Shown here in pieces: positions 1 through 64,000 of a DNA stretch of 64,000 nt. Position numbers and translations under genes: made by a program. How positions within the stretch are numbered: the first letter of the stretch is position 1; each line of letters starts with the position of its first letter. This stretch comes from Gemmatimonadota bacterium. Its GTDB lineage: Bacteria > Gemmatimonadota > Gemmatimonadetes > Palauibacterales > Palauibacteraceae. The stretch lies in the NCBI GenBank assembly GCA_022820995.1, contig JAJEEM010000061.1:12582-76581 (forward strand). The letters run 5' to 3'. Under the pieces are notes generated by a model. The model saw only the letters and a program-made list of their open reading frames with translations, had not been told where the DNA came from and did not search any database.

Positions 1-1
1 G

Positions 2-1939
2 GCGGCGATCCGCGGAACGCGACGGATCAAGGTGCCGCTGACCTTCGCCGTCCTCACGTCGGTGGCCGCCTTCATGCCGCTCCTGTTCATCCCCGGGGGC
101 GTCGGCGAGACCTGGTCCGCATTGCCGGTGATCGTCATCGCCATGCTGATGGTGTCGCTGGTCGAATCGCTGTTTGTTCTGCCCAATCACCTCTCCCATC
201 TGCCCGGACCGGAGTGGGTGCCGACGAGCGCCCCCGACCGGTTCTTCGCCCGGGTCCAGAGTCGCGTGGACCGCGTGCTGAAGCGGTTCGTGCGGGGCCC
301 GCTGGATCACGCTCTGCGCTTCGCGACGCGCGAGCCCGGCATCACGGTGGCGGGAGCGGTCTGCCTGCTCGTGTTGTGCATCTCCCTGCTGCCGGCAGGC
401 ATCGTCCCGACCACCTTCGCCGGCGTCGTCGAGGGGGACTTCGCCACGGCCACTCTGGAAATGCCGGATGGGACGACCGCGCAGCGAACGTACGAAGTAA
501 CGCAGGAACTGGAAGCGGCCGGGCACAGGGTCATCGAGCGTCTCTCGGCCGACCGGCCCGAGGATGCGCCTCCGCTGCTGTCGGGGGTCACCGTCATGGT
601 GGGCCAGCGGCCGCGGATTCAGGGCGGAGGGCTGAACCCCGCGCCGACCCTCAATCCGGAAGCCAATGTCGCCACCGTCGAGTTCAAGCTTCTCGGGGCG
701 CAGCAGCGACAGGTCTCCACCGGAGAGGTCGCGCAGGCGTGGCGCGAGGAAGTGGGCGTGCTGCCCTACGTCCGCAGCCTCACCTTCACCGCCGAGATCA
801 TCGATTTCGGCAACCCCGTCGAGGCCGTGCTGTCCCACCCGGACCCGGAGCGCCTCATCGGGATCGCGGACTCCGTCGTCGTCGGTCTCCGCCGCGTGGG
901 CGGCGTCTTCGACATACGCTCCGATCACACTCCGGGCGTCCCGGAGGTTCAGCTCGAGTTGCGGCCGGGAGCGCGCACCCTCGGTCTCACGCTGGAGGAT
1001 CTGGCCGGGCAGGCGCGGGCCGCGTTCTTCGGCGCGGAGGCCATGCGGATCCAGCGCGGCCGGGAGGAGGTTCGGGTCTACGTGCGCCTGCCGTCCGATG
1101 AACGGGAGTCCGTCACGGATATCGAAGGATATCTGCTCCGGACGCCGAGCGGCGGCGAGGTTCCCCTGACCACCGTGGCCTCGCTGAACTCGGGAACTTC
1201 GCCCCCCGCAATCCGGCGGAGGGATGGCCAGCGCGTCGTCACGGTGAGCGCGGATGTGGACCCCGTGGTGATTTCCGGCGGGGAGGCCAATGACATTCTC
1301 GTCAATTCGATCCTCGCGGACCTCACCGCCGCGGACCCGGACCTGACGTACACGCTCGGCGGCGAGCAGCAGCAGCAGGTCGAGTCCCTGGACTCGCTCT
1401 ATCGCGGGTTTGCGATCGCCATGCTCCTCATCTTCGCGCTCCTGGCCATTCCCCTGCCTTCCTGGACCAAACCGTTCATCATCATGGCCGTCATCCCGTT
1501 CGGGTTCATCGGCCTGATCCTCGGTCACCTGATTCTGGGGATCGCCGTGAGCGCGCAGTCCTTCATGGGTTTCTTCGGTCTCAGCGGCGTGGTCGTGAAC
1601 GATTCCCTGGTCATGATCGATCTCATCGACAGGAAACTCAGGGACGGCATGCCCGCGCGGGCCGCGATCATCGAGGGCGCGAAGGGGCGGTTTCGCCCGA
1701 TCATGCTCACGTCCGTGACGACCTTTCTCGGTTTCACGCCCCTCATTCTCGAGCGCGCGATTCAAGCGCAGTTCCTCGTGCCCTTTGCCGCGTCCCTCGG
1801 TTTCGGCATCCTGATCACTACGGCTCTGCTGATGATGATCGTGCCGGCGCTTTCCACGATTCATCTGCGGCTGATCTCGTCGCGCCGAAGTTCCGGCGTC
1901 CGCGAGATACCGGGCGAGCCGACTTCAGTCGGCGTCTGA
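2..1939 (+). CDS. RND (AcrB/CzcA-type) efflux transporter permease, C-terminal portion; the gene continues upstream of the window
   Basis: Open frame from base 2 with no upstream stop. Multi-TM hydrophobic segments and the conserved C-terminal RND block 'GFIGLILGHLILGIAVSAQSFMGFFGLSGVVVNDSLVMIDLID' are typical of AcrB/CzcA family TM10-12. Confidence 0.8.
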   Translation, partial: AAIRGTRRIKVPLTFAVLTSVAAFMPLLFIPGGVGETWSALPVIVIAMLMVSLVESLFVLPNHLSHLPGPEWVPTSAPDRFFARVQSRVDRVLKRFVRGPLDHALRFATREPGITVAGAVCLLVLCISLLPAGIVPTTFAGVVEGDFATATLEMPDGTTAQRTYEVTQELEAAGHRVIERLSADRPEDAPPLLSGVTVMVGQRPRIQGGGLNPAPTLNPEANVATVEFKLLGAQQRQVSTGEVAQAWREEVGVLPYVRSLTFTAEIIDFGNPVEAVLSHPDPERLIGIADSVVVGLRRVGGVFDIRSDHTPGVPEVQLELRPGARTLGLTLEDLAGQARAAFFGAEAMRIQRGREEVRVYVRLPSDERESVTDIEGYLLRTPSGGEVPLTTVASLNSGTSPPAIRRRDGQRVVTVSADVDPVVISGGEANDILVNSILADLTAADPDLTYTLGGEQQQQVESLDSLYRGFAIAMLLIFALLAIPLPSWTKPFIIMAVIPFGFIGLILGHLILGIAVSAQSFMGFFGLSGVVVNDSLVMIDLIDRKLRDGMPARAAIIEGAKGRFRPIMLTSVTTFLGFTPLILERAIQAQFLVPFAASLGFGILITTALLMMIVPALSTIHLRLISSRRSSGVREIPGEPTSVGV

Positions 1940-2991
1940 CCGGGGTTCGGCGGTCGTCGACGCCGAATTCGGATAGAACTGCCGGCAGTATCGGCGGTAC
2001 TTCCCGATGGGGCCGTCGGTCCGGCTCAGGCGGGGCGGGGTCCGGTAGCGCTTCCTGTCCCAGATGATGACGTCCTGCAGGACGAACCGCCTTTCCTCCC
2101 GGATGAAGAACATGTTCAGCAGCCGGTGGCGCAGCGGCACGGGCAGGAACGCCAGGCCCGCAATGAACCGGCCCGGTTTGCGGATCTCCCGCACCTGACT
2201 GACCAGCGTCAGCTCCACCGACTCACCGTCGACAGGCGTCGAAAGCACCCAGAGACGCGCACGCATGCCGACGGTCTTCTCGTGGATTTCGACGAAGGAA
2301 TAGCCGAGTCCGTGGACGTGCGTGATGGCGGAGACGTCGGAGTGGACGTCCGCCAGGCCCGCGATTCGGCGAACCATCTTGAAGTCGAAGCAGCTCTTCA
2401 GATAGGCGCCGTCGGTGAAAAAATCGGTCGGCTCCACATCGTGGTACCCGTGCGTGTATTCGAGGTGTTCCACGTCCACGGAGTTTTCCGTCGTCTCCTG
2501 GGGGTGACCCCGGAACCGCAGGGTAGTGGATCGCAGTTCGGTCCACTCCGCGCCGGCGGGCGGCTCATCCGGCAGGCGCCACTGCGGCGCCCGCCCGCCG
2601 CTCCCCCGCCACGCGAAGATCATGCCGAGGATCTCGCGCGTCTCGTAGAGCTTGAGTCTCGCGGCCTTCGGGGGCGGGGCATTGGGCGTGGCCACGCACC
2701 GGCCGGCGGTGTCGAACTCGAACCCGTGGAAGGGACAGACGAGGCAGCCGTCGCGCACCACGCCGCCGACCGATGGCCCCATGTGCGATCCAAGGTGCGG
2801 ACAGAACGCGTCCGCCACGCAGATCCGGCCATCGTCGTCGGCCCAGGCAACAATCTCCTCGCCCAGCCAGGTCTTCTCCATCAGCCCTTCCCGCACGACC
2901 GTTTTCCGGTTCGCGACGAAATACCACCCCTCGGGAAAGGCCGGCAGCGTACCCCTGTATGTCGAGGTTCGATTGCTTCTGGTCGTCATGA
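1925..2991 (-). CDS. Rieske [2Fe-2S] domain non-heme iron oxygenase (PAO/KshA-like)
   Basis: Rieske motif 'CPHLGSH...17 aa...CPFHGFEF' (CxH...CxxH) followed by a catalytic domain. Start chosen at MTTRSNR (2991); the upstream part of the ORF is low-complexity. Confidence 0.75.
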
Positions 2992-3065
2992 GGCGAACTT
3001 CGCTACCGTGACGCTGGCGAGTCAACCAGGATTCGTTGCACCGATCCGAGACGCCCGGAGGGACG

Positions 3066-5672
3066 ATGACTCTCGAAAGTGCCGCGCGCGCCGCGCCCTT
3101 TGCACTCTTCGTCGCGCTGGCGGCGGGCCTGCCGGCGAACGGTTCCGGCCAGACCGCGGGCGGGGTGCCGCGCTTCGAGATCGCGTCCTCGCCGATCGAA
3201 CTCGAGGGACCCGTGCGTCCCGGCGAGTACCTCGGCGTGACGGGGCCCCGTTCCGCGTGGCTCGGCCTCGAGACGGGCGAGGCGGAACTGTGGGTCCATC
3301 CCCTCAAGGTGGGGAACCGGTTCCGGCTCGGCTTCTCGACGCCGGCCTACGGGACGCCGATTCCGGGAGACGAAGTCGCGCGCACCGTGCGGGTGCGGCC
3401 CGAACTCACGACGATCACCTACAGCCACGCCGCCTTCCAGGTGCGCCAGCACATCCTCGCCCCGGCCGGACTCCCCGGCCTTCTGCTCCTCCTCGACGTG
3501 GACATTCCGGAACCGCTCGAGATCATCGCGGAGTTCGAACCCGTGCTGAACTTCATGTGGCCGGGTTCGATCGGCGGACAGTACGCGTACTGGGACGCCG
3601 ACCGGCGCGTATTCGTGCTCTCCGAGAGTCTGCAGGAGACGAACGCCGTCGTCGGGTCTCCGTGGGCCGTGAACTCGGTGGAACACCCGGCTCATCAGCT
3701 CGGCGAGGCGCCCCGGACCATGGTGATCCCGGTCGACCCGGAGCGCGCGCGGCGGGAGTTCATCCCGATCGCGGTGGCGGGCGGGACCGCGCCCCGCGAG
3801 GAGGTTTTCGACAGCTACGAACGGCTGATCGCCGAGGCGCGCGCCCTCTACGACGCGAAGCGGGCGTGGGCCGACTCCGTACTCGCCTCCACCGTCTCCA
3901 TCGAATCGCCGGATCCGCGGCTCGATCTCGCCCTCGAGTGGGCGAAGATCAACCTGGAGGAGCAGCGGGTCTGCAACCCCGACCTCGGGTGCGGGTTCGT
4001 CGCGGGCTGGGGGCTTTCGCGAAACGGAACCCGCCCCGGGTTCGGCTGGTTCTTCGGCGGCGACGCGGCGCAGACCATGTTCGCCATGGACGCGCTCGGG
4101 CAGTGGGAACTGGTGGCGGAGGAACTCGCCTTTCTCGCCGGATATCAGCGAGATGACGGCAAGATCACGCACGAAATCTCTCAGGCGGCCGCGCGTATCC
4201 CGTGGTTCGACGTGTACCCGTACGCCTACTACCACGCCGACACCACGCCCTACTGGATGGTCGCCCTCTACGAGTACTGGCGGGCGAGCGGCGACGACGA
4301 CCTGCTGCGGGAGCTGTGGCCGGCGTACCGCCGCGCCTGGGCGTGGTGCCTGACCGCGGAGACGGACGGGGACGGGATCATCGAGAACACCGTGGGCGGG
4401 CTCGCGGCGGTCGAGGTCGGCGGCCTCGGTGCCGCGCTCCACCAGGATGTCTACCTGGCGGGGATCTGGGTCGCGGCCCTCGAGGGAACCCGTGTCCTGG
4501 CCGAACGCATGGGCGACGCGGAGATGGCGGATCGGGCGCGGGCGCTCGCTCCCCGCGCGCGGGCGACCTTGAATGACGCGTACTGGCTGGAGGACGCGGG
4601 ACACCACGCCTTCGGGATCCTCGCCGACGGCGGCACGAACGACAACCTGACGGTGTGGCCCGCCACGGCGGCGGCGTTCGGCCTGTTCGACGAGCCACGC
4701 GCGCTCTCGACGCTTGCCCACCTCGCGAGCGATCGGATCTCGTCGGACTGGGGCGCGCACATTCTCTCCACCGGGAGCGAACTGTATCACCCCCTCCAGT
4801 ACAACATGGGAACGGTGTGGCCCTTCGTGACGGGATACGTGTCGTGGGCCCAGTACCGGTATCGGCGTCCGTGGGCGGGTTTCCATCTCATTGACGCGGT
4901 GAAGCAGATGACCTTCGACTGGAGCCTGGGGAGACACCCGGAGCTGCTGTCGGGAACCTTCTACCAGCCCCTCGACCAGACCGTCCCGCACCAGTTCTTC
5001 GCGACCTCGGCCCTGGTGACACCGTTACTGCGCGGCGTCATCGGCTGGGAGCCCGACGCCCCCATGGGTCGGGCGCAGCTCGCGCCGCAGCTCCCGCCGG
5101 ACTGGCCGGCCGTGACGGTGAGACGGCTCCGAGCCGGGGAGACGACAACGGACGTGGAGATCCGGCAACGGTGGACGCCGGAGGGCGGGGAGCGACGGAC
5201 GACGCTCACGACCAGGGGGCCTGCGCTGACATTCGGCTTCGTGCCCGACGTGCCGGCAGGCGCGCGGGACGTGTCCATCAGCGTGAACGGGACCGTCACC
5301 GAACTCACCGGGGATGGAACGCTGGAGATGACGCTGGGTGAGACCGTCGCCGCGGGCGATCGCGCGGAAATCGTCGTGACGTGGGGCGCCGGACTCGCAA
5401 TCGCCCCGCCCCGGATCAACCTCGAGCCGGGGCAAGGCAGCAACGGCCTGCGCATCCTCGACTTCGACGCGGATCCCGATGGCTGGATTCTAAGCGTGGA
5501 GGGGCTGGCGGGCCGGAGCTACGAACTCGGCATCTTCGGCGCCACGGTCGAACCCGACGTCGTGGAAGGCGCCGCAACGAGTACGCTGGCCAACCCCGCG
5601 ACCGTACGCATCACGTTCTCCCCGGACACCGCGGAACGCACGATAGCCGTGGTTCGTTTCACGACCCCGTAG
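3066..5672 (+). CDS. Secreted (alpha/alpha)6-toroid glycoside hydrolase, amylo-alpha-1,6-glucosidase/GDE_C-like
   Basis: Signal-peptide-like N-terminus (MTLESAARAAPFALFVALAAG). Long acidic/aromatic central region (GWGLSRNG...FFGGDAAQTMFAMDALGQWE...YPYAYYHADTTPYWMVALYEYW) resembles the six-hairpin glycosidase fold of glycogen-debranching-type enzymes. The family assignment is tentative. Confidence 0.55.
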   Translation: MTLESAARAAPFALFVALAAGLPANGSGQTAGGVPRFEIASSPIELEGPVRPGEYLGVTGPRSAWLGLETGEAELWVHPLKVGNRFRLGFSTPAYGTPIPGDEVARTVRVRPELTTITYSHAAFQVRQHILAPAGLPGLLLLLDVDIPEPLEIIAEFEPVLNFMWPGSIGGQYAYWDADRRVFVLSESLQETNAVVGSPWAVNSVEHPAHQLGEAPRTMVIPVDPERARREFIPIAVAGGTAPREEVFDSYERLIAEARALYDAKRAWADSVLASTVSIESPDPRLDLALEWAKINLEEQRVCNPDLGCGFVAGWGLSRNGTRPGFGWFFGGDAAQTMFAMDALGQWELVAEELAFLAGYQRDDGKITHEISQAAARIPWFDVYPYAYYHADTTPYWMVALYEYWRASGDDDLLRELWPAYRRAWAWCLTAETDGDGIIENTVGGLAAVEVGGLGAALHQDVYLAGIWVAALEGTRVLAERMGDAEMADRARALAPRARATLNDAYWLEDAGHHAFGILADGGTNDNLTVWPATAAAFGLFDEPRALSTLAHLASDRISSDWGAHILSTGSELYHPLQYNMGTVWPFVTGYVSWAQYRYRRPWAGFHLIDAVKQMTFDWSLGRHPELLSGTFYQPLDQTVPHQFFATSALVTPLLRGVIGWEPDAPMGRAQLAPQLPPDWPAVTVRRLRAGETTTDVEIRQRWTPEGGERRTTLTTRGPALTFGFVPDVPAGARDVSISVNGTVTELTGDGTLEMTLGETVAAGDRAEIVVTWGAGLAIAPPRINLEPGQGSNGLRILDFDADPDGWILSVEGLAGRSYELGIFGATVEPDVVEGAATSTLANPATVRITFSPDTAERTIAVVRFTTP

Positions 5673-5938
5673 GCGGGAGTCTGCCGCCCGCCGCTCCGCG
5701 GCGCTCGACTGTCGCTGAATTATCGTCAATTCACGGTTGCCCATCGCCCAAAAGTCGCATACGATCAGCTATCCGCATGAGAGCGAGCGGGGATTGGGCG
5801 GTGTCCACGTGATCGCAAGGCTCGTGGCGACCTCCTCGGCTCGGCATAGCGCCGTCCAATCCCTCTCCACGAACGACTCCAGGAGTCCGGTCGATTCGGG
5901 GTTGCCGCAATCGACGGTCCGGCGGCTCCCGGTCGGCG

Positions 5939-7093
5939 TCAGTCGGCCAGTACTTCCGTCAGCGCGTCGGCCACCTCGTCGATCTGCGCTTCGGTGATCA
6001 CAAGCGGTGGCAGCAGCCGGATGACCGTCGTGCCGGCCGGGAGGGCGAGGACGCCGCGCTCCGCGAGGGCTTCCAGATAGGGGCGGCAGCGCTCGCGGAG
6101 TTCCACGCCGATCATGAGGCCGACCTGCCGCACGGCGCGCACGCGGGCCGGCCGGTGTCGGTCGAAACGCTCGCCGAAGCGGGCGCCCCGCGCCTCGGCC
6201 CGCTCGTCGAGCCGCTCGTCCCGCATGAAGCGGATCGCGGCCAGGGCGGCGGCGCAGGCGAGCGGATTGCCGCCGAAGGTCGTGCCGTGCCGCCCGGGTG
6301 CCGGCTGCAGCCGTCGGTGCGCCAGGACCGCCCCCAGGGGCACGCCGCCAGCGATCGCTTTGGCGAGGCAGAGGACGTCCGGCACGACGCCGTAGCGATC
6401 GCAGGCGAACATGCGGCCGGCGCGGCAGAAGCCCGTCTGGATCTCGTCGAACACGAGGACCGCACCGGCCTCGTCGCAGATGCGGCGCGCCGCCGACAGA
6501 TAGTCCGGGCTGGCCGGCCGCACCCCGCCCTCGCCCTGCACCGGCTCGATGATCACCGCTGCCGTGTCCTCTCCCACGGCCGCGCGCAGCTTCTCGACGT
6601 GGTTGAAGGGCACGAACGAGAATCCCGGAACGAGCGGCTCGAACGGCTCCCGGTACTCCTTCTTGTGCGTCGCGCTCAGCGCTCCCAGCGTTCGCCCGTG
6701 GAAGCCGCGCATCGCGGACACGACCCCCGCCCGTCCCGTCGCGAGGCGCGCGAACTTGATCGCCGCCTCCACCGCCTCCGCCCCGGAATTGCAGAGGAAG
6801 GCGCGCGTGAGCCCCGCCGGCGCGACCGAGACGAGTTCGGCCAGCAGCCGCGCCCGGACATCGTTGTAGAAGATCCCTGGACACGACACCAGCACGCGAG
6901 CCTGTTCCGCCAACGCCTCGGCGACGGCCGGGTTGGCGTGTCCGATGCTCGCCACGCCGATGCCGCCCACGCAATCGATGTACCGGCGACCCTCGTCGTC
7001 CCACACGCACGCGCCCTCGCCCCGCACGATCGCAATGTCGCGCTTCGGGAACACTTCGAGCGCGTACTCCCGCTCCGTCTCGCGCGTGTTCAT
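5939..7093 (-). CDS. lysJ: Acetylornithine/LysW-gamma-L-lysine aminotransferase (class III PLP aminotransferase)
   Basis: Class-III aminotransferase hallmarks (GIASIGH, 'VFDEIQTGFCRAGRMFA', PLP lysine region 'LCLAKAIAGGVPLGA'). It overlaps the upstream lysZ/argB by 4 nt. Confidence 0.85.
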   Translation of the reverse strand: MNTRETEREYALEVFPKRDIAIVRGEGACVWDDEGRRYIDCVGGIGVASIGHANPAVAEALAEQARVLVSCPGIFYNDVRARLLAELVSVAPAGLTRAFLCNSGAEAVEAAIKFARLATGRAGVVSAMRGFHGRTLGALSATHKKEYREPFEPLVPGFSFVPFNHVEKLRAAVGEDTAAVIIEPVQGEGGVRPASPDYLSAARRICDEAGAVLVFDEIQTGFCRAGRMFACDRYGVVPDVLCLAKAIAGGVPLGAVLAHRRLQPAPGRHGTTFGGNPLACAAALAAIRFMRDERLDERAEARGARFGERFDRHRPARVRAVRQVGLMIGVELRERCRPYLEALAERGVLALPAGTTVIRLLPPLVITEAQIDEVADALTEVLAD

Positions 7094-7902
7094 CCGATGA
7101 CCGTGCCCCGTCCGGCCAGCGCCTCCGTGACCGGCCGTTCGACGCGCCCGTCCGCGATGACCACGCGCGTCGCGCCCGATTCCACGAGTCGCCGCAGGGC
7201 GAGCAGCTTCCGCTTCATGCGCCCGGTGACCTCGCCTTCCCGGCGGGCAAGCTCCCCGCGCTCGAGCCGTGCGACGACGGACGCCGGATCGTCGGGGTCC
7301 TCGAGGAAGCCGGGCGCCTCGATCAACTGGATCACGCAGTCCGCTCGCAATTCGTCGCTCAGCAGGGTCACGACGTCGTCGTTCTCCGAGTTGATCGCCA
7401 CGTTGCGTTCGTCGATGAGGGGCACGGTCACCACGGGTGTGAACCCGCCGTCGAGGAGCAGTCCCATCAGCTTGCGGTTCACTTCCACCGGCTTCCCGGA
7501 CAGGTCCCGCCTGATCAGCGTCTTGCCGCCCTCTCTCACCCGGATTCCCCGGTTGCGGCGGCCGCGCACGAGCGCGCCGTCGAGCCCGGTGAGCCCCACC
7601 GCGTTCACGCCCTGACCCTGCAGCAGTTCCACGATTCGCTTGTTGCGCAGGCCCGCGTAGGCCATGAGCATCACGTCGATCAGGTCGCGGTCGGAATGTA
7701 CGCTCTCGTGTCCGGAAACCGACGTGAGGATGCGCTTCTCGACCCCGAGCCTCCGGGCGAGGGAATCGCGCAGCGCGTTCGCCCCGTGCACGATGACGAA
7801 CGGACCGGGCAGGCCCCCCAGGTCGCGAGCGATCCCGTCAAGATTGATGGATTCCCCGCCGCCGATCTTGACGAGCGTCAACCCGCCGGATTCCCCAGGC
7901 AT
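7090..7902 (-). CDS. lysZ: Amino-acid kinase family: acetylglutamate kinase / [LysW]-aminoadipate kinase
   Basis: N-terminal 'LVKIGGG' nucleotide-binding motif and AAK-fold pattern (VIVHGANA...LTGLDG...). Sits inside the lysW cluster. Confidence 0.85.
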   Translation of the reverse strand: MPGESGGLTLVKIGGGESINLDGIARDLGGLPGPFVIVHGANALRDSLARRLGVEKRILTSVSGHESVHSDRDLIDVMLMAYAGLRNKRIVELLQGQGVNAVGLTGLDGALVRGRRNRGIRVREGGKTLIRRDLSGKPVEVNRKLMGLLLDGGFTPVVTVPLIDERNVAINSENDDVVTLLSDELRADCVIQLIEAPGFLEDPDDPASVVARLERGELARREGEVTGRMKRKLLALRRLVESGATRVVIADGRVERPVTEALAGRGTVIG

Positions 7903-7905
7903 CGG

Positions 7906-8553
7906 TCAGAACGTCCCGATGGCGCCGTTGGCCACGGGCGTCCACGTTCGCCGCCCGTCCGGATCCGGATACGGCGCCGAGCACAGGATCCCCACGCCGT
8001 CCCCGTGGGCGGCATGCATCCGGAAGTAGTCCGGGTCCTCGTTGAATCGGGTCGCGAAGTGGACCCGCCGCGACGCGTCGGCGACGATGAGATTCATCGC
8101 CCGCACGTAACGGGTGCGCTTCTCGATCGCAGCGAGTCCCCGCTCCAGCGCGCGACCCATGTCTCCGTCATCGAAGCGCTTGACGAAGTTGAACACCTTC
8201 TCCGCGCCGATCCGCCCCCGTTCCCTGATCCGCACACCGTGCAGCTCTCCGTTGAAGATGAACGCGCGTTCCCCGTCGAGGAACGGCATATTGTTCTCGA
8301 CCCGGATCCCCTCTCCGCGATACGCGCTCCTCGCATGGGCGAGCAGAAGCGTCGTGCGCCCGGACGGCGCCGCGGCGTCCTCCCAGACCGGCGAGATGTC
8401 GCGGTAGACGCGCCACCCGTCGGCATCGATCCACGCGCACCCCCACCCGTCGCCCTGGTACTCGGGACTCTCCCGGGCGAGTTGCGCGAAGGCGGTGAGG
8501 TGCGGCTCCATGTCGAAGGGCTCGTCGCTCCGGACGCAGAGGATGCGGCACAC
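7906..8553 (-). CDS. Class-II glutamine amidotransferase-like Ntn hydrolase (YafJ/EgtC-type), standalone
   Basis: Begins 'MCRIL' (N-terminal Cys nucleophile directly after Met) and is about 215 aa, typical of standalone GATase-2 domains. Located between lysY and lysZ. Confidence 0.6.
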   Translation of the reverse strand: MCRILCVRSDEPFDMEPHLTAFAQLARESPEYQGDGWGCAWIDADGWRVYRDISPVWEDAAAPSGRTTLLLAHARSAYRGEGIRVENNMPFLDGERAFIFNGELHGVRIRERGRIGAEKVFNFVKRFDDGDMGRALERGLAAIEKRTRYVRAMNLIVADASRRVHFATRFNEDPDYFRMHAAHGDGVGILCSAPYPDPDGRRTWTPVANGAIGTF

Positions 8554-8578
8554 GATGGATTCGGCTCCGCCCGTCGCG

Positions 8579-9601
8579 TCAGGCCGGGTGCAGTCCGGGG
8601 AACTCGAGCCCCCGCGACTCCGGCAACCCCTGCATCACGTTGAACGCCTGCACCGCCTGTCCCGCCGCTCCCTTCATGAGGTTGTCGATCGCGCTCAGGA
8701 CCACGACCCGGTTCGAGAGCGGATCGCGCTCGAACCCCACGTCGCAGTAGTTCGCGCCCGCCAGCAGGTTGGGGTCGGGAAAGCGGTGGATGCCGCTCCG
8801 CTCCTTGACGATGCGCACGAACGGTTCGTCGGCGTACGCGCTCCGATAGATCTTCCACAGCGCCTTCTCATCGAGATCCCGGTTCAGGAACACGTGACAG
8901 GTGGCGAGGACGCCGCGCACCATTTCAACCGCCGTCGCGGAGAAATGCACGTCGCCGCCGAGCACAGCGGCGATCTCGGCCGCGTGGCGGTGGCCGGTCG
9001 GCCGATACGACCGCATGGCGCCGCTGCGCTCCGGGTGGTGGCTGCCCTCGCTGGCGCGGTTCCCGGCCTCGCTCGATCCCACCTTGACCTCGATCACGAC
9101 CGAGTCCGCGACGCCCTCCCGGTACAGCGGCAGGAGCCCGAGGATGGAGGCCGTCGCGTTGCAGCCCGCACAGGCGACGAAGTCCGCGCCGGCCAGCGCC
9201 TCGCGGTTCACTTCCGCGATCCCGTACACGAACGACTCCAGGAGTTCCGGCCGAGGGTGCGGCCGGCCGTAGAAGCGCTCGTAGTCCGCACCGTTCCGGA
9301 GCCGGAAGTCGGCTCCCAGGTCGACGATCCGCCCCGCCAGCGACCGAAATCCGTCGATGCGTCGGGACGACTCCCCGTGCGGGAGGCAGAGGAAGAGCAC
9401 GTCGCACTCGGACAGCTCCTCGAGCGCGCTGAAGCGCAGTCGCGTGACGCCGCGCAGGTTGGGATGGACCCGGTGCGCGAACCGTCCCGCGAAGCGCTCC
9501 GACGTGATCTGCCGCACCTCGACATCGGGATGTCCGAGCAGGAGCCGCAGCAACTCGCCGCCGGCGTATCCCGAGCCGCCCGCGATCGACGCGCGGATCA
9601 A
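8579..9601 (-). CDS. lysY: N-acetyl-gamma-glutamyl-phosphate reductase / [LysW]-aminoadipyl-phosphate reductase
   Basis: NAD(P)-binding '[16 protein letters not shown]' N-terminus and catalytic Cys motif region '[10 protein letters not shown]'. Overlaps lysX by 4 nt. Confidence 0.85.
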
Positions 9602-10446
9602 CGGACCGCCGCCCGATCCGGCGAGACGACGTAGGATACGATCCTCTCCGGAATGTTCACGCCCGTCGCCTCGATGCTGTTCCGGAACTCCATCGTGTAA
9701 TTCACCTCGTTGACCAGCAGTTCGCCGCCGCTCTCGAGCAGATCCACCGCGACCACGCCCCCGCCCATGGCGGCCGCCGCCCGCAGGGAAAGCTCCGCGA
9801 TCTCGCTCGTCACCGGAAAGTTCGAGGCCGTTCCGCCGCGGGCCGTGTTCGTGATCCAGTGCTCGGACGACCGGTAGATGGCCGCCACGCAGTCGTCGCC
9901 CACGACGAACGCGCGGATGTCGCGCCCGCCCTTCTCGACGTACTTCTGCACGAAGAAGATCGAGTGATGATAGCTGCCCAGGATCGCCTTGTGTTCGAGG
10001 ACCGTCTCCGCCGCGTGCCGGTCGTTGATCCTCGACAGCAGGCGGCCCCAGGAGCCGACCGCGGGCTTGAGGACCACGGGATAGCCGAGTTCCTCAATGG
10101 CCTCGAGCGCGGATTCCTCGGTGAACGCGACCCTGGCTTCGGGCTGCGGCACACCGCATTCCCGGAGCGACGCCGCGGTGAGGATCTTGTCGCCGCAGCG
10201 GCGCGACACCTCGTAGCGGTTCACGCAATCGAGGCCGGCCCCCTCGAAGAGCCGCAGCGCGTGCATCGCCCGCGAGTGGTTGATGGAGCGCTCGAGGACG
10301 ACATCCACATCCGGGACGCTGCGGAAGTCGAACACGAGCCTGCGGTCGTCCAGAAACACCAGTTCGACGTCGCTGCGCCGGCGCAATTCCGCGATCAGCA
10401 GCTTCTCGTCCTTGCGGATGAGGGAATGAAGAAAGCCGACTCTCAT
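9598..10446 (-). CDS. lysX: RimK-family ATP-grasp ligase (alpha-aminoadipate/glutamate--LysW ligase)
   Basis: ATP-grasp/RimK architecture ([21 protein letters not shown]...). The start ATG overlaps the lysW stop (ATGA). The track ORF extends further 5' in low-complexity sequence, so the start was trimmed to MRVGF. Confidence 0.8.
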
Positions 10447-10607
10447 TCGCCCCAGTCCTCCTCCGCGTCCGGCGCCTCCCCCAGGGTGATGGGGTCGAGC
10501 GCGAGAATCTCGAGTTCGACGCCGCACTCCTCACATTCGAGGAGCTCGCCCTCGACGGGATCGTCGGAAATCGCCAGTTCGGCGTCGCAAACAGGACATA
10601 CGGACAT
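10443..10607 (-). CDS. lysW: LysW amino-group carrier protein (zinc-ribbon, C-terminal EDWGE)
   Basis: Small ORF absent from the track: M(DGM)[53 protein letters not shown] with a CxxC...CxxC zinc ribbon and the diagnostic acidic C-terminus ending EDWGE. GGAGG sits 9 nt upstream of the second ATG (10607). An alternative start lies at 10616. Confidence 0.75.
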
Positions 10608-10660
10608 GCCATCCATCCTCCACTACGGGGTTCTTCGCAAGAGAAAGGGGTTACGTACCG

Positions 10661-11365
10661 TCAGTCGGCTGCAGAGTTCCGGAAGGGAAGCCGCAGCGCC
10701 AGGAAGAGCCCGATGGCCACAGGTTCGAGTAGCAGAATATACCAGGGCCAGTCCGGGAAGAAGTCCAGTATCGATGCCGCCGGCGGCTTGTCGATGAGAT
10801 ACAGGTAGTTGGACCCGAGCACGCGATTGAGCGGATACAGCGCGACGGCGTACACGTTCATCAGGCCGAGCGCCAGCCAGGGATCGCGCGCCTTCGGCCG
10901 GTAGTCCTCCACCGTCACCGCCCATACGCCCGCAATGACGGCGATTCCGTGCGACGCCATCGTCTCGTAGAAGGCGAAGTGGTGAATGCCGTGCGCTGCA
11001 TCGGGCGTCAGCACGGCCTGGATCGCCCCCCCGACGCCGAAGAAGTACATGAGCCGAAGAGCCCACAGGTGCCGCGTCCACAGCCCGTACACCGTCAACC
11101 AGGCCATCGCCGCGCACAGGTGCAGCGGGAGGTCGTTCTGAACGGTCCATAGCCCCGCCGAGGCTTTCCACGTGTGCCTGAGGCCGAGGAGGAGGAGGAT
11201 CGCGGCGCCCATGGCGAAGCGGAGTCGGCGCCGCCGGTCCTCGTCGCCGGCCATGCCCGCCCGGATCAGACAGACGCCGACCGCGGCCAGCACGCCCATC
11301 GTCACGAGATGGACCGGGCTGAAGAGATCCAGCGGTACCGACTCCGTCCCGAAGAATTGGCTCAC
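10661..11365 (-). CDS. Polytopic membrane protein (TIGR02206/YwaF-like intramembrane family)
   Basis: Hydrophobic, about 6-7 TM segments, aromatic-rich (LHLCAAMAWLTVYGLW...). GTG start (VSQFFGTE) overlaps the stop of the upstream nagB-like gene. The longer ORF in the track is R-rich artefact in its N-terminal two thirds. Confidence 0.5.
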   Translation of the reverse strand: MSQFFGTESVPLDLFSPVHLVTMGVLAAVGVCLIRAGMAGDEDRRRRLRFAMGAAILLLLGLRHTWKASAGLWTVQNDLPLHLCAAMAWLTVYGLWTRHLWALRLMYFFGVGGAIQAVLTPDAAHGIHHFAFYETMASHGIAVIAGVWAVTVEDYRPKARDPWLALGLMNVYAVALYPLNRVLGSNYLYLIDKPPAASILDFFPDWPWYILLLEPVAIGLFLALRLPFRNSAAD

Positions 11366-13299
11366 GCGTCCGGGTCCGCGAGGGACGAAGTCGGGATTTC
11401 GGGCCCCTCCACCCTGCGGCCCTCCCGCAGCGTCACGTACGCCTCCATGGCGTAATAGGCCGGCAGGCCCAGTGCGGCGAGCCGGTTGGCGGTATCCCGG
11501 TTTCGTTCGACGACGCGCTGCCAGAATTCGCGCGGATCCGGTCCCGGGAAGGGGGCCAGATCCTTCTGCGACTCGTGTCGGAAGATCGCCTGGACCTTGC
11601 CGCGCAGTTCGCCTTCGGAGAGCGGCACGAGGACCGTCGCTTCGTCCAGGCTCCACTCCTGCCAGGCGCCGCGGTAGAGCCAGAGCCACGGCGGGTCGCC
11701 GCGGTAGCGGGCGAGCGCCGCCTCCACCGTCTCGAGACACATGCGGTGCGTGCCGTGCGGATCGGACAGGTCCCCGGCGGCGAACACGATCGTCGGCCGC
11801 ACCTCCTCCAACAGCCGCGCGACGATCTCCACGTCCTCCGACGTGATCGGGTTCTTCTTCACCGCTCCCGTCTGATAGAACGGCTGGTTCAGAAAGCGGG
11901 CGCGGTCGGCGGAGAGCCCCAGCGATTCGATCGCGGCCGTGGCCTCGGTCTCGCGGATGATCCGCTTGAGTTGCTGAACCACGCCGGGATCGACGCCCCC
12001 CGGCTCCTTGCGGGCAAGCCGGCCTTCGAGAGACCGCAGCACCCCATCGAGGTCCGCCGCGTCGCCGAGGTCGATGACGCCGGCCGCGCGCCGCAGGAAG
12101 TCCAGGTGCCGGCGCACCTCGTGGTCGAAGACGGCGATGTTCCCGGACGTCTGATACGCCACGGTGACGTGGTTGCCGTTCTCGACGAGTTTGCGCAACA
12201 GTCCGCCCATCGAGATCACATCGTCGTCCGGGTGAGGCGAGAAGACGACGATGTTCTGGCCGCGCGGCAGCCGGCTCTTCCCCCGGATCTTGGAGATGAG
12301 CGCGTTGAACACCTGTCCGTTGAGCGGCTCGGCCGAACCGTGCCTGGACGTGAGCGGGGCGAGGTGGTTCGCGCGATAGTCGTCGGTCGCGAGGTGCAGG
12401 ATCGACTTGTCGGTGCGTTCGCTCAGCCAGATGACGGCCGCGGTCTCGCGCTCCGCCGTCCACTCCACGTCGCCCACGAGCCACGGCGTGCGGACGCGGG
12501 TGAGATCGGAAGCGGCGGCCGGGTCGAGATAGACCGTCGCGGCGGCGTGCTGCTGAAGAAAGGTCGCGGCGACGTCCGCGTGGACCTCCCCCTCGACCGC
12601 TCGACGCACGATCCCGGCCTTGTGTTCGCCGGTCGCGAGCAGGACGACTTCCCGCGCTTCGAGGATCGTGGCCACGCCCATCGTGATCGCCTGCGGCGGC
12701 ACGTTCTCCTCGCCGAAGAAATCGGCGGCGGCGTCGCTCCGCGTGACGGTGTCCAGGTAGAGCCGCCGGGTGCGCGAGTCGCGCTCGGACCCCGGCTCGT
12801 TGAAGCCGATGTGACCGCTGCGCCCGATCCCGAGAATCTGCAAATCGATCCCGCCCGCCTGCCGGATTCGGCGCTCGTACTCGACGCAGTGGGCCTCGAC
12901 GTCCGCTTCCGGCACATCGCCGCGAGGGCCGTGGCATTGCTCGGGAGCGATGTTCACATGGTCGAACAGGTGCTCCCGCATGTAGCGGTGATAGCTGTGG
13001 AGGCTGCCGGGCCGCATCGGGAAGTACTCGTCGAGGTTGAAGGCGACCGCGTTGGAGAAGTCGAGTCCCTCGTCCCGATGCAGGCGGATGAGTTCCCGAT
13101 ACACGCCGACGGGCGTGGCGCCGGTGGCGAGGCCGAGAACGGCGGGGCTCCCGTTCTCGGCCCTCTCCCGCAGTAGAGCCGCGATCCGGCCGGCGACTTC
13201 GGCGGCGATGCTGTCGTGGTCCGGCATGACCCGGACCGGCACACGTTCCCTCCGCGCGTGTGCGGCGACGCTCATCCGATCATCCGCCGATCGTGGCAC
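11362..13299 (-). CDS. Glucosamine-6-phosphate deaminase-like domain fused to LmbE/PIG-L-type N-acetylglucosaminyl deacetylase domain
   Basis: N-terminal NagB/6-phosphogluconolactonase fold (GLATGATPVGVY...ILGIGRSGHIGFNEPGS). C-terminal 'VVFSPHPDDDVISMGGLL...PHGTH' zinc-dependent LmbE motif. The exact start is uncertain. Confidence 0.75.
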   Translation of the reverse strand: MPRSADDRMSVAAHARRERVPVRVMPDHDSIAAEVAGRIAALLRERAENGSPAVLGLATGATPVGVYRELIRLHRDEGLDFSNAVAFNLDEYFPMRPGSLHSYHRYMREHLFDHVNIAPEQCHGPRGDVPEADVEAHCVEYERRIRQAGGIDLQILGIGRSGHIGFNEPGSERDSRTRRLYLDTVTRSDAAADFFGEENVPPQAITMGVATILEAREVVLLATGEHKAGIVRRAVEGEVHADVAATFLQQHAAATVYLDPAAASDLTRVRTPWLVGDVEWTAERETAAVIWLSERTDKSILHLATDDYRANHLAPLTSRHGSAEPLNGQVFNALISKIRGKSRLPRGQNIVVFSPHPDDDVISMGGLLRKLVENGNHVTVAYQTSGNIAVFDHEVRRHLDFLRRAAGVIDLGDAADLDGVLRSLEGRLARKEPGGVDPGVVQQLKRIIRETEATAAIESLGLSADRARFLNQPFYQTGAVKKNPITSEDVEIVARLLEEVRPTIVFAAGDLSDPHGTHRMCLETVEAALARYRGDPPWLWLYRGAWQEWSLDEATVLVPLSEGELRGKVQAIFRHESQKDLAPFPGPDPREFWQRVVERNRDTANRLAALGLPAYYAMEAYVTLREGRRVEGPEIPTSSLADPDA

Positions 13300-13305
13300 A
13301 CGTCG

Positions 13306-16143
13306 CTAGGGGACCTTCTGCTCCGGAAGCAGCACGAACCGGGCGTACTGGTCGGTGCGGAGGTAACGGACGGCGGCCTGTTGCACCTGCTCCGCGGTCC
13401 AGCTCTCGATCCGCTCGTAGCTCGGGATCCCGTTCAGGTCCCGGCCGGCCCGCTCGAAGGAGGCCAGTTGCGACAGCCAATACCGGTTCTCCTGCAGGCT
13501 CGTCTCCTTCGCGCGGCGCTGCGTCTCGCGGACCTTGTCGACGGTCTCCGCGTCCGGTCCCTCCGCCTTCAGACGCTCGATCTCCTCGAACACGGCTTCG
13601 GACAACTCCTCCGCGCGTTCCGGATCCGACCCGAAGGAGATGGTGAAGCGGTACTCCTCGTCGGGCCGGTAGCTCAGCGACCCGCCGACGCCGACGCCGT
13701 AGGTGCCGCCGAGGTCTTCGCGCAGCACCTCCCGGAGGCGGATGTCCAGGACGTCCGCCATGGCCGAGATCGCGTTCGACTCCTCCAGCGAGTATTCCGC
13801 TTCGCCCGCGAAGATGATCTGCGTACGGCTCTGCGGCTCCAGACCCTTGTAGACGGTCGTTTCGATCGTCCCCGCGGGCGGATCGATCCCGAGGTCCCGC
13901 CAGGTCTCGACACGCCCGAGATTCGGAAGCGCCCCGAGATACTGCTCCACGAGCGGCCGGATCGTCGCGAGATCGAAGGCCCCCGTGAAGTAGAAAGTGA
14001 AGTCGCTCGCGTCCGCGAAACGGTCGAGATAGAAGTCGTACGCCGCGTCGAGATCGGCCTGCTCCAGGTACTCCGCAAACTGCGACAGCCTGATCACTCG
14101 TGGGTGCCCCTGCGACATCGTGGCCGAGACCGTGTCCGAGAACACGACACCGGGGTTTGCTCCCGCGTTCGCGAGGAACGCCGTCTGCTGGGCCTTCAGC
14201 GCCTCGAACATCGTCTCGTCCCGGCGCGGGGCGGAGAAGTACAGGTAGATGAGCTGGAACGCGGTTTCCACGTCCTGCGGAGACGCCGATCCACTGACCC
14301 CCTCCGACAGCGAGCCCACTGAAGCGGCGACGCGCACCGCCTTGCCGGCCAGCTTTTTCGTCAGCGCCGTCTGGTCGAACTCGCCGACGCCGGACTGGCT
14401 CACGACGCTGAGGGCGAACGACACGCGTCGGTAAAGGTCATCGGATATGATCGATGTGCCTCCGGGGCTCGTCGCGGAGAAGAGGATCTCGTCGTCCTTG
14501 AAGTCCGTGGGCTTGAGGACGACCCGGACGCCGTTCTCGAGGGTCCATATCGTGACCCCCACCTCGTCGAGGACCTCCTCGCTCGCGACGGGTACTCCAT
14601 CGGGAGCGACCGGAAGGAGCGGGGCATCGGCCGCCTCGTCCTCGTAGGCCTCGACCTCTCGCCCGCCCACGGCGGCGAACACGCCCAGGAGGTCGTCCTC
14701 CGACGGGGGTTCCAGGCCTTCCTTCGTGGGCGCGCTGGCGAGAACGACGCGTCCCTGCTCGGCCAGCCACGCCTGGGCGACGCCGTTCGTCTCCTCCAGC
14801 GTGATGCCGGGGAGGAAGGCGTCCACCAACTCCATCTGCGTCTCGAGGGCCGGGTAGGAGCTCCCCTGCAGGAACACCTGTATGTAGCGGCTCGCGAGCG
14901 CGCCGGACTCCTGGTTCTCCCGCTCGGCCAGGCGGCGTTCGTATCCCCGCCGGGTGTTGGTCTTTTCGCGGTCCAGTTCACTGTCGGTGAACCCGTTCTG
15001 AACGACGCGCTCGGCCTCGGTGAGGAGCGCTTCGAGCCCGCGCTCGATGCCGTCCTCGGCGACGACCGCGACGAGCTGGTAGGCATCCACGCCGCGCGCG
15101 AACTGCCCCTGGCCCGAAAAACCGAACATGAACGGCGGGTCGGCCTGGAGCCGGAGTTCGTTCAGCCGCGCGTTCAGCATGCCCGAGTAGAGCCCTTCGA
15201 CCAGACCGCGGCGGAAGTCGCCGATCGTGCCGCGCGGGGCGGGCGGCTGCTTGTACAGCACGCCGACCTGGCTTCCCGGCGCTTCGGGGTCGGTCGCGAT
15301 CGTGACGAGCGGCGGATGGTCGATCGGGACTTCGACCGCAATCCGGGGACGCGGTTCCGCGGGGCCGGTCAGCCCTGCGAACCGCTCGCGAATCGTCGCT
15401 TCGATTTCGGCGCCGTCAAAATCGCCGACGGCGATGATCGCCATCAGATCCGGCCGGTACCAGTCCTCGTAGAAGCTGCGCAGCCGCTCGGCGGGCGCCG
15501 TCTCGAGGATCTCCGGCTTCCCGATCGGGAGTCGCTCCGCATACAGCGACCCCTGGAAGAGGACCGGGAATTGCCGGTCCTGTATCCGCGCTCCGGCCCC
15601 CCGCCGTCCGCGCCATTCCTCGATCACGACCCCGCGCTCCTTGTCGACCTCCTCCGGGTCGAAGAGCACGCCCTGGGCCCAGTCCTCGAGGATTCGGAAC
15701 GCGGTGGCCAGCATCTCCGGGTCGTCCATCGGCACCTGGAGCATGTAGACCGTCTCGTCGAAGCTCGTGTACGCGTTGATATCGGGGCCGAACTGCATGC
15801 CGATCGACTCGAGATAGTCGACGAGCGCCTGCTTCTCGAAGTTCTCCGTGCCGTTGAACGCCATGTGCTCGACGAAATGCGCGAGCCCGAGCTGGTTTTC
15901 GTCCTCGAGGATGGAGCCCGCGTTCACGACGAGGCGCAGTTCCGCCCGGTTCTCAGGCTGATCGTTCTCGTGCACGAAATAGCGCAGGCCGTTGTCGAGC
16001 GTCCCGGTGATGACGGCCGGGTCCGGCGGAATCGGGTCCGTCGGGGCCGGGGTCTGCGCCGCCGCTCCGGGAGCGGAGAGGGACGAGAGGAGGATGACGG
16101 CGATCGAAACGAAAGCGAAGCCGGGCAAGCGGGACGTCTTCAT
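13306..16143 (-). CDS. Secreted M16 (pitrilysin/insulinase) family zinc peptidase, two-unit (about 945 aa)
   Basis: Signal peptide MKTSRLPGFAFVSIAVILLSSLSAPGAAAQ. Inverted zinc motif 'HFVEHMAFNG' (HxxEH), and a second inactive M16 half. Confidence 0.85.
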   Translation of the reverse strand: MKTSRLPGFAFVSIAVILLSSLSAPGAAAQTPAPTDPIPPDPAVITGTLDNGLRYFVHENDQPENRAELRLVVNAGSILEDENQLGLAHFVEHMAFNGTENFEKQALVDYLESIGMQFGPDINAYTSFDETVYMLQVPMDDPEMLATAFRILEDWAQGVLFDPEEVDKERGVVIEEWRGRRGAGARIQDRQFPVLFQGSLYAERLPIGKPEILETAPAERLRSFYEDWYRPDLMAIIAVGDFDGAEIEATIRERFAGLTGPAEPRPRIAVEVPIDHPPLVTIATDPEAPGSQVGVLYKQPPAPRGTIGDFRRGLVEGLYSGMLNARLNELRLQADPPFMFGFSGQGQFARGVDAYQLVAVVAEDGIERGLEALLTEAERVVQNGFTDSELDREKTNTRRGYERRLAERENQESGALASRYIQVFLQGSSYPALETQMELVDAFLPGITLEETNGVAQAWLAEQGRVVLASAPTKEGLEPPSEDDLLGVFAAVGGREVEAYEDEAADAPLLPVAPDGVPVASEEVLDEVGVTIWTLENGVRVVLKPTDFKDDEILFSATSPGGTSIISDDLYRRVSFALSVVSQSGVGEFDQTALTKKLAGKAVRVAASVGSLSEGVSGSASPQDVETAFQLIYLYFSAPRRDETMFEALKAQQTAFLANAGANPGVVFSDTVSATMSQGHPRVIRLSQFAEYLEQADLDAAYDFYLDRFADASDFTFYFTGAFDLATIRPLVEQYLGALPNLGRVETWRDLGIDPPAGTIETTVYKGLEPQSRTQIIFAGEAEYSLEESNAISAMADVLDIRLREVLREDLGGTYGVGVGGSLSYRPDEEYRFTISFGSDPERAEELSEAVFEEIERLKAEGPDAETVDKVRETQRRAKETSLQENRYWLSQLASFERAGRDLNGIPSYERIESWTAEQVQQAAVRYLRTDQYARFVLLPEQKVP

Positions 16144-16379
16144 CGATAACTCTCGGCAAAAGGAAGTAGCCTCCGGGGTGGAGGCCACCAAGATAGCCGA
16201 CGTTCCCCGGGGGCGCATACGCGACGGGAAGGCCATGCGGGTCTGGCCGGATTCGAGCGCCGGATGCGACACTGGTGTACGGTTCGCGCGCACCCGCAGC
16301 TGTGGACGGCGGTGAATCGCTCGCTTCGGGTCGAATACGGGGAAGGGGAGGAACGAGTCGTGCTCAACAGCGGTTCGAC

Positions 16380-17369
16380 ATGAGATGGCGCAGCGTCTTC
16401 ACGCTGGCGAAAGTCGTCACGTGCATCCTCGCCACCGTCGCCGTCATTGCGGCGCTCGCGTGGTCGCAGGCCCAGCCCTCCACCTCGACCGTGGTTGACG
16501 AGACGAGCGGCGTCGGTACGGAATCGTCCGCGCCTTCGGAAGGGCCCGCCTGGGCTCCGGAGGACCGGGCGATCTTCGAGGAGAAGGTGCGGTTCGCCGC
16601 GGAGCGCGGGCTCGCGGAGATGGACCTGGGCGACGCCATCGTGCAGCTGGCCGAGACCTTCGTCGGGACGACGTACGAACCCGGCACGCTCGAAGTCCCC
16701 GGACCCGAGCGGCTCGTGATCAACTTCCGCGAACTCGACTGCGTGACGCTCGTCGAGACCGTCCTCGCCCTGACGCGGTTCGCCCGCGAGCAGGGCGTCG
16801 AGGCCCTTGCGGATCCCCCCGGCGCGCAGGCCCGGTACGAGGCCCACTTGACGGCGCTCCGATATCGCGGGGGCCGGCTCGACGGATACCCGAGCCGTCT
16901 GCACTACTTCTCGGAGTGGCTCGCGGACAACGAAGCCCGGGGGATCGTGCGCATCGCGACGGGGGATCTGGACCCCGACATCGATTCCGAGCCCGTCAAC
17001 TTCATGTCCCGGCACCCCGAAGCGTATCGGCAACTCTCCGAGCCCGGCGTGCTCCGGGCCATCGCGGCCACCGAGGCGCGGCTCGGCGAGGGACCCGGCC
17101 GGGAATACGTGCCGCAGGACCGGATCGCGCAGGTGGCGGACCGGATCCGCAACGGCGACGTGATCGCGGCGACTTCGACCGTCGAAGGGCTGGACGTCGC
17201 CCACACGGGATTCGCCGTGTGGCGCGACGGGGCGCTTCACCTTCTCCACGCGCCTCTGGTGGGGAAGTCCGTGGAGATATCGGAACGTCCCCTCGCCGAG
17301 CGGATCCTCTCCATCGGCTCCCAGGATGGCATCATGGTCGCGCGCCCCGTCGAACCGCCCCGCCGGTAG
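16380..17369 (+). CDS. DUF1460 family protein (N-acetylmuramoyl-L-alanine amidase-like fold), exported
   Basis: Signal/TM N-terminus, then 'FRELDCVTLVETVLALTRF...LHYFSEWLADNEARG' characteristic of DUF1460. Divergent from the M16 peptidase gene. Confidence 0.6.
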   Translation: MRWRSVFTLAKVVTCILATVAVIAALAWSQAQPSTSTVVDETSGVGTESSAPSEGPAWAPEDRAIFEEKVRFAAERGLAEMDLGDAIVQLAETFVGTTYEPGTLEVPGPERLVINFRELDCVTLVETVLALTRFAREQGVEALADPPGAQARYEAHLTALRYRGGRLDGYPSRLHYFSEWLADNEARGIVRIATGDLDPDIDSEPVNFMSRHPEAYRQLSEPGVLRAIAATEARLGEGPGREYVPQDRIAQVADRIRNGDVIAATSTVEGLDVAHTGFAVWRDGALHLLHAPLVGKSVEISERPLAERILSIGSQDGIMVARPVEPPRR

Positions 17370-17419
17370 CCCGCGGGCCGCCCCGCCTCGAAGTCGGAGC
17401 CGGCCCGCGACGGCGCCGG

Positions 17420-20400
17420 CTAGTTGATCGTGTAGGTCATGCCGGCCTTGATCCGCCGTCCCTTGGGATCGTGCGTGAGGCCGTCGTACGCCCCCTCCTG
17501 ATTCACGAGCGGCGGCGCCGAATCGAACAGGTTGAAGCCCGTCACGAAGGCGTCGATGTCGTCCGTCAGCCTCATCATGAGCGTGGCATCGAACGTGGCG
17601 AAGGCATCGATGACGCGGTGTGCGTACGTCGGATCGCCCGCGTTGAGGTCGTCCTCGTAGGAGGAGATGTAGTTGACGTTGCCGATGGCCGAGTAGCGCT
17701 CGCCGTGGTATCCGACCGATGTCGACCACTTCCACCGAGGCAGCGGCCAGGCGAGCGGATTGAAGCGGTTGAGCTTCCCGGCCCCCTCCGTCGCGCCCAC
17801 CAGCTCCACATTGTTGAACTGAAGCGCCTTGATGTCGTAGGTGCGCGTGTAGGTGCCGTCGATGCCGAGCGACAATTCGCCGTTTCCGAGCGTGCGGCGC
17901 GTGGACAGGCTCCAGTCGAAGCCCGACGTCTGCATGCCGGGCCAGTTGATCAGGTCGATCCGGATGCGCTCGATGAGGGCCGAGTCGCAGGTCCCGGTGT
18001 TCCACCCGTCCGGGCACTTCACGAATTCCTGCACGGCGGCCCGGCTTGCCCCGCCCTGGTGGTAGAGGCTCGTGATGCTCGAATGGGGAATCACGTTGAT
18101 CACGTCCCTGAAGTCGTACGTCCAGTAATCGAACGTCGCCTGCAGGCGGCTCGGATAGTGGAAGAAGATGAGCCCCACGTTGCCGGTCACGGCCCGTTCC
18201 GGGTCGAGATCGGGGTTTCCGAACGTGTCCACCGCCTTGTAGACGTCGACTTCCTGCACGTACTCGAGCGCCGTGATCTGGTCCGTGTTCACGTCGTCCA
18301 CCGATGGGACGCGGAACGTGGACTGAAGCGACCCGCGCAGGGAAAGCTGGTGATCGTCGGATTCGGTCAGGTTCAGCCGCACGGACACCTTCGGGTCGAA
18401 GCTGCTCGCGACATCGTGGAACTCGTAGTTGGCGGCCACCTGTACGTCGAGCCGGTCCCCGAAACTGAGCGGAATCTCGCCGAAGAAGCGGTGTACCGTC
18501 TGCCCGTCTTCATACGGAAAATACCCCGTCGTGAAAGTGAAGGGCCCCGCCTGCTCGAGACAGGTCCGATCCCCGGGCACCTGGCAGGGGTTGATCGCCT
18601 GGTTGCCCGGGTCGTTGGGGGTTCCCGTCACGTCGAAGCGGCGGAACTGATAACCGAGGGCGTAACCGAGCGTCTCCGTGAACTGGCCCGTGAACGTCGC
18701 CTCCGCCACGAACAGGTCGGCGGTGTTGAAGAGATCGACTTCCTCGTTGATCCAGTCGATGAGTTCCGCGGAGTTGGCTCCGCCGGCCACGTAACCCGGG
18801 TTGTCGGCGTCGGTGTACCGCGTCCCCGGCTGCTCGGCGCGCTGGATCGCGTTGCTGAACGGGTTGTAGAACATGCAGTTGCCCTGTCCCGCCACCGCGC
18901 CACCCGTCGGACCGAGCGACATGCCGGAGGGCGACGTCGGGTCCACGACCACGTCGACGCCGCAGTTCGGGCCCCCGAAGCCGCGGAAGGCAAGGTGCTT
19001 CCGGTAGGCGTACTCGGCGGGCTGGTTCACGTTTCCGGTCGCCCGCGAGTAGCTGAACGAGATGTCCAGATGGCCCTCGGTCGCCTCGAAGTGCCGATCC
19101 AGCGAGGCCGCGATCCGCTGCGTGCGCGACGACCGGTGCAGCGTGCGGCCGGGGCCGCTGTTGCCCACCATCCGCCCGTAGAAGTACCAGTCGTCTTCCA
19201 GGCAGTCGGCGGCGGAGGCGAACCCGGCGTGGGCCGCGTTGGCGGCGCAGAACGCCTGGCGCCCCGGGTTCGCGGACGGCACGATCTGGTTCCCGTCGTA
19301 CAGTGAGATCGGCGGGAACGAGGGCGTCGTGAGCCAGTCGGGGATCGTGGCCTCGGACCACAGCCCCTCGAGGTGGAGCGTCGTGCCCGTGCCGAGCTCG
19401 CTGTTGATCTCGGCGAAGGCTCGGACATGGTTCTGCTTGTCGATCAGGTTGTCGTAGGGCTGGTAGCGGAACCGGCAGGTGACGCCTTCGTTCACGCCGC
19501 CGAAGTTCTCGCACTCCGGATCCACGAACAGACTCGGGTCGGCGCCGAACTGCGAATCGATGAGCGCGCTCACGAACTGCCCGGGAGTCTCGTTCCCGGT
19601 CAGCGTGGGCATAAGGAACGCGCCGGGGTTCCCGTAATAGGACCAGCCGCCCCCGCCGGGTCCCGGATAGGGCCGCAGACCCCAGTCACGCTCCTGCGGC
19701 TTGAGTTCCCGCCGCGCCGCCCACTCGGCGGAGAGGACGACGTTCGTCGACCCCATGCGCCCGCCCCATATCGCGGCCGCGTTCGAGTCTCCCGCCCCGC
19801 TGAAGTAGTCGTGCGCCGCGGTGGCCTCGAAGCCTTCGAAGTCCCGCCGGGTGACGAAGTTCGCGACGCCGGCCACCGCGTCGGAGCCGTAGATCGCGGA
19901 GGCTCCCTCCTTCAACACCTCGATCCGGTCGAGCGCGATGGACGGAAAGGCGTTCACGTCCACGAACCGACCGCCCGGGAGCCTGGACGGCGTGTAGACC
20001 TGCCGGCGCCCGTTCAGGAGGACGAGCGACCGGGAGGCCCCGAGCCCGCGCAGGTTGACGCTCGCGACCGTCTCTGGAACGAGCGTACCGCTGCGGTTGT
20101 ACCAGCTGTTGCGTTCCCCGAGGGAACCGTGGTTGGCCCCGAGCCGCTTGAAGAAGTCCACGACCAGCGGCGATCCCTCCTCCTGCATCGACTCGCGGGT
20201 CGAAACGTCCACCGCATACGGAAGACTGATCGGCGGAGCGGCGAAGTGCGTCCCCGTCACCACCGCCGTCAGCTCCTGCAGCGTCACCGTCCGCAGCGAG
20301 ACGAGTTCCACGTCGACCACGGTCCGGTCGCCCGCCGTAACCGCGACGCCCGCCCGCGTCTCGACCGAGAAGCCGGGATAGACGAATCGCAGCGAATAGC

Positions 20401-20644
20401 TTCCGGACGGGAGTCCCGTAAGGGCGTAGACCCCGTCCGTAGAGCTGAGGGCCGTACGCGATTCGCCCCCGAGCGGCGGCCCGGTCGCCGTCACGCTCAC
20501 CGTGGGCAGGGCGAGGCCGTTCTCGTCGGTGACCGTCCCGCCGATGGCGCCGTCCTGGGCGAGGGCGGCCGCCGGCCACACAAGCGCAAGAGCGGTAGCG
20601 AGTCTGACTCTGAGCATGCTTTTTCTCTCGATCTTCATGGTCAT
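17420..20644 (-). CDS. TonB-dependent outer-membrane receptor with N-terminal carboxypeptidase-regulatory-like domain (SusC/RagA-like)
   Basis: Signal peptide (MTMKIERKSMLRVRLATALALVWPAAALAQD). CarbopepD_reg-like beta-sandwich ('GTVTDENGLALPTVSVTA...DGVYALTGLPSGSYSL'), plug region ('LNGRRQVY...IEVLKGASAIYGSDAVAGVANFVTR'), and a long beta-barrel with aromatic-rich C-terminal strands. The start overlaps the amidase stop. Confidence 0.8.
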   Translation of the reverse strand: MTMKIERKSMLRVRLATALALVWPAAALAQDGAIGGTVTDENGLALPTVSVTATGPPLGGESRTALSSTDGVYALTGLPSGSYSLRFVYPGFSVETRAGVAVTAGDRTVVDVELVSLRTVTLQELTAVVTGTHFAAPPISLPYAVDVSTRESMQEEGSPLVVDFFKRLGANHGSLGERNSWYNRSGTLVPETVASVNLRGLGASRSLVLLNGRRQVYTPSRLPGGRFVDVNAFPSIALDRIEVLKEGASAIYGSDAVAGVANFVTRRDFEGFEATAAHDYFSGAGDSNAAAIWGGRMGSTNVVLSAEWAARRELKPQERDWGLRPYPGPGGGGWSYYGNPGAFLMPTLTGNETPGQFVSALIDSQFGADPSLFVDPECENFGGVNEGVTCRFRYQPYDNLIDKQNHVRAFAEINSELGTGTTLHLEGLWSEATIPDWLTTPSFPPISLYDGNQIVPSANPGRQAFCAANAAHAGFASAADCLEDDWYFYGRMVGNSGPGRTLHRSSRTQRIAASLDRHFEATEGHLDISFSYSRATGNVNQPAEYAYRKHLAFRGFGGPNCGVDVVVDPTSPSGMSLGPTGGAVAGQGNCMFYNPFSNAIQRAEQPGTRYTDADNPGYVAGGANSAELIDWINEEVDLFNTADLFVAEATFTGQFTETLGYALGYQFRRFDVTGTPNDPGNQAINPCQVPGDRTCLEQAGPFTFTTGYFPYEDGQTVHRFFGEIPLSFGDRLDVQVAANYEFHDVASSFDPKVSVRLNLTESDDHQLSLRGSLQSTFRVPSVDDVNTDQITALEYVQEVDVYKAVDTFGNPDLDPERAVTGNVGLIFFHYPSRLQATFDYWTYDFRDVINVIPHSSITSLYHQGGASRAAVQEFVKCPDGWNTGTCDSALIERIRIDLINWPGMQTSGFDWSLSTRRTLGNGELSLGIDGTYTRTYDIKALQFNNVELVGATEGAGKLNRFNPLAWPLPRWKWSTSVGYHGERYSAIGNVNYISSYEDDLNAGDPTYAHRVIDAFATFDATLMMRLTDDIDAFVTGFNLFDSAPPLVNQEGAYDGLTHDPKGRRIKAGMTYTIN

Positions 20645-22278
20645 CGTATCTCCGGGAAGCCGTCCGGGGGACGGCGGTGTCGTGTCGCCTGTTCGTATCC
20701 GTACGCGAGCCGGAAGAGGAGCCCATCGTCGTACGGACGGGCGAGAATCTGCAGCCCCGCCGGAAGCTCGCCGTAAGCGTACCCCATCGGGACCGTGATC
20801 GCGGGCATCCCGGTGGCGGGAGCCACGCGCTGGCTGTTGTCGCCGCAGTATTCCTCGTCCCCCCTGTCGATAGGGGCGGGCACGCAGAGCCACGACGGGT
20901 AGAGGATCGCGTCCACGCGCTCGGCATCCATCGCTTCCACGAGGCTCGCCAGGTAGGCCTGCCTGCCCTCGTTCTCCGCGTAGTCCGGGCACGGCTCGTC
21001 CCATTCGGAAGGATGTACATCGAGCGGGGCGCCCTCGTTCCGCCGCAGCGACGCCTGCGCGTAATCGGAGTATCGTCCGTCCTCCAGCACCTCGAGGACG
21101 TCGGTCATCGGCGCCGCGGGGCCCAGCGACCGCAGGTAGACCCACATGTCGTAACGGAAGCGACGGCAGAACATCCCCTCCCGCCCAAGTTCCGCTGCGA
21201 CGTCGAAATCGAAGGGGTCGACAATCTCGGCTCCCAGTGCCGCCAGGTCGTCGATCGCCGCTTCGAAGAGTGCGAGAATCTCGCCGTCGGCCTCCTCCGG
21301 ATCCGCCAGCGCGCGCAGGACGCCGATCCTCGCGCCCCGCGCCCCGTCGGCGTCCAGGAAGGCCGCGTAGTCCTCTTCGCCGCGGCCACGCCCCGCTTCC
21401 GTATACGGATCCGCGGGATCGTAGCCGGCCACGACATCGAACACGCGCGCGACATCCTCCACGGTTCGCCCCATCGGACCTGCGATATCGCGGTCGAAGG
21501 AGAGGGGGATGACCCCGTCGCGGCTCGTGAGGCCGATCGTCGACCGGATCCCGACCAGGGCGAGGTGGGAACTGGGTCCACGGATCGAGTTGCCGGTGTC
21601 GCTGCCCAGCCCGATGACGCCGAACGAGGCGGCGACCCCCGAGGCCGTGCCGCCGCTGGATCCGGCCGGGACGCGGTCGAGCGCGTAGGCGTTGCGCGTC
21701 GTGTCGAAGGAGGAACTGACGGACTGACGCGGACTGAACGCCCATTCCGCCATGTTGGTCTTGGCGATCACGATTGCGCCGGCCTCGCGGATCTTCCGCA
21801 CCATGAAGGCGTCGTCGGGCGGAAGGTTGTTCGCGAGCGCGATGGACCCTCCGGTCGTGACCATGTCGTGCGTGTCGAAGTTGTCCTTGACGAGCATCGG
21901 GACGCAGAAGAGCGGTCCCATCGTCTCGCCGGCGGCCTGCGCCGCGTCGAGCCGGTCCGCGCGCTCGAGAGCCCGGGGGTTGAGCACGGTGATCGCGTTG
22001 ATCGCGTCTTCGTAGGCTGCGATCCGGGCGAGATGCCCTTCTACGACCTCGCGGCAGGTCGTCGTCCCGGCGCGGATCGCCGCCTGCACGTCGCCGATCG
22101 TCGCCTCCACGACCTCGAAGACCGCGCCGGTCCCGGCGCCGGGGTCGGGAGAGCACGCGACCCACCCCCACGCGAGCGCAGCGGACAGCAGCGCCGGGGC
22201 CGAGCGGTGCTTCCACCGCACGCCGTCAGCGATCCGGAGACGCCAGGGGGTCCCGGATGCGTTGCTCCTCGGTTGCAT
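20641..22278 (-). CDS. Amidase-signature (AS) family amidase, exported/lipoprotein-like
   Basis: AS motif 'GGSSGGTASGVAASFGVIGLGSDTGNSIRGP' and Ser-cisSer-Lys context. The N-terminus has a hydrophobic segment ending 'WVAC'. Confidence 0.8.
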   Translation of the reverse strand: MQPRSNASGTPWRLRIADGVRWKHRSAPALLSAALAWGWVACSPDPGAGTGAVFEVVEATIGDVQAAIRAGTTTCREVVEGHLARIAAYEDAINAITVLNPRALERADRLDAAQAAGETMGPLFCVPMLVKDNFDTHDMVTTGGSIALANNLPPDDAFMVRKIREAGAIVIAKTNMAEWAFSPRQSVSSSFDTTRNAYALDRVPAGSSGGTASGVAASFGVIGLGSDTGNSIRGPSSHLALVGIRSTIGLTSRDGVIPLSFDRDIAGPMGRTVEDVARVFDVVAGYDPADPYTEAGRGRGEEDYAAFLDADGARGARIGVLRALADPEEADGEILALFEAAIDDLAALGAEIVDPFDFDVAAELGREGMFCRRFRYDMWVYLRSLGPAAPMTDVLEVLEDGRYSDYAQASLRRNEGAPLDVHPSEWDEPCPDYAENEGRQAYLASLVEAMDAERVDAILYPSWLCVPAPIDRGDEEYCGDNSQRVAPATGMPAITVPMGYAYGELPAGLQILARPYDDGLLFRLAYGYEQATRHRRPPDGFPEIR

Positions 22279-22338
22279 ACATCTAAACTTGCCACATCGC
22301 ACCGATATGCCAAGCGCCAGGACCGTGAGGTGTCGCCG

Positions 22339-23553
22339 ATGAAGCGGAGAATCGAAACCGCCCTCTTCACCCGTCGAGATTTTGTTCGCGCCGCCAGTGT
22401 GGGACCCGCCGCGGCCTGGCTCGCCGCCTGTGACCGCGGGGGAGACGGCGGGTCATCGGCGGACGCGGACGCGGCCATCGCCGCCCGCGGGGAGGCGGGG
22501 CAACCGCCCCGGTGGGCGAAGGATCCGTCGCCCTTCATCCGGCGCACGCTGAATCTGGAAACGCGGCTCGAGCTCGTCGACGGGTTCATCACGCCGAACG
22601 AACTGTTCTTCGTCCGAAACCACTCGCCCACGCCGGCGATCGATCCGGAGGGCTACTCGCTCCGCGTGGAGGGAGACGGCGCCGAGACCGAACTGCGGCT
22701 CGACCTGTCCACCCTCGAGTCGCTGCCGCAGCACTCGATCACCGCCTACCTGGAGTGCGCCGGAAACTGGCGGGGCCTGTACCCGGAACTCACGGGCACC
22801 CGCGCGAGCGGCGGCCAATGGACGACCGGAGCCGTGGGGTGCGCGGAGTGGTCGGGGCCGTCGCTCGCCACGGTGCTCGATCTGGCCGGCGTCCGGCCGG
22901 AAACGGTCGATGTGAATCTCGTGGGGCTGGACGGTTCCGGCTTCGAGCGCGCCATGCCGCTCGCGAAGGCGCGGGATCCCGACACCATCATCGCGCTGCG
23001 CATGAACGGCGAGCCGCTTCCCGCAGATCACGGATTCCCGGCGCGGTCCGTCGTTCCCGGATGGTCGGGGTCCAGCAGCATCAAGTGGCTGGGGTCGATT
23101 CAGCTCTCCACCGAGCGGGTGTGGAACGCGAACAACACGTCGTCCTACGTCCTCATCGGCGACGAGTGGCCGGCGGAGGAGCATGCGCCCGCTCAGGGGG
23201 CGGTGATCACGGAACTCGTCGTGAAGAGTGCGCTGGCCCTGCCCCGGCCCGCGCGGCTGGCGCCGGGACCCCACCTCCTTCACGGGTTCGCGCACGCGCC
23301 GGCGGGACCGGTATCCGCCGTCGAATGGAGTCCGGACGGCGGAACGACGTGGCTGGAAGCCGGGATCGTGGATCCGATTCTGCCTCTGGCGTGGCAACGC
23401 TTCGAGTTCGAGTGGGACGCGACCCGGGGGGCGCACACGCTGGCCACGCGCGCCACGGATGCGGCGGGGAACACGCAGCCGGACGAGCCTCTGATGAACG
23501 AGAAGGGCTACCTGCTGAACGTCCCGCTCCCGCACCCCGTGCAGGTGGAGTGA
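22339..23553 (+). CDS. Sulfite-oxidase-family molybdopterin oxidoreductase (SorA/YedY-like), Tat-exported
   Basis: Twin-arginine motif 'TRRDFVRAASVGPAAAWLAA'. Moco-binding 'YLECAGNWRG' and 'HGFPARSVVPGWSGSSSIKWL' blocks, plus a C-terminal dimerisation/Ig domain. Confidence 0.8.
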   Translation: MKRRIETALFTRRDFVRAASVGPAAAWLAACDRGGDGGSSADADAAIAARGEAGQPPRWAKDPSPFIRRTLNLETRLELVDGFITPNELFFVRNHSPTPAIDPEGYSLRVEGDGAETELRLDLSTLESLPQHSITAYLECAGNWRGLYPELTGTRASGGQWTTGAVGCAEWSGPSLATVLDLAGVRPETVDVNLVGLDGSGFERAMPLAKARDPDTIIALRMNGEPLPADHGFPARSVVPGWSGSSSIKWLGSIQLSTERVWNANNTSSYVLIGDEWPAEEHAPAQGAVITELVVKSALALPRPARLAPGPHLLHGFAHAPAGPVSAVEWSPDGGTTWLEAGIVDPILPLAWQRFEFEWDATRGAHTLATRATDAAGNTQPDEPLMNEKGYLLNVPLPHPVQVE

Positions 23554-23592
23554 CGCGACCCCGGCCGGCGCGCTGACGGAGGCCGAATCGCC

Positions 23593-23973
23593 GTGCTGTA
23601 CCGGTTGCTCGCAGACCTCGTCCTCGTCGTCCACCTGCTGTTCATCGCGTTCGTCATCGCCGGCGGGTTCGCCGCGGTCCGCTGGCCGAGGCTCGCGTGG
23701 GCGCACGTGCCCTGTTTCGTGTGGGGGGCCCTGATCGAGTTCGCCGGCTGGATCTGCCCGCTCACGCCGCTGGAGGTCAGACTCCGGATCGCGAGCGGCC
23801 AAGCCGGTTACTCCGGCGGCTTCATCGAGCGCTACCTGCTGCCCATCATCTATCCCGGCGCGCTGAACCGGGAGATCCAGATCTGGCTCGGGCTCGCCGT
23901 ACTGGCGCTCAACGCCGTGGCGTACGCCTTGCTCCTGCGCCGACTGCGCCGGCGCACCCGAAGCGGACGCTGA
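23593..23973 (+). CDS. Small membrane protein (DUF2784-like)
   Basis: 126 aa with about 4 hydrophobic helices and a basic C-terminus. No catalytic motif. Confidence 0.45.
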   Translation: MLYRLLADLVLVVHLLFIAFVIAGGFAAVRWPRLAWAHVPCFVWGALIEFAGWICPLTPLEVRLRIASGQAGYSGGFIERYLLPIIYPGALNREIQIWLGLAVLALNAVAYALLLRRLRRRTRSGR

Positions 23974-24010
23974 GCCGCCGCCCCCGCTCGCGAGCCGGGG
24001 GCGGGGACGG

Positions 24011-25171
24011 TCAGTCGATGGCGACGTTCCGGGTGAGCTGTCCGTTGCTCTCCCAGTAGGTCCTCTTGTTCACGAGCATCGGGTCGTCCGCCGCCGGCTG
24101 GACGTTGCCGTCCGCGTCGATCGCCCTCGAGACGATCGCGTGCCGACCCGGCGGGGCGTCCCAGTCCATGCGCCAGAACGTCCACGTGTGCGGGTCGCCC
24201 CGGCCTTCGCCCAGCGTCGCCGCCTGCCACGGCCCTTCGTCCACGCGGACCTCGACCGAGGCGATGTCCGCGCCCCACGCCGCCCCGTGGATCGCGTATC
24301 CGTCACCGTTCCGCGTGACCTTCGCGGGGACGGAGTTGATGTTCACCCGCCCCACCGAGGTCTCCGTCCACACGGTCTCGCCGTCGCGCTCCTCCGCCCG
24401 CAGCGTGACGTAATCGCGGGCCATGAACTTGCCCATGAAGCGACGGTCGCGCAGTTCGATCCGGGTGACCCACTTCACGTTCGCGATGCCGTACCAGCCC
24501 GGGGCGATGACGCGCAGCGGGAAGCCGTGCGCGCTCGGCAGCGGCTCGCCGTTCACTTCGTAGGCGAGGATGATGCCGGGATCCATCGCGTCCTCGAGCG
24601 AGAGACTGCGCGCGAAGTTCTGCGTCACGGTGTTGCCCCGGATCTCTTCCTCCCCCTCGTCCGCGCCGAAGAAGACGACCTCGATCCCGTCCTCCCGAAC
24701 GCCCGCTTCCGTGAGGACATCGGCGAGCCGGGTCCCCGCCCAGCGCGCGTTGTGCACGCCGCCGATGAACGAGGGCCGACCGCGGTTCCCGGAGCATTCC
24801 AGCGTGAACACGACCTCCTGGCGGGGCCGCGCCCTCAGCTCGGCGAGGCTGAACGTCCGCGGCCGGTCGACGAGTCCGCCGATCTCGAGGCTCCAGTCGC
24901 TCTCCGCGATGACCGGCAACCCGTAGTGTCCCACGCGGAACATCTGACTGACCGGCGTGATCCAGGAATCCAGTTCTTCCCAGTTCAGGATGTTCATCCG
25001 CTCCGTCATCCCGGGGTGCGGCCGCTGAACCCACGGGATGACAGCCTCCTGATCGAACCCGGCGAGCCAGCCGCGGAAGATGTCCGTCGGCAGGACCGCG
25101 AGACCGGCGGCGGCCGCGCCGCCCTGGATCAGCACCTGTCGTCGTGGAATCGCGTTTCGCTGGCTCATCAT
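24011..25171 (-). CDS. Sulfite-oxidase-family molybdopterin oxidoreductase, second paralogue, Tat-exported
   Basis: 'RRQVLIQGGAAAAGLAV' Tat signal. 'TLECSGNRGRP' and 'HGFPLRVIAPGWYGIANVKWV' Moco blocks parallel those of the gene at 22339-23553. Confidence 0.8.
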   Translation of the reverse strand: MMSQRNAIPRRQVLIQGGAAAAGLAVLPTDIFRGWLAGFDQEAVIPWVQRPHPGMTERMNILNWEELDSWITPVSQMFRVGHYGLPVIAESDWSLEIGGLVDRPRTFSLAELRARPRQEVVFTLECSGNRGRPSFIGGVHNARWAGTRLADVLTEAGVREDGIEVVFFGADEGEEEIRGNTVTQNFARSLSLEDAMDPGIILAYEVNGEPLPSAHGFPLRVIAPGWYGIANVKWVTRIELRDRRFMGKFMARDYVTLRAEERDGETVWTETSVGRVNINSVPAKVTRNGDGYAIHGAAWGADIASVEVRVDEGPWQAATLGEGRGDPHTWTFWRMDWDAPPGRHAIVSRAIDADGNVQPAADDPMLVNKRTYWESNGQLTRNVAID

Positions 25172-25279
25172 GTCAGACCTCGCCTCCGGTGGATCGCCTG
25201 GCTCGTCGTCCTCTCCCGTCCACGCGCAAGCTCGGGTCCGATCACGCGTCCGAGCAAGACGTCGGGCGCACGGCGCCGC

Positions 25280-26740
25280 TCAGCGGCCGGGTCTCCACGC
25301 GGATTCCTCCGAGGCATCCGCGGGCCCGATCCTGCCCTCCGCCATCGCGAGCAGCTCGTCCGGCGAATGAAGGCGTCCCCGCGCGAAGACGTACCAGACG
25401 TCGCGCGCGGCCCGGACATCCTCCAGCGGGTTCCCCCGCACGATCACGAGGTCCGCGATCTTTCCCTCCTCGATGCTGCCGAGTTCGTCATCGAGGCCCA
25501 TCGCGCGCGCCGAGTTGAGGGTCGCGATGCGGAAGACATCCGCCGGCGGGACCCCGGCGCGCGCGAGGGCGAGGAGTTCGCGGTGTACGGCGAACGGCGA
25601 CCAGTACCGCCCCCAGCTCGGGTGATCCGTGCCGAGCGTGACCAGGTCGCGTCCCCCGCCATCGTGGAAGGCCTTCAGCGTCCGGCGCTTGATCGGCGAC
25701 ATCAGCGCGAACGACTCGTTCACGGGGCGGGGCGGACGGGCCTCGACGATCTCCCGCATGTACGGCGTCAGAAAGCGAAGCTCGTCCGTCCAGTACTCCG
25801 TCATCTCCGGATCGTGCGGACCCCAGTATCCGTAGATGGAGAGCGTGGCGTCGAAGTACACGCCACGGTCGACGTAGAGATCGATGATGTCGCGGAGCGC
25901 GTCCCCCTCGAAATCGTCGAACTCCTGCAGCGAAGCGTAGGCCGTGCGGTCGGCCGGCAGCATGTCGCCCCCGAGGAAGTGCTCGACACGGTCGATGCCC
26001 ATGAGGATCGCGTCGCGGGGGTTCACCGTGTTCCCGAACCCGGAGTCGAGGTGGGCGGTGACGGTGAGCCCGTGCACGTGGGCCTGTTCGATGAGCACGG
26101 AGAGATGTTCCGGGCGGGCCCCCTTGGCCTTGAAGCCCGCCGCGCCCTGCGCCGCCCAGTGGTCCACTTCCCGCCGGATCGAATCGGCGGTCATCGCGGC
26201 GTCGTCCCAGCCCCGCCGCCAGGATCCGAAGTAGGGGCCGGAGTTGAGGAGCCGGGGACCCGTACGCTCGCCGCGCTCGATCGCGAGCCGCAGTTCCCGC
26301 ATGCGGAGCGGGTCCATCTCGCCGGCCGGGAACGTCGTCGTCACGCCATTGGCGAGGAAGAGTTCGGGATAGGCGGCCGTCTCATCGACGCGGCCATCGC
26401 CGAACAGGTCCACCGCATAGTGGGCGTGGAGGTCGAAGAACCCCGGAAGGATCGTCGCGTCCCCGTCGAGGTGGATCGTAATCGTGACGTTTGCGTCATC
26501 CTCCGGAGGGCCGATGGAGACGATCCGCCCGTCGCGAATCGTGATGCCCTCGTTATCGACGAGCGTGCCGGTGTGCACGTCCAGCCAGTGACCCCCCGTG
26601 ACCACGTAGGTCGCGTTCTCATCCACGAGATCGACGAGGTCCATCACGACCCCCTCGCACCCCGCAAGGGTCGAGAACAGGCCGCCGAGTCCCATCGCGA
26701 GGAACGACCGCCTCCGCTGCATCCGCTGTCTCCGAACCAT
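25280..26740 (-). CDS. Amidohydrolase-superfamily metallo-hydrolase (TIM-barrel), exported
   Basis: 'DLHAHY' metal-ligand HxH motif near the N-terminus of the barrel, and a later 'VTAHLD'/'GTDHP' His/Asp ligand pattern. N-terminal signal-like segment. The start could be at the internal MQRRR. Confidence 0.75.
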
Positions 26741-26965
26741 CGATTACACCTCGCGGGGCACAGGTGTCGGCCTCCGGTTCACCCGAAACCCGGATGGCCG
26801 GAACGTTGAACATAGATGGGCGCGCGTTCCTCCACGACGGACTCGATCCTGTATACTGTGAGCCGTCAGCACGCGGCTGCCATCCGAACGGGATCGGAGT
26901 ACACACTGCACGAACCGGGCGCGGCGCTCGCCAATCCTTCCACCGGCCTCCCGGGACGCACGTCG

Positions 26966-28126
26966 ATGCGCCCGGCGGTGGTCGTGGCGCTCATCGTCGT
27001 CTCGCACACGACGATCGATGCGTACACCGCGTTCCTGCCGCCGCTGCTGCCGCGGATCATGGACAACCTCGGCCTCTCGATCACGCTGGCCGCGACGCTG
27101 TCGACCGTGCTCTCCATCTCGACCGCGCTCCCGCAGCCGGCCTTCGGCTACCTCGCCGACCGGTTCGGGAGGCGCGCCTTCCTCGCCGCGGGCCCGATCG
27201 TTGGGGGCGTGTTCATCTCGCTGCTGGGGATGGCGCCCAGCTACTTCGTCCTCCTCCTGTTGCTCACGGTGGGAGGACTGGGGTCGGCCGCCTTCCACCC
27301 GCCGGGGGCCTCTCTCGTCGCGCGCGCCGGAGATGGTCGTGGAAGCGGCGTGCGCATGTCCGTCTTCTCCTTCGGGGGGGCGGCGGGCTTCGCGCTGGGG
27401 CCGATCAGCGCGGTCGCCATCGTGGGCCTGTTCGGCCTCTCCGGTCTGTGGATCGCGATGATCCCGGGGGTCGTGCTCGGGGTCGCCCTCTGGTTCGTCG
27501 CGAAGGGTCGGACCCGGGTGGGGCCGGGGACCCCGCCGCCTCCCCCGCTGGAGGTGCTCCGCAAGCTCAGGGGGCCGCTCGGTCTCGTATTCGGGATTTC
27601 GGTCGTCGGATCCTTCGCGCAGAAGGCGGTCCTCACCTTCATCCCGATCATCGCCCACCGCGCGGGACAGAGCGAGACGGCGGGCGCCATCGTGCTCAGC
27701 GTCTATCTCGGCGCCCAGGGCCTGGGGACGCTCGCCTCCGGCTACCTCACCGACCGGCTCAACCGGCAGCACCTCCTGGCCGCGATCAGCGTGCTCGCCG
27801 TGCCCACGCACATCCTCGCGTTCACGCTGGCGCCGGCCAGCCCCGCCGCGATCGTGATGGCCGTGTGCGCGGGCTTCCTGAACATGGCGCTGCTGCCTCC
27901 GATCGTCGTGGTGGCTCAGGAGATCCTGCCCTCCGGGACGGCGGTGAGTTCGGGCATCGTGATGGGGCTCGCGTGGGCCGTGGGGACGCTGGCGATTCCC
28001 GTCGTGGGCGGGTTCGCGGACGCGTTCGGGCCGGTCGTCGCGACCGCGTGGTCGATGCCGCTCCTGCTGCTCGGCGCGCTCTTCGCAATGCAGCCTTCGC
28101 TTCGTCCATACCGCAGAGCCCAATGA
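26966..28126 (+). CDS. MFS transporter
   Basis: 12 predicted TM helices and the MFS signature 'GYLADRFGRR' between TM2 and TM3. Start placed at MRPAVVV; the track ORF begins earlier in a non-hydrophobic leader. Confidence 0.75.
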   Translation: MRPAVVVALIVVSHTTIDAYTAFLPPLLPRIMDNLGLSITLAATLSTVLSISTALPQPAFGYLADRFGRRAFLAAGPIVGGVFISLLGMAPSYFVLLLLLTVGGLGSAAFHPPGASLVARAGDGRGSGVRMSVFSFGGAAGFALGPISAVAIVGLFGLSGLWIAMIPGVVLGVALWFVAKGRTRVGPGTPPPPPLEVLRKLRGPLGLVFGISVVGSFAQKAVLTFIPIIAHRAGQSETAGAIVLSVYLGAQGLGTLASGYLTDRLNRQHLLAAISVLAVPTHILAFTLAPASPAAIVMAVCAGFLNMALLPPIVVVAQEILPSGTAVSSGIVMGLAWAVGTLAIPVVGGFADAFGPVVATAWSMPLLLLGALFAMQPSLRPYRRAQ

Positions 28127-29919
28127 TGAATCGATCGAACCCCTCCGTCGTCGCATTGGCCGGCACCGTCGTCGTGTTGGCCGGCGCCGTGTTGGCTGGC
28201 GCCGCCCTCTCTGCCTGCGGGGGGTCGCCGCCGCCGGACCCGGCCGACCTGATCCTCGTGGACGGACGCGTGATCACGCTCGACGCGGAGAGCCGCGTGG
28301 CCGAAGCCGTGGCGGTGCGCGGCGAACATGTCGTGGCCGTCGGCGCGACGTCGGAGATCGAAGCGCTCGCGGGCCCGGAGACCCGCCGCATCGACCTCGC
28401 CGGGCGCGCGATGACGCCCGGCCTTATGGACGCGCACGTCCACTTCGCGAACGGCGGCGCGAACCGCCTGTACCGCCTCGACCTCAGCTATCCGAACGTG
28501 GAGAACATCGCGGACGTACAGGGCATGGTCGCGGAGCAGGCCGGGCGGCTGCCCGAGGGCGAGTGGGTGCGCGGCGGCGGCTGGGACGAAGGGAAGCTCG
28601 AGGAGTTGCGCTACATTTACGCCTCCGACCTGGACGCCGTCGCCGCGGGGCAGCCCGTGTGGCTGGCGCACACGATGGGCCACTACGGCGTGGCCAACTC
28701 CCTCGCCCTCGACATGGCGGGCATCACGGCCGAGACGCCCGATCCGCCCGGCGGCACGATCGACCGCGACGCGGCCGGGCAGCCGACCGGCGTCCTCAAG
28801 GAGTCCGCGATGGGTCTCGTGACCCGCCTCATCCCGTCGCTCGGACCCGGCGAGCGGCGCGAGGGGATCCGCGCGCTCGCCGACGCCTTCAACGCCGAGT
28901 GCATGACCGGCGGCAAGGACCCCGGAATCGGCCGCCGCACGTGGGAGGCCTACCGCGATGTCCTCGCCGACGGCGACCTCTCGGTGCGGATCTTCGCCCT
29001 GTGGGACGCCCGCGACGGGACGCCGGACGACGTCCGCGCCTACGCCGACAGCCTCGCGGCCTTCACGCGGCCCTACGAGTCGACGGGGGACGACCGGCTC
29101 ATCGCCGGCGGCGTCAAGTTGTACATCGACGGCAGCGGCGGCGCCCGCACGGCCTGGCTGTACGAGGACTGGAACCGGGAGCGCACCGGGACCGACACCG
29201 GCAATCGCGGCTATCCGACGATGGACCCGGACGAACTGCGCCGCCGCTTCCGGGCCTATCACGACGCCGGCCTCCACGTCTCGATCCACTCCATCGGCGA
29301 CCGCGCGATCGACTGGACCGTCGACAGCTTCATCGAGGCGCTCGAGGCCACCCCCACCCGCGGGCTCCGGCACGGGATCATTCACTCGAACATCCCCACG
29401 GACCGCGCGCTCGACGCGATGGCAGAACTCCAGCGGGAATGGCAGGCCGGCTACCCGGAGCCGTCCCCCACCTTCACGTGGTGGATCGGAGACACCTACG
29501 CGGGGAACTTCGGGCCCGAGCGAACGCTGCGGCTGAATCCGTTCCGCTCCTACCGGGACCGGGGCATGATCTGGGCGAGCGGTTCCGACTTCTTCGTCAC
29601 TCCCTACCCGGCGCGCTACGGCGTCTGGGCCTCCGTCGCCCGCCAGCCGCTGCTCGGCGTCTACGGGAGCGACCCGTACGGCACCGCCGAGTCCGTCGAT
29701 GTCGAGACGGCCCTGCGCTCGTTCACGACCTGGGCCGCGCACCAGATGTTCCTCGAGGAGAAAGTCGGGACGATCGAACCCGGAAAGTACGCGGATCTCG
29801 CGGTCTGGGACCGCAACCCGCTCACCGTCCCGACGATCGAACTGCGTGACCTGTCGTGCGAGATGACCGTCTTCAACGGGGAAGTCGTTTTTGACCGCGC
29901 GAGCGTCCCCGCACCATGA
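28123..29919 (+). CDS. Amidohydrolase-3 (YtcJ-like) metal-dependent hydrolase, lipoprotein
   Basis: Lipobox-like 'AGAALSAC', 'GLMDAHVHF' HxH motif, and a large inserted domain typical of the Amidohydro_3 family. ATG overlaps the MFS stop. Confidence 0.8.
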   Translation: MMNRSNPSVVALAGTVVVLAGAVLAGAALSACGGSPPPDPADLILVDGRVITLDAESRVAEAVAVRGEHVVAVGATSEIEALAGPETRRIDLAGRAMTPGLMDAHVHFANGGANRLYRLDLSYPNVENIADVQGMVAEQAGRLPEGEWVRGGGWDEGKLEELRYIYASDLDAVAAGQPVWLAHTMGHYGVANSLALDMAGITAETPDPPGGTIDRDAAGQPTGVLKESAMGLVTRLIPSLGPGERREGIRALADAFNAECMTGGKDPGIGRRTWEAYRDVLADGDLSVRIFALWDARDGTPDDVRAYADSLAAFTRPYESTGDDRLIAGGVKLYIDGSGGARTAWLYEDWNRERTGTDTGNRGYPTMDPDELRRRFRAYHDAGLHVSIHSIGDRAIDWTVDSFIEALEATPTRGLRHGIIHSNIPTDRALDAMAELQREWQAGYPEPSPTFTWWIGDTYAGNFGPERTLRLNPFRSYRDRGMIWASGSDFFVTPYPARYGVWASVARQPLLGVYGSDPYGTAESVDVETALRSFTTWAAHQMFLEEKVGTIEPGKYADLAVWDRNPLTVPTIELRDLSCEMTVFNGEVVFDRASVPAP

Positions 29920-29966
29920 CGCGCCCCGGCCGCTCACGTGCTCTCCCGCGGTAGGAAGGACAACGG

Positions 29967-30500
29967 ATGCAACCTCGACCCCTCGCGACGGAACGTCCCA
30001 TCCCGGAGAGTTGGGAGCCGGACCTCGAGGCGACCCTCCTCTACATCGTGCGGGGAGGCGAAATCCTCCTCATCCACAAGAAGCGAGGCCTCGGCGCCGG
30101 CAAGCTGAACGGAGCCGGGGGCAAGGTCGAACCCGGCGAGAGCACGATCGAGGCCGCGATGCGCGAGTTCCAGGAGGAACTGCGTGCGCGGCCCGTGGCG
30201 CCCCGGAAGGTCGGCGAAGTGGGATTCGAGGTGCTGAGCGGCATGTCCATCCTGATCCACGTCTTCCGGTCGGACGTGCTGGAAGGAGAGCCCGTCGAGA
30301 CGGGCGAGGCGACCCCCGTGTGGACGCCCGTCGACGACATCCCGTACGACCGGATGTGGGAGGACGACCGCCACTGGCTGCCGCACCTGATCGAGGACCG
30401 CCCGTTCCAGGCCTACGCGCGTTTCGAGGGCGATGACATGGTGCACTGCCGGGTGGTCTGTCTCTCCGACACCGACAGCTTGCGCCCGGAGTCGCTCTGA
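29967..30500 (+). CDS. NUDIX hydrolase (MutT-like)
   Basis: Nudix box 'GKVEPGESTIEAAMREFQEELRA' (GX5EX7REUXEEXGU). Confidence 0.8.
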   Translation: MQPRPLATERPIPESWEPDLEATLLYIVRGGEILLIHKKRGLGAGKLNGAGGKVEPGESTIEAAMREFQEELRARPVAPRKVGEVGFEVLSGMSILIHVFRSDVLEGEPVETGEATPVWTPVDDIPYDRMWEDDRHWLPHLIEDRPFQAYARFEGDDMVHCRVVCLSDTDSLRPESL

Positions 30501-30543
30501 AGCACCCGCGCGACCCCGTTCGGGCACCGAGACTCCGCAGGAG

Positions 30544-32400
30544 ATGAATCCGATGCCGAAGACATCGCGAAACCCGGCCCCGCTTCGTGCCGCACTCCTG
30601 GTGATCGCCGCGCTGGCGGGATTGGCTCTCCCGCGGAGCGCCGCGTCGCAGCAGCCGGTAGGGATCGCGGGACGCCTCCTCGACGCCGGCACCCGAGCAC
30701 CCATCGCGGCGGCGCTCGTCTCCATCCCCGCGCTGGACGTCTCGACGCTCACCGCCACGGACGGAGCGTTCCAACTGGTCGTCCCCCCCGGCTCGCACAC
30801 GTTCGAGATCCGGCACATCGGCTACGGTACGCGGACGACCGAGGTCGAGGCGCGGGCCGACGGCACGCTCTCGCTGGAGTTCCTCATCGAGCCGGCGGCG
30901 ATCGAGGTCGCCCCGCTCGAGGTCAACGTCGAGTGGAGACCGTCGTACCTGGAGCAGGTCGGTTTCTACGAGCGCCGGGCTCACGGCAACCCTCGAAGCA
31001 GATTCTACGATCCCGACGACATCCGCCGCGGAGGCGACCCCCTGATCGTCGGCTGGCGAATCATGAACGATAGTATCCTCAACCTGAGCCGGGCCACCAG
31101 CTTCAGCCTGTGCACTCCACAGATCCTCATCGATGGCCGCCGGGACCGCGTCGGCTTCATGACCGGCCTCGCCTATCACCGAATAGGAGGCGTAGAGGTC
31201 CACGGCGAGCCGCACAAAGTGCCGGGCCTCGAGCCTCTGATACGCGCGGGGGGCGAGGATGGGTATTGCCCCACGGTCCTCATCTGGACACGCCAGTGGC
31301 TGACCGCGGCCGAGCTTGAAGAGCGGCGGATCGTTCTCTGCGAGCCCGACCCCGGAACGGACCGGGCTCCGCTCGTGGTCGAGGGGACGGTCACGGATGC
31401 GCTGACCGGCCTCCTCCTGCCCCGGGCGACCGTGACGGCCTGGATCACGGAACCGGGCGGTCGGGAGCGTGAGAAGGAGACGACGGCCGACGACAACGGC
31501 CGCTTCCGGTTCTGCGACCTCGATCCGCGGACGGGCGTGAAGATCTGGGCCAGGTACGCCGGCCTCGGCGGCGAACTGGCGCCCGTGTCGGGCGAGACAG
31601 CCCCCGTGACGGCCGATACGGCCCCCGTGACGCGGGATCTGGTGATCCCCATCGCTCGTCACGGCCATGTCGCCGGCCGCGTCTTCGATCGCCAGCGGGG
31701 CGAACCCGTGCCCGGGGCCGAGATCAGGCTGGCGACGGCCGAGGCCGCACCGACCCCCGGCGACCGTGGCCCGTCCGCCGAGGCCGGTTATACGACGATG
31801 AGCGACGAGCACGGTCTCTTCGCGATTCCGGACCTGATCCCCGGGGACTACGGGCTCGCCGTATCCCACCCCGACGCCGGTGTCGCCGGAGACACCATCC
31901 CGGTCCCCTCCGGTTCAACGGTGGATGTCCGCGTCGAACTCGACCCCGCGCCCGACGCCGCCTCGCCCGGAGCGGGGCCGCGGATCGTGGCTGAGCGGCG
32001 GCATCCGCGTCTCACGGAAGTCGGTTTCTACGAACGCAGGCGGGAGAGCGCGACACGCGGCCGCGGACACTTTTTCACACCGGAGCGGATTAGGGCCCTC
32101 GCGCCCACTCGCCTCACCGACATCCTCACCGAGGTGGACGGCCTGCGCGAAGTCTGCCCGCGACAGACGTGCCGCCTCGTCTCGCCGCCCGCGAGGAGAT
32201 GCTCCCACATGTCCGTCTTCCTGAACGACACGCTGGTCATTGATGGCCGCGCCTGGGACTTCGAGCAGGGGGGCGTGGACGACCTGGCGGCTCCGCATGA
32301 GATCGTCGCCATCGAGGTCTACCTGAGGGCCGTCTCCCTGCCCGGGGAGTTCGCCGCTCCATCCAACCGGTGCGGCGCGATCGTCATCTGGAGCGGGTAG
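30544..32400 (+). CDS. Exported protein with carboxypeptidase-regulatory-like beta-sandwich domains and two TonB-plug-like modules (no barrel)
   Basis: Signal peptide. Repeated 'GRLLDAGTRAPIAAALVSI / GTVTDALTGLLLPRATVTAWI / GRVFDRQRGEPVPGAEIRL' CarbopepD_reg-like starts. Two internally similar modules, each beginning 'EVGFYERR...'. Confidence 0.5.
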   Translation: MNPMPKTSRNPAPLRAALLVIAALAGLALPRSAASQQPVGIAGRLLDAGTRAPIAAALVSIPALDVSTLTATDGAFQLVVPPGSHTFEIRHIGYGTRTTEVEARADGTLSLEFLIEPAAIEVAPLEVNVEWRPSYLEQVGFYERRAHGNPRSRFYDPDDIRRGGDPLIVGWRIMNDSILNLSRATSFSLCTPQILIDGRRDRVGFMTGLAYHRIGGVEVHGEPHKVPGLEPLIRAGGEDGYCPTVLIWTRQWLTAAELEERRIVLCEPDPGTDRAPLVVEGTVTDALTGLLLPRATVTAWITEPGGREREKETTADDNGRFRFCDLDPRTGVKIWARYAGLGGELAPVSGETAPVTADTAPVTRDLVIPIARHGHVAGRVFDRQRGEPVPGAEIRLATAEAAPTPGDRGPSAEAGYTTMSDEHGLFAIPDLIPGDYGLAVSHPDAGVAGDTIPVPSGSTVDVRVELDPAPDAASPGAGPRIVAERRHPRLTEVGFYERRRESATRGRGHFFTPERIRALAPTRLTDILTEVDGLREVCPRQTCRLVSPPARRCSHMSVFLNDTLVIDGRAWDFEQGGVDDLAAPHEIVAIEVYLRAVSLPGEFAAPSNRCGAIVIWSG

Positions 32401-33235
32401 CCGCGGACGCGATGGCTCTCAGCGCGGCGACGCGCTCTTCCGTGGGCGGATGGGTCGTGAAGAGGGAGGTGAGACCGCGACGTCGACCCGCGAAGGGGTT
32501 CACGATCGCGAGCGAGGCGCCGGCCGGGTTCACCTCCATCGGGATGCGGCGGGCGCCGGATTCCAGGCGCTTCAGGGCGCCGGCCAGACCCATGGGATCG
32601 CCCGTGATCTCGCCCCCGGTGCGGTCCGCCTGAAACTCGTTGCGGCGGCTGATCGCCATCTGGATGATGACGGCCGCCAGCGGGGCGACGATGGCCATGA
32701 CCAGCATGCCGAGCGGGTTGTCGCCGTCATCGCGTCCGCCGCCGAAGATGAAGCCCCAGCGGGCGATCGAGGCGATCATCGCGATCGCGCCCGCCATCGT
32801 CGCCGCGACCGTGCCGACGAGCATGTGCCGGTGCTTGATGTGGGCCAGTTCGTGCGCGATCACGCCGTCCAGTTCGCGGGGAGGCAGCGCGCGCAGGATC
32901 CCCTGCGTGAAGCAGACCACGGCGTGCTCCGGGTTGCGTCCCGTCGCGAAGGCGTTCGGCTGCGGCTGCGGCGAGACGGCCACGACCGGCGCCGGCAGCC
33001 CCGCCCGCTTCCGCAGCCGCTCCACCCGGTCGTACAGGTCCGGCGCCTGCGACCGGTCGACGATCCGGGCCCGGTACATGCGCAGGACGACCCGGTCGCT
33101 GAACCAGTACATCCCGAAGTTCATCGCCCCCGAAAGCACCAGGAACAGCACCGCGCCCTGCTGCCCGAACAGCATCTGGCCGGCGAACACCATGAGAAGC
33201 GTCAGGCCCGTCATGAGGCCGAATACCTTGAACAT
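32384..33235 (-). CDS. htpX: M48 zinc metalloprotease HtpX
   Basis: 'HELAHIKHRH' HExxH motif, downstream Glu ligand, and 4 TM segments arranged as in HtpX. Confidence 0.85.
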   Translation of the reverse strand: MFKVFGLMTGLTLLMVFAGQMLFGQQGAVLFLVLSGAMNFGMYWFSDRVVLRMYRARIVDRSQAPDLYDRVERLRKRAGLPAPVVAVSPQPQPNAFATGRNPEHAVVCFTQGILRALPPRELDGVIAHELAHIKHRHMLVGTVAATMAGAIAMIASIARWGFIFGGGRDDGDNPLGMLVMAIVAPLAAVIIQMAISRRNEFQADRTGGEITGDPMGLAGALKRLESGARRIPMEVNPAGASLAIVNPFAGRRRGLTSLFTTHPPTEERVAALRAIASAATRSR

Positions 33236-33277
33236 CCTCTTTATCCCTCCGAGATCCCTGCGTCTCTCTTCTCAGTC

Positions 33278-33985
33278 CTAGCGTCCGACCGCGGCGCCCC
33301 GCGCCGCAGCGATGTCCGCATCCGCCGCCAGCAGGTCGCAGAACACGAAACCATCCCGTTCCACGACCTCGCCGCGTGCGACCGGGATCGGCCGGGACAG
33401 GATCGGACCGTCCCACACGAAGGTATGGAATTCTCCGTTCTCCCCGCACGGATCGACCCCTTCCGGGAGGTCGGCGAGGAAGCGGGCGTCGAAAGCGCGG
33501 CCCGCGAAGGAGGCGTCGAGCGCCGCCGGGTCGATGCAGACCGCGATGGCCTCGAACCCGTCCCGGATGAAGGAACGCGCGAGCGCCCCCGTGGGTTGCC
33601 TCCAGATCGGAAAGAGACACTCCAGCCCGGAGCCGGCGAGTTGCCGTTCGCGATACTCGCGGAGGTCCTCCAGGAAGATGTCCCCGAAGGCCACGCGGCG
33701 GATTCCGTCCTCTTGGAGGCGGTCGAAGGCCTCTCCCATCGCCCGTTCATAGATTTTATTCGAGGACTGCGGCGGGACGACGACCTCGACGAGCGGGATG
33801 CCGATGGCCGCCGCCTGGTCGCGCACCAGCGCGCGCCGCACGCCGTGCATGCTCACCCGGTCGTAGGCGTCGGTCACCGTCGTGATCAGGGTCTCGACCC
33901 GCCAGGCTCCGGACTGCTGCAGCGCATGCAGGGCCAGGGCGCTGTCCTTGCCGCCGCTGAAGCACATCGCGATGCGTTCGCTCAC
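33278..33985 (-). CDS. PP-loop ATP pyrophosphatase of the Dph6/MJ0570 (COG2102) family
   Basis: 'FSGGKDS' PP-loop at the N-terminus, followed by a conserved 'EFHTFV' C-terminal block. The start (GTG, VSERIAM) is uncertain. Confidence 0.6.
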   Translation of the reverse strand: MSERIAMCFSGGKDSALALHALQQSGAWRVETLITTVTDAYDRVSMHGVRRALVRDQAAAIGIPLVEVVVPPQSSNKIYERAMGEAFDRLQEDGIRRVAFGDIFLEDLREYRERQLAGSGLECLFPIWRQPTGALARSFIRDGFEAIAVCIDPAALDASFAGRAFDARFLADLPEGVDPCGENGEFHTFVWDGPILSRPIPVARGEVVERDGFVFCDLLAADADIAAARGAAVGR

Positions 33986-34004
33986 TCCGGGCCCGCTCCG
34001 GCGC

Positions 34005-35510
34005 TCACTCCATGACCGTCGCCCGGAACGCCCCCGTGAGCACGCGGCCCTCTCGCTTGACCTGCACCCAGATCGTGTACTCGCCCGGCTGAGGGAATGC
34101 GAACGGGAACTCGACCACGCCGGCGGGGGACGCCGCGCCGGCGCCGCCCATCGGCGACCCTCCGCCCATCGGCGACCCTTCGGGCGCGAGCACCGAGAGC
34201 GAGCCCATGGAAATCGTGCCCGCGGGATGCAGGTGCACGAACACCGCCCCGTCATCTCGCGTGAGCGCGGCGTGGCTGCGCATCCCCATGTAGGGTTCCA
34301 GGTCGGCCGGCTTCTCGTCGGGATCCCACACCCTGAACGACAGCACCGTTTCCTCGTCGACCCGAAGCTCCCGGTCGCCCTGCCACTCGAGGATGGAACC
34401 GTCGGCCAGCGGCGCCTCGGAGCGCGGCCCGGCGACCGCCATCGGAAGTCCGGTCCACGCCGAGTCGTCAGGGTCCGGCAGCAGGTCGGCGCCCTCGCCG
34501 GCCTCGCCGGGAGCCGCGAGCGCCGCCGCGTCGACGGTCACCGTGTCGACGACCGTCTGCGCGAAGCCGGACTCGTTGACGATGTCGCCGTAGATGCGGT
34601 ATTCGCCCGGCGGCAGGTCCGGCCACGGGACGCGGAAGGTGGACGAGTCCACGGGGACGGGGTGCACGTGGGCGAACGCGTCCATGCCCGGCGCCCCGAC
34701 CACGAACATGTGCATGAGCTTGCCGTGGTCCGGCACCAGCGGAGTCCAGTCCCGGCCCCGCCAGGCGGGATCGGTGATCGCGATCTCCAGAGCGGGCGTC
34801 CCTCCGTCGCGCACGATCGCGCCCTCCACGGCGAGGCGCTCGAAGATCCCGCTGCGGACGTCCCGGTCGACTGCTTCCCACCAGGCGTTCCCCAGGTAGA
34901 GGAGGCCCGCGACTCCCACGGCGGTGAGGACCATGGCGATCCGGGCGCGGCGGCGCCGACCCGGCCCCGCCGCCTCCCCCGCCGGAACCTGGCTCTCCCG
35001 CACCGCGGCCCCCGTGATCGAGACCACGCCGGCGACCAGGAGCAGCGCGAGCGCGGCCAGGATCCAGCCGAGACCCGGCGGCAGGTCGAGCACTCCGAGC
35101 ATGACCGAGGTCACGGGAACCGAGACCTCGCCGCTCCCCCGGGCCCCCTCCACCGCGACCTCGACCCGGTACGCGCCCACCGTCATGAGCCACAGTTCCG
35201 CAGCGTACAGTTCGGGATCGCCCGCCACGGGAGCGGCGACGTCGGCGGGCGGCGCGCCGCCTTCCGGGGCCGCGTCCCAGCGCACGGGACGCACGGTCAC
35301 GCGGTCCGCACCGCCGCCCGACACGCGGACGGAGACCTCCGCCAGCCCCGGGATGACCTCCGGCGGACGGATGACGACGGAGACAGGCCAGGGCCCCGCC
35401 TCGCCGGAGAAGAAGACGTTCTTGCTCCCGACGTGCCCTGTCGCCACGACGTACAGCCCGGCCACGAACGCCGCTGTCCGCGCGAGACGGGCGACCCGGC
35501 AGGGCCTCAC
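34005..35510 (-). CDS. Exported/membrane-anchored hypothetical protein with two HxHP-containing beta-rich domains
   Basis: N-terminal hydrophobic signal, a central TM segment and two similar motifs ('DAFAHVHPVP' and 'AVFVHLHPAG'). GTG start overlaps the stop of the upstream membrane-protein gene (GTGA). Contains a small in-frame repeat GSPMGGGSPMGG. Confidence 0.5.
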   Translation of the reverse strand: MRPCRVARLARTAAFVAGLYVVATGHVGSKNVFFSGEAGPWPVSVVIRPPEVIPGLAEVSVRVSGGGADRVTVRPVRWDAAPEGGAPPADVAAPVAGDPELYAAELWLMTVGAYRVEVAVEGARGSGEVSVPVTSVMLGVLDLPPGLGWILAALALLLVAGVVSITGAAVRESQVPAGEAAGPGRRRRARIAMVLTAVGVAGLLYLGNAWWEAVDRDVRSGIFERLAVEGAIVRDGGTPALEIAITDPAWRGRDWTPLVPDHGKLMHMFVVGAPGMDAFAHVHPVPVDSSTFRVPWPDLPPGEYRIYGDIVNESGFAQTVVDTVTVDAAALAAPGEAGEGADLLPDPDDSAWTGLPMAVAGPRSEAPLADGSILEWQGDRELRVDEETVLSFRVWDPDEKPADLEPYMGMRSHAALTRDDGAVFVHLHPAGTISMGSLSVLAPEGSPMGGGSPMGGAGAASPAGVVEFPFAFPQPGEYTIWVQVKREGRVLTGAFRATVME

Positions 35511-36727
35511 CGGCGGACGCGCAGGCACCAGTTGCCCAGCCACAGGCCCGAGCGGGCGGAGACGAACGCGATCGGCAGCGCCCACCACGCCGCGGCGACG
35601 AACCGCGACGCGGAGAAGTCGCCCGCGAGGTACGGGCCGCCGTGCCAGAACACGTTCTGCCAGGCGCCGGGCGCTGCGGTGTAGCCCCACGTGTCGCCCT
35701 GGAAGAAGTAGTTCCGCGCCCCTTCGGAGAGCATGAAGTCGGCGAAGACCCACTGGATCGCGCCGAAGGTGGCCACGAAGGCGACGCCCCCCACGGCCGC
35801 GATCCGCCAGTCCGCCGATGCCCGCCCGGGCGCCTCGCCCGGCGCCGAATGTCGCCGCAGCAGGAGGTCGATCACGATCGCGGGCGCGAACAGGAGGAGC
35901 GGGAACTCGGGCGCCACCATGTGGGTGACCGGACGCAGGATCGGTGCGAGCATCGGCTCCGCCGGGAAGAGCGGCAGCACCCACATCATCGCCAGGGCGA
36001 CCCCGGTGTAGACCAGCGCCGCGCACGTCGCCGGCCAGCGCATCTGCCCGGCCCTCCCGATGGCGAAGAAGAGGACGGGGAAGACCGCCGCCATGATGAG
36101 GTGGAACGCCGCCCCGTGCATCTGGTTCGGGAACGTGTACTCCATGAGCAGCACGGAGAGCGACAGGATCAGCATCGCGGCGCTGAACACATAGGCCCCC
36201 GCGAGCTTGCGCCGGCCCGCCTCCGAGGCGCGGTTGTGCCACGACAGCGCCATCAGCAGAGCGCCCACCTGGATCGCATAGATTCCAAGCGCCAGGACCA
36301 CGTGGGGCGGGCTCAGGATCTCGACGTCGAGCCCGTACGCGTTGTGCCACCAGTCGTCGAGCGGCGCGGACGTGAGCATGGCGATCGCGCCCCAGATCGC
36401 CACCCAGGCCCCGAGCGGCGCACGGAAGCCCCACATGCGGACGGAGCGTCCGACCTCCGCGTCCGTCCCCGAAAACGTCGTCTTCAGCGCGAGCCACCCG
36501 CACGACAGCCCCGCCGCCAGCCCGCCCGCGTAGACGAGCAGGTGCGCGGGCGTGAAGAGCGTGTCCCGCCCGATCGTCCGGTGCCACGAGATGTCCCACG
36601 TAATGCCCACGATCACGGCTCCCGAGGCGAACAGGACCGCGGCCAGAGGCCACGGAATGCTGTCCGCCGACTCCGCCGCGCCCTCGCGCCGCGCGAAGAC
36701 GGAGGCGGGTGCTGCTGTCGATTCCAT
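35507..36727 (-). CDS. Polytopic membrane protein, hypothetical (about 10 TM)
   Basis: Strongly hydrophobic 406 aa ORF with realistic composition. Contains 'WDISWHRTIGRD' and 'LDDWWHNAYGLD' loop motifs. Confidence 0.55.
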   Translation of the reverse strand: MESTAAPASVFARREGAAESADSIPWPLAAVLFASGAVIVGITWDISWHRTIGRDTLFTPAHLLVYAGGLAAGLSCGWLALKTTFSGTDAEVGRSVRMWGFRAPLGAWVAIWGAIAMLTSAPLDDWWHNAYGLDVEILSPPHVVLALGIYAIQVGALLMALSWHNRASEAGRRKLAGAYVFSAAMLILSLSVLLMEYTFPNQMHGAAFHLIMAAVFPVLFFAIGRAGQMRWPATCAALVYTGVALAMMWVLPLFPAEPMLAPILRPVTHMVAPEFPLLLFAPAIVIDLLLRRHSAPGEAPGRASADWRIAAVGGVAFVATFGAIQWVFADFMLSEGARNYFFQGDTWGYTAAPGAWQNVFWHGGPYLAGDFSASRFVAAAWWALPIAFVSARSGLWLGNWCLRVRR

Positions 36728-36847
36728 CGCGTTCCCCCCGAATTCCTTCCTCCCGCGGCCGGCCGCTCCATGGGCCGCGGGCTATCGACACATCCGATCC
36801 ACCGCCCGAAGATAGGTCTGGTTCAACCGAGATGCAGGAGATTCAAC

Positions 36848-38371
36848 GTGAGATCAGAGAGATTCCGGCACCCGCGCCCGAGGTGGACCGGGAGCGCGCT
36901 CAGAGTCACCGCCCCGGCTGCGGCCGCCGTCGCCCTTGGCGTCGCCGGCTGCGCCCGCCCGGACCCGGCATCGGACCCCGCCGCCTCCGATTCGTCCTCT
37001 GCCGCGCTTGCGGCGGACCAGATCGACGCGATTCACGCCATCGCCGCTTCCCCGATCGAGGCGGGTCGCGCCGCGGGCATGTCCATCGCGGTCGTGCGCG
37101 GGACGGACACGCTCCTGATCGAGGAGTTCGGTCACGCCGACCTCGAACTGGACGTGCTCACGCCCCCGGACGCCGTCTACGAGGTCGGATCCGTGACCAA
37201 GCAGTTCACCGCGGCCGCCGTTCTCCTCCTGCAGGAGGAAGGGAAGCTCTCCCTCGACGACCCGCTCACGAGGTGGCTGCCCGACTACCCCGTCGGGGAC
37301 CGGACCGTCACCGTCCGACAACTCCTGGACCACACCTCGGGCATCAAGGGCTACACCGAGATGGAGCATCTCTGGGCGGAGCTCGCTCCCCTCGAACTCC
37401 CGCGGGACACGCTCGTCACGCTCTTCGCCGCCGAGCCGTTCGATTTCGAACCCGGCACGGCGATGACCTACAACAACTCGGGCTACTTCCTCGCCGGACT
37501 CGTCATCGAGGCGGCGAGCGGGATCAGCTACGAGGACTTCGTCGAGGAGCGCCTCTTCGGCTCGGCCGGGATGGAGAACTCCCGCTACTGCCACAAGGAC
37601 GAACTCACGCCCAACCGGGCGAAGGGGTACGAGCCGGGCGACGACGGGCTGCACCCGGCGCCGTACCTCGACCACCAGTGGCCCTACGCCGCGGGGTCGC
37701 TCTGCTCCACGGTGCGCGACCTCGTCGCCTGGAACCAGGCCCTCCACGGAGACGGGGAGGGCGGCGGGATCCTGACTCCCGAGAGCTATCGCCTGATGAT
37801 CACGCCCGAGCCCCTGCTCGACGGCACGGATCTGCGCTACGCGAAGGGCCTCGCGATCACCGATCGGGACGGGACCCCGCGGATCGGACACGGCGGCGGG
37901 ATCTTCGGCTACGTCACCGACCTCCGCTACGTCCCATCCGAGGATCTGTCCATCGCGGTGCTCATCAACACGGCCGGAGGCGCCTCGCCCGCCGAGGTCG
38001 CGGGACAGATCGAAGATGTGGTGCTCGGCGCGCCGGCGGAGACCGCCACGGCGACCTTCGAGGGCGACCCCTCACCCTACGCGGGCCGCTACGAAGGCCC
38101 GGCCCGCGGCCAGCGCATCACCGCGACGGTGGCGGCCGAGGACGGACAACTGACCATCGACACGGGAGGCGGCGAGCCGGCCACCCTCTCGTGGCTTGGC
38201 GGCGACGAGTTCGCCGATGGGCGGACCCTCTACCGCTTCATCCGCGGAGACGATGCCGAAGCCGCCGAAGCCGCCGAAGCCGCCGGCGGTGCCGGTGCGA
38301 CCGCCCCTTTCAATGAACTTCGGATGGACGTCGTTTCGGGACACTTCGTCCTGCGGAGGATGACCCCATGA
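36848..38371 (+). CDS. Serine hydrolase of the beta-lactamase/penicillin-binding-protein (class C-like) family, lipoprotein
   Basis: Lipobox 'ALGVAGC' and SxxK motif 'GSVTKQF'. YxN-like 'YNNSGY' and a 'HGGG' (KTG-equivalent) region. Probable GTG start; the exact start is uncertain. Confidence 0.75.
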   Translation: MRSERFRHPRPRWTGSALRVTAPAAAAVALGVAGCARPDPASDPAASDSSSAALAADQIDAIHAIAASPIEAGRAAGMSIAVVRGTDTLLIEEFGHADLELDVLTPPDAVYEVGSVTKQFTAAAVLLLQEEGKLSLDDPLTRWLPDYPVGDRTVTVRQLLDHTSGIKGYTEMEHLWAELAPLELPRDTLVTLFAAEPFDFEPGTAMTYNNSGYFLAGLVIEAASGISYEDFVEERLFGSAGMENSRYCHKDELTPNRAKGYEPGDDGLHPAPYLDHQWPYAAGSLCSTVRDLVAWNQALHGDGEGGGILTPESYRLMITPEPLLDGTDLRYAKGLAITDRDGTPRIGHGGGIFGYVTDLRYVPSEDLSIAVLINTAGGASPAEVAGQIEDVVLGAPAETATATFEGDPSPYAGRYEGPARGQRITATVAAEDGQLTIDTGGGEPATLSWLGGDEFADGRTLYRFIRGDDAEAAEAAEAAGGAGATAPFNELRMDVVSGHFVLRRMTP

Positions 38372-40236
38372 CCACGCATCGAACCCCTGCTACCCGCGCT
38401 CTCCGCGTGTTCCCTGCGGGGCTGGTCCCGGCCGTCACGGCCCTTGCCGCCGCGTCGGCCACAGCCGCCGCTCCCGCGTCGGCCCAGGAGGTCGCGGGGC
38501 TCGTCGGGGCGGAATCGAGCGAACTCGCACCGGTCGTGGAGCGCTACTCCGCCGACCGCGTCGCCCTCGGGCGCCGGTGGACCGTCTCGTACTCTCCTGA
38601 ACGCACCCGCCGATTCAACGGGTTTTTCTCCGGCTGGCAACGGGAGATCGACGCGCTTGATTTTGAGGCGTTGAGTCTCGAGGGACGCGTGGATTACGTC
38701 CTCCTCCTCAACGAACTGCGCTACCAGCTGGACCTGCTGACGCGCGAGTCGGGGCTCGCCGCCGAGATGGACGGGTTCATCTCCTTCACTTCGCTCATCG
38801 TGGAGCTGGAGGAACGTCGCCGGCGCCGGGAACCGGTGGAGTCGGAGTCCGCCGCGGCCCGTCTCGCGGAGCTCCCGGCCGAGATCGAGGCCGCCCGAGG
38901 CGAAGTCGAAGCCCGGCTCAGGGGCGGAGGAGGCGTCTCGCGGATCGTCGCGCTCCGGGCGGTCACGGCGCTGGCCGAGCGCACGCGTCTCCTCGAGGAC
39001 TGGTACGAGCACTATGCCGGCTACGACCCCGTCTTCACATGGTGGAACGAGGACCCGTACGCCCGAGCGAAGGCCGCCCTCGAAGGCTACGCGACTTTCC
39101 TGCGCGAGTCGGTCATCGGCTACCGCGAGGGCGAGGACGAACCCATCGTCGGCGACCCGATCGGCGCGGAGGGTCTCGCCGCGGACCTCCGGCGCGAGAT
39201 GATCCCCTACAGCCCTGCGGAGCTCATCGCGATCGCCGAGCGGGAGTACGCGTGGTGCGAGGAGCGGATGATCGAAGCGTCGCGCGAACTCGGCTACGGG
39301 GACGACTGGCGGGCGGCCCTCGAGTACGTGAAGACGCTGCACCGCGACCCCGGCGACCAACCGCAGATGATCCGGGAACTCGCCGACGAGGCGCTCGCCT
39401 TCGTCACGGAACGCGACCTCGTCACCGTCCCCCCGCTCGCGGACGAGATCTGGCGCATCGAGATGATGTCGCCCGAGCGCCAGAAGGTGTCGCCCTTCTT
39501 CCTCGGCGGAGAGGTGATCCAGGTCTCCTTCCCCACCGACGGGATGGAGCACGAATACAAGCTCATGAGCATGCGGGGGAACAACGAACACTTCTCCCGC
39601 GCGACCGTCCACCACGAACTCATTCCCGGACACCACCTGCAGGGGTTCATGACGAGCCGCTTCAACTCCCACCGGCGCGCGTTCTCCACCCCGTTCTGGG
39701 GCGAGGGGTGGGCGCTCTACTGGGAGATGCTGCTGTGGGACCTCGGCTTCCCGTCGACCCCCGAGGACCGCATCGGCATGCTCTTCTGGCGCATGCACCG
39801 CACGGCCCGGATCATCTTCTCCCTCTCCTTCCACCTCGAGCGCATGACCCCGCAGGAGGCGATCGACTTCCTCGTCGAACGGGTCGGGCACGAGCGCGCG
39901 AACGCGGAGGCGGAGGTGCGGCGGAGCTTCAACGGCTCCTACTCCCCGCTGTACCAGGTCGCCTACATGATCGGCGGGCTCCAGTTCCGGGCCCTGCACG
40001 AGCAGCTCGTGCAGTCGGGGGAGATGACGAACCGCGCCTTCCACGACGCGATCCTCAAGGGCGGCCGCATGCCGGTCGAGATGGTGCGCGCGCGCCTGCT
40101 CGGCGAGGCGCCGCCGAAGGACTTCGAATCGACTTGGCGCTTCCAGGGCGACCCGCTGCGCCGCACGACCTCCGGGGAACCGGCCTCGCTGGAGCCGGCC
40201 TCGAAGCGGCCCGCCTTGCCGGAGACGGCACACTGA
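38368..40236 (+). CDS. DUF885 family protein (putative exported metallo-peptidase-like)
   Basis: Signal peptide and the 'HHELIPGHHLQ' block typical of DUF885. Overlaps the upstream gene by 4 nt. Confidence 0.7.
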   Translation: MTTHRTPATRALRVFPAGLVPAVTALAAASATAAAPASAQEVAGLVGAESSELAPVVERYSADRVALGRRWTVSYSPERTRRFNGFFSGWQREIDALDFEALSLEGRVDYVLLLNELRYQLDLLTRESGLAAEMDGFISFTSLIVELEERRRRREPVESESAAARLAELPAEIEAARGEVEARLRGGGGVSRIVALRAVTALAERTRLLEDWYEHYAGYDPVFTWWNEDPYARAKAALEGYATFLRESVIGYREGEDEPIVGDPIGAEGLAADLRREMIPYSPAELIAIAEREYAWCEERMIEASRELGYGDDWRAALEYVKTLHRDPGDQPQMIRELADEALAFVTERDLVTVPPLADEIWRIEMMSPERQKVSPFFLGGEVIQVSFPTDGMEHEYKLMSMRGNNEHFSRATVHHELIPGHHLQGFMTSRFNSHRRAFSTPFWGEGWALYWEMLLWDLGFPSTPEDRIGMLFWRMHRTARIIFSLSFHLERMTPQEAIDFLVERVGHERANAEAEVRRSFNGSYSPLYQVAYMIGGLQFRALHEQLVQSGEMTNRAFHDAILKGGRMPVEMVRARLLGEAPPKDFESTWRFQGDPLRRTTSGEPASLEPASKRPALPETAH

Positions 40237-40255
40237 CGCGCTGAAAGGAAGACAC

Positions 40256-42184
40256 ATGACTCGCGATCCGCATACGACGGCGATCACCGGCATCCTCCTC
40301 GCTCTGGGCGCCGCGGCTGGCGGCGGGAGCGAGCTTCACGCGCAGGACGGCGGCTGGAACGGTGGCACGGACGGCGCCCTCTCGGTCGACCAGCTCCTCT
40401 CCATTGAATCGGTCGTCGGAGGCGCACCCGCCTGGTCCCCGGACGGCTCGACGATCCTGTTCGAGTCGGGGCTCTCCGGCGGTCTCATGACCCTGCCTCC
40501 CGACGGCGGCTTCCCCACGCGCGTGCCCGTGGACATGGGCGGCTCCGGCCACTTCCTCTCCTCGCAGATGCCGGGCTGGTCCCCGTCCGGGACGTGGATC
40601 TCATACGTGTCGGACAAGAGCGGCGCCCCGGAGATCTGGCTCTGGTCGACGCGTGACGGGGCCGATGTCCGGCTCACCGACCTCGGCGCGCGCATAAATT
40701 CCATGCGCTGGTCGCCGGACGAGCGCTCCATCGTCTTCGCGGGAGACCGCTACGGGAACTACGACATCTGGAAAGTGGACGTCGGCACGCGGCGCGTGGA
40801 CCGCCTCACCGATGACAAGCGCTACGAGGTCTTCCCCACCTGGACGCCCGATTCCCGTCACGTCCTGTACGTCCGCCTCGACGACGCGTGGGAGGACCAC
40901 GACGTGATCGAGATCGACGCCGCCGGCGGCAGCCCGCGCACGGTGATCGAGGACCGAGATTTCTTCGACTACGGCGCGGGCGCCACGTTCGGGTATCCGA
41001 GCGTATCCCCGGACGGCAGCCAGATCCTCTTCCGCTCGCACCGGAGCGGCTGGATCAACTACTGGCTTGCGCCACGAGAGGGAGGCGACCCCCGCCCGGT
41101 CGCCGCGGCCGAGGCCGACCAGAGCGCCGCGGCGTGGTCTCCCGACGGACGCTGGATCGCCTACACCGAGAACCACAACGGGCACCACGACCTGCGCGTG
41201 GTGCCGGCGGACGGGGGCGAGCCGCGAGTGCTCGTGTCACCGAAGGGCGGCGTCGCGTCGAGCCCCTCGTGGTCTCCGGATGGCCAGGCGATCGCCTACC
41301 TCCAGGAGGACCTTCTGAGCCCCCGCGACCTCCATGTCGTCTCGCTCGGGGACGGGCGCAGCCGGCAGCTCACCTCCTCCATGCCCGCCGGCAACTTCGG
41401 CGCCCGGCTCGTCGCGCCGGAGAAGATCCACTACGAAAGCACGGACGGGTACTCGATCCCGGCCCACCTCTACCGGCCCCCGGGGGCCGCGGCCGGCGAC
41501 GGCCTCCCCGGCGTGATGTGGATCCACGGGGGTCCCACGTCGCAGTTCCACGACACCTTCCAGCAGCACGTCCAGTTCTTCGTCCAGCGCGGATACGTCG
41601 TCCTCCTGCCCAACATCCGCGGGAGTTCGGGCTACGGGAAGGCGTTCGCCGACGCGAACAACGGCTGCTGGGGGCACTGCGATCTGGAGGATGTCGTCGC
41701 GGGCGCGGACTACCTGCGGGCGCTCCCGGAGGTCGATCCCGAGCGGATCGGGATCACGGGGACGAGTTACGGCGGCGTGATGAGCATGTACGCGGTCGCC
41801 TTCGCGCCGGACGCCTTCCGCGCCGCGATCCCCGGATCCGGCTACACGGACTGGGTCCACTTCCAACACGGCGAGAACGAACTCCGGCACATCAAGCTGC
41901 TCGACCACGAACTCGGCCCGTTCGAGACGAGCGAGGACGTGTGGAGCCACAGTTCGTCGATCTCGCACGTGGCAGACGTCTCGACGCCGATCCTCCTCGT
42001 GCACGGCGTCGGCCGCTATCCGGGCTCCGACCAGTCCGAGATCTTCGCGCGGGCGCTGGAGAACCATTACAAGCCGTTCCAGTACAAGACGTACCCGAAC
42101 GAGAACTACTACGTGTACGGGAAGGCGAACCGCCGGCAGATGCTCCTCGACATGCTCGACTTCTTCGAGCAGTTCCTGAAGTGA
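40256..42184 (+). CDS. S9 family serine peptidase (acylaminoacyl-peptidase/dipeptidyl-peptidase-like) with N-terminal TolB-like beta-propeller
   Basis: Repeated 'WSPDG' propeller blades. Catalytic 'GTSYGG' nucleophile elbow and a C-terminal Asp/His region. Confidence 0.85.
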   Translation: MTRDPHTTAITGILLALGAAAGGGSELHAQDGGWNGGTDGALSVDQLLSIESVVGGAPAWSPDGSTILFESGLSGGLMTLPPDGGFPTRVPVDMGGSGHFLSSQMPGWSPSGTWISYVSDKSGAPEIWLWSTRDGADVRLTDLGARINSMRWSPDERSIVFAGDRYGNYDIWKVDVGTRRVDRLTDDKRYEVFPTWTPDSRHVLYVRLDDAWEDHDVIEIDAAGGSPRTVIEDRDFFDYGAGATFGYPSVSPDGSQILFRSHRSGWINYWLAPREGGDPRPVAAAEADQSAAAWSPDGRWIAYTENHNGHHDLRVVPADGGEPRVLVSPKGGVASSPSWSPDGQAIAYLQEDLLSPRDLHVVSLGDGRSRQLTSSMPAGNFGARLVAPEKIHYESTDGYSIPAHLYRPPGAAAGDGLPGVMWIHGGPTSQFHDTFQQHVQFFVQRGYVVLLPNIRGSSGYGKAFADANNGCWGHCDLEDVVAGADYLRALPEVDPERIGITGTSYGGVMSMYAVAFAPDAFRAAIPGSGYTDWVHFQHGENELRHIKLLDHELGPFETSEDVWSHSSSISHVADVSTPILLVHGVGRYPGSDQSEIFARALENHYKPFQYKTYPNENYYVYGKANRRQMLLDMLDFFEQFLK

Positions 42185-42840
42185 GGATCGATCCGCCCGC
42201 CGCGCATTTCCTCGCGGCGACTCTCATCCTCGTGGGCTGCGAGCGCGTCGAACCCGTCCCGTCCTCCGATGTCGGCGCGGATGCCATGGCGCTCCGCGCT
42301 GCGACCGAGGCCGGCCCGGTTGAAGTGGCTGTAGCGACGAGCCAGGGGGAGTTCGTCATCGCCGTCCATCGCGAGTGGGCGCCGCTGGGGGCCGAGCGGT
42401 TCCTCACCCTCGTCGAATCCGGCTACTACGACGACGCCCGCTTCCACCGCGTCGTCCCCGACTTCATCGTCCAGTGGGGGCTCGCCGGCGACCCCGCCCT
42501 CACCGCCGAGTGGATGAACGCCTACATCCCCGACGATCCCGTCGTCGCCTCCAACACGCGCGGCCGCATCGCCTTCGCCTTCACCGACCCCGGCACCCGC
42601 GCGACCCAGGTGTATATCAGCCTCGTGGACAACTCGCGGCTCGACTCGACGGGATTCGCGCCGTTCGGCGAGGTCGTGAGCGGCATGGACGTCGTGGATG
42701 CCCTCTATTCCGGCTACGGAGAGAACTCGGGCGGCGGCCTGCGCCGAGGCGACCAGAGCCGGATCGTCACCGAGGGCAACACCTACCTGGACCGCGAGTA
42801 CCCCCTCCTCGACCGCCTCATCGGAGCCAGCCGCCGCTGA
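42181..42840 (+). CDS. Cyclophilin-type peptidyl-prolyl cis-trans isomerase, lipoprotein
   Basis: 'FHRVVPDFIVQWG' and 'FGEVVSGMDVVDAL' cyclophilin motifs. GTG start overlaps the S9 peptidase stop. Lipobox 'LILVGC'. Confidence 0.75.
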   Translation: MRIDPPAAHFLAATLILVGCERVEPVPSSDVGADAMALRAATEAGPVEVAVATSQGEFVIAVHREWAPLGAERFLTLVESGYYDDARFHRVVPDFIVQWGLAGDPALTAEWMNAYIPDDPVVASNTRGRIAFAFTDPGTRATQVYISLVDNSRLDSTGFAPFGEVVSGMDVVDALYSGYGENSGGGLRRGDQSRIVTEGNTYLDREYPLLDRLIGASRR

Positions 42841-42872
42841 GCCGGTCGCGCGTATGGGCCGACCCGAAAGCG

Positions 42873-43580
42873 CTAAGGGGCTGCTTTCTGTAGCTCGAAC
42901 AGTTTGCCCGCGCCCGCCTCGCCGAGCCGCAGGAGTTCGTCGAGTTCTTCGCGCGTGAAGGGGGCGCCCTCGGCCGTCCCCTGTACTTCGACCAGGCGTC
43001 CGTCCTCGAGGTGGACGAAGTTGAAGTCGACGTCGGCCGCCGCGTCCTCCACGTAGTCCAGGTCCAGTCTCGCCTCGCCGTCCACCATGCCGGCGCTGAT
43101 CGCGGCGACCCACTGGCGGAGGGGGCTCGCGCCGAGCATCCCGTCCGACACCAACCGCTGGAAGGCCATCTCGAGCGCCACGCACGCTCCCGTGATCGAG
43201 GCGGTCCGGGTGCCGCCGTCGGCGACGAGGACGTCGCAGTCCACGGTCACGGTCCGCTCGCCGAGGGCCGCGAGGTCGACCGCCGCCCGCAGCGAGCGGC
43301 CGATGAGGCGCTGGATTTCCTGGGTGCGGCCTCTCGCGCCGCGCCGCTCTCGCCGGGTGCGCTCGGCCGTGGCCCGGGGCAGCATGGCGTACTCGCCCGT
43401 CACCCAGCCGCCGCGGCCCTCGCGCCACGGCGGGACGCTCTCCTCGACGGAGGCCGTGCAAAGCACGCGCGTCATCCCCATCGTGATCGTGCACGATCCC
43501 TCGGCGAAGGGGGCGGTTCCCGTCTCGAGGGTCGTGGGTCGCAGGGCGTCCAGCGCCCGGCCGTGTGGACGTGCCGGCAT
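42873..43580 (-). CDS. rph: Ribonuclease PH
   Basis: Full-length RNase PH pattern ('[12 protein letters not shown]...GSC...[11 protein letters not shown]', '[19 protein letters not shown]'). Confidence 0.9.
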
Positions 43581-43618
43581 GGGGCAGCCTCGGTCGAAAG
43601 GTCGAAAAGGGAGAACCG

Positions 43619-45295
43619 ATGAACGTCGAGCGCGTTGAGAGTATGCCGGACGCGACCCCGCTGCGATGGCGGATCCCCGCCGCGTGTCTCGTGCTGGCCG
43701 GTGTGGCGGCGGCGTGCGCGCCGGGCGACGCCCCGGAGGCGGAAGCGGAGATCGTCCCGACGAGCGTCCTGCTCACCGGGGCGACGGTGATCGACGGATC
43801 GGGGGAAGCCTCGTTCACGGCCGACGTGGCGGTGGAGGGCGACCGCATCACCTTCGTCGGCGACGCCGCGGAGAGCGAAGCGGCGCCTGCCACGCGGGAC
43901 ACGATCGCGCTCGACGGCCTCCTGCTCACGCCCGGTTTCATCGACATGCACAGCCACATCAGCGTCATCAGCGTCGGCGAGGCGTACGGGCTCGCCGCGG
44001 TCGAGTTCCTCACACAGGGGATCACGACGGGCGTGATCGGGGTCGACGGCTCGAGCAGCACGGACCTCGCCGCGCTTTACGCGGACCTCGAAGCGTCCGG
44101 CGTCGGCAAGAACATCGTCTCCTATATCGGACACGGCTCCGTCCGGGGGACGGTCATGGGCATGGACGACCGCGCCCCGACCCCGGGCGAACTCGACGAG
44201 ATGAGGGCGCTCGTCAGGAAGGGAATGGAAGACGGCGCCTTCGGGCTTTCGACGGGACTTTTCTACACGCCCGGCTACTACGCGGAGGCCGACGAGGTCA
44301 TCGAACTCGGGCGGGTGGCGGCGGAGTACCCCATCGGCGGAGAGCACGCCCCAGTCTACGATACCCACGACCGGGATCTCGGGGCCGCCTATCAGGGCAT
44401 CGGCTACCACAACTCGATCCGCGAGGCGATCCACATCGGCGCCGAGTCGGGGCTCCGCACGATTTTTAGCCACTTCAACGCGCAGGGGGCCGCGCTCTAC
44501 GGGCGGGCCGCGGAGGGCGCGGCGATCATCGACTCGGCGCGCGCCGAGGGCCTTGAGGTGGCGGGCGCACAGCACGTCTACACGTCCACGATGTCGAGCC
44601 TGCGCGCCTACACGATCCCGCGCTGGGCGCAGGCCGGCGGTCCGGAGCAGATGGTGCGCCGCTTCGCCAACCCGGATACGGCCCGGATCCTCGATGTGCA
44701 GACGATGGAGATGCTCGAGATCCGCGGCGGCCCGGAGAAGATCGTGTTCGCCGACGCGAGGCCCGAGTTCAACGGCAAGACGCTGGCCGACGTGGCGGCC
44801 GAGCGGGGGCTGCCCGTCCCGGAGGCCGTGCGCGAGATCATGTCCGAGTCGAACCCGTGGGTGATGAACCGCGATCTCTACGACGTCGAGAACACGCGCT
44901 ACCTCGCCACGATGCCGTGGATGATGACGTGCACCGACGGTGCGACGCCCGCCCCGGGGGCCGAGATCGTGCACCCCCGCGTGTACGGGACTTTCCCGAA
45001 GAAGATCAAGGATTTCGTGGACCGGGATGGCGCGATCGGGCTGCCGTTCGCGATCCGGGGCATGTCGGGCCTCGCCGCGGACTTCCTGCGCCTCGACGAT
45101 CGCGGTTATGTCCGCGAGGGGATGGTCGCCGACATCGCGGTCATCGACCTCGACCGGTTCACGGACCGCGCGACGTACGACGACCCGCACCAGTTCTCCG
45201 AGGGTGTCGTTCACTTGCTCGTGAACGGCCGCTTCGCGATCCGCGACAACGAAGTGACCGGCGAACTCGCCGGCCGCCCGTTGCGCCGCCCCTGA
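43619..45295 (+). CDS. N-acyl-D-amino-acid deacylase (D-aminoacylase) family amidohydrolase, exported
   Basis: 'GFIDMHSH' metal motif, large inserted domain and the C-terminal small beta domain typical of D-aminoacylases. Signal peptide after MNVERVES. Confidence 0.8.
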
Positions 45296-45344
45296 CGGCC
45301 GCGGAAGATCAACGGCCACGTATCGACACATCAGGAGCAACCCC

Positions 45345-47234
45345 ATGATTCCGTCGCGCCTGGCGCCCACCGCGGCCCTTTTCGCGTTCGCCCTCCTTCC
45401 GGCGGCGGGCGCCGCCCAGACCGGCCTTGTCATCGAGGACGGGCAGGCGCAGATCGTCCCGGCCTTCGCGGATTCGTCGACGTGGATCCGGCACGATCTG
45501 TGGGTCGAGACCGGATTCGACTCCGATGGCGACGGCCGCCCGGATCGCGTCCACGTGGATGTGACCCGCCCGGCGCAGACCGAGAGCGAAGGGCTCGAAG
45601 TCCCGGTCATCTACGAGACGAGCCCCTACTACTCGGGCGTCGCCGGCATCGACTTCGCGCACTTCTGGGACCTGCGCCAGGAGGTGGGCGGCGAGCCGCC
45701 GCCGCGCGATCCCTTCCCGCCCACGATCCGCCACATTGAAAGCCAGCCGAGGATCTCGAACTCGCACGTGGCGACCTGGGTGCCCCGGGGGTTCGCGGTC
45801 GTCCACTCGCAATCGCCCGGGACGGGCCAGTCGCAGGGGTGTCCGACCGTGGGCGGCGCGAACGAATCGCTGGCGCCCAAGGCGGTCATCGACTGGCTCA
45901 ACGGCCGGGCGCGGGGCTTCACGAGCGTGGACGGAGACGAGGAAGTCGAGGCCTGGTGGGCGACCGGCCGAGTCGGGATGACGGGCACCTCCTACAACGG
46001 GACGCTGCCCCTCGCGGCGGCGACGACCGGGGTCGAGGGCCTCGAGGCGATCATCCCGGTCGCGCCCAACACCTCCTACTACCACTACTACCGCTCCAAC
46101 GGGCTCGTGAGGGCGCCGGGCGGATACCCCGGCGAGGACATCGACGTCCTCTTCGACTTCATCTTCAGCGGGTTCCCCGAGGTGCGCGACTACTGCCTCG
46201 CGAACGTCCGCGACGAGATGACGGCGCAACTGGACCGAACGACGGGCGACTACAGCGACTTCTGGGCGGGGCGGGACTACCTGAACCACGTCGACGGCGT
46301 GCGCGCGGCCACCCTCATGAGCCACGGCTTCAACGACTGGAACGTCATGCCCGAGCACAGCTATCGCATCTCGATGGCGCTGCGGGAACGGGGCGTGCCG
46401 CTCCAGATCTTCTATCACCAGGGCGGGCACGGCGGCCCGCCGCCGCTCGAACTCATGAACCGGTGGTTCACCCGGTACGTGGCCGGTGTGGAGAACGGAG
46501 TGGAAGACGACCCCGGGGCGTGGATCGTGCGAGAGGGAGACGACCCGCGGGAGCCCACGCCCTATCCGAGCTACCCGCACCCCGAAGCGGAGGGCGTGGC
46601 GCTTCAGCCGGGAGGCGACGGGCACTGGACGGGCGCCCTCTCCCTCGACGACTCCGAGCGCGGCGACGCATCGGGCGTCGTCCCCGGCGCAGGGGCGGGG
46701 ACCGGAACGATCATCGACAACTTCGCGTTCTCCGGGGACGAACTCGCCGCTGCGGAGTGGTCGAACCACCGCCTCCTGTACGCGACCCCCGAACTGCGCG
46801 AAGACGTCCATCTCTCGGGCGTCGCCACCGTCCGTGCGCGCGTGTCGGCGGACGCGCCCGCCGCCAACCTGTCCGTGTGGCTCGTGTCGCTGCCCTGGAC
46901 CGGGGGCGGGGAGATCAACGACAACCTCATCACGAAGGGCTGGGCCGATCCGTCCAACGCGCGCGCCGAGGACATCGCGTCGCCCCGCACCGGCGCGCCG
47001 CTCACGCCGGGAGAGTTCGTCGAGATGGAGTTCGCCCTCCAGCCCGACGACCAGGTGATCCCAGCCGGGGCCCGCATCGGCCTGATGATCTTCTCCAGCG
47101 ACCAGTCGTTCACGCTTCACCCCGACCCCGGCACGACCCTGACCGTCGACCTCGGCGCCACGAGCATCTCGCTGCCCGTCGTAGGGGGGACCGCAGCTCT
47201 GCGGCGTGCCCTGGGAGTGCCCGCCTCCCAGTAG
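45345..47234 (+). CDS. Xaa-Pro dipeptidyl-peptidase / CocE-NonD family S15 hydrolase, exported
   Basis: Signal peptide, 'GMTGTSYNG' nucleophile elbow and a C-terminal beta-sandwich (PepX_C-like) domain. Confidence 0.8.
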   Translation: MIPSRLAPTAALFAFALLPAAGAAQTGLVIEDGQAQIVPAFADSSTWIRHDLWVETGFDSDGDGRPDRVHVDVTRPAQTESEGLEVPVIYETSPYYSGVAGIDFAHFWDLRQEVGGEPPPRDPFPPTIRHIESQPRISNSHVATWVPRGFAVVHSQSPGTGQSQGCPTVGGANESLAPKAVIDWLNGRARGFTSVDGDEEVEAWWATGRVGMTGTSYNGTLPLAAATTGVEGLEAIIPVAPNTSYYHYYRSNGLVRAPGGYPGEDIDVLFDFIFSGFPEVRDYCLANVRDEMTAQLDRTTGDYSDFWAGRDYLNHVDGVRAATLMSHGFNDWNVMPEHSYRISMALRERGVPLQIFYHQGGHGGPPPLELMNRWFTRYVAGVENGVEDDPGAWIVREGDDPREPTPYPSYPHPEAEGVALQPGGDGHWTGALSLDDSERGDASGVVPGAGAGTGTIIDNFAFSGDELAAAEWSNHRLLYATPELREDVHLSGVATVRARVSADAPAANLSVWLVSLPWTGGGEINDNLITKGWADPSNARAEDIASPRTGAPLTPGEFVEMEFALQPDDQVIPAGARIGLMIFSSDQSFTLHPDPGTTLTVDLGATSISLPVVGGTAALRRALGVPASQ

Positions 47235-47342
47235 CGCCCGGCGGATGCAACCCCGGGGCCACCCATCGGCATCTACCGAGGTGAGGCCGTTGCCTGCGGG
47301 CACGGTTCGTGAACCCCGCGGACCCAAATCGGAGCTGAATCC

Positions 47343-48527
47343 ATGGGCCGACTCCTCTTCGCCGGACTCCTGTGCACGAGCCTGGCCTGTGCCGCGCCCG
47401 GTTCCGAGGGGGACGCCGCGACCCCGCGAGGGGTTCTGGTCTCCGATTCGGCGGGCGTCACGAACGTCGATCTTGGCGCGGTCGAGGAACTGGCGCCCCC
47501 CGGCCTGACGCCAACCCTCGTCTTTTCCACACGGGATCTCGGGATCGAGTTGTTCTGGGCCGGCGACGCCGTCCTGCTCGGAAACGGCGGCCTCGCGCTC
47601 GCCAACACCGGTTCGAGCGAGGTGCTGCTCTTCTCCGGCGAGGGTGCGATGACGGCCCGGATCGGGGGCCAGGGCGAAGGGCCCGGCGAGTTCAGCAGCG
47701 TCACCACTCTTCTCGCGACGGACGAGGGGTTCCTGGCCTACGATGCGCGGCTGGCCCGCCTCAGCGAGTTCTCGGAGAGCGGAGAGTTTCTCACGTCAGC
47801 CCCTCTCTCCCCCCAGAGCGCCATCGTGTCTCTGAAACCGCTCGCGAGAGACGCGGCCGGGCGCATGCTGGCGATCCTGGGAGAGCAGCGCTTCTTCCTT
47901 CCGGAGGGGATGAAGAGGGATACGACCCCAATCCTCTCGTTCACGGATTCCGGGGCGGAGCCCGACACGCTCGGAATGCTGCCCGCTCAGGAATGGACCT
48001 ACGGAGGGATGCCCGGTGGCGGGATGACGCGCACCGAACCGGCGTTCGGGCGAACCGTGGTGGCCGGCGGCTTCCGCGACCGCGCCCTGATCGGAGACAC
48101 GGACGTACTGAGCCTCTCCGTCCATGCGGCCGACGGGCGTCTCACGCGTCTCATCCACGGTTCCGGTGGCGGGTGGATGGTCACGGACGAAGAAATCGAG
48201 GCATGGAGAGCGGCGCGGCTCGCCCGCAGGGGCCCGGACATCCCCGACTTTTACGTGGAATTCGTCCGGAACGCCCCCTGGCGGGAGACGCATCCGGCCT
48301 TCCACTCCGCCGTTCTGGGACCCGACGAGATGGTGTGGATCGGGCTCGCGGCGCGGGCGGGCGACGAAACGCGACGCTGGCTCGTCCTCGGCCCCGACGG
48401 GCAGCCGCGCGGACAACTTGACCTTCCTGAAGGAGCGACGGTGCTGGCGATCGATGCCGACCGCTTCGTCCTCCTCGAGACGAACGCCCTCGACGAGGAG
48501 GAGGTCCGGCTCTACCGCTACCGGTAA
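47343..48527 (+). CDS. Hypothetical lipoprotein, predicted beta-propeller
   Basis: Lipobox 'LCTSLAC', repeated about 45-aa beta-rich segments, and no catalytic motif. Confidence 0.5.
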   Translation: MGRLLFAGLLCTSLACAAPGSEGDAATPRGVLVSDSAGVTNVDLGAVEELAPPGLTPTLVFSTRDLGIELFWAGDAVLLGNGGLALANTGSSEVLLFSGEGAMTARIGGQGEGPGEFSSVTTLLATDEGFLAYDARLARLSEFSESGEFLTSAPLSPQSAIVSLKPLARDAAGRMLAILGEQRFFLPEGMKRDTTPILSFTDSGAEPDTLGMLPAQEWTYGGMPGGGMTRTEPAFGRTVVAGGFRDRALIGDTDVLSLSVHAADGRLTRLIHGSGGGWMVTDEEIEAWRAARLARRGPDIPDFYVEFVRNAPWRETHPAFHSAVLGPDEMVWIGLAARAGDETRRWLVLGPDGQPRGQLDLPEGATVLAIDADRFVLLETNALDEEEVRLYRYR

Positions 48528-48672
48528 CCCCGCTGGCGGGACCCCGTCCACCACCCGCGAAACCGTGGGCGATTGAATTCGGTACGGTTCTCCCGGTATG
48601 CTGATCCGTCGTTCCGGGTCGTGACGCGCCCGGGAACGAACGACCCGGACGAACGGTACCGAACGGCGAAGC

Positions 48673-49362
48673 ATGAGGACCCAGCGCAGGCTTCTCATCC
48701 TCCTCACAGGACTTCTCGCGGCCGCCCAGGCGTGCGCGAGTGCGGGGCGGGGTCCGTCCGACGACGCCGTCAGACCGGCTGCGGCCGTCCGCCCGGACGC
48801 GGCGCGCGTGGCGGAACTCGAGGCGATCTACCGGGCGCGCGCGGAAGCGGCACTCGAGGGCGCGCACGAGGCGGACATCCGCTTCATGACGCACATGATT
48901 CCGCACCATGCCCAGGCGCTGGTCATGGCCGGGTTCGCGCCGGACAACGGAGCCAGCCCCTCGATCCGGACCCTCTGCGCGAGGATCATCAACGCGCAGA
49001 CCGATGAGATCGCCGTCATGAGCCGCTGGCTCTCCGACCGCGGCCTCCCCGTGCCCGAGATGGGAGACATGCGGGGCCACGGGGACGGAGCCATGCTCAT
49101 GGCCGGGATGCTGACCCCGGGGCAGCTCGCGGAACTCGAAGACGCGCGCGGGGCCGACTTCGACCGGCTCTTCCTCGAATACATGATCCAGCACCACAAG
49201 GGCGCCGTGACGATGGTGCGGGAGTTGTTCGCGACGGACGGCGCCGCGCAGGACGACTTCGTCTTCAAGCTGGCCTCCGACATCCACGTCGATCAGGCCA
49301 CGGAAATCGCCCGCATGGAAATCATGCTCGAGGCGCTCGCCGCGCCTGAGCCGGGCGGCTGA
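48673..49362 (+). CDS. DUF305 family four-helix-bundle protein (exported)
   Basis: Duplicated 'MIPHHAQAL' / 'MIQHHKGAV' HH motifs that define DUF305. Signal peptide. Confidence 0.75.
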   Translation: MRTQRRLLILLTGLLAAAQACASAGRGPSDDAVRPAAAVRPDAARVAELEAIYRARAEAALEGAHEADIRFMTHMIPHHAQALVMAGFAPDNGASPSIRTLCARIINAQTDEIAVMSRWLSDRGLPVPEMGDMRGHGDGAMLMAGMLTPGQLAELEDARGADFDRLFLEYMIQHHKGAVTMVRELFATDGAAQDDFVFKLASDIHVDQATEIARMEIMLEALAAPEPGG

Positions 49363-49365
49363 TTC

Positions 49366-51432
49366 GTGAAGTTCACCCCAATCGAAGGATCCGACATGTC
49401 CGCAGTGACGAAGAAACGCGACGAGACCCGTTTCACCGCTCGCCTCGCGACGGTGCTCGCCGGCGCGATCGCCGTGGGAGGGTTCGCCGGCTGTGCATAC
49501 CAGTCGGCGCAGACCGGCATGGCCACCGCTCCCGCAGCGGCGGCCGCCGCGCCCACGGGGCTTCAGGTGAATCCGCCCACGCCGGACCCGCGGATCGGAC
49601 TCGCGCCCGGCATGTTCGACGCGGGCGAGGCGATCTGGAACCTCGACCTCGTGTCCACCACGCCCCCGCCGGACCCGTTCGTGGGCAAGACGAACTCCGA
49701 TCTCGCCTTTTCCGGTCCGTACGCGATCCAGGGGAACTACGACGGCATCCAGATCTGGGACATCTCCGATCCCGCCAACCCGCAGACCGTCGTCACGTAC
49801 GTCTGTCCCGCGTCCCAGAGCGACGTCTCCGTGTACGAGAACCTCCTGTTCGTCTCGGGCGAGGGGTTCGGCGGGCGGCTGGACTGCGGTGCGCAGGGCG
49901 TGGAGGAAGCCGTGAGCCACGACCGGCTCCGCGGCATCCGGATCTTCGACATCTCCGATATCACGGCGCCGGAATACGTGGCGAACGTCCAGACGTGCCG
50001 CGGGTCGCACACGCACACGCTGCTGGAACACCCCGGGGATGACGAGAACGTCTACATCTACGTCTCCGGCTCGGCGCCGGTGCGCCCGGCCGAGGAACTC
50101 GCCGGCTGCTCGGCCGCGCCGCCGGCCGAGGATCCGAACTCGGCGCTCTTCCGCATCGAGGTCATCCGCGTACCGCTCGCCGACCCGGCCAGCGCCGAAA
50201 TCGTGAGTTCGCCCCGCATCTTCGAAGACCTGGTGGCGCCCCCGACCCACGGCCCGGCGCCCGACGACATCGCCGCGATCGAGGCGGCCCGGGAGCGCGG
50301 CGCCTTCATCATTGAGGTGCAGGGGCAGGAGATGGTGATGCCCGATCAGGCCGCCGCGCAGATGCTCGGGCAGTTCGTGGCCCAGCGCGGCGGCGAGGGC
50401 CCGCCGACCGCGGCCGACAGCGCGGCGCTGCGGGAGGCGCTGCCCGCGATCGTGGCGCAGATGATGGGACCGCAGGGAGATGGAGACGGCCCGGAGCCCG
50501 GTCCGACGCAGTGCCACGACATCACGGTCTATCCCGCCATCGGCCTCGCCGGCGGGGCCTGCGAGGGCTACGGCATGCTGATCGACATCAGCGATCCGGA
50601 GAACCCGCGGCGACTGTCTGCGGTGGCCGACTCGAACTTCTCCTACTGGCACTCGGCCACATTCAACAACGACGGCACCGCCATCCTGTTCACGGACGAG
50701 TGGGGCGGCGGCGGCGCGCCGAAGTGCCGTGCCTCGGACCCGATGGAGTGGGGCGCGAACGCGATCTTCACCATCGAGGGCACGGAGATGGAGTTCCAGA
50801 GCTATTTCAAGCTGCCCGCGCCACAGACGCCCGAGGAGAACTGCGTGGCCCACAACGGGTCGCTGATCCCGATCCCGGGCCGCGACATCATGATCCAGGG
50901 CTGGTACCAGGGCGGAGTCTCGCTCATCGACTGGACCGACGCGGCGAACCCGGCCGAGATCGCCTACTTCGATCGCGGTCCGGTAGACGGCAGCCAGATG
51001 CAGATGGGCGGCAGCTGGTCCGTCTACTGGTACAACGGCGTCATCGTCAACTCCGAGATCGCCCGCGGCCTCGACATCCTCGAGCTGGTCCCGAGCGAGG
51101 CCCTCACGCAGAACGAGATCGACGCCGCCAACTCCGTTCAGTTGACGCACCTGAACTCGCAGGGTCAGCCGATCTTCGAATGGCCCGCGACGTTCGCGCT
51201 CGCGAGGGCCTACCTCGACCAGTTGGAGCGGCACGGCGGGCTCTCCGCCGCGAGGATCGGCGCGATCCGCGCTGAACTCTCCGGAGCCGAGGGGATGTCG
51301 GGCTCGGGACGCTCGGGGGCGCTCCGGTCGCTGGCCGACGCCGTGTCCGGCGACGCCGGCGGAGCGGGAGACGCCGCGAAGGTCCGCATGCTGGCCGATG
51401 CGGTCCGGGCCCTCGCGAACGCGGGGATGTAG
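49366..51432 (+). CDS. LVIVD-repeat beta-propeller surface protein, lipoprotein
   Basis: Repeated 'GIQIWDISDP', 'GIRIFDISD', 'MLIDISDPENP', 'VSLIDWTD', 'LDILELVP' units (LVIVD repeat pattern). Lipobox 'GFAGC'. The start may be at the internal MSAVTKK. Confidence 0.6.
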   Translation: MKFTPIEGSDMSAVTKKRDETRFTARLATVLAGAIAVGGFAGCAYQSAQTGMATAPAAAAAAPTGLQVNPPTPDPRIGLAPGMFDAGEAIWNLDLVSTTPPPDPFVGKTNSDLAFSGPYAIQGNYDGIQIWDISDPANPQTVVTYVCPASQSDVSVYENLLFVSGEGFGGRLDCGAQGVEEAVSHDRLRGIRIFDISDITAPEYVANVQTCRGSHTHTLLEHPGDDENVYIYVSGSAPVRPAEELAGCSAAPPAEDPNSALFRIEVIRVPLADPASAEIVSSPRIFEDLVAPPTHGPAPDDIAAIEAARERGAFIIEVQGQEMVMPDQAAAQMLGQFVAQRGGEGPPTAADSAALREALPAIVAQMMGPQGDGDGPEPGPTQCHDITVYPAIGLAGGACEGYGMLIDISDPENPRRLSAVADSNFSYWHSATFNNDGTAILFTDEWGGGGAPKCRASDPMEWGANAIFTIEGTEMEFQSYFKLPAPQTPEENCVAHNGSLIPIPGRDIMIQGWYQGGVSLIDWTDAANPAEIAYFDRGPVDGSQMQMGGSWSVYWYNGVIVNSEIARGLDILELVPSEALTQNEIDAANSVQLTHLNSQGQPIFEWPATFALARAYLDQLERHGGLSAARIGAIRAELSGAEGMSGSGRSGALRSLADAVSGDAGGAGDAAKVRMLADAVRALANAGM

Positions 51433-51465
51433 GGACAGCGGGGGGCGCCCGGCCCGGTCCCGGAC

Positions 51466-51828
51466 ATGCCCGTTTTGATCGAAGCCCCGGCCGTCATCGA
51501 GGCGGCCGGGAACAAGCCCAAGCGCATCGAGGAGTTCGCCGGCCGAGTGCGGACGGAACACGAAGCCGTCAGCGTGGCGCGCATGGTGGCGCCCTCCGGG
51601 TGGGTCGAACCGGGTCAGCGTCCCGAGTTCGAGGAGATCACCGTCGTGCTGAAGGGATCACTGCGCGTAGAGCACGAAGGCGGCGCCCTGGACGTGGAAG
51701 CCGGCCAGGCGGTCGTGACGCACGCCGGCGAATGGGTCCGCTACAGCACGCCGGGCCCCGAAGGCGCCGAGTACATCGCCATCTGCCTCCCCGCCTTCTC
51801 CCCCGACACCGTCCACCGCGATCCCTAA
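51466..51828 (+). CDS. Cupin-domain protein
   Basis: About 120 aa with the two-motif cupin pattern ('EEITVVLKGSLRVEHEG...AGEWVRYS'). Confidence 0.6.
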   Translation: MPVLIEAPAVIEAAGNKPKRIEEFAGRVRTEHEAVSVARMVAPSGWVEPGQRPEFEEITVVLKGSLRVEHEGGALDVEAGQAVVTHAGEWVRYSTPGPEGAEYIAICLPAFSPDTVHRDP

Positions 51829-52673
51829 CCCGGGGGACGTTCCCAGCGAACGTGGGGTACGTCCCGGAATCGTTTCGCCATCACCTCGAGCGCTTCCGGG
51901 TTGTCGTCGACAAGGAGGAAGTCGCGCCCGAGTTCGTGGGCGGCCATCCCGGTCGTGCCGCTGCCGGCGAAGAAATCCAGCACGAGGTCACCGGGGTTCG
52001 ATGAGGCCGTGATGATGCGGCGCAGGATTCCGAGCGGCTTCTGGGTCGGATACCCCGTCCTCTCCGCGCCGCTCGTGGGGACGATCGTGTGCCACCACGT
52101 GTCCGTTGGGAGCTTGCCGCGCGCGGCCTTCTCCGGGCCCACCAGGCCGGGAGCCATGTACGGGATGCGCTCGATCTCGTCCACGTTGAAGACATAATTC
52201 GACAAGTCCTTCACATAGAACAGGATGTTGTCGTGCTTCGCCGGCCACCGCGTCTTCGGTCGCGCGCCGTAGTCGTACGCCCAGATGATCTCGTTCAGGA
52301 GATGGTCGGGCCCGAACAGGTCGTCGAGGAAGAGCCGGCAGCGGTGCACTTCCCGGTAGTCGACGTGGAGATAGAACGACCCGTGTGGGGCGAGGACGCG
52401 GTACGCCTCGACGAGCCGGGGCCCGAGGAACGCCAGGTAATCGTCGAACCGGTCATCGAACCGGCGCGTGCCCACCGCGGTCGTCTCGTAGCGCGCCCCC
52501 TGGAAGCCGGTCCGGTCCCCGTCCTCGCCATGTGAAGCGCGACGCGTCCTGATCCGGGTCCGCCGCTGCGTCCGGCCGGTGTTGAAGGGCGGGTCGATGT
52601 AAATGAGATCCGCGTGGCCGTCCGGCATGCCCCGGAGCGCCTCCAGGTTGTCCGCCAGCATGATCGTGGGCAT
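51825..52673 (-). CDS. Site-specific DNA methyltransferase, beta-class (N6-adenine or N4-cytosine), solitary
   Basis: Motif IV 'DLIYIDPPFN' precedes motif I 'LVLDFFAGSGTTGMAAHELGR' (the beta permutation). No restriction endonuclease gene adjacent. Start trimmed to MPTIM. Confidence 0.8.
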   Translation of the reverse strand: MPTIMLADNLEALRGMPDGHADLIYIDPPFNTGRTQRRTRIRTRRASHGEDGDRTGFQGARYETTAVGTRRFDDRFDDYLAFLGPRLVEAYRVLAPHGSFYLHVDYREVHRCRLFLDDLFGPDHLLNEIIWAYDYGARPKTRWPAKHDNILFYVKDLSNYVFNVDEIERIPYMAPGLVGPEKAARGKLPTDTWWHTIVPTSGAERTGYPTQKPLGILRRIITASSNPGDLVLDFFAGSGTTGMAAHELGRDFLLVDDNPEALEVMAKRFRDVPHVRWERPPG

Positions 52674-53041
52674 GGGGACCTTTCGGGCGATGCTCCGCAC
52701 GTCGCAGGAAGAGGGCAGTAGTCCACCGAAGCTAGGGCAGCCGCGCGGACGTCTCAACGCGCTGACGGAAGTGACGCCCATTGCCCGTTCGGGCGGCCGC
52801 GCGCCGCGATCAGCAGGCCCCCCGGGAGCCTGGTCCGGTCCCCTGCGTCACCACCGAGGGTCTCGTGACGCATCGCTGAATCGGATCGTGTCATGGCTGC
52901 CCCCGTTGCCCGTCGGGGACGAGTGGGCCACGATGGTGGCGCGAAAGATCGATCGTTCGAATCGCGGTTGGACCGCCTCGGCGTCCGGCCGCCCCAGACG
53001 CTGGACATGCGCCGCGCGACGGCGCCGCACCGGAGACGCCA

Positions 53042-54304
53042 ATGGAATACGATCCCACGCTTCCCTGGTACCGACGCCTTCACTGGCAGGTGCTGTCCGC
53101 CATGATCCTTGGTCTCGGCGTGGGCTGGGCCTTCGGGTTGCCCGCAGCCAACGCGATCGGCTGGATCGGCGAGCTGTTCATGAAGCTGCTCCGGATGATC
53201 ATCGTGCCGCTCGTGCTCACGTCGATCGTGTCCGGGGTCGCCTCCGTGGGCGGGGGACGGGCGATCGGCCGCCTGTTCGGCAAGACGATGGGCTACTACG
53301 TGTTGTCGAGCATGCTGGCGGCGCTGACCGGACTCCTGATGGTGAACCTCATCCGGCCGGGGCAAAACGCCGACATGGGTGCGGCGGCCCAACAGGAGGT
53401 CCCGGAACTCAGCACGCCGGACTCTCCGGTCGAACTGATCCTCGACATCGTTCCGAACAACTTCTTCGCCGCCGCATCGGCGGGCGACATGCTGGCGATC
53501 ATCTTCTTCTGCATCGTCTTCGGCGCGGCGATCACCGGGTTGCCGGAGAAGCCCCGCGTGGTGGTCACCGACATCTTCAACGCCTTTTTCCAGGCGATGA
53601 TGGCGCTCACGTCCGGGATCATTAAGTTCCTCCCCATCGGTGTCTTCGCGCTCATCACGAAGATGGTGGGGGAGACCGGCTTCGACCGCTTCGCCGCGCT
53701 CGCGAAGTACTTCGCCACGATCGGGTCGGGGCTCACGATCCACCTCTTCATCACGATGCCCCTCCTGCTCATCGTGCTGGGCCGCATCAAGCCGCTGGTC
53801 CACTTCGCGAACCTGCGCGAGCCGCTCCTGACCGCGTTCTCGACGAGTTCGTCGGGCGCGACGCTCCCGGTCACGATCAAGACGCTGCGCGAAAAGGTCG
53901 GCGTTTCGAACAAGGTCTCCTCGTTCGTGCTCCCGATGGGGGCCACCGTGAACATGGACGGCACGGCGATCTTCGAGTGCGCCGGCGCCCTCTTCATCGC
54001 GCAGGTGCTCGGGGTCGACCTCACCATCGGGCAGCAGGCGATCGTCGTCCTCACGGCGCTCCTCGCCTCGATCGGCGCGGCGGCGGTGCCCTCGGCCGGC
54101 GTCGTCGTGATCTTCATCGTCCTGAACGCGATCGGCCTCGGCGACAATCCGGAGGCGATCACGATCGTGGGCGCGATGCTCGCCATCGACCGGCCGCTCG
54201 ACATGTACCGCACCGCGGTCAACGTCTTCAGCGACTCGTGCGGCGCCGCGATCATCGCCCGTTCCGAAGGGGAGGAGGGGGTAGACACCGAAGTCCGGCA
54301 CTGA
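53042..54304 (+). CDS. Dicarboxylate/amino-acid:cation symporter (DAACS, GltP/DctA family)
   Basis: Conserved 'SSSGATLP' (HP1-like) and 'NMDGTA' motifs with the 8 TM + 2 hairpin architecture. Confidence 0.85.
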   Translation: MEYDPTLPWYRRLHWQVLSAMILGLGVGWAFGLPAANAIGWIGELFMKLLRMIIVPLVLTSIVSGVASVGGGRAIGRLFGKTMGYYVLSSMLAALTGLLMVNLIRPGQNADMGAAAQQEVPELSTPDSPVELILDIVPNNFFAAASAGDMLAIIFFCIVFGAAITGLPEKPRVVVTDIFNAFFQAMMALTSGIIKFLPIGVFALITKMVGETGFDRFAALAKYFATIGSGLTIHLFITMPLLLIVLGRIKPLVHFANLREPLLTAFSTSSSGATLPVTIKTLREKVGVSNKVSSFVLPMGATVNMDGTAIFECAGALFIAQVLGVDLTIGQQAIVVLTALLASIGAAAVPSAGVVVIFIVLNAIGLGDNPEAITIVGAMLAIDRPLDMYRTAVNVFSDSCGAAIIARSEGEEGVDTEVRH

Positions 54305-54351
54305 CGGCGTGTCGCTCGGCCGCAAGCGCCGAACGGCAGGGGAGAAACGCG

Positions 54352-55281
54352 ATGAAGCGAATTCTGGTTCCGCTGGACGGTTCCGACTTCTCGGAGCGGG
54401 CGCTCGATCCGGCGGCGGCCCTTGCGATCCGGGACGGAGCGGAGATTCGCCTCCTGTCCGTCGTCCCTACCGAGCCGCCGATTCCGCTTGCCTTCGCGGA
54501 CCCCACGCTCCTGGGGAACTGGGTGGATGAAGAGGGCGCTCGCAGGCGGGACTACGTAGAGCGGACGGCCGCCGGGGCGGCCCGCTCAGGAGAGTGCCGC
54601 GTCGAGGCCCTCGTGCGCGTGGGGAAGGTGGACGCGGCCATCCGGGAGGTTGCCGAAGAGTTCGACGTCGATCTCGTCGTGGCGACGACGCATGGCCGGG
54701 GAGCGTTCCAGCGGGCCTGGCTCGGCAGCACGGCGGACCGGCTGCTGCGCAGTCTGGAGCGCCCGCTCCTCCTCCTTCCGCCGACGCCGGCCGACGCGGA
54801 CCGGTTCTCGGAGGCGGAGGTCCGTCACGTGCTCGTTCCCCTGGACGGTTCAAAGGCGGCGGAAGCCGCCCTCGACGCGCTGCCCCTGGTGCTTCCGGGA
54901 TCGGCGGGCGTCCGGCTCACGCTCGCGACCGTCGTTGAAGAAGGGTTTGCGCTCCCGGCGGCCTACCTTCCTAACGCGATCTCCGAGGAATCGGCTCGCG
55001 ACGAGCGCAGGAAGAAAGCGGCGGCCTACCTGGCCGGGATCTCGCGGCGAGTGGAGGAGGGCGGCCTCGGCGTCCCGGACACGCATGTGCTCACGGCGGA
55101 CAGCGCGGCGCACGGCCTGCTTCGCTACTGCAAGGAGGCCGACGTCGACATGATCGCCCTCTCGACGCATGGGAGGGGCGGCGTTTCCCGGTTCGCCGTG
55201 GGCAGCGTCGCCGACAAGCTGGTTCGGGGCGCCGGGATCCCCGTCCTGGTCATCCGGCGTCCCCGGGACGAGAACCCGTGA
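54352..55281 (+). CDS. Tandem universal stress protein (UspA) domains
   Basis: Two repeats of 'ILVPLDGS...' through 'DLVVATTHGRG / DMIALSTHGRGGVSRFAVGSVADKLV...PVLVI' (ATP-binding Usp motif). Confidence 0.8.
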   Translation: MKRILVPLDGSDFSERALDPAAALAIRDGAEIRLLSVVPTEPPIPLAFADPTLLGNWVDEEGARRRDYVERTAAGAARSGECRVEALVRVGKVDAAIREVAEEFDVDLVVATTHGRGAFQRAWLGSTADRLLRSLERPLLLLPPTPADADRFSEAEVRHVLVPLDGSKAAEAALDALPLVLPGSAGVRLTLATVVEEGFALPAAYLPNAISEESARDERRKKAAAYLAGISRRVEEGGLGVPDTHVLTADSAAHGLLRYCKEADVDMIALSTHGRGGVSRFAVGSVADKLVRGAGIPVLVIRRPRDENP

Positions 55282-55303
55282 GGGCCTGACACAGGGAGAT
55301 CGG

Positions 55304-56758
55304 ATGCCGGATCGCAGGGAGTTTCTGAGCCTGGCAGGCGTCGGCGGGGGGAGCGCGCTCCTCGGCGCCTGCGCGGGAGGGGGCTCGTTCGACGCCGGCC
55401 GGGCCGGGGCCGAGGGACTGGATCCGACGGCCCGGGCGCTGCTGGACGAGTTGCGTGAGATCCCGGTCGACGACACGCACTGTCACCCGCTCACCTTCGA
55501 CGACGCGCAGACGGACCCCGACGCGTTCGTCGAGCGGCTGGCGCTCTCCGCCTTCCCCATGGACCGCTACTTCCCGGCGGGCGTCTACCAGCGCTGGCGG
55601 GCCGGAGACGCGGCGGAGCGGAGCGCGCTCGACGCCGAATTCGACATCGCCCCCACGCGGGCGCGCGTCCTCGAACAGGCGGGGGAGACCGTCTTCCTCC
55701 GCTATCTCGTGAAGGAACTCGCCGCCTTCCTCGACTGCGACGCGACCTTCGAGGCGGTGATCGAGGCCCGGAACGAGAGGGGCGCGGACTACGCGAGCTA
55801 CCTCGGCGCCCTGTTCGCCGACGCGAACATCGAGAACGCGATGCTCGACATGGGCTACCGCGAGGGGATGGACCAGGACGGCGTGACGCGCTTCAAGGAC
55901 GCGATCGCCCCCACACGCGGCCGTCACATCCTGCGCGTCGACACGATCCTCGGCGGCCTCATGCGCGACGACCTCGACCTCGGCATCGACGAGATCGAGA
56001 CGCGGATGATGGCCGAGATCGAGGCCGGCCTGGATGGCAACGGCAACCTCGGCGCTCCCTCGTACGGGATGAAGTCGTACCTGCTACCGCGACTGGGGTT
56101 GCTGAAGCCGCACTTCGACCGGGCCGCGACCCGCCGTTCGTGGGACGCGTTCCGGGCCCTCCGCGCGCGTGGCGAGGTCCCCGCGGCCGACGCCCGGGAC
56201 CGCGACGACTACTGGCAGATGCAGAGCGAGGCCCTCCTCTACCTGCACTCGCTCGCGCTCGAAGCCTGCCTCGAACGGGACATGCCGATGCAGTTCCACG
56301 CCGGCGACGGCGAGGCCCCGCGCGGGATCATGCGGAACCAGGATCCCTTCCTCATGGAGGAGATGGTCCGCTTCGAGCGCGGCGGCGTGATGCGCATGCC
56401 GCAGGTCATCCTCATCCACGCCGGTTACCCGCTGATCGGCCAGGCCGCGTGGCTGACCCACCTGTACGCGAACTGCCACTTCGAACTGTCGCTCGCCGCG
56501 CCCCTCATCCACCACGGGATGCTGCGCATGTTCCTCGAGGTGATGGAGGTCGTCCCCCTCTCGAAGATCCTGTTCGGGAGCGACGCCTATCACCTGCCGG
56601 AGTTCTACTGGCTCGCGGCCAAATGGGGCCGGCGATTCCTCGCGCAGGCGCTCGGGATCTACGTGGATGCCGGAATCCTGACCCGCGACGAGGCCGTGGC
56701 GGCCGCGCGCATGATCCTGCACGAGAACAACCGCCGCCTCTACCACCTCGACGGTTAG
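55304..56758 (+). CDS. Amidohydrolase-2 (ACMSD/LigW-like TIM-barrel) family protein, Tat-signal
   Basis: 'RREFLSLAGVGG' Tat motif. 'DTHCHP' N-terminal metal motif, 'QFHAGDGE' and C-terminal 'GSDAYH' ligand pattern typical of Amidohydro_2. Confidence 0.7.
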   Translation: MPDRREFLSLAGVGGGSALLGACAGGGSFDAGRAGAEGLDPTARALLDELREIPVDDTHCHPLTFDDAQTDPDAFVERLALSAFPMDRYFPAGVYQRWRAGDAAERSALDAEFDIAPTRARVLEQAGETVFLRYLVKELAAFLDCDATFEAVIEARNERGADYASYLGALFADANIENAMLDMGYREGMDQDGVTRFKDAIAPTRGRHILRVDTILGGLMRDDLDLGIDEIETRMMAEIEAGLDGNGNLGAPSYGMKSYLLPRLGLLKPHFDRAATRRSWDAFRALRARGEVPAADARDRDDYWQMQSEALLYLHSLALEACLERDMPMQFHAGDGEAPRGIMRNQDPFLMEEMVRFERGGVMRMPQVILIHAGYPLIGQAAWLTHLYANCHFELSLAAPLIHHGMLRMFLEVMEVVPLSKILFGSDAYHLPEFYWLAAKWGRRFLAQALGIYVDAGILTRDEAVAAARMILHENNRRLYHLDG

Positions 56759-56833
56759 CCGAAAGCCTCTCCACGTTCAGGCACGACTACAAACCGTCGC
56801 CGTCGCAGAGTTGCGATTCCGATTGCAAGGACG

Positions 56834-57079
56834 TTGCAAACAAGATCGTACAGACGTTGCAAATCCGATCATCACAACGGCCGCTGGGCCGCCTTCGAAG
56901 TCAAGTTGGGTACGCACCGGATCGACGACGCTGCCAGGGGCCTGCTCAAGTTCGCGCAGCGGGTGGATACGGACCGGTGTGGAGAACCGGCGGCCCTCTG
57001 CATTATCGTTCACGATGGCTACGCATACGAACGTGCGGACGGTGTCGCCGTAATCCCCGTCGCGGCCCTTGGACCGTAG
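56834..57079 (+). pseudogene. C-terminal fragment of a COG1373/DUF4143 AAA+ ATPase gene (gene remnant)
   Basis: 81-aa ORF '...WAAFEVKLGTHRIDDAARGLLKFAQRVDTDRCGEPAALCIIVHDGYAYERADGVAVIPVAALGP' matches only the extreme C-terminus (DUF4143 end, '...V.iPl.aL') of about 400-aa COG1373 ATPases. It lies in a locally low-GC stretch with short direct repeats. Confidence 0.45.
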
Positions 57080-57139
57080 CGGTCCGTCCCTCCCGCCGCC
57101 GGGCGGAGCGCCGCCGCACCATCGATGGAGGACGACGCA

Positions 57140-58803
57140 TGAAGACGATCGACCGCGCCATCCGAAGCGCGCTGACCGCCATTTCGGCGCTGATCCTGCT
57201 GGCCACCACGGCCGCGGCCGTGCAGCCGGCGCAGATGGTCGGGGCTCCGGACCGGGGCCCGGACGAGGGCGACGGACCGTACGACCGCCTCATCATCCGC
57301 GGCGCCACCGTGATCGACGGCACCGGCGCGCCCCCCATCGGGCCGATGGACATCGTCATCGAGGGGAACCGCATCGTCGACGTCCGCGGCGTCGGCGTCC
57401 CGCAGCGGCCCATCGATGAGTCGCGGCGTCCCGGACTCGCGGTCGAGAGCAACCCGGACGCGATCGTGCATGAAATCGACGCGACCGGCATGTACGTCCT
57501 GCCGGGCTTCGTCGACCTCCACCTGCACACCGGCGGCGTCCCCAAGGCGCCCGAGGCCGAGTACACGTACAAGCTGTGGATGTCGCACGGGATCACGACC
57601 GGGCGCGGCGTCGCCTTCGGCCCCCACGACTGGTCCGTGCAGGAGAAGGCCCGGAGCGCGGCGAACGAGATCGTGGCCCCCCGCATGTGGGTCTATCCCT
57701 TCACCGGCGCGGGCGGCGAGGGATGGGGAGGCCGCATCATCGACACCCCGGAGGACGCGCGGGACTGGGTCCGGTACGTGAAGGAGTCGGGCGGCGACGG
57801 ACTCAAGCTCAACTCGTTCCGCCCGGAGATCATGGAGGCGCTGCTCGACGAGGCCGCCCGGCTCGGACTCGGCAGCACGGCGCACCTGGGACAGATGGGC
57901 GTCGCGCAGATGAACGCGCTCGACGCCGCGCGCCTCGGCCTCGGCACCGTCACGCACTTCTACGGCCTGTTCGAGGCGCTGTACAAGGACTACGACGTCC
58001 AGCCGTGGCCCCCCGAGATGAACTACAACGACGAGCAGCACCGCTTCGGCCAGGTCCCGAGGCAGTGGAACCTGATCCACGAGCGCGGCAGCCCCGAGTG
58101 GACCGCCTTTCTCGAGGAGATGCTCTCGCACGACGTCACCCTGGACCCGACGATGACCGCCTACCAGGCGAGCTGGGACGTGGACGACCAGATGTACGCC
58201 CCGTGGCACGAGACCTACACGCTGCCGACGCTGTGGGAGTTCTACGAGGCGAACCGGGAGGATCACGGCTCCTACTACTTCGACTGGACGACGTGGGAGG
58301 AGGTCGCCTGGCGCAACTTCCTCGAGGTGTGGCACGACCTGCTCAACGACTACAAGAACATGGGCGGCCGCGTCACGGCGAGTTCGGACGCGGGCTACAT
58401 CTACAACCTCATGGGCTTCTCCACGATCCAGGAGATGGAACTTCTGCAGCACGCCGGGTTCCATCCGCTGGAGGTGATCCGCGCCGCGACCATGCACGCG
58501 GCCGAGACGCTGTTCAAGCCGACGGGCCGCCCCATCGAGTTCGGCGTCGTGCGCCGCGGCCTGCTGGCGGACCTCGTGATCGTGGACGAGAACCCGATCC
58601 ACAATCTGAAGGTCCTGTACGGGACCGGCGCCCGGCGCCTGAACGACGAGACGGGAGAGGTGGAGACGGTCGGCGGCATCCTCTACACGATCAAGGACGG
58701 CATCGTCTACGACGCGAAGCAATTGCTCGCCGACGTGGCCGAGATGGTCGAGGAACAGAAGCGCACCACGACCACCACCACCCAAGGCGGGGAAACAGGA
58801 TGA
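57140..58803 (+). CDS. Amidohydrolase-superfamily metallo-hydrolase, exported
   Basis: Signal peptide and a 'VDLHLHT' HxH metal motif. Large TIM-barrel with Thr-rich C-terminal tail (TTTTTQGGETG). Confidence 0.75.
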
Positions 58804-58840
58804 CCAGACACTTGACCGCTCGTTCCAATACCCTCCGCGC

Positions 58841-60637
58841 GTGACGAATCAACTGTTCGATGCCACGCCCTTCCTGACTCAGGACGAAGGCCAGCACTTC
58901 GACCGCAAGTCCATGTTCGAGGGTCCGCCCGGTGCCAAGCGGCCGCGGAGACGTCGTGAGATGAGGGAGCAGGTGGCCGAGTATGTCGCCGCGTTCGCGA
59001 ACGCCGATGCCGGCGTCCTCCTGTTGGGCGTCGAGGACGACCGTGAAGTGACGGGCCATGGGCTTCCTTCCTCGGCGGTGGAATCCCTCCTGGACGCGCC
59101 CCGGGCTCGGCTGGATCCGCCGCAGCCACCTGGATTCACGGTTTCCCACAAAGGCGTCGAGTTGATCGTATTCGACGTGCCTGCCGCGGATGCGCCGGTG
59201 CAAATGACCGGGAACGGCTTCCCGCTTCGCGTGGGCGACCAAACCGTCCGAGCACGGGAAACGCAAATCGCGGCGACCAAACAGCAGGGGATGTATGAGA
59301 GCTGGGAGAGTCGCCGTTCCTCGTGCTCCGTGGCGGACCTCGATCCGAAACTGCTGGCCCGGGCACGCGCTGGCGCAGGACTGTCTGCGTTATCGGACGA
59401 GGAATACCTGCTGAAACGGAAGCTGGCGGACCAACGCGGACGCCGAATCGTGCTCCGTAAGGCGGCGGAATCGTTGTTCGCGCGCCAAGATCCGGACCAT
59501 CCCAACGCCGGAGTCCGCCTGTTTCGCGTCATCGGAACCGAGCGGCGGTTTGGGGCAGAGCACAACGTGGAGGAACGACCTCGCATCGAAGCCAGCCTGC
59601 CGCACGTCCTCGATGAAGCTCACAAAGTGGTCTCGGGATTGCTTCGACGACCGTCCCGTCTGGTCGGCATGCGGTTCCAGGAGATGCCGGAGTACCCGGA
59701 CTTCGCTTGGCGAGAGGCGTTGCACAACGCGGTGGCTCATCGCGACTACGCCATCCAGGGAAGCGGCACCGAGATATGGCTGTTCGAGGACCGCATGGAG
59801 GTGGTCAGCGCAGGCACCCTGCCCGACGGTGTTACGCTGGAGGAAGTGCTCCGACTGGAACGGGTACACAGAAGTCGTAATCCACGCATCGTAAGGGCGC
59901 TGGTCGATCTCGGTTTCGCGAAGGACCAGGGCGAGGGCATCCCCCGCATGTTTGCGGAGATGGAAGACGCCTTCCTGCCGCAGCCCGAGTTGGACGTTGG
60001 TGGGGAGCGCATAATCGTTACGCTGCGCAATACGTCAACTCTAACGGCTTCGGATCGCCAGTTCGTGGCCGGTCTGGGGAACGCCGACCTGAGCCGCCAC
60101 GAGTTTCGTGCGCTTCTCATGGCTTACAGGCGCGGCCGCGTGGACAACGCCGCGCTGCGTTCGGTCACGGGACTCGACACCCTACGCGCGAGCCATTTGC
60201 TGCGCGGTCTTCGCGACCGGGAACTTCTCACGCTGCAGGGGCGTGGGGCGGATAGCTTCTACACGCTTACGCCGGTGGTCCGTGACCTCGCCCTGGATCG
60301 AGGGGAGTTGTCGGGCGGATCGAGGGGAGCTGTCCGTTCGGATCGGGGGGAGCTGCCCGAAGAGGTGCAGCGCGCGCTCGACGGATTGGGATTGCGGCCT
60401 CGGAAAGAACGGCTACGTGCGGTCATCGAAGCGATCTGCGCGGCCAGGGAATGGACGACACCGGGAGAAGTCGCGCGATTCCTGAGCTTCTCCCAGCGTA
60501 AGCTGAGCGGTCGCCACCTGACGCCGATGGTGGAGGCGGGGCGGCTCATGCGGCGCTATCCGGACAACCTCACACACCCCGAGCAGGCGTACAGAGCCAA
60601 CAGCTCTGAAGCGTCTGCCGAAAAGGGAACATCATGA
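58841..60637 (+). CDS. AlbA_2 ('divergent AAA'/Schlafen-like) + HATPase_c_4 + wHTH protein (RecG-C-terminal-like putative regulator)
   Basis: N-terminal 'DEGQHFDRK...EYVAAFANADAGVLLLGVEDDREVTG' AlbA_2 pattern. Central 'REALHNAVAHRDY...GTEIWLFEDRMEVVSAG' HATPase_c_4 pattern. C-terminal HTH-like tail. Stop overlaps the msrA start (ATGA). Confidence 0.7.
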   Translation: MTNQLFDATPFLTQDEGQHFDRKSMFEGPPGAKRPRRRREMREQVAEYVAAFANADAGVLLLGVEDDREVTGHGLPSSAVESLLDAPRARLDPPQPPGFTVSHKGVELIVFDVPAADAPVQMTGNGFPLRVGDQTVRARETQIAATKQQGMYESWESRRSSCSVADLDPKLLARARAGAGLSALSDEEYLLKRKLADQRGRRIVLRKAAESLFARQDPDHPNAGVRLFRVIGTERRFGAEHNVEERPRIEASLPHVLDEAHKVVSGLLRRPSRLVGMRFQEMPEYPDFAWREALHNAVAHRDYAIQGSGTEIWLFEDRMEVVSAGTLPDGVTLEEVLRLERVHRSRNPRIVRALVDLGFAKDQGEGIPRMFAEMEDAFLPQPELDVGGERIIVTLRNTSTLTASDRQFVAGLGNADLSRHEFRALLMAYRRGRVDNAALRSVTGLDTLRASHLLRGLRDRELLTLQGRGADSFYTLTPVVRDLALDRGELSGGSRGAVRSDRGELPEEVQRALDGLGLRPRKERLRAVIEAICAAREWTTPGEVARFLSFSQRKLSGRHLTPMVEAGRLMRRYPDNLTHPEQAYRANSSEASAEKGTS

Positions 60638-61188
60638 ATGATCGAAGAGAGACGGCGACGTTGGCCGGGGGGTGCTTCTGGTGCGTCGAGGCCGTGTATC
60701 AGCTGCTGGAAGGCGTCCGCGGCGTGAAGTCGGGGTACGCCGGGGGGCAGGTCGAGAACCCCACGTACCAGCAGGTCTGCACGGGGCGGACCGGCCACGC
60801 CGAAGTCGTGCGAGTCACCTTCGACCCGGACGCGGTGTCGTTCGACGATCTGCTGGATGTCTTCTTCACGATTCACGACCCCACGACGTTGAACCGGCAG
60901 GGCGCGGACGTGGGGACGCAGTATCGCTCGGCGATCTTCCACGAGAGCGAGGCACAGAAGGAAGCGGCTAAACGCAAGGTCGCGGAGATCACGGCGGCCG
61001 GGATCTGGCCGGATCCGATCGTGACGGAGATCGCCCCGCTGGAGACGTTCTATCCGGCGGAGGCGTATCACGACGACTACCTGAATCGGAACCCGACGCA
61101 GCCGTACTGCCAGGCCGTCGTGGCGCCGAAGGTGGCGAAGTTCCGGCAGCAGCACATGCAGCGGCTGAGGCGCGGAGCGGGCGTCTGA
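60634..61188 (+). CDS. msrA: Peptide methionine-S-sulfoxide reductase MsrA
   Basis: 'ATLAGGCFWCVEAVYQ' active-site GCFWC motif. Confidence 0.9.
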   Translation: MNDRRETATLAGGCFWCVEAVYQLLEGVRGVKSGYAGGQVENPTYQQVCTGRTGHAEVVRVTFDPDAVSFDDLLDVFFTIHDPTTLNRQGADVGTQYRSAIFHESEAQKEAAKRKVAEITAAGIWPDPIVTEIAPLETFYPAEAYHDDYLNRNPTQPYCQAVVAPKVAKFRQQHMQRLRRGAGV

Positions 61189-61234
61189 CGGAACCCCCGC
61201 CGACTCGAGCCCTGCGGCGGCCACGGACGGCCGC

Positions 61235-61870
61235 GTGACGACGCCGGCGCACGCGGCGCTCAGTCTCATCGTTCTGGGCCGGTCGGAGCGCAACGCCCTG
61301 CCGGTCGCGCTCGGGGCCGTGGCCCCGGACCTCCCGATGCTCGTCTTCTACATCTGGGAGCGGCTCGTGCGCGGGGTGTCGGAGGGCCGGATCTGGTCGG
61401 AACGCTACTTCGACCCCGGCTGGCAGGTGGTGTTCGACATCCCGAGTTCGATTCCTCTCCTCGGGATCGCCCTGTGCATCCTCCTGGTGCTCATCGGCCG
61501 GCGCTCGACCGCCGGGCACGTCCCGTCGGCGGGGGTGGCCGCCGCACCGCGGCCCACGAGGCTCACCGCATCGACCCTGTTCGTCGCGAGCATGATCCTC
61601 CATGCGCTGGGCGATCTGCCGCTGCACCGGGAGGACGCGCACCGCCACTTCTTCCCCTTCAGCGACTGGCGGTTCACGAGTCCTGTGTCCTACTGGGAGC
61701 CGGATCACTACGGAGGGTACGTAGCGGTCGCGGAAATCGTCCTCGTCCTGGCGGTTTCCGTCTTGCTCTTCCGAGCCTACCGGGGGCGGGGCCGCTGGAT
61801 CGTGGCTGGCGTGGCTGGAATCTATGCGCTCTTCATCGGCTTCGCCCTGCTGATGTGGTCCGGGCTATGA
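61235..61870 (+). CDS. Membrane protein, hypothetical (possible membrane-bound metal-dependent hydrolase fold)
   Basis: About 5-6 TM helices and conserved His/Asp in loops ('HALGDLPLHREDAHRHFFPFSDW'). Stop overlaps the P450 start. Confidence 0.5.
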   Translation: MTTPAHAALSLIVLGRSERNALPVALGAVAPDLPMLVFYIWERLVRGVSEGRIWSERYFDPGWQVVFDIPSSIPLLGIALCILLVLIGRRSTAGHVPSAGVAAAPRPTRLTASTLFVASMILHALGDLPLHREDAHRHFFPFSDWRFTSPVSYWEPDHYGGYVAVAEIVLVLAVSVLLFRAYRGRGRWIVAGVAGIYALFIGFALLMWSGL

Positions 61871-63060
61871 AGCGGATCGACCGGTTTCCGCTCGGGGCGC
61901 ACGTCCGACTCTCGGACCTTGCGATCGATCCCTATCCGATCTTCGCGGGCCTGCGGGAGGAAGAGCCCGTCACCTGGGTGCCGGAGATCCAACGCTGGTT
62001 CCTCACCCGCCGCGACGACATGCTGGCGGTACTCCGGGACCCCAACCTGTTCACGACGGACGCCCCGTCCACGATCCGGGACATGTTCGGCGTCCACATG
62101 ATGACCACGGAGGGGCCGACGCAGATCCGTTACAAGCGGAAGTGTCTGCCCCCGTTCCACGCCTCCCGCCTCCGGTCGGCGTCGCTGCCGCTCCTGAGGA
62201 CCGAAGTCGAGCGGCTCGTGGAGGGACTGCGGTCGGACAACCGCCGGACCGGGGAAGTGCGGACGACCGTGGCGCGGCCGGTGGCGCTCCATTCGGTGCT
62301 GTCCGTGCTCGGCATCCCGCTGAGCGAGACGGAACGCGTCAACGAGTGGTACGAACACTTCGCCCGGGCGCTGGCGAACTTCGCGGGCGACCCGGACCTG
62401 CGCGCCGAGGGCAAGGGAGCCGCGGACGCGTTCGGCCGGGCGCTCGAACCGATCATCGAGGCACTCGAACGGGATCCCGACGGCAGCCTTCTCTCCGACT
62501 TGGTGTGTGACCACGTCGACCCGCTCACGGCGGAGGAGATCCGCTCCAACGCGCTCATCATCCTCTTCGGCGGGATCGAGACGACGGAATCGATGATCGC
62601 GAACGCCGCGTGGGCGCTGCTCTCGCACCCCGAGCAACTCGGGACCGCCCGGTCGAGCCGCGAGGCCCTGGACCTGGCGATCGAGGAGACGCTGCGCTGG
62701 GAGCCGGCGGTGCAGTCGGCCGCGCGCCAAGCGACCCGCGACACCGAGATCCGCGGGGTCCCCATCGCGCAGGGGGAGGTCGTCCACTGCATGCTGGGCG
62801 CCGCGAACAGGGACCCGTCCCACTTCGAGGACCCCGATCGCTTCGACGTGAGCCGCGCCAACGCGGGCGACCACCTCTCCTTCGCGGTGGGGCGCCACTT
62901 CTGTCTCGGGGCCCCGCTCGCCCGCCTCGAGACACGCGTCGTACTCGAAACCCTGTGGGCCCGCTGCCCGGGCCTCCGCCTTGATCCGGAACGAACCAAC
63001 GCCCCGTATGGCTACGAGTTCCGGAAGCCGCCGGCTGTCTGGGTGGAGTGGGACGTCTGA
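61867..63060 (+). CDS. Cytochrome P450
   Basis: Heme-binding loop 'FAVGRHFCLGAPLA' (FxxGxHxCxG), ExxR 'ETLR', and I-helix 'ILFGGIETT'. Confidence 0.85.
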   Translation: MKRIDRFPLGAHVRLSDLAIDPYPIFAGLREEEPVTWVPEIQRWFLTRRDDMLAVLRDPNLFTTDAPSTIRDMFGVHMMTTEGPTQIRYKRKCLPPFHASRLRSASLPLLRTEVERLVEGLRSDNRRTGEVRTTVARPVALHSVLSVLGIPLSETERVNEWYEHFARALANFAGDPDLRAEGKGAADAFGRALEPIIEALERDPDGSLLSDLVCDHVDPLTAEEIRSNALIILFGGIETTESMIANAAWALLSHPEQLGTARSSREALDLAIEETLRWEPAVQSAARQATRDTEIRGVPIAQGEVVHCMLGAANRDPSHFEDPDRFDVSRANAGDHLSFAVGRHFCLGAPLARLETRVVLETLWARCPGLRLDPERTNAPYGYEFRKPPAVWVEWDV

Positions 63061-63103
63061 CCCGGCCGTCGAGGACCAGCTTCCGAGGTTGGAGGCGGTG
63101 CGA

Positions 63104-63481
63104 TCAGGTGGCGTGCGGCGGGCGACCGGTGACCCACACGACCTCCTTCGTCATGACGTCCGCGAAACGATCGCCCCGTGCGAGCAGGCGTCCCCACTCG
63201 GGAACCGTGTAGACGATCAGATCCGCGGGCACCGGCAGTTCCTCGAACGGCCAGTCGCGGAGACGCTGGAGCGGTGGAACATCGCTCCGGTCGACGATCG
63301 CTACGACATCGAGGTCGCTCCCGAAGCCGGCGTCGCCGCGAGCGTAAGAGCCGAAGCACCCGACCGCTCTCAACTCGCCGCGCGCGGCAGCCTGCGCTTC
63401 GGCCCACTCCTCAAGCGCCGCCAGCACCGCCTCGGTCGTCGGCCATCGCACCACGGACGAATCGGATGATTTCACGGGCAT
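63104..63481 (-). CDS. Nucleotidyltransferase (MNT/MntA-like) antitoxin component
   Basis: 'GCFGSYARGDAGFGSDLDVVAI' Pol-beta-type NTase motif. The first ATG (63481) overlaps the HEPN gene by about 70 nt. Alternative GTG starts at 63451 or 63427 would reduce the overlap. Confidence 0.7.
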   Translation of the reverse strand: MPVKSSDSSVVRWPTTEAVLAALEEWAEAQAAARGELRAVGCFGSYARGDAGFGSDLDVVAIVDRSDVPPLQRLRDWPFEELPVPADLIVYTVPEWGRLLARGDRFADVMTKEVVWVTGRPPHAT

Positions 63482-63821
63482 GGTCCACCGCCTGCGAGCT
63501 GTGAAGCGATCCGAAGTGTTCGAAGGCCGGCCCGTCCACATGTCCGTTCGGATAGCGCGCGGGCACATAGTAGCCATCCAGAATTCGCGCCCGGTCGACC
63601 AACTCCGGTGGCGGAGGGTTCGGCAACGCCTTCAGCAATCGAGAAACGACGTGTCCCCACACTTCCCGTCCCTGCGTAAGGTGAAGAGCCTTCAGAGCCT
63701 TCTCGGCCGCCTGGTGCGCCGCGAAGCACGCCCAATCGTGACGGTCGTCCCGAGCCGAGGCCACGGCCTGCTCAAGATCGTGCTCCGCCTGGGCGAACCA
63801 GTCTCTCCACCGTTGGGTCAT
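63411..63821 (-). CDS. HEPN-domain protein (HepT-like toxin component)
   Basis: 136 aa, helical, with the Rx4-6H-like HEPN motif region 'ARYPNGH'. Genetically paired with the MNT gene. Confidence 0.65.
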   Translation of the reverse strand: MTQRWRDWFAQAEHDLEQAVASARDDRHDWACFAAHQAAEKALKALHLTQGREVWGHVVSRLLKALPNPPPPELVDRARILDGYYVPARYPNGHVDGPAFEHFGSLHSSQAVDHAREIIRFVRGAMADDRGGAGGA

Positions 63822-63854
63822 GCATCCATCTCCTCGCGCACGCCTTCGTAACGT

Positions 63855-64000
63855 TAGCAATCCGCGCCGCAGTGCGCAGCGACGAGGCGGGTGAGGATGC
63901 CCGTGTAGTCGTCCCACGGCGTCCGGGCGTCCGGCACCGTCTTGTGCGCGACGACCATGTCCAGCGAGGGGATGACCGTGATGAACTGGCCGTAGGCGCC
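63855..64000 (-). CDS. C-terminal end of a beta-lactamase-related serine hydrolase (partial; continues beyond window)
   Basis: Minus-strand frame reads '...GAYGQFITVIPSLDMVVAHKTVPDARTPWDDYTGILTRLVAAHCGADC*', resembling the conserved C-terminus of class-C-type serine hydrolases. Open to the window edge. Confidence 0.4.

What the first reader, a model, noticed from the sequence alone, without database searches (positions are those of the whole stretch)
56760..57140. Low-GC scar with COG1373/DUF4143 ATPase C-terminal remnant and short direct repeats
The 380-bp gap between two amidohydrolase genes is visibly lower in GC than the surroundings. It contains the direct repeat 'gacgttgcaaa(c/t)' twice within 30 nt (56826-56866). 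It encodes only the last about 80 aa of a DUF4143-type AAA+ ATPase (ending '...VIPVAALGP'). This looks like the decayed remnant of an inserted element or of a deleted ATPase gene, and it marks a recombination-prone boundary next to the AlbA_2/HATPase_c_4 gene.
Basis: partly seen in the sequence, partly recalled or inferred. Interest (0 to 1): 0.55.

Follow-up and report, generated by a model that had tools for sequence, protein, structure and literature searches.

The report
Leftover tail of a deleted ATPase gene
The gap holds the last 66 codons of a 420-codon candidate anti-phage ATPase gene that is still whole at the same spot in two sister genomes; the short repeats beside it are what remains of a 23-base tandem array that sits in front of this gene family across many bacterial phyla.

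Summary
Two related Candidatus Palauibacter genomes (L003, about 93% nt identity; L088) carry an intact 420-aa AAA_14+DUF4143 gene (PADLOC PDC-S01, E=1e-70) between the same two amidohydrolase genes. Relative to L003 the window lacks 1167 bp: codons 1-354 plus 106 bp upstream. What remains is G355-P420 (56879-57076). An independent assembly (L001) has the identical junction.

The "direct repeat" is not a recombination scar. It is units 2 and 3 of three surviving 23-bp units (56810, 56833, 56856) of the gene's upstream tandem array. The GC dip is confined to this array (46% GC). The remnant itself is 66% GC.

Two further results:
1. A 23-bp-period array lies upstream of 60 of 69 family genes examined, and of plasmid homologues in Bacteroides, Collinsella, Lentilactobacillus and Mycobacterium. 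The unit sequence differs between clades. I found no description of it in the searchable literature.
2. The remnant is not decaying freely. For window versus L001, dN/dS is 0.065 (p=0.005) with no indels. The cause is unresolved.

No integrase, transposase or attachment-site repeats flank it. The find itself is ordinary. Its context is moderately interesting.

The parts
55169..56758 (+). Upstream flanking gene, Amidohydro_2 family, stop codon TAG at 56756-56758
   Evidence: ORF list. Pfam PF04909, E=8e-10. Collinear with L003 7259-8714 and L088 4304-5752.
56759..56809 (+). Spacer between the upstream gene and the array, also present upstream of the intact gene in L003
   Evidence: Three-way alignment: 45 of 50 aligned bases match L003 and L001, with one 1-bp indel.
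56810..56878 (+). Three surviving 23-bp units of the ATPase gene's upstream tandem array. Unit 1, 56810-56832: GTTGCGATTCCGATTGCAAGGAC. Unit 2, 56833-56855: GTTGCAAACAAGATCGTACAGAC. Unit 3, 56856-56878: GTTGCAAATCCGATCATCACAAC.
   Evidence: Phased motif matches. It is the only phased TTGCRA array in the window. L001 has 4 units (TRF period 23). L003 has 5 full units plus a promoter-proximal TTGCAA. 46% GC.
56878..56879 (.). Deletion junction, ambiguous by 1 nt. Relative to L003, 1167 bp are missing here (L003 8833-9999): 106 bp upstream of the start (the proximal array units and the -10-like TAGAAT) plus codons 1-354.
   Evidence: blastn: window 55303-56877 = L003 7259-8832 and window 56878-58782 = L003 10000-11948. 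L003 sequence. The same junction is in L001.
56879..57079 (+). 3' remnant of the AAA_14+DUF4143 (PDC-S01-type) ATPase gene: codons for G355-P420 (56879-57076) plus the original stop TAG (57077-57079). It retains strand b3 with the E-x-K motif (AFEVK), helix a2 and strands b4 and b5 of the PD-(D/E)xK-like domain. It lacks the Walker A ATPase domain, the helical middle region, and a1, b1 and b2 (the D of EVDAIV).
   Evidence: tblastn with the intact L003 protein: window 56867-57076 matches residues 351-420 at 93% identity. Alignment. AF2 model secondary structure. Pfam domains of the intact protein: AAA_14 at 26-136, DUF4143 at 200-364.
56834..57079 (+). Mechanical ORF of 81 aa with a TTG start. 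The first 15 codons are read from array units 2 and 3 and are not homologous to the family.
   Evidence: In L001 the called gene instead starts at an ATG created by an extra array unit and has lost the stop codon.
57080..57138 (+). GC-rich spacer (80% GC) carrying GGAGGA (57127-57132) ahead of the ATG of the downstream gene
   Evidence: Sequence. GC. Variable among relatives, with 32- to 41-bp indels.
57139..58803 (+). Downstream flanking gene, Amidohydro_1/Amidohydro_3 family
   Evidence: Pfam PF01979 and PF07969. Collinear with L003 and L088.
58841..60637 (+). AlbA_2 (Schlafen-like) + HATPase_c_4 gene. It is a second variably present gene of the same neighbourhood and is not part of the remnant.
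   Evidence: Pfam PF04326 and PF13749. PADLOC pAgo-associated profile, E=3e-19. Absent from L003, where the amidohydrolase stop is followed directly by msrA. Present in L088.

Best explanation
The 380-bp gap is the vestige of a single-gene locus encoding a 420-aa AAA+ ATPase fused to a PD-(D/E)xK-like domain (Pfam AAA_14 + DUF4143; PADLOC candidate defence gene PDC-S01). In the ancestor of this Palauibacter clade the gene sat between the two amidohydrolase genes, preceded by its own promoter region.

That promoter region is a tandem array of 23-bp units. Each unit is an RTTGCRA hexamer plus 16-17 further nt. In many family loci the last unit reads as a -35 element plus a 17-nt spacer, followed by a TAnnnT -10 element.

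One deletion of about 1.17 kb removed the promoter-proximal units, the -10 element, the start codon and codons 1-354. Its left end lies at a unit boundary of the array and its right end after codon 354. It shows at most 1-2 nt of microhomology, so it was illegitimate recombination or slippage (inferred).

What is left is three distal array units fused to the last 66 codons and the original stop. The remnant cannot encode the ATPase or a complete nuclease-like fold. No sigma-70-type promoter is detected in the gap. If transcribed at all, it is probably by read-through from the upstream amidohydrolase gene (inferred).

Shown: the synteny, the junction, the domain content and the array. Inferred: the deletion mechanism, the loss of function and the promoter role of the array.
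For: 1. Synteny. L003 (Ca. Palauibacter sp. chromosome NZ_OZ253465.1) is collinear with the window at 92-95% identity on both sides. It has 1167 extra bp exactly at window 56877/56878. These complete a 420-aa ORF with AAA_14 (E=4e-12) and DUF4143 (E=1e-33) domains. The ORF covers PADLOC PDC-S01 at full length, E=1e-70.

2. A second genome, L088, has the order SDF - Amidohydro_2 - intact 420-aa gene (P0121, 92% identical to the L003 protein) - Amidohydro_1/3 - HATPase_c_4 - PMSR.

3. The same junction is in an independently assembled contig, L001 from run SRR8304772. It is therefore not an assembly artefact.

4. The remnant aligns to residues 351-420 of the intact protein at 93% identity. In the AF2 model (pLDDT 83-94 over the C-terminal domain) this part is b3-a2-b4-b5 only.

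5. The three units align with units of the 5- to 6-unit arrays upstream of the intact genes.

6. In at least 15 family loci the last unit's TTGCRA is followed, after 17 nt, by TAnnnT (read).

7. The strict sigma-70 consensus scan finds no promoter-like site in the window gap 56600-57300. The same scan also finds none upstream of the intact L003 gene, so it is weak evidence either way.

8. The family is decay-prone. 14 of 80 genome loci carry truncated or frameshifted copies. Array-to-gene-interior fusions recur independently in L002, L014, L027 and L038.
Against: A free-running pseudogene should accumulate non-synonymous changes and indels, and this one has not.
- Between the window and L001, which share the deletion, there are 5 synonymous changes, 1 non-synonymous change and 1 stop loss. 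dN/dS is 0.065 (Fisher p=0.005).
- There are no indels in the 201 bp. The adjacent non-coding DNA shows about 10% substitutions and several indels.

Loss of function is inferred, not shown. The direction of the event (deletion here rather than gain elsewhere) rests on parsimony: two intact sister loci and a large family of full-length homologues.
Confidence: 0.93

Rival explanations
1. The remnant has been kept as a working small gene. A mini-protein of about 66-80 aa, the C-terminal half of the PD-(D/E)xK-like domain, is still made. It is selected for some role, for instance modulating full-length paralogues elsewhere in the genome. This concerns present function and is compatible with an origin by deletion.
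For: - Between two deletion-bearing genomes, dN/dS is 0.065 (p=0.005) and there are no indels.
- Other truncated copies behave alike. L069 and L077 share a 5' truncation junction and show dS=0.26 and dN/dS=0.087 (p=2e-7). L027/L038 give 0.12 and L009/L012 give 0.04.
- The L003 genome carries at least one full-length paralogue (L008).
Against: - The translation signals are not conserved. The window offers only a TTG at 56834. L001 uses an ATG created by an extra repeat unit and has lost the stop codon (TAG to CAG), which adds 44 residues and overlaps the next gene.
- The gene's promoter-proximal region, including the -10-like hexamer, was deleted.
- The fragment lacks a1, b1 and b2 and so cannot form the fold alone.
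- Only 7 substitutions underlie the test.
- A four-gamete violation inside the remnant (codons 11 and 64) fits recombination with intact alleles in the population. That would import selected sequence without any function for the remnant.
Confidence: 0.12
2. It is the scar of an integrated mobile element. The 3' end of the ATPase gene served as an attachment site, and the short repeats are att or arm-type sites left after integration or excision.
For: In L002, a 95-aa fragment of the family lies 82 bp downstream of a tyrosine-recombinase gene (PF00589, E=5e-18). It is preceded by a GTTGCGAAAGCGATCAC unit.
Against: - No integrase or transposase lies near the window's remnant.
- Both flanks are collinear with the sister genomes, and nothing is inserted.
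- The truncation points differ among loci: residues 128, 205, 319, 341 and 355. A site-specific mechanism would give a fixed point.
- The repeats are found upstream of intact genes in 60 of 69 loci. They belong to the gene, not to an element end.
- No inverted partner array occurs within 10 kb in any locus.
Confidence: 0.03
3. It is an assembly or binning artefact. A mis-join collapsed the gene in a metagenome-assembled sequence.
For: The related sequences are all metagenome-assembled genomes. Tandem repeats can confuse assemblers.
Against: The identical junction occurs in an independent assembly from a different run (L001). That copy carries lineage-specific substitutions and a different number of array units.
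Confidence: 0.02

Closest known systems
PADLOC PDC-S01 (AAA_14 + DUF4143, COG1373), a candidate single-gene anti-phage defence ATPase
   Same: The intact orthologue at this locus (L003) matches the PDC-S01 profile PDLC04790 over its full length, E=1e-70. It has both Pfam domains. DUF4143 is classed in the PD-(D/E)xK superfamily (PMC3424549). PDC-S01 is reported as the fourth most common defence candidate in prokaryotes, and most such candidates still await experimental validation (PMC12988326). Patchy presence among close relatives, as seen here, is typical of such genes.
   Different: The window holds only residues 355-420. The P-loop domain, most of the DUF4143 model and the first half of the nuclease-like core are gone. 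The window's copy is therefore a vestige and not a member in working order. The defence function of the family itself is unproven.
Ordinary bacterial pseudogene remnants left by 5' deletion
   Same: An intact orthologue at the syntenic site, a clean deletion junction with minimal microhomology, and loss of the promoter and start codon.
   Different: The substitution pattern is that of a constrained coding region (dN/dS 0.065, no indels) rather than neutral decay. Several other truncated copies of the family show the same pattern.
Iteron arrays overlapping autoregulated rep promoters of plasmids (tandem direct repeats at about 22-bp spacing bound by the cognate Rep protein); also DnaA-box or ORB clusters next to initiator AAA+ genes. 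This comparison is from general knowledge.
   Same: - Head-to-tail direct repeats with a fixed period of 22-24 bp (about two helical turns) lie immediately upstream of, and overlapping, the promoter of a gene for a putative DNA-binding ATPase.
- The unit sequence differs between clades and between paralogues while the period is kept.
- Units within a locus are more alike than units between loci.
   Different: - No binding has been shown.
- The genes are mostly chromosomal and are not linked to replication genes.
- The protein is not related to Rep or DnaA by any test run here.
- The conserved hexamer in Longimicrobiales looks like a -35 element, so part of the repeat could simply be promoter duplication.
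Multiple terminal repeats of IS21-family insertion sequences
   Same: The only other AT-rich non-coding 23-bp-period arrays found in 1.46 Mb of fetched loci lie next to an IstA/IstB-like gene pair (L023 16396-16464). A similar unit sits at a contig end in L075. The IstA/IstB assignment was made by reading the ORF translations, not by a profile search.
   Different: Their unit sequence is unrelated. They lie at element ends beside a transposase. The ATPase arrays have no transposase and no inverted partner.

Membership tests
AAA_14 + DUF4143 ATPase (COG1373 / PADLOC PDC-S01) | N-terminal P-loop AAA domain (Pfam PF13173, Walker A GxxxxGK[ST]) | tested here: not met
   Absent from the window. Nothing upstream of 56867 matches in any frame. 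It is present in the orthologue L003 at residues 26-136.
AAA_14 + DUF4143 ATPase (COG1373 / PADLOC PDC-S01) | DUF4143 domain (Pfam PF13635) above the gathering score | tested here: not met
   The 81-aa ORF has no Pfam or NCBIfam hit at E<=1. In L003 the model covers residues 200-364, and the window keeps only residues 355-364 of that span.
AAA_14 + DUF4143 ATPase (COG1373 / PADLOC PDC-S01) | Complete PD-(D/E)xK-like core (a1, b1, b2 with D, b3 with E-x-K, a2, b4) | tested here: not met
   Only b3 (AFEVK), a2, b4 and b5 are encoded. D347 and everything before it are deleted.
AAA_14 + DUF4143 ATPase (COG1373 / PADLOC PDC-S01) | Sequence homology of the surviving part to family members | tested here: met
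   131 hits with E down to 1e-24, many carrying PF13635. 93% identity to residues 351-420 of the L003 orthologue.
Gene vestige produced by deletion | Intact orthologue at the syntenic position in close relatives, with collinear flanks | tested here: met
   L003 and L088.
Gene vestige produced by deletion | Loss of start codon and promoter | tested here: met
   The original ATG, the -10-like TAGAAT and the proximal array units lie inside the missing 1167 bp. The strict consensus scan finds no promoter in the gap. It also finds none upstream of the intact L003 gene, so this scan adds little.
Gene vestige produced by deletion | Neutral evolution after inactivation (dN/dS near 1, indels) | tested here: not met
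   dN/dS is 0.065 (p=0.005), with no indels between the two deletion-bearing genomes. The test rests on only 7 substitutions, and recombination with intact alleles is a possible cause.
Integrative-element or IS scar | Recombinase or transposase gene, or flanking att or terminal repeats bounding extra DNA | tested here: not met
   None in the neighbourhood. Nothing is inserted relative to the sister genomes. The arrays are never paired in inverted orientation.
Iteron-like or operator array | At least 3 head-to-tail units of constant period directly upstream of the gene, conserved across homologues | tested here: met
   23 bp is the best period in 60 of 69 upstream regions, against none among 1242 control segments at the strong threshold. 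TRF period 23 gives 35 rows, against 3 for period 22 and 2 for period 25. Also seen in plasmid homologues from cultured bacteria.
Iteron-like or operator array | Binding by a cognate protein and a regulatory effect | not testable with these tools
   Needs EMSA, footprinting or ChIP, plus reporter assays.

The most novel reading that the evidence does not exclude
The 23-bp-period tandem array, of which the window keeps three units, is an undescribed and near-universal cis-element of PDC-S01/COG1373 ATPase genes. It is an iteron-like array read by the ATPase's own DNA-binding module, one protomer per 23 bp. It would set the gene's autoregulation and perhaps nucleate the oligomer. The C-terminal stumps of these genes would be retained under selection rather than decaying. 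That the array exists and is family-wide is observed here. The speculative parts are cognate binding, that it is unpublished, and that the stumps function.
Probability: 0.4. Interest if true: 0.7.

Novelty: new member of a known kind. Interest (0 to 1): 0.42.

Why it matters
Taken alone, this is one more dead copy of an abundant and patchily distributed candidate defence gene. It shows that this small neighbourhood (DNA methylase, ATPase, AlbA_2/HATPase_c_4) gains and loses such genes between genomes that are about 93% identical.

The wider value is the handle it gives on PDC-S01. A 2026 survey calls PDC-S01 the fourth most common defence candidate in prokaryotes, and it has no known mechanism. 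A fixed 23-bp repeat array with clade-specific sequence in front of nearly every gene of the family is a concrete prediction about what the protein recognises or how it is controlled. The prediction can be tested directly in cultured carriers such as Bacteroides ovatus, Collinsella aerofaciens and Lentilactobacillus hilgardii.

The apparent purifying selection on truncated copies also bears on how 'pseudogenes' of defence genes should be annotated.

Tried and rejected
- Pfam and NCBIfam on the 81-aa ORF and on the antisense 78-aa ORF: no hits. Homology was only found by database search.
- In one search all of the best 120 hits listed were short (64-186 aa). This suggested a family of stand-alone short proteins. 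I rejected that idea. Searching genomes and searching with a full-length query showed that most relatives are 416-450 aa. Several short loci inspected at DNA level are truncated or frameshifted copies, and many short calls begin at a conserved internal Met.
- The idea that the gene's 3' end is an attachment site, raised by the integrase next to the L002 fragment: rejected. Truncation points vary, and the window has no recombinase and no inserted DNA.
- Exact-pattern scan of metagenome contigs for the deletion junction: five matches, none homologous to the locus, so chance hits. No further deletion-bearing relatives were found.
- Sigma-70 and terminator consensus scans of the gap and of the L003 upstream region: nothing found. 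The L003 -35/-10 pair has a 20-nt spacer and fails the scan.
- Rfam at a permissive threshold over 56500-57400: only a sub-threshold Guanidine-III match inside the downstream gene.
- PDB sequence search with the intact protein: no hit. Foldseek gives only generic AAA+ matches and weak Can2 matches.
- Microhomology at the deletion ends: at most 1-2 nt, so there is no evidence for repeat-mediated recombination.
- The remnant is in frame with the upstream amidohydrolase, separated by a single TAG. I judged this coincidental because the frame relation is broken in L001 by a 1-bp indel and a 23-bp indel.
Full report
**What is at the coordinates**

The gap 56759-57138 lies between an Amidohydro_2 gene (55169-56758) and an Amidohydro_1/3 gene (57139-58803), both on the + strand. 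The 11-mer GACGTTGCAAA occurs at 56830 and 56853 and nowhere else in the window. The mechanical ORF 56834-57079 has a TTG start, is 81 aa long and ends ...VIPVAALGP. Pfam and NCBIfam do not recognise it. A search of the large protein collection gives 131 relatives with E down to 1e-24, many carrying PF13635/DUF4143. The alignment shows that homology begins only at GRWAAFEVKLG. The conserved upstream EVDAIV segment is missing.

**GC content**

- The gap as a whole is 63.7% GC against 68.9% for the window, the 5th percentile of 380-bp windows.
- The dip is concentrated in 56803-56880 (46-47% GC). This is one of the two lowest 70-bp stretches in the 64 kb.
- The homologous coding part is 65.7% GC.

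**Origin: a deletion, shown by synteny**

A scan of one genome per species for relatives of the fragment returned 80 loci. In most of them the match is the 3' end of a 416-450-aa ORF.

The best locus is L003, from the complete chromosome of a Candidatus Palauibacter sp.
- It is collinear with the window at 92-95% identity. Window 55303-56877 equals L003 7259-8832, and window 56878-58782 equals L003 10000-11948.
- The 1167 bp present only in L003 complete a 420-aa ORF (ATG at 8939, stop at 10199-10201).
- That ORF has AAA_14 (residues 26-136) and DUF4143 (residues 200-364) domains. It matches PADLOC PDC-S01 at full length, E=1e-70.

A second Palauibacter genome, L088, has the order SDF - Amidohydro_2 - intact 420-aa gene (P0121, 92% identical to the L003 protein) - Amidohydro_1/3 - HATPase_c_4 - PMSR.

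An independently assembled 1-kb contig, L001 from run SRR8304772, has the same junction as the window.

Hence the gene was ancestrally present. One deletion removed 106 bp of upstream DNA plus codons 1-354, leaving G355-P420 and the original stop (56879-57079). The junction shows at most 1-2 nt of microhomology.

In an AlphaFold2 model of P0121, mean pLDDT is 75 and the C-terminal domain scores 83-94. The C-terminal domain reads a1 (313-330), b1, b2 (D347), b3 (E361, K363), a2, b4, b5. The window keeps only b3 onward. Foldseek confirms an AAA+ fold for the N-terminal part and finds no close solved relative.

**The short direct repeats**

The repeats are not a scar. The window has three phased 23-bp units starting at 56810, 56833 and 56856. 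L001 has four. L003 has five plus a promoter-proximal TTGCAA followed by TAGAAT and the ATG. L088 has a similar array. The deletion's left end is the end of unit 3.

The same architecture is found throughout the family.
- In 1.46 Mb of fetched loci, every phased array of at least 3 TTG[CT][AG]A motifs at 22-24-bp spacing (25 arrays) lies directly upstream of a family gene.
- TRF finds 35 rows with period 23, against 3 for period 22 and 2 for period 25. Nearly all lie upstream of family genes, including distant paralogues on the other strand.
- Among 69 genes with a complete N-terminus, 23 bp is the best self-similarity period (12-40 bp tested) of the upstream 250 bp in 60, and 24 bp in 2. The 1242 control segments show no strong 23-bp period.
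- Other clades keep the period but not the sequence.
- Plasmid homologues of 30-45% identity in cultured Bacteroides ovatus, Collinsella aerofaciens, Prosthecochloris, Lentilactobacillus hilgardii and Mycobacterium riyadhense also carry arrays of 22-23-bp period. Agrobacterium and Pseudomonas mendocina show 22 bp. Thermus pTT27 shows none.

In Longimicrobiales the unit is cRTTGCRA plus 15 variable positions. Unit position 18 is always a pyrimidine. Non-core positions are 46% identical within a locus and 31% identical between loci. In at least 15 loci the last TTGCRA is followed after 17 nt by TAnnnT (read). The proximal unit therefore doubles as the -35 element plus spacer of the gene's promoter.

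I infer, but cannot show, that the array is an operator or iteron-like site. It is most simply read as bound by the ATPase's own DNA-binding module. The searchable literature holds 3 papers mentioning DUF4143 and 8 mentioning COG1373. None deals with mechanism or upstream repeats.

**Is the remnant decaying?**

Polarised with L003 and L088, the window lineage has 2 synonymous changes and 1 non-synonymous change. The L001 lineage has 3 synonymous changes and a stop loss.
- For the window/L001 pair, Nei-Gojobori counts give dS=0.105 and dN/dS=0.065, Fisher p=0.005.
- There is no indel in the 201 bp. The adjacent spacer, array and post-stop DNA show about 10% substitutions and several indels.
- Other truncated copies behave alike. 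L069/L077 share a truncation junction and give dN/dS 0.087, p=2e-7. L027/L038 give 0.12 and L009/L012 give 0.04.

Against a working small gene:
- The start differs between the window (TTG) and L001 (an ATG made by an extra unit).
- L001 has lost the stop.
- The promoter-proximal region was deleted.
- The fold is incomplete.

A four-gamete violation inside the remnant suggests recombination with intact alleles. That could keep the remnant 'fresh' without any function. I leave this unresolved and give the functional reading about 12%.

**Rejected alternatives**

The integrative-element idea came from L002, where a 95-aa fragment follows a tyrosine recombinase. It fails here for four reasons.
- There is no recombinase.
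- Nothing is inserted relative to the sister genomes.
- Truncation points vary among loci.
- The repeats precede intact genes.

An assembly artefact is excluded by L001.

**Context**

The neighbourhood is a mosaic among close relatives.
- The AlbA_2+HATPase_c_4 gene (58841-60637) is absent from L003 and present in L088.
- The tandem-Usp gene (54352-55281) is absent from L088.
- An N6_N4 DNA methylase gene lies at 51825-52781 on the - strand.

So 'recombination-prone' is fair as a description of the region, but the remnant is not adjacent to the AlbA_2 gene.

**Verdict**

This is a correctly spotted gene vestige of a known family, ordinary in itself.

Noticed in passing
L003 8764-8906; L088 5828-5950; about 60 of 69 family loci; L089 (Bacteroides ovatus plasmid), L090 (Collinsella), L096 (Lentilactobacillus), L097 (Mycobacterium riyadhense): A tandem array of 3-6 units with a fixed 23-bp period (rarely 22 or 24) sits directly upstream of AAA_14+DUF4143 (PDC-S01) genes in many phyla. 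The unit sequence is clade-specific. The last unit overlaps the -35 element and spacer of the promoter. I found no description of it in the searchable literature.
   Followed up: yes
window 56879-57076 versus L001; also L069/L077, L027/L038 and L009/L012: Truncated copies of the family show dN/dS of 0.04-0.12 and no indels, even where the truncation junction is shared by both genomes. This is unlike freely decaying pseudogenes. Possible causes are function or recombination with intact alleles.
   Followed up: partly
window 58841-60637: The AlbA_2 (Schlafen-like) + HATPase_c_4 gene hits pAgo-associated PADLOC profiles. It is precisely absent from L003, where the amidohydrolase stop is followed directly by msrA, and present in L088. 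It is a second presence/absence polymorphism 1.7 kb from the remnant.
   Followed up: partly
window 54352-55281: A tandem universal-stress-protein gene (two Usp domains, E=2e-53) lies between the SDF transporter and Amidohydro_2 genes. L088 has only about 50 bp there, and L003 has a shorter stretch that does not align.
   Followed up: no
window 51825-52781 (- strand); low-GC spot 52156-52243: An N6_N4 DNA methyltransferase gene with no obvious partner restriction gene. It contains the lowest 70-bp GC stretch of the window (45.7%), just below the array.
   Followed up: no
L002 8761-10288: A 95-aa fragment of the same family lies 82 bp downstream of a tyrosine-recombinase gene. It is preceded by one and a bit array units that are homologous to the L017 array. 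Whether the integrase is linked to the truncation is unknown.
   Followed up: partly
L002, L014 (array 2527-2588 fused at residue 128), L027, L038: Independent deletions run from inside the upstream array into the gene interior, ending at residues 341, 128, 319 and 205. This may reflect a fragile array. It may also only reflect that the array fills most of the short intergenic space and that the loci were selected for keeping the 3' end.
   Followed up: partly
L023 16396-16464 and L075 6519-6632: Tandem arrays of 23-bp period with an unrelated unit (…CATGCCGATCA…GATTCCA…). In L023 the array lies next to ORFs that read as IstA/IstB-like (IS21 family, judged from the translations only). These are probably the multiple terminal repeats of that IS family.
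   Followed up: partly
window 60295-60359: A 23-bp-period, GC-rich tandem repeat (2.9 copies) lies inside the AlbA_2/HATPase_c_4 coding region, which reads DRGELSGGSRGAV…DRGELPEE. It is unrelated to the AT-rich arrays.
   Followed up: no
window 56756-57079: The remnant is in the same reading frame as the upstream amidohydrolase gene, with a single TAG between them and no further stop. The frame relation is not kept in L001, so it is probably a coincidence.
   Followed up: yes
L095 (Pseudomonas mendocina plasmid NZ_CP115818.1), about 130-260 bp upstream of the ATPase gene: Five to six near-perfect 22-bp repeats (ACAGATTCCGGTATTCACGACT). They could be this gene's array or the plasmid's replication iterons. 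This was not distinguished.
   Followed up: no
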